Positions 1 to 64,000 of a stretch of 64,000 nucleotides of DNA are shown here, piece after piece. A model generated the notes under the pieces. The model was not told where the DNA came from and made no database searches. It worked only from the letters and a program-made list of their open reading frames with translations. This stretch comes from Macrostomum lignano (taxonomy: Eukaryota), in assembly GCA_002269645.1 (NCBI GenBank), contig NIVC01003111.1:54901-118900 (forward strand), read 5' to 3'. Position 1 is the first letter of the stretch; every line of letters begins with the position of its first letter. A program made the translations under genes and the position numbers.

Positions 1-1159
1 AGATGCTACGCGCTGTATTTTGGCGAGTTGTGCTGAGAGTATGCTAGAGTTGTGTAAGTATTTGAAGAGTCCCCCAGCCACTTATGTCTGTAATCGGTAG
101 AGCAATTTGTTTCACAAGAATTTTCTGCCTCTGTGTTCTAAAACACCCCTGTGCGTGGCCCAGCTACTAAATACATTATACTGTTTGCCACACTTCACTC
201 ATTCTATCATCCATTTCTTTAACGCTCCCCTCTTTTTGCTTGACCATTAGGCTCTATTCATTTTCTCATTCTATTCTGTTGCCACTGGCAACAACCAGGT
301 AGACATCGCTCGTAGTAGAAGATTAAAATACGAGACAAGGCGAGACTCGTACAGCGGACTCTCTCGATCGGCACCTCACGTGAGACAAAGCAAAGAAGCT
401 CCGTTCGGGATTTTGTCCATATTTTTATCCTTCTATCCTGTTTGTGTACCCTTCTCACCTTTATTTCACTCTATCTCGCTCTCAACCGTAGCCTACAGTC
501 AGTTTGCAGCGGATTAAATAATGAAGAAAGACAAACATAGCGTGTAAAATATGCCAAACGGCTGCAAACAGAGCATAGAAATGAACAGAGGAGCTAACAA
601 AAATTTTATTTCAGTTCTGCAACGAAATAATCAATTTGTTTAATTTAATAAATATGCACAGGCAGCCTGAGAGCTTACAGACTATTGTAGTACTTCATTA
701 CCACTCAAGACAGATAGAGACAGTGCTATTTATAGAAAAGCATACACAAATTGTTTTGTTCATTTTGATCTCAACACTGTTTTGATGGAGCTGAAAAACA
801 GAAAGAATCCCAACGCACTGATGCATTTCGGAGGACAAACAGATTGCTTTTCTCATCCCTAATTCGTTTACAGCAAATCCGCACTCAGTCGTCGCATGGT
901 TTTTGAAACGCACCAGCCCAAGGAATGTACATGTACTCGCATGTAAATCTGTCCAAGGTACCGAGGTCAACAATAGGGATTTGCAGTGCTATCAGAGCGT
1001 GTTGGAGTGCAGTAGATGCGGTCTGTTGCACTCTTACAAAAGCCGCAAGTACTTGATGACGGCACTGCAGAGGGCCGCCCTAAAATATTGTTACCACCAT
1101 TAAGGGTCCTTAGGTCTTTAGCCGGGGTACAACTGTATCTAATTCACCAGTCATTTCAG

Positions 1160-1403
1160 GACACGGATGCCGCATGAGCGTATTCTCTGTTGAACGTATG
1201 CTCAATTATATGTACGCTCATTGTCACAGAGTAACGAGTTGTTCTTTGTTTAACTTCTTAGTAAGCTTGTGAGCTTCTTAGTTTAGCAGCCAACTAGGAA
1301 ACATTTATCACATTCCCAATATCAGAGATGCGCTGAAAAGAGCTTCCTCATCGCAAATTTCTTTCTAGCATTTGAGAAGTCCGGCAAAGCAACCAAGGCC
1401 ATG
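1160..1403 (+). CDS. Two possible small internal exons (1160-1195, 1369-1403) of an unidentified gene
   Basis: tttcag|...|gtatgc and ttctag|...|gtaaga boundaries. Phases are compatible (1-1, 1-0) and give GHGCRMSVFSVEPFEKSGKATKAM. A minisatellite follows the second donor, as in other introns here. No homology recognised. Confidence 0.3.
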
Positions 1404-1432
1404 GTAAGAGCTAATAACCATGCTGAGATCTT

Positions 1433-1940
1433 GAGGAATTACCGAGATGTCAAGGCTGACGGGAGGAATTGCTGAGATGTCAAGGCTGACGGGAGGAATT
1501 GCCGAGATGTCAAGGCTTACGGGGGGAATTGCCGAGAGGTCAGGGCTGACGGGGGGAATTGTCGAGATGTCAAGGCTGACGGGAGGAATTGCTGAGATGT
1601 CAAGGCTGACGGGAGGAATTACCGAGATGTCAAGGCTGACGGGAGGAATTGCCGAGATGTCAAGGCTGATAGGGGGGAATTGTCGAGATGTCAAGGCTGA
1701 CGGGGGAATTGCCGAGATGTCAAGGCTGACGGGAGGAATTACCGAGATGTCAAGGCTGACGGGGGAATTGCCGAGAGGTCGAGGCTTACGGGAGGAATTG
1801 CCGAGATGTCAAGGCTTACGGGGGAATTGCCGAGATGTCAAGGCTGACGGGAGGAATTGCCGAGATGTCAAGGCTTACGGGAGGAATTGCCGAGATGTCA
1901 AGGCTTACGGGAGGAATTGCGAGAGGTCAAGGCTGAGAGG
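1433..1940. repeat. 30-bp minisatellite, about 17 copies (gagatgtcaaggctgacgggaggaattgcc)
   Basis: Directly visible tandem array. It explains the repetitive ORFs 1365-1694 and 1447-2028. Confidence 0.95.
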
Positions 1941-4366
1941 TCAGAAGCTAAATGCATTCGTAGTTTATTCAAAAAAATTATTCCATATTCATTTTGATGC
2001 CTCACCAACCGGGTGCCCTGACTGCTAGTTAATTCTCAAAATCAGGTGCTTGCGAAGAAGCAATCCTGTTTATTGAAGTGAACTCATTCTATTATGTCCC
2101 GTTCCGGCGTGCATCCGTCAAGATACATCTTATATCCCTTATATTCAGATTGCAGCTCTAGGAAAGTAGCCGAGTGGAATGTAGCTACGCCAGATTAGCC
2201 AAGGCAATGTCATCTGTGGTCTTGCCCCACTTCTCCCCTCAGATGGTCTGCTCAGCACGAATCTTAACTGAATTTTTCAAACCAAATTTGAATCTCCATT
2301 TGCAGACCGGTCAAGAACGGATTCAGCCGGCCGCAACTTTTACAAGCTGAGAAATTCAGTGTCCTATTTTGTTACTTTTTACGCTCGTGCGAATTTCCAT
2401 GCTCGGGTGCCGGCCTTTCCTCGCCTGCAATGCTTAAAGTTCAGCTTGTCACTGCACAGTGCCTACGAATACTGGAATGATTTTTGTTTCACTTATTTCA
2501 CACATTTTTATAGCTTAGCTATTGAAAGTATAACGGGTCAGCTCAAGTACCGCAGATCGGTAGCAGAGTTCTTAAGTAAACTTCCAAGAACACACAGCAT
2601 TTCAAGAACGTCAATGACACTGTGTATGCGACTTGTTGCGTTTCGCCCCTCCTGGACTTCTGAAGTGCACATGAAGCAAGTATGTAGCGATTCTTTCTGC
2701 TTCAGATTCACCAGTTTATGAAAACAACGTTCAGAAAAGTACTTGGAGATGGGCAGCACGAAAAGGTAGTTCTCTAAATCGATTTTGCGAACACACGCAG
2801 CAGGTTTCCCTCCCGAAACCATGCAGTGGTAAACTTTTAAACAACCACGCCCGGGTATCTCGTCTCAACTGTGGGTGATGCAATTCACGCCACACGGCCC
2901 CAGTTTAGGCTGGTGAGGAAAGAGTAGAGATCGACTTATAGCTGGAGTTGGATTAAAGGTGCCCCTTGTTGAGCAGTAATTTCGGGGTGAAACTTAAACG
3001 TATTGTTGGGCGTATTTAATTTTGTAGGACACGCTCTAAGTGCGGTTTAAAAACGAACGAGTTTTTACGGTCTGTAAGAGTCCTTCTACTTGTGTAGCAC
3101 GTGGCGTAGCCTCCAGGTGTAATATTGATACGAGTACCTATATCGACTGCTCACTCGCAAGCCCAGAGACAGCTACCGGTACGGGGCATATTATCAGACA
3201 GATCTGAGAGGATCTGTTGTTTTTGCTTACTATACCTTCGTCTGTAGAATAGAAAGCACTTTGTACTCTACTTGTAAGAAGTAGCATACAGCAGAAATGC
3301 GAAAAAAACGATTTCGACAGAAAATGTTGCACAGCTTTCAGACACTGTCGACTTTTCAAAATATAATTGTTCTCCTGAATTAGATTGAAACTATTTAACA
3401 ACAACAGAATCAATGACGTATGGTGCACAAAGCCTCTCTTATCTGTCTGTAGTCTTACATTTCTTCATTTTGAAAACCACTCTTTCCATATCTGCCTTAC
3501 GCTCGTATCTGCCCTCCCAATACCTCTCTGTGCTACGCAGTGACAGTCTTGCCCATTGTGTGTTCTGCCTGCTCTAGTCAACTTGACCCAAAGACCACTA
3601 GACGAAATGGTAAATTCTAATGGCGGTTGCTTTACTTTACCTACTTATTTTTTTAGAAGCGCATCGTCACGTGCACGAGCGTAAACACGTAAGATGAACT
3701 GCATTCTTTTGTCTGGCAATAAAATCAAAGCGATCGTTTGACACACGTGAACTGCAGTTCAGAAAGAACGGCTTCAAAGCATCAAAGCAGCAATATACTT
3801 CAATTTTAGCCTTAACTTTTAATTACATTAAAAACATTCGACAAGAAACTCCTGCCAAGCGAAAATCATTCAGATCCTTATAGTTATCAACATTTATTGT
3901 ACTAAGTAACAAAATATCGCACGAAACAAAATAGCAGAGTGACTCAATAAGAAGACATGACTATACATGCGCAGGAAGTTGCGGTATGAAAAAGTAGTAT
4001 TTAGACTTTTATCACTTACTGGCATCTCAAATACTGAGCGAATGCAAAGGCCGCCGACCACTCGCACTACTACTACGTCAACTTTAAAAAACGACTGTAA
4101 TCAAGAAATCTGTACTCAATTCTGATATACTCTATAAAACAGTAATTTAACACAAAGGTGCTCTAAAAAGTCTCACCCGTCAGTCTTATTTGGTTATAAA
4201 AATAGTGAAATCATAACTGTTTACTAATTAAAATACTTTAAAATATAATACAAGACCTTCGCGTGAGGTTGGGTCGCAGGAAAAGCCCCATGCTTGATGC
4301 AATTAAGATACAGCTACGCTCGTAGCTATATACCAAAGGTCAACAATTCGGTGGCGATGGTCAAGC

Positions 4367-5545
4367 CTACGAAAAGCTGGCTAATGAATCGTCGTCTGAG
4401 TCCTCCCATCCGAGTGGCAGGCAGTCGAACGTGTAGTTCTCCCCATAGTTGCTGTCCCAGAACGTCTGCCCCAAGGTGTCGTAGCGAACGCAGAGCGCCG
4501 CTCGATCGCCCGCCCCTGTGCCGAAGCCGGGCGGCATTGGGATCCGGAAAGCGAACCTGTCAGTCATGTTGGCGGCTGTGTCCGATGCCTCGTAGACCGC
4601 TGGGACCTCGCTGCAGTTGTGCCAGCCGTCGAATGTGACTCGAACAGTTACTCGCTTCTCGAAGTGCAGGTTGCACACCCGGATGTGGCCGGACAGAACG
4701 CGGCTGCTCTGATCGAACGACTCCCTCTCGAGCATTATCTTCTGAGACATGACTCGTGAGATGAAGCCGGCGCAGCTTCCCGGCTGAGGAAAGCACGGAC
4801 TGACCAGGAGACGCCACCGAGACTGACCAGCAGATGCGGGAGCCAAAGAGTCTCGCCTGCATCCAAGTCGCCGAAGAGTCGGCTCCGTCTCAGTCGGTGC
4901 GTCGAAGTTAAATACGTGGCGTACCTTGATGAGATCCAAGCCAAGCGAGTCGGCGAATCGCACCGCCTTCTTGGCGCGTCGGCAACTGTCACTGTCGGTC
5001 AAGCAGCTGCTCCTCAGCGAAGAGCACCGCTTGACGGCCACCCGCGATGTCCAGGTCTCTTCATCCTCATCCAATACTTCGACCAGATCCGTATCTGCGG
5101 CTTCCGTGACGTCATCCTCGTCCAATACTTCCACCTGGTCCGTATCTGCGGCTTCCGTGACGTCATCCTCGTCCAATACTTCCACCTGGTCTGTATCTGC
5201 GGCTTCTGTGACGTCATCCTCGAACGGATCGACGTCGGTTTCCTCTTCGCTAGCTGTCTGATCGCAGCTCCGCTGCACCCAGCCGTCGACTTGAGCCGCG
5301 TTGTCGGAAGCGGATAGCTCGCGATTCGTACCGACCTCTTTGAGTCCGATTTCTCGGAATGCACGACTGAGGCTATCGCATACGCCGTCGTCGCTCCCAG
5401 ATTCCATGCTGTAGAAGCCAGATGATATTTGTCTCAGGTGCGACGGTGTTGACTTGTCGATGCAAACGGCCAAAATTTCTTTTGGCAGCGTCGATCCATC
5501 GTTTACACGAGTAGTGCCAGACTTTCTGGTGACTGTATCGTTCAT
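4367..5545 (-). CDS. Protein phosphatase 1 glycogen-targeting regulatory subunit (PPP1R3-like, CBM21), copy A, 392 aa
   Basis: RVxF-type motif KKAVRFADSLGLDL. CBM21 hallmarks LSGHIRVCNLHFEKRVTVRVTFDGW, TDRFAF and FWDSNYGENY. Three copies of a 17-aa acidic repeat. Single uninterrupted ORF. Confidence 0.9.
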   Translation of the reverse strand: MNDTVTRKSGTTRVNDGSTLPKEILAVCIDKSTPSHLRQISSGFYSMESGSDDGVCDSLSRAFREIGLKEVGTNRELSASDNAAQVDGWVQRSCDQTASEEETDVDPFEDDVTEAADTDQVEVLDEDDVTEAADTDQVEVLDEDDVTEAADTDLVEVLDEDEETWTSRVAVKRCSSLRSSCLTDSDSCRRAKKAVRFADSLGLDLIKVRHVFNFDAPTETEPTLRRLGCRRDSLAPASAGQSRWRLLVSPCFPQPGSCAGFISRVMSQKIMLERESFDQSSRVLSGHIRVCNLHFEKRVTVRVTFDGWHNCSEVPAVYEASDTAANMTDRFAFRIPMPPGFGTGAGDRAALCVRYDTLGQTFWDSNYGENYTFDCLPLGWEDSDDDSLASFS

Positions 5546-7489
5546 GTTCAGCTTGATTTGAAGTCGGACTGAAATTCGGATTTTTATTTTTAAAAATTAT
5601 TTTGCGTTAGCTATTTAATGTGCAGTTTAAATTTTCTTTTTTACATAAACTTGCGGAAAAGTGAGTACGCCAACCTCAAGAATTATGTCACTGTTTTTTC
5701 GAAAACAGTCGGTACTCTGGTCTGGAATAAACTGTTTTCCACACGTCCATTGAGCACAAATTAAAATTAGAAGCATAGTAGGTCAACATGTTTATAGTAT
5801 ATGTACTGAAGTATCAATATTTACTAATAACTCAAGTTTTCGACTGGATGTAAAAAGACGATTGAACTTGATTTGGAGGGTTACGTGGCCCAATACAATT
5901 ATGGTGATAATGATATGAATCATTAAATAATTCAGGTAAATAATTCTTTATCATAGGTGAAATGGGTGCGGCAATAGTAAAGTTACTTACAACCTTACCT
6001 CATCACGTGAAGACCATCTGCGGATTTCCAGGTTGACATTCGTAAGGAAATTTACCGTTCTGCCGGTACACAAAAAATCTACAGTCGCACTGACGCTTGG
6101 ACATTTTCCACAGCCTCAATAAATTTGCTAAATCTTACCAGATAATAGAGAGGCAGTTTCGGCTATGCGGGCAGAGAAGTCAGTGAAAGAAAAATTGGGA
6201 TTGTCTGGATGCTTTGCGGTCCTCCTGTACAGCCGGGCGCGCGCGTACCTATGCGGGATGCGGGAATTGTTTTGCTGGCGTTTCCGCGCTGCCGCTTGGA
6301 TATTTAATACAGCTTTGAATGAAGGCAGAACAGGCCAGAAACCCCATATGAACACAGAGGTTGGCGCCCTGCCTAGCAAACCTCTGCAGGCTGTACTATT
6401 ATTGGCTAGTCAAGAGCTGGCTGGGGTTAGAAAGCCCAGAAAGCCAGATAGACCAGAAACTTGGCTGCCCTACTACAATTTTTTTTGCTTCGATCCGTCT
6501 GTGCAAGCTGTTTACCGCGCGCTCGGCTCTAATCTACTGAGCCAGTAAAACCCGATTCTAAGCGGTTTCTGGCGCAAAAAAGTGAATTGAAGGCAGTTTC
6601 CAGACAGTCAGTCGGATGCAGACCACTGAATAGAGTAGGAAAAATATATATTCACGGGTGAGGCGCTTCTTTCATCATCATCCGATTCACGGGGCGATGG
6701 GTTTGTTATTGAAGTGCAGTTTGAGCAAGAAAGCCGGATTTTTTAAAAGTACATAATCATAATTCATAATTGTATTCTCGCTTTTTAAACTCTATTTATA
6801 ATTCAGTAAACATTATGAGAGCGCAAAGAGAAAAAATACACACTGTGTAACGTCTAGAAGGGAAGCAAACGTCTTTTAAGTTTTGTTAAGTTATCAAAGA
6901 AGGTCACTAATGTATTAATGAAGTTTCATCCGTTGGCAGGAAAAATCACAGGCCTACAGATTTCCAATACGAGCTATGTCCTAATCATCATTCAAAATCA
7001 CCTTCACCTGCTACTTAGCAGCCGCGGAAATTGTAACATCTGGGTGTTGTGCAGCATGCTATTTTTCCAGTGGATAAAAGTTCTTTCTGCCATTATTTAT
7101 CTCTAGCCAGTAGAAAGTAACGCACCAATGTCGGAAACTATTTTTACATGTACGTAGTTTCTATTGCACAAGCTTTTGCTATTGGCTGGTATTTTCAGAA
7201 AGAGGAGTAAGTGGGTGTTTCTGTTTACCACTGCACCGCGAGGTCAGACGGTACAGAGCCCGGTGAGCCATGTGTTCCATGCAAATTTCCAACTGCCGTC
7301 AACACTATAGCTGCCTATCTATGCATTTCTGCGACTAGGTTACATAGCAGCGGTATCTCAAAGCGCTCGCATTGATCTGTTTGCAGGGACAGAGAATCGT
7401 AAGAACTGAAAAGTCTGCGCTGTTCTTCGCTCGTAGCTGTGACCTTATTTACAATAAAATAGCACAGCGTATCTGATAATATCTTATCT

Positions 7490-7535
7490 CGTCAGGAGCC
7501 TGACGATGCCTGACGCGAGGCGAAACATGCAGCAT
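7490..7535 (+). ncRNA. Minimal hammerhead-ribozyme-like motif, probably degenerate
   Basis: CTGACGA (7500-7506), T, stem GCCT/AGGC with a 6-nt loop, GAAAC (7522-7526), then ATGCAGC. The expected GUH cleavage triplet reads GCA and stem I is weak. Confidence 0.35.
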
Positions 7536-8490
7536 AACAAAAAATGATAGCACTCACGTTCTTAATTTTGCTTTTCATCAGACGCGAAACTTTGCCACAA
7601 TACTGATAATATCAATATTCTCTATAGTAACAGAGGACTTTCATGAACGAATACTTTTAGGAGAAGAAAACCTGCGCTTCAAAAGATTCTTTTAATTGTA
7701 TGATACAGACCTTTCACTCGACAGCATCGAGGATCTCAGCGAATACGAGTAAACTGCATGGTCACTCAATAATTTTCTCCGAGTCTACACGTTAACCTAG
7801 TTCTTCTCTGGTTGCAGTGAATTTGTAGCGCAGAGCTTTCTCTCTCTGAAGTAAGTCAATGGCCAGATTTGTGCACCATGAACTGCACACAGGCACTACT
7901 TCACCAAAACTGCCTGTTGGCAACCTGCAGCCAACAGCAGCAGGTGGCTCAGCCAAGACTTCGGCAAGACTCTCTCTTTCCAAGCCAGGCTTCCAACCGG
8001 ATGGTGCCTGCCCTGATGTCGCATCTGCCCATTGAAATATAAGCATGTAGAGAGACTTAACTGGCATGTTCCACAGGCAGAGACGATGGGAACACTATTC
8101 GAAGATTTGGATGTCTCACTGACGAAATCTTATGGAATACCGTTTGACACCGGCGGAACAAGCAAGACAGAAAACGCTTTCTATCTAAATTCTTGCATAC
8201 CATCTGTCCAGGCAGATACGCTGAGACTCGCTTCTGTGGCCGTTGAGCAATTATTTTTACAGGTGCTACGGCGACTGCTAAATTGAAAATAGAAAACGTC
8301 TCAAATATCAATACTTTGATGGTTTTCTTAACTTTCTTTCCTTTGAAGTTCCCTCGAATAGTCAAAGAGCACCGGATGGTCCTGGGCGTCTTCGCGCACC
8401 TGAGATCAGACAGACTCGGACACAAAAATAGAGAGAAGAGATATTTTTCTGCTATCAAACGGGCGCATTATCTAGTTAAAATTCTGCTCC

Positions 8491-8633
8491 CAATCAGGAC
8501 GTGAGATATGGGAATGTTGGATTTCTTCAGGCCTAGTCGTCTTAGTGTCGTTGGCGCCCAATCGGGACGTGAGATATGGGAATGTTGGATTTCTTCAGGC
8601 CTAGTCGTCTTAGTGTCGTTGGCGCTCAATCGG
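8491..8633. repeat. 68-bp tandem duplication (2 copies plus a short partial)
   Basis: caatc(a/g)ggacgtgagatatgggaatgttgg...ttggcgc starts at 8491 and 8559, with a partial third start at 8627. Confidence 0.9.
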
Positions 8634-9733
8634 AGTTGCTAATTGTACAGCAGAAAATATTTCTCTGCGTTATTCTCTGCAAATAATATTCTTACAAGGT
8701 CCCTTGTCGAAAAAAATAGAGAATTTCTCCGACTTGAGATTTCGAATGCACGCCTGGTTTGTAACTCCCACAAAGGCGATCTCGCCATTCGAGAAGGCAG
8801 ATCTCGCCATTTTTTTAGCCATGACTGGAACTCACAATAAGTGATATCTATCACAGATCTGGAGCCATTCCAAGTCGATTTCTGTAGTTTCAAAGGTGAA
8901 AGCTAATTAAACAGGCTGTTTATGCAGGACAGAGTAGGTATGTAATCAGACCGTCTCAGACGCTTCAGAAAATTCACTGCTTGTCCAACTGCTTCAGAAT
9001 TGCAAAGCTTCATCGGATCCAATTTTGAGCGGTTCTATTCGGCGAAAATTTTCTTTTTCTTATATTGTGCTCCAGTGTATTTCACAGTCGAGTAAAAAAT
9101 ATCATATCTCATTAAAATATGCACATTGCTGTAAAGTTCTATCTGGAAATATTATTTATTACTTGTGCACGCTCGGGTATGCTTGCACATGACAGGTGAA
9201 TTTGGGAAAGAAAAAGTCACGTGACAAGACTGAATGAAAAAAAACTTAAATCTTTGTGCCTCATGCTAACAGGCCTTTTTCGCTTGAATGAAAAATTCGA
9301 GTTTTTTGGGACGAGTGTCACGAAACAAAATCAATGAACAATGCTGAACTATACAAAATGACCCCTGTGACATTATTTGTCACACAGATGAGGTTGTTGC
9401 TGCCAAGCGAGTTCTCGCGCCGAAAATTCATTCGGAGGACTAATTTGGTACAATTGTGACTGCGATTGTACATATCAAATGAGGATCAACTCTGGAATTG
9501 CGAGTACATGAAACATGTATAACATAACAAAAAATGACTATTCAACATGAATGTACAATCCTCAAGATAAGCCATTCAGAAGACTCGTATAGAGAATTGT
9601 TTACAAATTATTTATACAAAAAATATATTTTTTTAGATAAAAAAACTGCTCAATATCATGCGAAAAATGAACATAATGCGAGAGAAACCAAATGAAACTG
9701 CAAAGACACTCTCAACAACGATGCATATCAGAT

Positions 9734-10855
9734 CTACGAAAAGCTTGCTAATGACTCGTCTGAGTCCTCCCATCCGAGTGGCAGGCAGTCGAACGTGTAG
9801 TTCTCCCCATAGTTGCTGTCCCAGAACGTCTGCCCCAAGGTGTCGTAGCGAACGCAGAGCGCCGCTCGATCGCCCGCCCCTGTGCCGAAGCCGGGCGGCA
9901 TCGGGATCCGGAAAGCGAACCTGTCAGTCATGTCGGCGGCTGTGTCCGATGCCTCGTAGACCGCCGGGACCTCGCTGCAGCTGTGCCAGCCGTCGAATGT
10001 GACTCGAACAGTTACTCGCTTCTCGAAGTGCAGGTTGCACACCCGGATGTGGCCGGACAGAACGCGGCTGCTCTGATCGAACGACGCCCTCTCGAGCATT
10101 ATCTTCTGAGACATGACTCGCGAGATGAAGCCGGCGCAGCCTCCCGGTTGAGGAAAGCACGGACTGACTAAGAGGCGCCGCCGAGACCGACCAGCAGATG
10201 CGGGAGCCAAAGAGTCTCGCCTGCGTCCAAGTCGCCGAAGAGTCGGCTCCGTCTCAGTCGGTGCGTCGAAGTTAAATACGTGGTGCACCTTGATGAGATC
10301 CAAGCCGAGCGAGTCGGCGAATCGCACGGCCTTTTTGGTGCGTCGGCTACTGTCGCTGTCAGTCGAGCAGCTGCTCCTCAGCGAAGAGCACCGCTTGACG
10401 GCCACCCGCGATGTCCAGGTCTCTTCGTCATCATCCAATACTTCGACCTGGTCCGTATCTGCGGCTTCCGTGACGTCATCCTCGTCCAATACTTCCACCT
10501 GGTCCGTATCTGCGGCTTCCGTGACGTCATCCTCGAACGGATCCACGTCCGTTTCCTTTTCGCTGGCTGTCTGATCGCAGCTCCGCTGCACCCAGCCGTC
10601 GACTTGAGCCGCGGTGTCGGAAGCGGATAGCTCGCGATTCGTACCGACCTCTTTGAGTCCGATTTCTCGGAATGCACGACTGAGGCTATCGCATACGCCA
10701 TCGTCGCTCCCGGATTCCATGCTGTAGATTCCGGATGATATTTGGCTCAGGTGCGACGTTGTTGACTTGTCGATGCGAACGTCCAGGGCGTTTCCCGACG
10801 GTAGCGCCGATCCATCGTTTTCGGTGACAGCCCGGCTGATGACTGAATCGTTCAT
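9734..10855 (-). CDS. PPP1R3-like glycogen-targeting subunit (CBM21), copy B, 373 aa
   Basis: Same RVxF and CBM21 motifs as copy A and highly similar CDS. Only two copies of the 17-aa acidic repeat. Confidence 0.9.
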   Translation of the reverse strand: MNDSVISRAVTENDGSALPSGNALDVRIDKSTTSHLSQISSGIYSMESGSDDGVCDSLSRAFREIGLKEVGTNRELSASDTAAQVDGWVQRSCDQTASEKETDVDPFEDDVTEAADTDQVEVLDEDDVTEAADTDQVEVLDDDEETWTSRVAVKRCSSLRSSCSTDSDSSRRTKKAVRFADSLGLDLIKVHHVFNFDAPTETEPTLRRLGRRRDSLAPASAGRSRRRLLVSPCFPQPGGCAGFISRVMSQKIMLERASFDQSSRVLSGHIRVCNLHFEKRVTVRVTFDGWHSCSEVPAVYEASDTAADMTDRFAFRIPMPPGFGTGAGDRAALCVRYDTLGQTFWDSNYGENYTFDCLPLGWEDSDESLASFS

Positions 10856-12344
10856 GTTTAGCTTGATTTGAAGTCGGACTGAAATTTGAATTGATGGGGC
10901 AGGTTGTTAATTATTCGCCAAGTAACCATTAAAAATTTCATTTTTTGACCTTTATAAGTTTCGCTTCCTACTTGAAGTAGTAAAAGTTGCGGCTTCCAGC
11001 TATTACTAATATTGTGTTGTGTTGCTGTTTTAGAGTACAAAATGTTGTTTTGACTAAGATTTTCTGTTGTGCAAATGTGAATTCACTGTTGTTCCGTGGC
11101 TACATTTGGTTGGGTTGGGAACAAATAGAGCCATTCTGCAACGTTCCAATCGTCCTCGCAGAAAACTGTACGAAAAGGTATTAGTAAATAATTTCTGTTT
11201 TTTTCAACGATAGGATAGACACTAATAATGGCTAAACGCTACAGCAAGATTATGACTGTCCTGGCTCCTACCTCATCAAGTGAAACGACCGAAGCTTCGC
11301 TTTCGATCCGAATGAGTAAGAGGAGACTTGTAAGTCGCGGCACAAGTTAATCAGTCTATACAAAAGCCTTCCCAGCTGCTAGGTATGAAAATCCTGCTTT
11401 TATATTTGTCGATGGTCGAGAGACGAGGTGTAGAAAAATGTGAGAGGTTGGGTCGGGGTGTCTCCCGATCCTGCACTGCCACGACGCGTGTACGCTGGGT
11501 GAGGGCGGCGTCGCCCGGTTCTGGCTGGGGCAGACCCAGCGATAAAAGGACGAGTGGACAGTATTATGCAGCCTAATCGACAGAGCGTTCTCTAAAACCT
11601 GTCCGCCATTGGCTGAGAGCATGGGTAAGGAGGGCGGGAATGCACATTGTGTATTTAGGGTTCAAACTGAGGTCGTTGGCAGCAGTAATAGCTGCCTTCC
11701 CTTACAACCTTTACTGTTAGTTATCTTTTCTGTGCCAGGGAGTTCCAAGGCAAGCCTTCTATGGAGTGACAAGGAGTCAGTTTAAAGCTGGCTGAACTCT
11801 TCCTAGAAGTTTCTGTCAGTTCTTTATCGCCTTTTTTCTAACCTTTATCAGTGTAAAATTAATATTTGAGAGCAACATTGAAGCGGTCTTTCACTCTACC
11901 ATTCAAGAACTCTTGTCTGTCCATTTAATGATTTCGAAATTCACCTTTTTTAGCACACAGAAACGGGAGAAAAATACATGGGACAAACTCTCGAACAGAA
12001 AAGCTAGAACTCGTTCACAATGACGACTCATTCTAAGGCAGCCAAAATTCTCCATCTTGTTAATTTTCAATGAATAATCTTTAATCTTGCCAAATCTCCA
12101 ACAAAACGAAGTTGCAATTCAGCAATTTTTTAATTGCTTGGCCCAACATTTATTCAGAGCCGGGGCTTCAGGGCCGCACACTGAGCACGAAAACTAATCA
12201 AAGGTGGCCTCTGTGGGTAGAAAGCAGTATCAACCGAGTAATGTGCTTGCAGAGCGAGGTCTGTGTGTGCATTTTAACTCATGCAAATAGAGATCAAACT
12301 TTGATTACTTTTTGATTTACTGATAGTACCTGAATTACCTACCG

Positions 12345-12675
12345 AGGACCACTAACCAGGGACCACTAACCAGTGACCAATATCAAAAAGGACCACTAAA
12401 AAGGACAACTAACCAAGGATCAGGGACCACTAACCAGAAACCAATAACAGGGACCACTAATCGGGACCACTAACCAGAGACCACTAACCAAGGACAACTA
12501 AACAGCAGGGACCACCAATCAGTGACAAATAACCAGGGGCCATTAACCAGTGATCATTAACCAGGGACCAGGGACTAGGGACCACTAACTAGTGATCAAT
12601 AATCAGGGACCACCATCCAGAGACCACTAACCAAGGACAACTAACCAGGGACCAGGGACCACTAACCAGTGACCC
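12345..12675. repeat. Degenerate short-period repeat built on ggaccactaacca
   Basis: Many imperfect copies of the ~13-bp motif are visible. Confidence 0.8.
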
Positions 12676-13987
12676 CCCACTGACAATTGCTTTCTACACC
12701 GGAACGGAGCAACGCAGACTCACAAACTTGCAAACTGGCCTAACATTCTGTTATGCACCTTATCAAACGATAATCAAGTCGCCAGCCTTCAACAAAGTCG
12801 AGAAATTCAACGATTCTGCCAGAAGTTCGGTTTTTTTACACAAGCGCTAATGAATTCAGTACACTCTTGTGCACCAGTGAGGCCTTGTCAGTCCCTCATA
12901 TTTCAGCAGTACGTCAACCACATGTGTCTGCATCATCAATAACTTTGGTGGCCCCAGGCCTTCAGTCAGGTGGAGCTCCTGGACCTTCAACAGGTGGCAC
13001 CAAGTGACCATGAACACCCTGTCCAATTTCTCTGATCAATCCTCGACAGTGGGCAAGTCGCAACTGCTAGAATTACTCAAATAGTCTCTCAAGCATTCGG
13101 TCATCACCTCGACACTTTGCATACGACAGTAAGAAAATCTAAACTACTCTGTTTCCCAGTCTCAGAGGTTGTCCGCGGCGTGTCTACCAGCCCGTCTGTC
13201 GCGACTCGCAACCCCTGGGCTGGTGATCTTGGGGTTGAGCATCAGCTACCGCTGTTTTCAAGTCATCACATGCTGATGTCGATCGCTAAGGCCAGCAGGA
13301 GTGACTGCACAGCTGTCATCGTGGCTCTTGAAGACATCCTTGGCTACTTTTTGAAAAGCCTCAGGTAAAAACCAGAAATGAAAATGGCTGGATATTCCTC
13401 CTGTGAAAATCTCACTAGTAGAATCTGGGGAAGCAGAGAACACTGCAAGTACTCGCAGCAGAAAAATGGCATGCATGCATATTCTGTTGCTATGGCTGGA
13501 ATCTTCGAGCCTTAGCCGGAATTAAACTTTTCTGTCGTTCTCTCTGCTAGAAGCAATCAAATCAAACTTAGACATATTTGTCTGGGCACACATGAAAACA
13601 TGATTAATTAGAAGAAGTTAATTTAGACTGGGTGAGTGAAGGTATGAATAGAGGTTGGAATCCCAAAAAAGTGCAGAGTGGAGTTTCCAGCTCCGATCAA
13701 ATTCAAGCAGCATTCTTGTCGGCAGTTTTTACTGCATACAACGATATTACGAGGCATGCTCGAAAACTCCTACTGTCAGTAGGGTAGGAAATTTCACGAA
13801 GTAGCTTCTTTAGCCAATCCAAATGGGAGCGTAATTAGAAATTTTATATTGATTGGGTCCACGGAGTTTCAATAGTACTCGTACCTCCTGGGATCAAGAA
13901 CTTCCAGTTAAAATACATAAGTATGCTTCTAGACCATAATAAATATTTGTTGGGTGACGCAAACGGTGATGGATGGGTGAGACAGTT

Positions 13988-14046
13988 CAACCCTGAGCTC
14001 GTGTCCTTCCGCGCCAAGCAGCAGGACTGCCAGCTGCGCCGCCAGC
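13988..14046 (+). other. Perfect 59-bp inverted copy of DEG/ENaC coding sequence 15262-15320
   Basis: caaccctgagctcgtgtccttccgcgccaagcagcaggactgccagctgcgccgccagc is the exact reverse complement of plus-strand 15262-15320. It is followed by cag|gtaaga. Confidence 0.95.
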
Positions 14047-14049
14047 CAG

Positions 14050-14345
14050 GTAAGACAGGTGAGACAGGTGAGACAGGTAATATTGGTCTGTGTACAGTTG
14101 GGATTGGTCTGTGCACAGGTGGGATTGGTTTGTGAACAGGTGGGATTGGTTTGTGAACAGGTGGGATTGGTTTGTGAACAGGTGGGATTGGTCTTTGCAA
14201 GGTGGATTTGGTTTATGCACAAGTGGGGGATTGGTTTATGCGCAGGTAGGATATGCCTGTATACTGGTGAGACTGCTGCACACAGGATAGATTGGTCTGT
14301 GCACAGGTAAGAAATGCCTGTATACAGGTGAGACTGATGCACACA
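14050..14345. repeat. ~21-bp degenerate minisatellite (acaggtgggattggtttgtga)
   Basis: Tandem array immediately downstream of the DEG/ENaC stop codon in minus-strand sense. Confidence 0.85.
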
Positions 14346-14374
14346 GGTCAGAGAGACGAAGCGGATTTCAGGTT

Positions 14375-17300
14375 TCAGGCTGGCGAGTCAGAGACGGTCC
14401 TCTTGTCGGTCCCAGCCGATGTCTCCTCCTTGCTGGTTGGCCGCAGGCATCTGGAAAATGAGAACCCGATGCGCAGCAGCAGCTCCAGCAGCTCAATCAT
14501 GGTGATGATGCTGGCACCGATCCAGAGTCCTGTACAAAGTTTGAATCAGTTTTCTGCCTATTAACAAACTGTTCAGTAAAAAACAGTGCAGTAAACCTAT
14601 GAGCATTGGTACCAACGATCCACCATGACAGAATGAGGACCCAGCTCACCCAGGATGCCGCCGAGGTCAGACAGCAAGTTCCGCAGGGGGTAGACCCAGT
14701 CCTCAATGTAGTGGTACGCTCCAGAGGCGGAAATGTGCAAATCCAGCAGGCTGAAGTACTGAAACTTCTCCGGCACTGGCCGATTCATCGCCGCACGCAG
14801 GCTGGCCAGAGTGGCATTATCAACGGACTCAGCCTTGGCTATCGCCCTGCTCAGAAACATGTCCATTGAACTCTGAAATGCTGTCACTGAGTAGCCTGCC
14901 GCCGAGTCCATCGGCCAGCGAGTGGCCATCACGGACGCGGGAAACTCGGAGCGCCGTCACAGCCGGTTGCAGTCGTCCGCTACGGTGCGGCCTCTCTGGA
15001 GACTCTCAACTCTGTCAAAACAGAGGGCAGCTAGACGCAGCTGCTCCCAGCGGGCCAAGTTTGCCTGGTAAAATTCCTCGAAGCTCTGCACAGTGCTTCC
15101 GTTCTTGATGGTCATGCTGGCCGAGGTGTTGGTTGGCGGCCGGATGTCAATGAAGAACATCGGCTCCCACATCTCGTGGCAGGGCCGGGCGGCCGGCATG
15201 AGGTCCGACGGGATGGGCAGGTGCTCCGCCAGGCAGCCGCATTCGTGTAGAAACTGCAGCTGCTGGCGGCGCAGCTGGCAGTCCTGCTGCTTGGCGCGGA
15301 AGGACACGAGCTCAGGGTTGCTGTTTGAGCGGCTGTAGTCGCTGACGTAGTCAACTATGCCCAGGTCCTCGCTGCACTCGTAGGCGTCGCGGTCAAGCTT
15401 TGTCTCGATCTTCTGGCTGACGTCGACGCTCAGTCGCTGCTGAAGCGGCACCGCAATGGCCGTGGCAGTGAAGGGATTCGCATCTGCCGGTGGAGGCGGG
15501 TGAGGCGGATGGAGTGAAGCTTGGAAAATGCAGAACGTTCAATGAATTAGAAAATGGAAGGCTTCATAATGGCGATGGAAGCGACCTTTGAAAACATAAG
15601 CAGTTTTACGTTAACTTAAGCTAATGACGTTTTGCATTTTGCTCAAGGTTTTTCTCAATATCATTGAGTGCCTCGGCTTCACTCAGACAATTAAATCTAT
15701 TTGCGTGCGGAAACAATTTTTAGCGAGTCCTTTGGACTTGAAGTTTCAAAAAGTTAGAGTGGGTACCTGTAACTCGTAAACAGCTTTCGTGTAAAGTATA
15801 AGATTCTAAAGTCGAAACCCGATTCGAACTCACTCGGCTCGTGCAGTGACACTGAAAATCCCGGGATGTGGTTGACCTCCTCCTCCTCGGTGAGGAAGCT
15901 GTTGGAGTTGGAGTATAGGATGAGGAACAGTCCGTTGCCCTCGCCAATTTGCAGGCCGTCACGATTTTTGGGCGTGAAGGTAAAGCAGAGAAACCTGATG
16001 GGGTCTTTGTAGACCCGGAAATCGTCGTAGGAGCACTCGCGGGAGTTGAACCGGCAGTACACTACCGTGTCCTTCAGGGTTTGAAATTGCTGCGACCTGT
16101 AGGCCACCTGCTTCAGCGAGTATTTGCCATCGTCGTACTCGCTGTAGGGATAGACGGGGATGTTTGTGTCGTTGTACTTGATGCGGTACCAGACTCGCGC
16201 CAGGTCGTACACCATGTCGTAGAGAGAGCGCCTGTCTTCGCCCGGCCCTGGAATGGGGTTGAACCGGTAGTCATAGTGGATATAGTCATTGGGGCAAATG
16301 GTCACCGACGGGAATTGGAAGTCATCCACGCCCTCGTAGTTCTCCGTGTTGACCGGGTACTCAGCGTAGCGAGTCAGAAGCTGGCCCAGGTGTATTAGGA
16401 ACCCGACAAAGGTGCCAAAAACTAGCAGCACCCACGCGAGCCGATATATCAGTGGGCCATCGTTCAGCCGGCGCACGCCGTGGATGGTCGTCTGGCTGAC
16501 GAAGGCGCGGCTAATCTTCCGGATCTCCGACATGGCGGCTGATTCGACTGCGAACAACTGTAACCCAGTGGGACAACCGTGTTGAATTCCTTTTATAGAG
16601 CTGGGATTGCCTTCTTTCTCGCTAATTATTGTGTTCAATTTACGCTGATGAAATGGGGTGGGGTGCGAGCGTCCTCTGACTGTGCCTGGTTTCATTTTGA
16701 AGATTGACCACCTGTGTCATCAGAGATCTGCAGACTGACGACTGCAGGAAGAATGAAAGAATGTTATGACATTGATCGTGGCACAGGTTTCTTAAAAAAC
16801 AGCTAATTGGCAGATGTGCAACCGACAGCTCAGCCGCAACTATTGCGCGGCGCATCTGAAGGCTGCGTACGGCTGTTCGGTCCAAAGACTGGGGAGTCGC
16901 CACACAACCTGAATTACCCCAGCTAATGCTGGCACCCATTTTACAGCTGAGTAATTTGAAGCAACACAGAGTTAAGTGTTTTGCTCAAGGACACAAATTG
17001 TCCCCAATGTGTCGAGAATCGAACCCCCGACCATTCAGTCGTGACTCCGACGCTCTAACCCCTAGGCCACAACCCCCTCTTTCACATTCACAGTGTGACA
17101 CAGTGATCTTCGCACTGTAACCGTGACACAGTAAAAGAGACGCACTGACTGTGACGCAGTGACAGTGACACAGCAATCATGACACCCACATAGAAGGTAA
17201 CAGTCGCAGTGACTGTAGTAATCGAGTAGAATTTGCTGAATAAGAAGTTAGCCTCCACTTGGGCATCGATTGCGATTTATATATTTGAGATCTAAGGGTT

Positions 17301-18835
17301 CGCTCAGAGATCAACGTGCACTTAGGTATTGTGAATGTACATTAGTTTGATGTACATTATAAATAGACGCTGGGCGCTGGGCGCTAGGTAGAATAGAGTA
17401 CATCTTCCCCTGCACGAATTTTCGAAGGAAATCAAAAGAAATGAAAGCGGCACTTAAAGAAGGCTCGTATTAGCCCAAAATAAATTAAAGGTTTATCATT
17501 AGTCCAATGCTGAATGAACACAGCGTACTATCGGTGATGAACAGCAGATTAGCTGGCGCGGCTCCCGTGTCGATGTTTGGGTTGCTGCGGTACGCGGCGA
17601 GCCAGTCTCGCAGCGCAACAATCCAGGCGGCTCCTTGAGCGCTGAAGGAGCGGAACAGATTGTTTAGGAGCCGCTTCATGCCCTCCACGATGCGCTGGGC
17701 CTCTGGATGCAGCTTGATCCGCTCGTGACCGATCCGCTGACTCGTGACGAATTGAATGAATACTTTTGAATAAAATGGCCGACCGCTGCCGGTCATGATT
17801 TGCTTCGGAATCCCGAACATAGCGAAGATCTGTTTATCTGTTTTAGCTGCTTGATCATGCCTTCAGCTGTAAGCGACTTCATTGCTACTATGATGGGGTA
17901 GCGCAAGTGCTAGTATCACGATGAAATGCCGACCGTTGACGGGCCCGATGAAATCGACACAGATGGTCGACCATGCCGACTTCGGTAGCGTGGATAGCGA
18001 CGGTTTGGCTGTTAAAACTTCTGTTTGGTGGTGGCTGAACGCTTGACCGAGTTGGTCAGTTGGAAGATTCTTGGAGTAGCTCTCCGGACACGTCAAAGTT
18101 CAGCTGCTTTGATTCGGCCAGCGCTGCCAATTCTGCCGATGTGCGTCTTCCTTTTCGGCCCGAATTTCTCACTCGTCACCCTCCCCAGGATGGTGACGCC
18201 CTGGTTGCGCATCACTGTGAAGTCGACCATGTACTTCGAGCCGCCGACGTTGACCAGGAGCTTAGCCCTGCCGGCAGTTTCCAGGGGCGACCGAGAGCCG
18301 AAAGGATAAAGCCGCCTTGTTGGCAGCCGAAGTGGCGTCTTAGCAGTCTTGATCTCCTGAAAGGTCGCCATGTCGATGACGTTGCAGCTGGCGCCACTGT
18401 CGATGAGGGCTTCCAGCCGCTTGCCGTTGGCTGAGACTGTCAGCAGCGGCAGTTCATATGTGGCCAGACAGTGACCGAGAAACTTGTGGCATACAATTTT
18501 GCTCAATAATTTTGAATTACAAAAATATTTCTAATTTGAAAATAAGAGTTAAAAATTTAATTTCTACTAAAAGTAGATGTTTAAGCATTCGGATTTTTTT
18601 TAAGATTCTGCTAAATTAACCTTTCGCATCTCTTGTAGTCATAAGCTTGAAAGTGATAAGTGCTCGCGTGATACAAAATTTTTATAAGCTAAATGGGTTG
18701 CTAATTTATCTTCTTTAAAATATGAGTAGTTTTTTTGAACGTACTTCTCCCTGTAGAATTATTTAGATGAAGCCCTCACTGATCGATAGGCAGGCCTTTG
18801 CTTACCTTGGCCAGGTTCGCCTTTCGTTCGGCCAT
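14375..18835 (-). CDS. DEG/ENaC (ASIC/FaNaC-like) sodium channel subunit, 4 exons, ~580 codons, with one in-frame TGA at 14957-14959
   Basis: Exons 18835-18806, 16557-15834, 15483-14650 and 14529-14375, all GT/AG and phase-consistent. Motifs: pre-TM1 TTIHG, TM1, FPSVTICP, Cys-rich thumb (ECGC), TRWP, and TM2 LSDLGGILGLWIGAS with the GAS filter. The first exon has an acceptor at 18937, so the 5' end may extend further. Confidence 0.88.
16803..17076 (-). mobile_element. tRNA-derived CORE-type SINE, copy 1 (in DEG/ENaC intron 1)
   Basis: On the minus strand: A box TGGCCTAGGGG, B box GGTTCGATTC, then gtccttgagcaaaacacttaac...ctgtaaaatggg resembling the MIR/CORE domain. A second copy lies at ~32424-32745. 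Confidence 0.85.
17490..18506 (-). pseudogene. Decayed Gypsy pol remnant: aspartic protease joined directly to a frameshifted integrase, RT/RNase H absent
   Basis: Protease motif LEALIDSGASCNVI (ORF 18093-18506). Integrase pieces WSTICVDFIGP and FGIPKQIMTGSG...WIVALRDWLAAYRSNP..TGAAPANLLF. An 8-bp duplication (aaacagat) and other frameshifts are present, and the second catalytic Asp is replaced by Gly. Confidence 0.8.
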
Positions 18836-19009
18836 CCTGCGTGCAGCATCCGGGACTCTGCGCGTGAGCAGGATGAGCAAATTGAATACGGAGAGGATGC
18901 AGCCTCTCGAACTCTGGTGCTGGTGAGTGGCGTCTGCCTAGAAGAAGAGGGTAGAGCTGAGAGTTCTGAGAAGATAAGAATTCAGGAGATGAGATGACTC
19001 CTTAGACTG

Positions 19010-19575
19010 GGCCAGAGTGACTCATGAGTTGAGATTGGAGTGACTCTTGAGTTAAGATTGGCGTGACATGAATTAATGTTGGAGTGACTCATGAGTTGAG
19101 ATTGGAGTGACTCATGAGTTGATATTGGAGTGACTCATGAATTAATGTTGGAGTGACTCATGATCTAAGATTGGAGTGACTCATGAGTTGATATTGGAGT
19201 GACTCATGAGTTGATGTTGGAGTGACTTATGATCTAAGATTGGAGTGACTCATGAGTTGATATTGGAGTGACTCATGAGTTGATGTTGGAGTGACTTATG
19301 ATCTAAGATTGGAGTGACTCATGAGTTGAGATTGGCGTGACTCATAAGTTGAGATTGGCGTGACTCATGAGTTGATATTGGAGTGACTCATGAGTTGATA
19401 TTGGAGTGACTCATGAGTTGAGATTGGCGTGACTCATGAGTTAATATTGGAGTGACTCATGAGTTGAGATTGGCGTGACTCATAAGTTGAGATTGGCGTG
19501 ACTCATGAGTTGATATTGGAGTGACTCATGAGTTAATATTGGAGTGACTCATGAGTTGAGATTGGAGTGACTCAT
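19010..19575. repeat. 22-bp minisatellite (ttggagtgactcatgagttgag/ata), about 25 copies
   Basis: Tandem array in which most units contain TGACTCA. Confidence 0.95.
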
Positions 19576-20140
19576 TAGACAGAACATACTCGTACAGAAA
19601 TCACAAGATGCATTTCATTGGCGAGTTGAGTCAGAGCTCAGATGAAGGCCAATGCCGAGCCACATCTCAAACGATAGCACTGCACGCTTCAATCATAGAT
19701 TCTGAGCACTGAACTTCAGGCCACAATATTATTTAGAAGGGAGCCAGACTCGGGGAAGATTGATTTGCCATTAATCCCCAATCCCCATGGAATTGCCACC
19801 GGCCGGCCATCCGGTAATAATTAATTTGGACTGCAGCTGAGTTCCGCACCTACGATTGGATTGGAGAAGATGAACAAAAATTAGCCATTGAATTGTGCCA
19901 ATTGTTTGCAATCTGCCGTCCAGCTCTGGAATCGAGGGAGTTTGAACAAACTGACAATATTTAGCTAAGTGCAGCAGTGCTCAGCCTGAGAGGGGAGCAC
20001 TGGCACTGGGCATGTGGGATGAAAGTATGCACTGTGAGGGGTGGACAAATGCTCTACCAGATTCAATTCTCCCACTAACTGAAAGAAAAGAAAGCAATAT
20101 AATAAATATGATCATTGCATTCCTGTTCCGAGGTAGGTTG

Positions 20141-20659
20141 GATTAGCAATTCGTTCTATTCCTGCACCCATGATGGGCTAGATTAGCAATCCGTTCTATT
20201 CCTGCACCCATGATAGGCTAGATTAGCAATCCGTTCTATTCCTGCACCCATGATAGGCTAGATTAGCAATCCATTCTATTCCTGCACCCATGATAGGCTA
20301 GATTAGCAATCCATTCTATTCCTGCATCCATGATAGGCTAGATTAGCAATCCATTCTATTCCTGCATCCATGATAGGCTAGATTAGCAATCCATTCTATT
20401 CCTGCACCCATGATAGGCTAGATTAGCAATCCATTCTATTCCTGCATCCATGATAGGCTAGATTAGCAATCCATTCTATTCCTGCATCCATGATAGGCTA
20501 GATTAGCAATCCATTCTATTCCTGCATCCATGATAGGCTAGATTAGCAATCCATTCTATTCCTGCATCCGTGATAGGCTAGATTAGCAATCCATTCTATT
20601 CCTGCATCCGTGATAGGCTAGATTAGCAATCCGTTCTATTCCTGCATCCATGATAGGCT
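20141..20659 (+). repeat. 40-bp minisatellite, left arm (13 units), interrupted by the LTR element and resuming at 25374-25486
   Basis: Unit gattagcaatccattctattcctgca(c/t)ccatgataggcta. The array resumes in register after the element. Confidence 0.95.
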
Positions 20660-21025
20660 TGTAGTGAAACTACAACTTAACTTAGATTTGAATTGCAATA
20701 TATTTTATGAGTTAAAGACGAGAGGGCTTGGGGCGAGAAACTTAACTGCGAGAAAGAACTGTAAAAGGAAATTAGTCTATGGTAATTTATGACAAACTGA
20801 GTTGCAAATAAAAAGTACAACAAAATACCCATACGACTCCCCCCTCCAATTGCGGAGCACGGGGAAAAGAGACTGTAACTGAATTATAAAATGGTGGAAT
20901 GGCTTAAATTATTGAAACGAAGCGGTTATACAGTTGAAATACGAGCTAAATTTTATGAGGGGTTGAACATTGAGAAATATTGAGAACATTGGAACAGCAG
21001 TCAGTAGACGTTATACATTACAAGG

Positions 21026-22009
21026 TTAATAATAAATGTAATGATTATGGCGTCGGAATTGGACTTGGCGGCCGCTAGAGGTCGCTCTAGGAGGTGATGA
21101 GTCCACCGGTTCCTTTGGTTTGGCGGCTTTTTCCGGAAGCGAGTTCGCGGCCGGCTGAACAGACGACTTCGGAAGCGAAAGTCGCGCCGGCTTGAGGCGA
21201 TCGATAGAGACAGATTCGGTGTTGCCTGACGGTAGGAAAATAACGAAGAACTTGTCAGTTCGCTGTTTCACGCGATACGGCCCTGAGTACGGCGCCTCGA
21301 GCGGCGACCGCACGCGATCGGCCCGAACCCAGACGAATTCAGCCATTTCCAGGTCCTTGGGTACGTAGCTCCGTGGTTCGTGCGTCTTCGCGTGTGGACT
21401 CGGTAACTCTGTCAGCAGTTCCTGCAGCCGTGTCCGAATGTCCGTTGGGGCGAGTGGTTCAGAAGTTAGGATGCGCGGAACCATCGGAAGCTCGCCGGTA
21501 ACCCTGGTGAACGGTGATATTCCTTGGTCGTCAGGTGCGACGTGCATCGCGAGGAGAGCCACAGGTAGGTCTGTCAGCCAGTCATTGCCTCGAGCACGTA
21601 GCATCGTCTTCAGGGTGCGATGGGCTCGCTCGACCTTGCCATTGGTTTGAGGGTGGTAGGCCGTTGTGCGTAATCGATGAAAACCAATTGATGACGAGAC
21701 CGAGTGAAAGAATTCTGATTCGAACTGGCGCCCCCGATCAGTGATTACATACAGTGGCACTCCGTAGCGCGAGACCCAAGACGAGACGAATGCATGGGCG
21801 ACTACTTCCGCGGTTATTGATTCCAGTGGTGTAGCTTCTAGCCAGCCAGTCGAGCGGTCGACCATCGTGAGAAGGTAGCGGGCAGACTGGTGGCCAAAGG
21901 TGGTAGCATTAGCTGGTGGAAGTGGTCCCACAATATCGATGTGTACCGCCTCAAAGCGATTTGATGGTAATGAGAAGGCCTGTTGCGGGGAGACAGTGTG
22001 GCGAGTGAC
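21026..22009 (-). CDS. Gypsy integrase core and C-terminus, separated from pol by an in-frame TAA
   Basis: In frame with pol after CQRS-TAA-VTRH. D,D,E motifs HIDIVGP, VITDRGRQFES and KVERAHRTLK are intact. LEAPYSGPY (GPY/F) present. Confidence 0.9.
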   Translation of the reverse strand, partial: VTRHTVSPQQAFSLPSNRFEAVHIDIVGPLPPANATTFGHQSARYLLTMVDRSTGWLEATPLESITAEVVAHAFVSSWVSRYGVPLYVITDRGRQFESEFFHSVSSSIGFHRLRTTAYHPQTNGKVERAHRTLKTMLRARGNDWLTDLPVALLAMHVAPDDQGISPFTRVTGELPMVPRILTSEPLAPTDIRTRLQELLTELPSPHAKTHEPRSYVPKDLEMAEFVWVRADRVRSPLEAPYSGPYRVKQRTDKFFVIFLPSGNTESVSIDRLKPARLSLPKSSVQPAANSLPEKAAKPKEPVDSSPPRATSSGRQVQFRRHNHYIYY

Positions 22010-24232
22010 TTAACTCCGTTGGCAGTCCTGGCAGTTCCAGCAGTAGGTCTTGATGGACTTGCGCATTCCGGGCCAAAAGTAACGTTCTGTGATGAGTTTT
22101 GCTGTTTTACGGTAGCCGAAATGACCAAGTCGATGGAAGGAGGCAATCACGGCGTCGCGGAGGGACGGCGGAATGATCGGGCGAGGATACGGCGTTGACG
22201 TCTCACACCAAACGACGATGTCTTTGTCCAGAGAATACGATCGAATATTTGGTGCAGCTGAGAACGACTCCGGTCGTTGTGCTTCAGCGATACTAGGCAG
22301 ATCAAAAGGGAATTGGCTTGATGGGGCAGCGACTACAGCGACTGTTGCGATGTTGGACACGTGATCATTCACTGGGATGTCAGGCAGTCGAGAAAGGGCA
22401 TCAGCTATTACGTTGTCTGCACCGCGAATGTACTGGACATCTGCCACGTACTCGGACAAGATGGTCAAGTAGCGCTGATTGCGATCTGACGTAGTGGTGC
22501 GATTGGCGTGGAAGGCCTGAGCTAGTGGTTTATGATCGGTGAACAAGGTCACGCTCAGTCCTTCAATGAGGCTGCGGAAGTGCAACACTGCCAGGTACGC
22601 CGCGAGTAGTTCTCGGTCGAACGTGCTGTACATCCTTTGAGATGACGACAACTTCTTGCTGAACATGCCAAGAGGTGACGTTCCGGTTGAAGAGGTTTGA
22701 TGCAGAACGGCACCAACACAGTCGGCTGAGGCATCAGTGTACAGGTGGTACGCAGTACAGTTGGGGTCCGGATGATGCAGCAGTAGTCTCTCTGAGAGAG
22801 CTTGTTTGATGTTTTCGAAAGATTTCTGATGCTGCTCTGTCCATTGGAAGTTTCCTGCTGACTGTAGTGATGCAGTGAGTAGGTCTTGCAGCGGACAGAT
22901 GCGGTCGGCAAAGTTGGGAACGAATCGACGGTAGAAACCGACGACACCGAGGAAGCGCCGAAGTGCGTTCGAATCCGTGGGTGTCGGCCAGTCAGTGATT
23001 ATTTTGATCTTCTTCTGGAGAGGCTTTATTCCTTCAGGAGTCACGCGATGGCCAAGGAAATCTACCTCGGACTGAAAGAATTCGCACTTCTTCAAATGAA
23101 CCTGTAGGCCGTGTGTTCTTAGGCGGTCCAAAACTTGTTCCAAATGCGAGTAGTGGTCCTCACGAGTCTTTGAGAATATCAGGACATCATCGATGTAAGA
23201 GATGACGAATGACAGTCCGTGAAAAACAGAGTCGATGAAGCGTTGAAATGTTTGTGCTGCATTCCTCAGGCCGAAGGGCATGCGTGTGTACTCGAACAAT
23301 CCAAACGGTGTGGTGATAGCGGTTTTGCAAATATCCTCTTCGGCGACTGGAATTTGATGAAAGGCGCGAACAAGGTCTAACTTTGAAAACACAGTGCTTC
23401 CGTGTAGGTACCGAGTGAAGGTTTGAATGTGTGGAACCGGATAGTTGTCCGGCTTTGTTCGTTTGTTCAATTCGCGATAGTCACCGCACGGACGCCAGCC
23501 AGCTCCCTTGGGTGCCATGTGGAGGGGTGACGCCCAAGCGCTTGAGGAAGGTCTGAGGTAGCCAGCATCGATTAGCTGCTGAAACTCCTGCTTTGCAGCC
23601 TGTAGTTTTGCAGGGTGCAGTTGCCGGGGTCGCAAGTGAACCGGTTGTCCACTGCCAGTGTCTAGCCGGTGAACAGTGTCATGCTTGACCTCTGAAGCTG
23701 GCGGAAGGGCTCCGCCTTCAACGAAAGAAAAACAATCTGCAAACTTTGTCAACAGCGTACTCGTCCGAGAATCCAGGTTGGGTGGCAGTTCTACCGACAC
23801 AGTGAATGGGCCACAATGAACATTTGAAATTGACAAAGTAACAGTAGACAGTCCTGTTTCTGAGTCTCGAACGTGTTTGCGCTGACAATCGACAACTAAC
23901 CCATGGTGAGCCAAGAAATCGTAACCAATGATGGGTTTCACCACTGACGCCACGAGGAAGGTCCACTTGAAGGCGCGACGCAAACCGCGGATTGAGACAT
24001 CCAGTAGGACCGACCCGCGAACTGGTATGGCGGCTCCGATAGCAGTAATTAAACGAACGTTTGTATCTTGAACGAGTGCGTTAACGAGGTGAGGTGGAAC
24101 AATGGAAACCGAGGCTCCAGTATCCACAAGAAACTTGCTGTAGGTATTGTTGATTTTAACATCTAACTCCAAACAGGTGGTCGATGGTATCTCGGCACTG
24201 CGCACCGCGACCTCGGTCGCAGTGCGACTTAG
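22010..24232 (-). CDS. Gypsy pol (protease, reverse transcriptase, RNase H, integrase zinc finger), -1 frame relative to gag
   Basis: [10 protein letters not shown] protease, [31 protein letters not shown] motif, LYTDAS and FTDHKPL RNase H, HRLGH...CQDC zinc finger. Confidence 0.95.
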
Positions 24233-25134
24233 TTTTCCGGCTGTCGAGAAGGTGATGATGAACGCGACTGAGATGGCGTTTTTTCATTGGGATGCAGCAC
24301 TCGGATCGGACGCGAGCTGTCCTTGGGAAACTGGCACCAGGGGCGACACGACCGAGCACGGCGGCCATAGTAGAGGTGTGAGCGGCAAACGAAGGGGCGT
24401 TGGCCAGGCTTAAATGGGTCTGTTCCAGTGGGCTTACCAGGTGCTTGTCGGTGTGGAGCTTGCTCAAAGCGCTGTTGGGGTGTCCGATCTGCACCGGCCT
24501 GCTGAATTGGGCAAACTGTCGCTGGCGATGGAGAGCTAAGGCCTCTGACGATCAACATCGAGTCAGCAATCTCGGAAATTTGCTGGGATGACTGCTGTTG
24601 GAATCCCGACAGTGCGATACGAAGGTCCTGTGGAAGACAGCGCATCAGAGTGGCCTTGAGGAGTTCCTCGTCGGGCTGTATCTGGCACTGCTCCATCTTG
24701 CTCCGGAGTTTGCGCATGAAGATTGATGGCTTGTCTCCTCCGAGGTCCGAGACTTGCAATACTTTCGAAAACTTCTCCTGCTTGGACTTTTGCAGAGTCG
24801 ATGTAATCGCTGTTTTCAGTTGTTCGTACTGTTTTGGAGTCTGAGCGGACAAGTGCAGAGCCGCGATATCCTCCGGTAGATGAGAGACTAGGTGGTAAAA
24901 TTTGGCGGTCTCGTTGGCCACCCTGTTGAGCATAAACTGGGCCTCCAGCGTGAGGAACCATGCTTCCGGGTTGTTGCGATAGAAGATTGGAAGCTTCAGG
25001 TGGGCCAGGGAGACTGAAGCGGTGTCGGCGGCGTTTCCTACTGCATGTGTAACCACTGGTGCGGCCGAACTTGGTGCGGCTTGCGTGGTTGTAGGTGGTG
25101 TAGGAGCGGAATTGTTGCTTGCACTGTCCGTCAT
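24229..25134 (-). CDS. Gypsy gag, 301 aa
   Basis: [22 protein letters not shown], typical of this Gypsy gag class. Ends CCG GAA AAC TAA directly over the pol frame. Confidence 0.9.
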
Positions 25135-25728
25135 TGGATTTGTCTTCTGTGAGTATTGAGTATGCGAGTAATATCTTTCGCCGCCTCACCGGACCAATTT
25201 GTAGTGAAACTACAACTTAACTTAGATTTGAATTGCAATATATTTTATGAGTTAAAGACGAGAGGGCTTGGGGCGAGAAACTTAACTGCGAGAAAGAACT
25301 GTAAAAGGAAGTTAGTCTATGGTAATTTATGACAAACTGAGTTGCAAATAAAAAGTACAACAAAATACCCATAGGCTAGATTAGCAATCCATTCTAGTCC
25401 TGCATCCGTGATAGGCTAGATTAGCAATCCATTCTAGTCCTGCATCCGTGATAGGCTAGATTAGCAATCCATTCTACTCCTGCATCGTACCTGTCAATCA
25501 GTTAATCAGCTGTATAATGTGGGAAGCGATTTCAACCCGTCTGTTCGGTGGCGCTGCCAGTAGGGCTGGGCAGGCATCATCAAATAGTCGGCCGGTTTGC
25601 TCAGTTCTGGAGCAGCTATTTATTTTGATGGTCTGCACTTTTCTGCCGCCCCTGAAATGACCTGGCCCAGAAATGTTTGAGCATCAGTGTGAGGCTGCGC
25701 AACTTTTGCCCGTAGCCGTGGCGCTGGT

Positions 25729-26445
25729 GCAGGAATAGAATGGATTGCTAATCTAGCCTATCATGGGTGCAGGAATAGAATGGATTGCTAATCTAGCCTA
25801 TCATGGATGCAGGAATAGAATGGATTGCTAATCTAGCCTATCATGGGTGCAGGAATAGAATGGATTGCTAATCTAGCCTATCATGGATGCAGGAATAGAA
25901 TGGATTGCTAATCTAGCCTATCATGGGTGCAGGAATAGAATGGATTGCTAATCTAGCCTATCATGGATGCAGGAATAGAATGGATTGCTAATCTAGCCTA
26001 TCATGGATGCAGGAATAGAATGGATTGCTAATCTAGCCTATCATGGATGCAGGAATAGAATGGATTGCTAATCTAGCCTATCGTGGATGCAGGAATAGAA
26101 TGGATTGCTAATCTAGCCTATCATGGATGCAGGAATAGAATGGATTGCTAATCTAGCCTATCATGGGTGCAGGAATAGAATGGATTGCTAATCTAGCCTA
26201 TCATGGATGCAGGAATAGAATGGATTGCTAATCTAGCCTATCATGGGTGCAGGAATAGAATGGATTGCTAATCTAGCCTATCATGGCTGCAGGAATAGAA
26301 TGGATTGCTAATCTAGCCTATCATGGGTGCAGGAATAGAATGGATTGCTAATCTAGCCTATCATGGATGCAGGAATAGAATGGATTGCTAATCTAGCCTA
26401 TCATGGATTGCTAATCTAGTCCATCATGGATTGCTAATCTAGCGT
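25729..26445 (-). repeat. 40-bp minisatellite, right arm (about 17 units), inverted relative to 20141-20659
   Basis: Unit aggaatagaatggattgctaatctagcctatcatgg(g/a)tgc is the reverse complement of the left-arm unit. Confidence 0.95.
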
Positions 26446-26684
26446 GCTTGAAAGCATTTGCAATTTTTCACCTTCCACTCTCTCCAGTCACCAACCTGAT
26501 CTACCGCTAATACAAATCATCATCTCACTGCATCTCGCTGTTCTCACCAGCTTCCCATTGGCTCCAGGGCTCTCAGCCAGCCTGGGCTGTCCATATCGAG
26601 ACGGGAAAATCCGGCGTGTTTAAAATTAGCCAAGCCACGCGCCCCAAACCGAGCGAGCCGCAGTTCAGTCGGCAACAGCAGGAC

Positions 26685-36820
<10,136 letters not shown>

Positions 36821-39800
36821 CGCGGAGTGATGTGAAAAAAGAAATGAAACTGTCCGACCTCATTCACGTGTGACCTATCCGGAATCTCGGACACAAAACA
36901 CAGAACGAGCAGATATTTTCGTTTCTCTGTTGTCAATCTTCCCGCAAATTATTTTTTTGGGAATTCTTCCTTTTCTTTTAGATGTGGAGATGCACGCATT
37001 ATTATCACTACATAAAAAGGACTCCCATGCTGTGGAAAAGTCGGGCGCAAAAATCATACGAATTTTAGCGAACGAGTAGTCAAGGATAGTTAGTAACCAA
37101 TTGAGTTTATTAAAAAACCAGCTTATGATGTTTGTCCTAAATTAACCCCCTAGACTGATGCATACGTTTGTTGTCCATGCAGCTGTCCACCATCGCGAAC
37201 ACAATTTCATATTCCCTTTAATGTCCATTGTTAATTTGCAATCGAGACCGGAGGCTTCATGTCTTTTGCTACAGCCTTCTATTTCTTCTATCTCCTTCTC
37301 CACTCTCCAATTCGTTCTGTGTCCTTCTGTTACTTCGACCTCTGAACAGAAAGACCTCAGTTGCAGTCGCCAGTTCTGCATTCTGAATGATGTCAGTTCA
37401 CCCCGCCTCGCTATTCCGACCCGAATGCAGTGCCCCAATTGACTGTAAGAACTGACATAGCAGCTTGTTATTATTACTCTGGAATTGCTTTAATCCAAGC
37501 ATGAATACATGATTTGTTGTCCCAACTCTCTTGTAGTATCGCCTTCTATTCCTGGTTAATATTATCTAGCAACTCTTTTAGTCTTTGTGTTAGTGTACTA
37601 GTGTGTCTTTGTCCACATTATACTCTCTCTGCCCATTTATCGGGTTAAAACCCCGGCTACTTCGTGGCACGTCCGTCAGTGGCTTCAGTGCATTCAATAT
37701 TTTGGCTTCTGACTTGTTCCTTTGGGCTCCGGTTGGCTGCGATTTTAGCGTCACGAAGAATTACGACTATATAGCGCATCATGCCGCGAGGAAATACCGT
37801 TTCAAATGCAAATCAAACTCGTTTTAAATTATGCAAACCATCCTCCAGCCGGCGCATTTACCCAACTGACCCAGAAGCCGAGCATTAAGTGCAATTTTTC
37901 TGCGTATAATTGCGTCAGTCCAGCTGGATTTCGAAATTCAATTTCAACCTCTCTATGCAGTTTGAATTGATTGTAAGGGCAAGTGCGTTTGTCCGCCCAA
38001 ATCCCAGCAGGGGATCTATTGTAGCGCTCGTGTTATTTGTGCCCGGCTCGCCGCTTTGCTATCGATGAGGCCCATTTAGGCTCAGCTGGCTGACGGATGG
38101 CTCAGCTGAGTGCAGTTGTTGTGAGACTTCATGCGTGCAAATACATTATGTTACTGTAATGCGGCGCGAGTGGATCGGGTGCATTGTTAACGGTAGAATT
38201 CTCATGAGCTGTGGTAATTACCTCTCTTCCTCTCTTAGCCGTCAATCTAATGAAGGATAACTTGGTACATATACACTGGCCCGTTAATTTCAATCATTAC
38301 GAGCGGTATAACAATCTTTGCTGAATAGGAATGACTGGATTTTACAGTGGTTCAATGAAAAGTTGGTAACGTGCTTAAGAATCGTGAGCTTTGTTAAGAA
38401 GCTTGCTAAATGTTTTGGTTTTATAATTGATCTGCTTTAAATGTATTTTTAGGTGCATTATTCATATAGTTTCTGCAAAAAAAGAGTCTACTCGTAAATG
38501 TTGATATCTTATCATTGCGGACTTTTGTTGTGAGTAAACTACATGTACATAATGTTGTACTGTTTTGGTATGCAACTTATTACATATAAAAAATCATAAT
38601 AATTCTAAGAAGCGACATTTTTAGTTCATTTTGCTGAGTGCTTTAAAAACATTTTTGAGTGAGCACCACCGGCTTACGAATAGAAACATATGATATGATA
38701 GAGACAGTTGCTGCACAAAATTGATCGAGGAAGGGCAAACATGAGTAAAAAATGAAAAACGAAGAACTAGTTTTTCTTGCTTCGAGCAGAATGACCCGTT
38801 TTTAGCTGCCTTTTGCGGCTTTAAATTGCTTTAATGAATCTTCGAAGTCTGTACAATGTGTCTTTGTAAATAAACAAACATTCATCTTTAATAAAACTTC
38901 AAAAGTGATTTTTGTATTTTTGGTTGCTGCGCTGTATTGTATGATTAAATTGAAATGGAGCGGAAATTGCGGCAAAAGAGAATGCAATATCTAGATAACT
39001 ATTACCATAAGTATTAACTATGAAGTGCCGGAGTTAAGACATTATAACAAAACTTTAACCTTCAAATAATTATAAATTAAAAATTGTCTACTAAAGTTCA
39101 ACAACTGAAGATGCTTTATTGCTAAAATTATCACTGTAAAGTGAATTTTAATGCGCTATCAAAATAGTGCCAAGTTTAAAGTTCACGAAATTTGTTTTTT
39201 CAATGCGACAACTTCCAAGAATTGAAATACGAAAGGGAAGTGCCGCTAGTTCTCCTTTAATTTTTTAAGTGACAATTCTTTTTCATTCTAGATAAAATTT
39301 TATTGATACTTTGATATTATTTTTAAATTATTACACTCCAAGTTCGGTCATTTCGTTCTTTTTAATTATAAACCATTGCAAACAGCTTTTTAATTTCTTA
39401 CCTGTAGCTTTCCTTACTTTAGTTACTTATACTTCAACATTTAGTGCTTATGACCCATGTTATTGAATTAAATTATGATTTCTCTTTATAAGTATTTGAT
39501 GCTCAATGAAACTATTAGTAGAAGAAAATTCCATTACAATTTATTACAATCCATTGCAATACTAAAAGTTTGTTTTTCTTTAAATGAACCAATATAGCCT
39601 TTTTGGCAATAGCAATGATGAGGAAATTTTTTTATCATACTGAATTACATATATTGAGAAGTTACTAAGATAGCAAAGAAAAAATCCCAATAACCTTCAA
39701 AAACTTTAGCTGCATATATTTGTACATTTATTTTATTATTATTATTGTCTGATAACTTATATTTAAGTGGAATAAATTCCTTTCTTAGATAATTATACAA

Positions 39801-39906
39801 TGTGACCCAGGGAAAATTTTCTCTCTATGTTTAATACCTATGGTTATATTTATATAGTTGTAGATAAAAATAAATCTTTTATTTGTTTAACATTTTAAAA
39901 ACATAT

Positions 39907-40183
39907 TGTGGCGATGCACAGCCAGGATCAAGAGCTTAGGGTGTTTGCACGCAGGCTCCAGCATGCCTGGCTAGTAGGGTGACTCCACAAGTCAGCCAGC
40001 TTGGATGTGTCTGGGAAAAATGACTCATGCTTCTGTGTGTGTACCTCCCTATGCCCGATTACCCATTACAATGTAATGGTATATATAAGAACTGTCTGAC
40101 AAATAAATGGTACCCTTCTCTTGCGCCCTTCTCTTGTGAGCCTCTAAAATATATTATTCAGTATGATGCTAAAAATATCTACA
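39907..40183 (+). mobile_element. Candidate solo LTR, 277 bp
   Basis: Begins TGTGG, ends CTACA, and is flanked by catat/catag. Contains TATATAA (40080) and AATAAA (40102). Moderate GC inside very AT-rich flanks. Confidence 0.5.
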
Positions 40184-40402
40184 CATAGAGCTTGTATCAA
40201 CTACATGTATTGTCTATTAAAATAGTTCTAAACTATAAGGGTTTATGTATAATATTAATTTGTATAGTATTTCAATTAGGCTATTTTTAAAATGAGTTTG
40301 TCCCTTATATTGTAATTCTATAATTAGGAAGCAATGCCAAATTTGTGCCTAATTTATCCTAGACAATATATTTGATTTTCCACCATCTTACAGCTCTTAG
40401 CA

Positions 40403-59500
<19,098 letters not shown>

Positions 59501-59617
59501 CTGCCTGCTTACTCGGCCGAGTGAGTAGTATGGCTGGGACCGAAGCTAGAGCGAAATTGATTCATAGAGCTACTCTTCGCCGAGCATATTTAGATGCGAT
59601 CGAGATAGGAAATTAGT

Positions 59618-59695
59618 GGCGCACATAGTGGTGCAGCGGTAACGCAACCGATCTTCGAACCATAGTCCCCGGGTTCGAATCCCACGGCCCGGCCA
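59618..59695 (+). pseudogene. tRNA-like sequence (SINE head or tRNA pseudogene)
   Basis: A box TGGTGCAGCGG (59629-59639) and B box GGTTCGAATCC (59672-59682) at tRNA spacing, with a CTTCGAA loop-like segment. The anticodon and acceptor stems do not pair well, so it is not called as a functional tRNA. Confidence 0.55.
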
Positions 59696-61344
59696 TATTA
59701 AATTCAGAGTTCACAGAATGCTCAATCAACATTTGTGTACGACGAAAACAATCAGGATCAATGTGTGTGTTGTCAGTACTATACTGATAAATAAGAGTAG
59801 GCTGCCATGCAGGTGCATCGTATTAAAATAAATACTGATAAACACTTCGCGTCAGTTCTGTGAGGAATTCCGCCGATGAGGGCTAGGCACAGTACTCACA
59901 GTACTTGAAGTGCAAGTGCACTCTCATCCGAGTTTGTGTGTGCCTTTGGACTTATCATTTGTACTTGTCTTGTTATCATGCAGAATCTTTGGCGCGAATC
60001 GGGCCACTGCGAGATTTGAATTTGGAAATTATACCTCGATAAAGTTTTTACGCAACATATCGGCAAAGGTTCTTGTACTAAAATTTTGAATATTCCGCCG
60101 ATGTTGCACCTCTCCGGGTGGTCAATAACTTCTCTAGCCTCTGATCTATGATAAATACATGCACCGAAACTCACTGCTACCCGTTTTATTAAAACTGCCA
60201 GTGTTACTTAATTGTTAGCTTTTGAATCTCATTCGAATGTTTCATTTATATTACACCGCCTTATCTATTTATTTTATAACTTCTATATACACCTGCTCTG
60301 CTCTTCCTGTATTACAATGTTTTTGGTCAACTTTTTATTTTATTTTTTGTTTTGTGCAACTTTTTAATTTAATCACAATGCTCGATTAGTATTACTTGAT
60401 TTAGTATTATGCTGCGATTATTTATGTGCCTTTTTACGCAGCAAGGAAACGAATTTGATGAATTTTTATTATTCGGCTCTCCTGTTTGCTCTATACCCGT
60501 TTTATTGGCTTTGTCTATTCCGCTCTTCATAACCTTTGCTATTTGCTACTCTTGTGATTGAATTCTCTGATCATGTGACTCATAAAATGTGTACCCCCTT
60601 GTATCCTAGTAATCTAGTCTCTAAAATCACTGGTCATCTAGTAAATTTGAGCAAGTTTAATTCAGACAGCTCTCATTTTTCTGTCTCAAATTATTAATAT
60701 GAAAACTAAATACATCGAAGTATTAATATTTAACGAGTTGAATTCAATGCTGACCGCATACGTGCATTATGCCTTAGTCTACTTTTTAAACCTGATCGAG
60801 TGAAGCAAATCGGGTCATGTGACTTTATCTTGATAGCGATGCTGAAGTCTGATGTTGGGGAAATCTTCGATATCGGTTGACATTGTTATTGTCTGCAGCA
60901 GCAGGCTTTGATCAGGTTTTGCCTGTCTATTCATTCTGTTCTCTGATTATTTCTCTGGTCAGTCTGGTCTGTCAACCTTTCGCTGATCATTATACTCGTA
61001 ATTATTATGATTAGCCTGTCTCTAATCCAACTGCTTGTCTCTTGATCCATCTTACCGGTAGCTTTCGGTCTCTGATCATTCCTGATTTTTTATTTCGTCA
61101 CAGTTAGAAAAGCAAAGCGACGAGTCCACAGCTCCATGTACTGCGGTGTTGCAATGGTTGTTGCACTTTCCATGTGACAAATTTATTTCGAATAAAATAA
61201 TTTTGTTCGGTCTAAGCTGTCGATTTAACCTGTCTCACGCTTGTGTGGGTTCAGTATATTGTTAATTTTTGTATGGCATCCAGACAATGTATATTTTTTC
61301 TCTCCTCTCCTCTCTTCTCTCTCTGTCCTAGCTTGGCTTTGTCT

Positions 61345-61779
61345 CTACTCCTGCAGAGCCGCGCCATGCGACGGGCTTCCGTCTCGCTTGCCTAACAGGC
61401 GCTGATAAACTCGCTTCTTGCCCAGGAGGCCGCGGTATCCAGCTCGCTTTCCGAGCAGGCCTCGGAATCCAGCTCGCTTTCCGAGCAGGCCGCGATATCC
61501 AGCTCGCTTTCCGAGCAGGCCGCGATATCCAGCTCGCTTTCCGAGCAGGCCGCGGAATCCAGCTCGCTTTCCGAGCAGGCCGCGATATCCAGCTCGCTTT
61601 CCTAGAAGGCGATGGTAAGGGCCTCGCTTGCCCAACAGGCCGTAGTAAGCGCCTCGCCGTTCAACAGAGCTGAGCTCATCGTTGTCGTCTTCTCGGGCAT
61701 CGCAGCAGCCAATCAGGGCGCCCAGCAGCAGGCAGCACTGCACCGCCATGACAAGGCGGAACAGCTTCAGAGTCAGCAT
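61345..61779 (-). CDS. Neuropeptide precursor, 144 aa, nine amidated peptides ending in LL-amide
   Basis: Signal-peptide-like MLTLKLFRLVMAVQCCLLLGALIGCCDA, an acidic spacer, then G-KR-delimited GAYYGLL, GPYHRLL, AGYRGLL x4, AGFRGLL x2 and VYQRLL. The ATG is preceded by acceptor ctgcag|G. Confidence 0.92.
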   Translation of the reverse strand: MLTLKLFRLVMAVQCCLLLGALIGCCDAREDDNDELSSVERRGAYYGLLGKRGPYHRLLGKRAGYRGLLGKRAGFRGLLGKRAGYRGLLGKRAGYRGLLGKRAGFRGLLGKRAGYRGLLGKKRVYQRLLGKRDGSPSHGAALQE

Positions 61780-63587
61780 CCTGCAGACAGTTTTAGAAAG
61801 ATCAAATTGATTATTTTTAATGCTGGACAAAAAAGAAATCGTTAAATGAATTTGAGTCCGTCTGCTAAACCCTGCTCTCTGTCTATCTCTCTTCTCTCAA
61901 TTCTTATTCTGCGCAAAAATTCGTTATTAAATTCAATATCAAGGCGGGACTGGTCACTGGAGAGATGGAGAGAGATCACAAGCCAAGGATCAGGGGAACC
62001 TGCACTAGCAGGCTGCTCTCATCTTTCTGCCAGACAGAGGGATCTCGCTCTCTGGAGTCGCGTAATACAATTGATTCGCCACTCCGGGCTACAGATATCC
62101 ATTCGGGAACTTATATTGGGTGGTGCTCAGTGTCCCGCCCAAACTTGCCAATGCTCAGTGGAATGCATTACACTCCTAGTGATGGTAGGAGGCACAGTGC
62201 TACGCAAAAGTGCTCGAGTCTGCTACTGGTGGATACTGATACCGCCGCTGTATTTACACGAGGGGCCCGTTCTGAAGGAACAATGCCCTTCACCAAACAA
62301 ACAGGCACCACTCAAAATGAGCCCTGAGAGTGCGTACTTATCAATCGTACTTTTAAATTTCGAACAAGCTGCATAGCAAATTCGAATTAGTCAAGCCTGG
62401 CTTTTACTAGCGAATTCCTAAGTTTGGCTTGCAAGAAAGACAAACTCAGCTTGTCTTTGAAGACAGCTCTGAGATCAAGGGACGCTGCAGATAAGTTAAA
62501 GCAGCTGGACTTCACGTGCATTGTATCAGTCGTGAACTTGTGGTCTGCTCGCGAAAGCAAGTTCAGCACGCCGTGAAGAGCGAGATAGAAGGCGCCTTCC
62601 CCTGCGTCCCCTGTGTCGGGTCGGATCTGGACCTCTGCAGTTAAATCAAAGTCAATCAATCAGCAACATTAAAAACCGCCACCCTGTACGCCTGAGCGAG
62701 AGTTAGAAAACATTGCATCAATTGCAGTTGCAGGGCCAAAGTGTACCGGTAGGGTGGCGGTTTTCAATGCTGCCTGGTGTCAATGAGGCGGTTATAAAAA
62801 TCGATATCTCACTAGAAGCCAGAGCGAGTGGTAAAATGAAGGATAGAGTGGCGGCTCCCCCACCACTCAGATTTCTCGCGCCGTTCCCCAACCCCCCTCC
62901 GCCAGTCTGCCCGCCCCGAATTTCTCTGCCCCCCAAGTGCGCTCACGACACCCTTAACCTCTTTCCCGATTGTACATTGCTAATTTTACATTGCTACAAG
63001 CACTGTCGTCTGTCTCGTCTTGTCTGTCTTTATCATTTAGGCGTTAACGCTGTTTCTTGCTGCTCCCACAAATCATTGGCTAGAGTTCGCCAATTTTGCC
63101 TAAATCACACCACCAAGATGCATCGGCCATCCGACATGAAAGCGGTCTTTTCTATTTCGTTTCGTTTCTTTATTTTTGTCACGACGACTTTCTTAGTCAT
63201 TTCCATTTCTTCAGTTCACCCTCACTTGTCTCTGTTTACTCTGTTTTCTCTCTCTCTCTGTCTCTCTCTTGTCTAATTCGATCTTGTTATTATTATCTCT
63301 CTCCCTCGCCGCCTTCTGATTGGCTCTCCATTCTTGCCTCTACTTAGTAGCGCACTCCACCCTTTTTTAATTATTCTGACTCAACCCCCTTAAGTTAATG
63401 TCTTATACATAACTGGTTTGGGCCCTGTGGCCTCACCCACTTCTCTTACTATTCAATTTAACTCTAATTTAAATCTATATAATATTCTCTTAATTTAGAT
63501 TGGTTTATTTAGTATTTCTTAACTGGGCGCATGCGAGAGGTAATGTAGGAGAGAAAGGAGTAAAGTAAGAAAGAGGGATAGGAGGGT

Positions 63588-63619
<32 letters not shown>

Positions 63620-63626
63620 TAGAGAG
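63588..63626. repeat. Imperfect (GA)n microsatellite
   Basis: Visible GA run. Confidence 0.85.
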
Positions 63627-64000
63627 GAGAGTAAAAGATTTAAATGAGGACTGAAATATCCATTTTTCAACAGAGCCTTCATTGATTTACCATTTTTCTA
63701 ATTTCGCACGAATTACAAGCATCCAGTCCAGATGTAACAAAAATATTTTGCATTATTTTCTATTGAATAGCGGAGAGCATGGAATATTCCGCTCGTCACA
63801 GAGAACAGACAAGGCGCGAAAGAAGACCGGGAGCCGAGTCTAGCAGAGTGAGAGATGGCAATTTTTTGGCCCAGTAATGGTGGCGCAGAGCCATGGGATC
63901 ACCATCGAAGACCGAGGTGCGATCGCCAGACACGCCGATCTCAAATGGATTTTTTGTGAAATTTTTCTTTATTCGATTACTTGATGGCTCAAACAGGGCC

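What the first reader, a model, noticed from the sequence alone, without database searches (positions are those of the whole stretch)
14957..14959. In-frame UGA exactly at the conserved last thumb cysteine of an otherwise intact DEG/ENaC channel
Seen: exon 3 reads ...DDCNRL-TGA-RRSEFPASVMATRWP and continues in frame through TM2 and the GAS filter, with all splice sites intact and no other lesion found in ~580 codons. Known: in chicken ASIC1 the motif is YCVCEMPC, where C366 pairs with C291 and C360 pairs with C313. Here the C313 and C360 equivalents appear to be lost together (DCQLRR, ADDC), the C291 equivalent (AYEC) is kept, and its partner is the TGA. Inference: most likely a recent TGY>TGA null allele or a base-call error. 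UGA recoding (Sec, or Cys/Trp readthrough) at a disulfide position would be new for this family. I saw no convincing SECIS by eye. The stop is ~310 nt upstream of the last junction, so it is NMD-competent.
Basis: partly seen in the sequence, partly recalled or inferred. Interest (0 to 1): 0.7.

Follow-up and report, generated by a model that had tools for sequence, protein, structure and literature searches.

The report
Premature stop in flatworm sodium-channel gene
A flatworm DEG/ENaC ion-channel gene that is otherwise intact has one stop codon (TGA) where every relative has an essential cysteine, and the evidence points to an ordinary knockout mutation or a base error, not selenocysteine or another special decoding.

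Summary
A three-exon DEG/ENaC gene lies on the minus strand (ATG 16533, stop 14377-14375, 562 codons). It has a single in-frame TGA at 14959-14957, which is codon 409.

In an alignment with 66 homologues that column is Cys in all 64 that have a residue there. It is the last Cys of the thumb/palm C-x-C-x3-C motif (chicken ASIC1 C366). Its partner Cys (codon 270) is kept. The closest relatives are Macrostomum lignano paralogues. One of them reads CTG TGC CGG where the window reads CTG TGA CGG, so a single C>A change explains the stop.

Nothing supports recoding:
- No SECIS was found by Rfam or by two scans of my own.
- There is no unusual RNA structure around the site.
- No in-frame cryptic intron with a GTRAG donor spans it.
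- No homologue is truncated at this position.

Thirteen of the 36 one-step routes to TGA in this gene start from Cys codons, so a TGA on a conserved Cys is not surprising.

The rest of the gene shows no decay. The lesion is therefore young, or it is a consensus base error. Reads and orthologues could not be reached. Verdict: an ordinary nonsense allele or young pseudogene (or an assembly error), of low interest.

The parts
15834..16533 (-). Coding exon A of the DEG/ENaC gene. It holds the ATG at 16533-16531 in a gccgccATG context, the HG motif, TM1, FPSVTIC, the finger and part of the palm.
   Evidence: Pfam ASC. 44-45% identity to M. lignano paralogues. The donor G|GTGAGT is at the same position and phase as in the M. 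lignano paralogue.
15484..15833 (-). Intron 1 (350 nt, GTGAGT...CCGGCAG, phase 1).
   Evidence: Position conserved in L001.
14650..15483 (-). Coding exon B: the thumb and palm regions. It contains the in-frame TGA.
   Evidence: tblastn with M. lignano paralogues covers 15457-14495.
15374..15376 (-). TGC, codon 270 (AYEC). This is the equivalent of cASIC1 C291, the expected disulfide partner of codon 409. It is retained.
   Evidence: Invariant Cys column. The C291-C366 pairing is taken from PMC2701601.
14969..14971 (-). TGC, codon 405. This is the Cys four residues before the TGA, equivalent to cASIC1 C362.
14957..14959 (-). In-frame TGA, codon 409, context CTG TGA CGG. It sits in the column of the invariant last Cys of the C-x-C-x3-C motif (cASIC1 C366).
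   Evidence: Cys in 64/64 homologues. The M. lignano paralogue has CTG TGC CGG.
14530..14649 (-). Intron 2 (120 nt, GTGAGC...TGTACAG, phase 1). It splits GILG|LWIGAS.
   Evidence: Same position and phase in the M. lignano paralogue.
14375..14529 (-). Coding exon C: TM2 with the G-A-S filter (14518-14510), a short C-terminal tail and the terminal TGA at 14377-14375.
   Evidence: Conserved GG..GLW.G.S..E columns are all present.
14047..14347 (.). Tandem repeats with 9-, 21- and 61-nt periods, starting about 30 nt after the stop codon. They lie in the presumed 3' UTR or flank.
13988..14046 (.). Inverted, 100% identical copy of 59 nt of exon B (15262-15320, codons NPELVSFRAKQQDCQLRRQ), about 330 nt downstream of the stop. 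A side observation, not shown to be linked to the TGA.

Best explanation
The TGA is an ordinary stop codon. It was created by a single-base substitution, most likely TGC>TGA (C>A on the coding strand), in the codon for the last thumb/palm cysteine of a Macrostomum-type flatworm DEG/ENaC channel gene.

The copy in this assembly is therefore a null allele or very young pseudogene of one member of a large, lineage-expanded paralogue family. Translation would end at codon 409. The product would be a 408-residue protein with TM1 and most of the ectodomain, but without the last palm strands, TM2 and the GAS filter, so it cannot form a pore. The mRNA may also be degraded by nonsense-mediated decay.

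Shown: the position of the stop, the invariance of Cys in that column, the intactness of everything else, and the absence of recoding signals. Inferred: that the base is real, not a consensus error, and that the lesion is recent.
For: - There is a single internal stop in 562 codons. Both introns have consensus splice sites at positions and phases shared with a M. lignano paralogue.
- The column is Cys in 64/64 homologues.
- The paralogue codons are CTG TGC CGG and the window has CTG TGA CGG. Eleven of the 12 remaining Cys codons in the gene are TGC.
- 13 of 36 one-step routes to TGA in this CDS start from Cys codons.
- The query departs from the consensus at 6 of 42 family-conserved columns. 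Its annotated (full-length) paralogues depart at 6 and 7, so there is no further decay.
- No SECIS was found, and no significant local RNA structure (z = 0.36 and -0.72).
- No in-frame cryptic intron with a GTRAG donor spans the site.
- No homologue is truncated at this site.
- C291A and C366A abolish ASIC1 opening (PMC2701601), so Trp or Arg inserted by leakage would not rescue function.
- Another ORF in the window, a retroelement pol, also carries a lone in-frame stop (TAA, CQRS*VTRH). Point nonsense lesions therefore do occur in this region.
- The locus lies among retroelement fragments and satellites.
Against: - No reads, haplotypes or orthologues could be reached, so a consensus error cannot be excluded.
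- The complete lack of any second lesion means the gene was under constraint until very recently. That fits an error or a functional recoded gene just as well.
- A TGA aligned to Cys with conserved sequence downstream is also the classic signature used to discover selenoproteins.
Confidence: 0.62

Rival explanations
1. Assembly or base-call error. The organism's real gene has TGC (or TGT) here and encodes a normal full-length channel. The A at 14957 (coding strand) is a consensus or polishing artefact.
For: - Everything else in the gene is intact and as conserved as in annotated (full-length) paralogues.
- A single base restores the L-C-R codons seen in the M. lignano paralogue.
- The same region holds a perfect 59-nt inverted duplication, which could hint at local assembly problems.
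Against: - Substitution errors are the rarest error type in polished long-read assemblies (general knowledge).
- The site is not in a homopolymer or a repeat.
- Nothing here can test it.
Confidence: 0.25
2. UGA recoding as selenocysteine, or SECIS-dependent Cys insertion. The channel would carry a selenylsulfide in place of the C291-C366-type disulfide.
For: - The TGA is exactly in an invariant Cys column, with conserved in-frame sequence, TM2 and GAS downstream.
- This is the comparative signature of a Sec codon.
Against: - No SECIS_1 or other SECIS hit at E<=10 anywhere in the 64 kb window on either strand.
- No hits in strict and lenient kink-turn/AA-loop pattern scans of 6 kb downstream, where shuffles gave means of 0.23 and 1.15 hits.
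- No structured element next to the UGA.
- None of 164 retrieved family members has U/X or ends at this position.
- The library search found no report of Sec in this family.
- The gene's own terminator is also UGA.
Confidence: 0.03
3. Leaky termination, or programmed readthrough of UGA-C by a near-cognate tRNA (Cys, Trp or Arg), yields some full-length protein.
For: - The stop context is UGA followed by C. From general knowledge of eukaryotic termination this is the leakiest tetranucleotide, and Cys is one of the residues inserted at UGA by near-cognate decoding.
Against: - No downstream stimulatory structure or known readthrough motif.
- Basal readthrough is normally well under a few percent.
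- Trp or Arg at this position would be non-functional, to judge from the dead C366A mutant of ASIC1.
- There is no comparative evidence.
Confidence: 0.06
4. A-to-I RNA editing converts UGA to UGG (Trp) in the transcript, perhaps helped by double-stranded RNA formed by the 59-nt inverted repeat.
For: - A perfect 59-bp intramolecular duplex could form between exon B and the 3' flank if both are transcribed.
Against: - The TGA lies about 300 nt outside that duplex, and no complementary sequence to the TGA region exists nearby.
- Local folding is no better than shuffled sequence.
- The A has a 5' G, which from general knowledge is the neighbour ADAR enzymes disfavour most.
- Trp would not replace a disulfide Cys.
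Confidence: 0.01

Closest known systems
Macrostomum lignano DEG/ENaC paralogues (e.g. PAA66556.1 / BOX15_Mlig005363g2; UniRef A0A1I8GJ89 C-terminal half)
   Same: - 44-45% identity in exon A and 31-38% overall.
- The same two intron positions and phases.
- The same reduced cysteine pattern: the C313/C360-type pair is missing and the motif is C-x3-C-x4-Y...WP.
- The same codons around the site, L-C-R.
   Different: - They have TGC (Cys) where the window has TGA.
- They are too diverged to be the same gene. No orthologue was found.
FMRFamide-gated sodium channels (FaNaC; PDB 7yvb, 8on7) and ASIC/ENaC
   Same: - Best solved-structure matches, with profile E-values of 1.7e-56 and 6.1e-53.
- Full-length ASC architecture, HG motif, FPxxTxC, GxS filter.
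- The TGA column aligns with the last Cys of their C-x-C-x3-C motif.
   Different: - The flatworm clade lacks one of the thumb disulfides.
- Tested M. lignano relatives of FaNaC did not respond to FMRFamide (PMC9234716), so the ligand is unknown.
Unprocessed (duplicated) pseudogenes and segregating nonsense alleles in expanded gene families
   Same: A single disabling substitution in a gene that keeps its introns, splice sites and all family motifs.
   Different: No second lesion is present, and it is not known whether the allele is fixed.
Eukaryotic selenoprotein genes (a Sec-UGA aligned with Cys in homologues, plus a 3'-UTR SECIS)
   Same: UGA aligned with Cys and conserved coding sequence downstream.
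   Different: - No SECIS was detected.
- There is no evidence that the UGA is conserved in relatives.

Membership tests
DEG/ENaC (Pfam ASC, PF00858) | Full-length match to the family profile | tested here: met
   E=1.3e-50, residues 11-528, profile positions 1-455 of 455. PDB profile hits to FaNaC, ASIC and ENaC.
DEG/ENaC (Pfam ASC, PF00858) | N-terminal HG motif, TM1, post-TM1 FPxxTxC, TM2 with the GxS filter and the GG..GLW motif | tested here: met
   H18, G19, W34, F74, P75, T78, C80, G508, G509, G512, L513, W514, G516, S518 and E524 all match the conserved columns.
DEG/ENaC (Pfam ASC, PF00858) | The conserved ectodomain cysteines of its clade are all encoded | tested here: not met
   Eleven invariant Cys codons are present. 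The twelfth, codon 409, is TGA.
DEG/ENaC (Pfam ASC, PF00858) | Uninterrupted reading frame (a functional gene) | tested here: not met
   One in-frame TGA at 14959-14957.
Eukaryotic selenoprotein gene | In-frame UGA aligned with Cys (or Sec) in homologues, with conserved sequence downstream | tested here: met
   Cys in 64/64 homologues. TM2 and GAS are conserved downstream.
Eukaryotic selenoprotein gene | SECIS element in the 3' UTR | tested here: not met
   Rfam at E<=10 on 11500-15200 and on the whole window gave no SECIS family hit. Two custom scans of 14956-9000 gave 0 hits. SECISearch3 itself was not available.
Eukaryotic selenoprotein gene | UGA conserved in orthologues, or Sec/Cys alternation across species | not testable with these tools
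   No orthologue could be reached. No retrieved homologue ends at this site.
Programmed stop-codon readthrough | Leaky stop context | tested here: inconclusive
   UGA-C is a weak terminator context (plus general knowledge), but this is common by chance.
Programmed stop-codon readthrough | Stimulatory downstream RNA structure or motif | tested here: not met
   Fold z-scores of 0.36 (103 nt) and -0.72 (301 nt).
A-to-I recoding site | The edited A lies within a double-stranded RNA formed with a complementary sequence | tested here: not met
   The only inverted repeat (59 nt) lies about 300 nt away. Nothing pairs with the TGA region.
Processed (retro-copied) pseudogene | Lack of introns, poly-A tract, flanking duplications | tested here: not met
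   Two introns are retained at ancestral positions.

The most novel reading that the evidence does not exclude
The UGA is decoded as selenocysteine, or as Cys by a SECIS-independent or unrecognised recoding signal. That would make this the first DEG/ENaC channel with a Sec/selenylsulfide at a structural disulfide position. The evidence does not strictly exclude this, because SECIS detection is imperfect, the 3' UTR is unmapped, and no orthologues or expression data were available.
Probability: 0.03. Interest if true: 0.8.

Novelty: already known. Interest (0 to 1): 0.12.

Why it matters
If the base is real, this is one more null allele or young pseudogene in a large flatworm DEG/ENaC family. 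It is useful for annotation: the locus should be flagged as a pseudogene or low-quality protein and not silently "fixed". It has little biological consequence otherwise.

It would matter only if the UGA were conserved and decoded. That would add an ion channel to the selenoproteome and place Sec in a gating-critical disulfide. Nothing found here points that way.

Tried and rejected
**Searches for close relatives or the same gene elsewhere**
- The search for homologous proteins with the spliced protein and with exon A found no hits; the call with a 7-sequence profile returned only two hits, both distant (23% identity, and 53% over 6% of the query). None of the three calls returned the M. lignano paralogues that share a 15-residue identical stretch, so its word index seems not to cover them.
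- Exact-protein look-ups of seven window ORFs in the contig index and nine in the cluster table were all absent, so the organism's own data are not in these collections.
- Two exact-pattern scans of the metagenome contigs around the TGA gave no matches.

**Recoding and escape routes rejected**
- Selenocysteine: no SECIS.
- RNA editing: no duplex at the site.
- Splicing around the stop: 60 in-frame GT..AG pairs span it, but none has a GTRAG donor, and any of them would delete conserved residues.
- A changed genetic code or a suppressor tRNA. The gene's own terminator is TGA, the other broken ORF in the window has TAA, and no tRNA gene was found in the window.
- A processed pseudogene: the introns are retained.

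**Not decided**
- Species identity was not established. The relatives and a shared satellite family at about 70% identity point to a Macrostomum-like flatworm that differs from the deposited M. lignano proteins.

Full report
**What is in the sequence**

On the minus strand, 14959-14957 is TGA in the frame ...GAC GAC TGC AAC CGG CTG TGA CGG CGC TCC GAG TTT CCC..., which reads DDCNRL*RRSEFPASVMATRWP.

I rebuilt the gene. The ATG is at 16533 in a gccgccATG context.
- Exon A is 16533-15834 and ends before a GTGAGT donor.
- Exon B is 15483-14650. It follows a pyrimidine-rich ...ccggcag acceptor and ends before GTGAGC.
- Exon C is 14529-14375 and ends in TGA.

The three exons (700 + 834 + 155 nt) join in frame to give 562 codons. 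The only internal stop is codon 409. The protein matches Pfam ASC (PF00858) over the whole profile at E=1.3e-50. No second DEG/ENaC gene is present in the window.

**Relatives**

An exhaustive HMMER search with exon A found 437 family members. The six best are all from the flatworm Macrostomum lignano or unnamed, at 42-47% identity. The window therefore comes from a Macrostomum-like flatworm. None of the window ORFs I looked up exists in the protein collection, so it is not the deposited M. lignano annotation. A satellite in the window (20133-20654 and 25734-26443) is about 70% identical to one next to a M. lignano paralogue, which fits a related but distinct genome.

The best solved-structure relatives are the FMRFamide-gated channels (7yvb, 8on7), followed by ENaC and ASIC.

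**The TGA column**

In a MAFFT alignment of the query with 66 full-length homologues, the column holding the TGA is Cys in all 64 sequences with a residue there. The local pattern in the nearest paralogues is:
- C-LSE-C-EQRKY...WP
- C-PVL-C-RVKSH...WP
- C-PLK-C-NNTRY...WP

The window reads C-NRL-*-RRSEF...WP.

Profile alignment to FaNaC and ENaC-gamma places this column on the last Cys of their C-x-C-x3-C motif. In chicken ASIC1 numbering, which I took from memory and checked for arithmetic consistency, this is C366. It pairs with C291. A paper in the library confirms the C291-C366 bond and shows that C291A and C366A each abolish channel opening (PMC2701601).

The C291 equivalent (AYEC, codon 270, 15376-15374) is retained. 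The C313/C360-type pair is missing, but it is missing in all the close, annotated (full-length) M. lignano paralogues too. That loss is a clade trait and not a sign of decay. The only corrections are to exon and codon numbering.

**Is the rest of the gene decaying?**

No. At 42 columns that are at least 80% conserved across the family, the query differs at 6, one of which is the TGA itself. Its annotated (full-length) paralogues P0001 and P0002 differ at 6 and 7. All the other invariant Cys, the HG motif, FP..T.C, GG..GLW.G.S..E and the GAS filter are present.

I fetched one M. lignano paralogue locus (L001, NIVC01001550.1). Both introns of the window gene sit at the same codon positions and phases as in that paralogue: LH-x-x|G-intron and GILG|LWIGAS. 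That supports the gene model.

The paralogue's codons at the site are CTG TGC CGG. The window has CTG TGA CGG. Eleven of the gene's 12 remaining Cys codons are TGC. A single C>A transversion is the simplest history.

**Is a TGA on a conserved Cys remarkable?**

I enumerated all single-base changes that create a stop in this CDS. Cys codons supply about 6-7% of all nonsense routes, but 13 of the 36 routes to TGA. Eleven of the 12 remaining Cys codons, and the TGA column itself, are family-invariant positions. A random new TGA therefore falls exactly on a conserved cysteine roughly one time in three. The coincidence that makes the site look like a Sec codon is weak evidence.

**Tests for recoding**

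Selenocysteine:
- Rfam covariance models at E<=10 on 11500-15200, and then on the whole window on both strands, gave no SECIS family hit. At gathering thresholds there were no RNA families at all.
- My own scans for an NUGA...AA...GA kink-turn hairpin across 6 kb downstream of the TGA found nothing. The strict version gave 0 hits against a shuffle mean of 0.23. The lenient version gave 0 against 1.15.
- None of the 164 retrieved family proteins contains U or X, and none ends just before this Cys.
- The paper library holds no report linking Sec to this family.

Readthrough:
- The context UGA-C is a weak terminator.
- The 103-nt and 301-nt regions around it fold no better than shuffles, with z = 0.36 and -0.72.
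- Only Cys insertion would give a working channel.

Editing:
- The only inverted repeat near the gene is about 300 nt away from the TGA. Nothing pairs with the TGA region.
- The A follows a G, a poor ADAR context (general knowledge).

Other routes:
- Splicing around the stop: no in-frame GT..AG pair with a GTRAG donor spans the stop.
- Altered code or suppressor tRNA. The gene ends in TGA itself, no tRNA gene lies in the window, and the other broken ORF nearby has TAA.

**Context**

The gene sits among retroelement remnants (17485-18506) and a nearly complete LTR-type element (gag, PR-RT-RH-IN; 21026-25134). The pol of that element has a single in-frame TAA at 22012-22010.

Immediately after the stop codon come tandem repeats of 9-, 21- and 61-nt periods (14047-14347). 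After those comes a perfect inverted copy of 59 nt of exon B (13988-14046 versus 15262-15320). No AATAAA or ATTAAA occurs within 2.2 kb of the stop, so the 3' end is undefined.

These features show a dynamic, repeat-rich neighbourhood. They are compatible with a gene that has recently become dispensable, and also with local assembly difficulty.

**Conclusion**

The most likely reading (about 0.6) is a real, recent TGC>TGA nonsense substitution. It would give a null allele or young unprocessed pseudogene of one paralogue in a large flatworm DEG/ENaC family. The product would be truncated before the last palm strands and TM2, so it would be non-functional. With an exon junction 307 nt downstream, the mRNA is a possible NMD target.

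A consensus base error (about 0.25) cannot be separated from this without reads. Functional recoding (Sec, Cys or readthrough) has no support beyond the position of the codon (under 0.1 in total).

**What could not be done**

I had no access to reads, to transcript data, or to an orthologue. The three word-indexed protein searches and the exact look-ups gave nothing useful. SECISearch3 itself was not available.

Noticed in passing
window 13988-14046 and 15262-15320: A perfect 59-nt inverted repeat. A piece of exon B (codons NPELVSFRAKQQDCQLRRQ) is copied in reverse orientation about 330 nt downstream of the gene's stop codon. It occurs only twice in the window. If it is co-transcribed it would form a 59-bp perfect RNA duplex with a 1.2-kb loop, a possible source of siRNA. 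It could also be a recent template-switch event or an assembly artefact.
   Followed up: partly
window 14047-14347: Tandem repeats with periods of 9, 21 and 61 nt begin about 30 nt after the channel gene's stop codon. No AATAAA or ATTAAA lies within 2.2 kb downstream, so the 3' UTR end is unclear.
   Followed up: partly
window 21026-25134 (minus strand): An LTR-retrotransposon-like element with gag (DUF7041), protease, RT, RNase H and integrase. The pol frame is continuous except for one in-frame TAA at 22012-22010 (CQRS*VTRH), between the integrase zinc finger and the core domain.
   Followed up: partly
window 17485-18506 (minus strand): Fragments of another retroelement (an aspartyl protease ORF and an integrase-like ORF) lie only about 1 kb upstream of the channel gene's ATG. 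In addition, 16805-17000 is 91% identical to 32506-32703.
   Followed up: no
window 4367-5545 and 9734-10855 (minus strand): Two tandem single-exon paralogues of 392 and 373 aa with a C-terminal CBM_21 carbohydrate-binding module, resembling the glycogen-targeting subunit of protein phosphatase 1. Both have acidic DEDDVTEAADTDQVEVL repeats.
   Followed up: partly
window 61345-61830 (minus strand): An ORF with a signal-peptide-like start and about nine repeats of xGYRGLLG/xGFRGLLG, each followed by KR. It looks like a neuropeptide precursor that would yield ...RGLL-amide peptides. It has no Pfam hit.
   Followed up: no
window 43309-44007 and 54102-55250 (plus strand): Two related ORF groups resembling KY (kyphoscoliosis peptidase/transglutaminase-like) proteins. 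The first hits Pfam Ig-like_KY at 4e-23. They are probably exons of two paralogous genes.
   Followed up: partly
window 56219-56469: Sub-threshold Rfam hits to plant miRNA precursor models on both strands (MIR6450, 43 bits, E=1.5e-05, below the gathering score). This indicates a long, near-palindromic hairpin and is unlikely to be a member of those families.
   Followed up: no
window 20133-20654 and 25734-26443; L001 17-1374: A satellite array in the window is about 70% identical to a satellite next to a M. lignano DEG/ENaC paralogue (contig NIVC01001550.1). This suggests a repeat family shared between related flatworm genomes.
   Followed up: partly
window 26500-32500 and 46000-51000: Long minisatellite and microsatellite arrays with strong strand skew give spurious long ORFs in several frames, for example (CTGT...)n read as LSVC repeats, and 21- to 30-nt units. 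An exon resembling a zinc-transporter (cation efflux) segment, [20 protein letters not shown], lies near 31700-31800.
   Followed up: no
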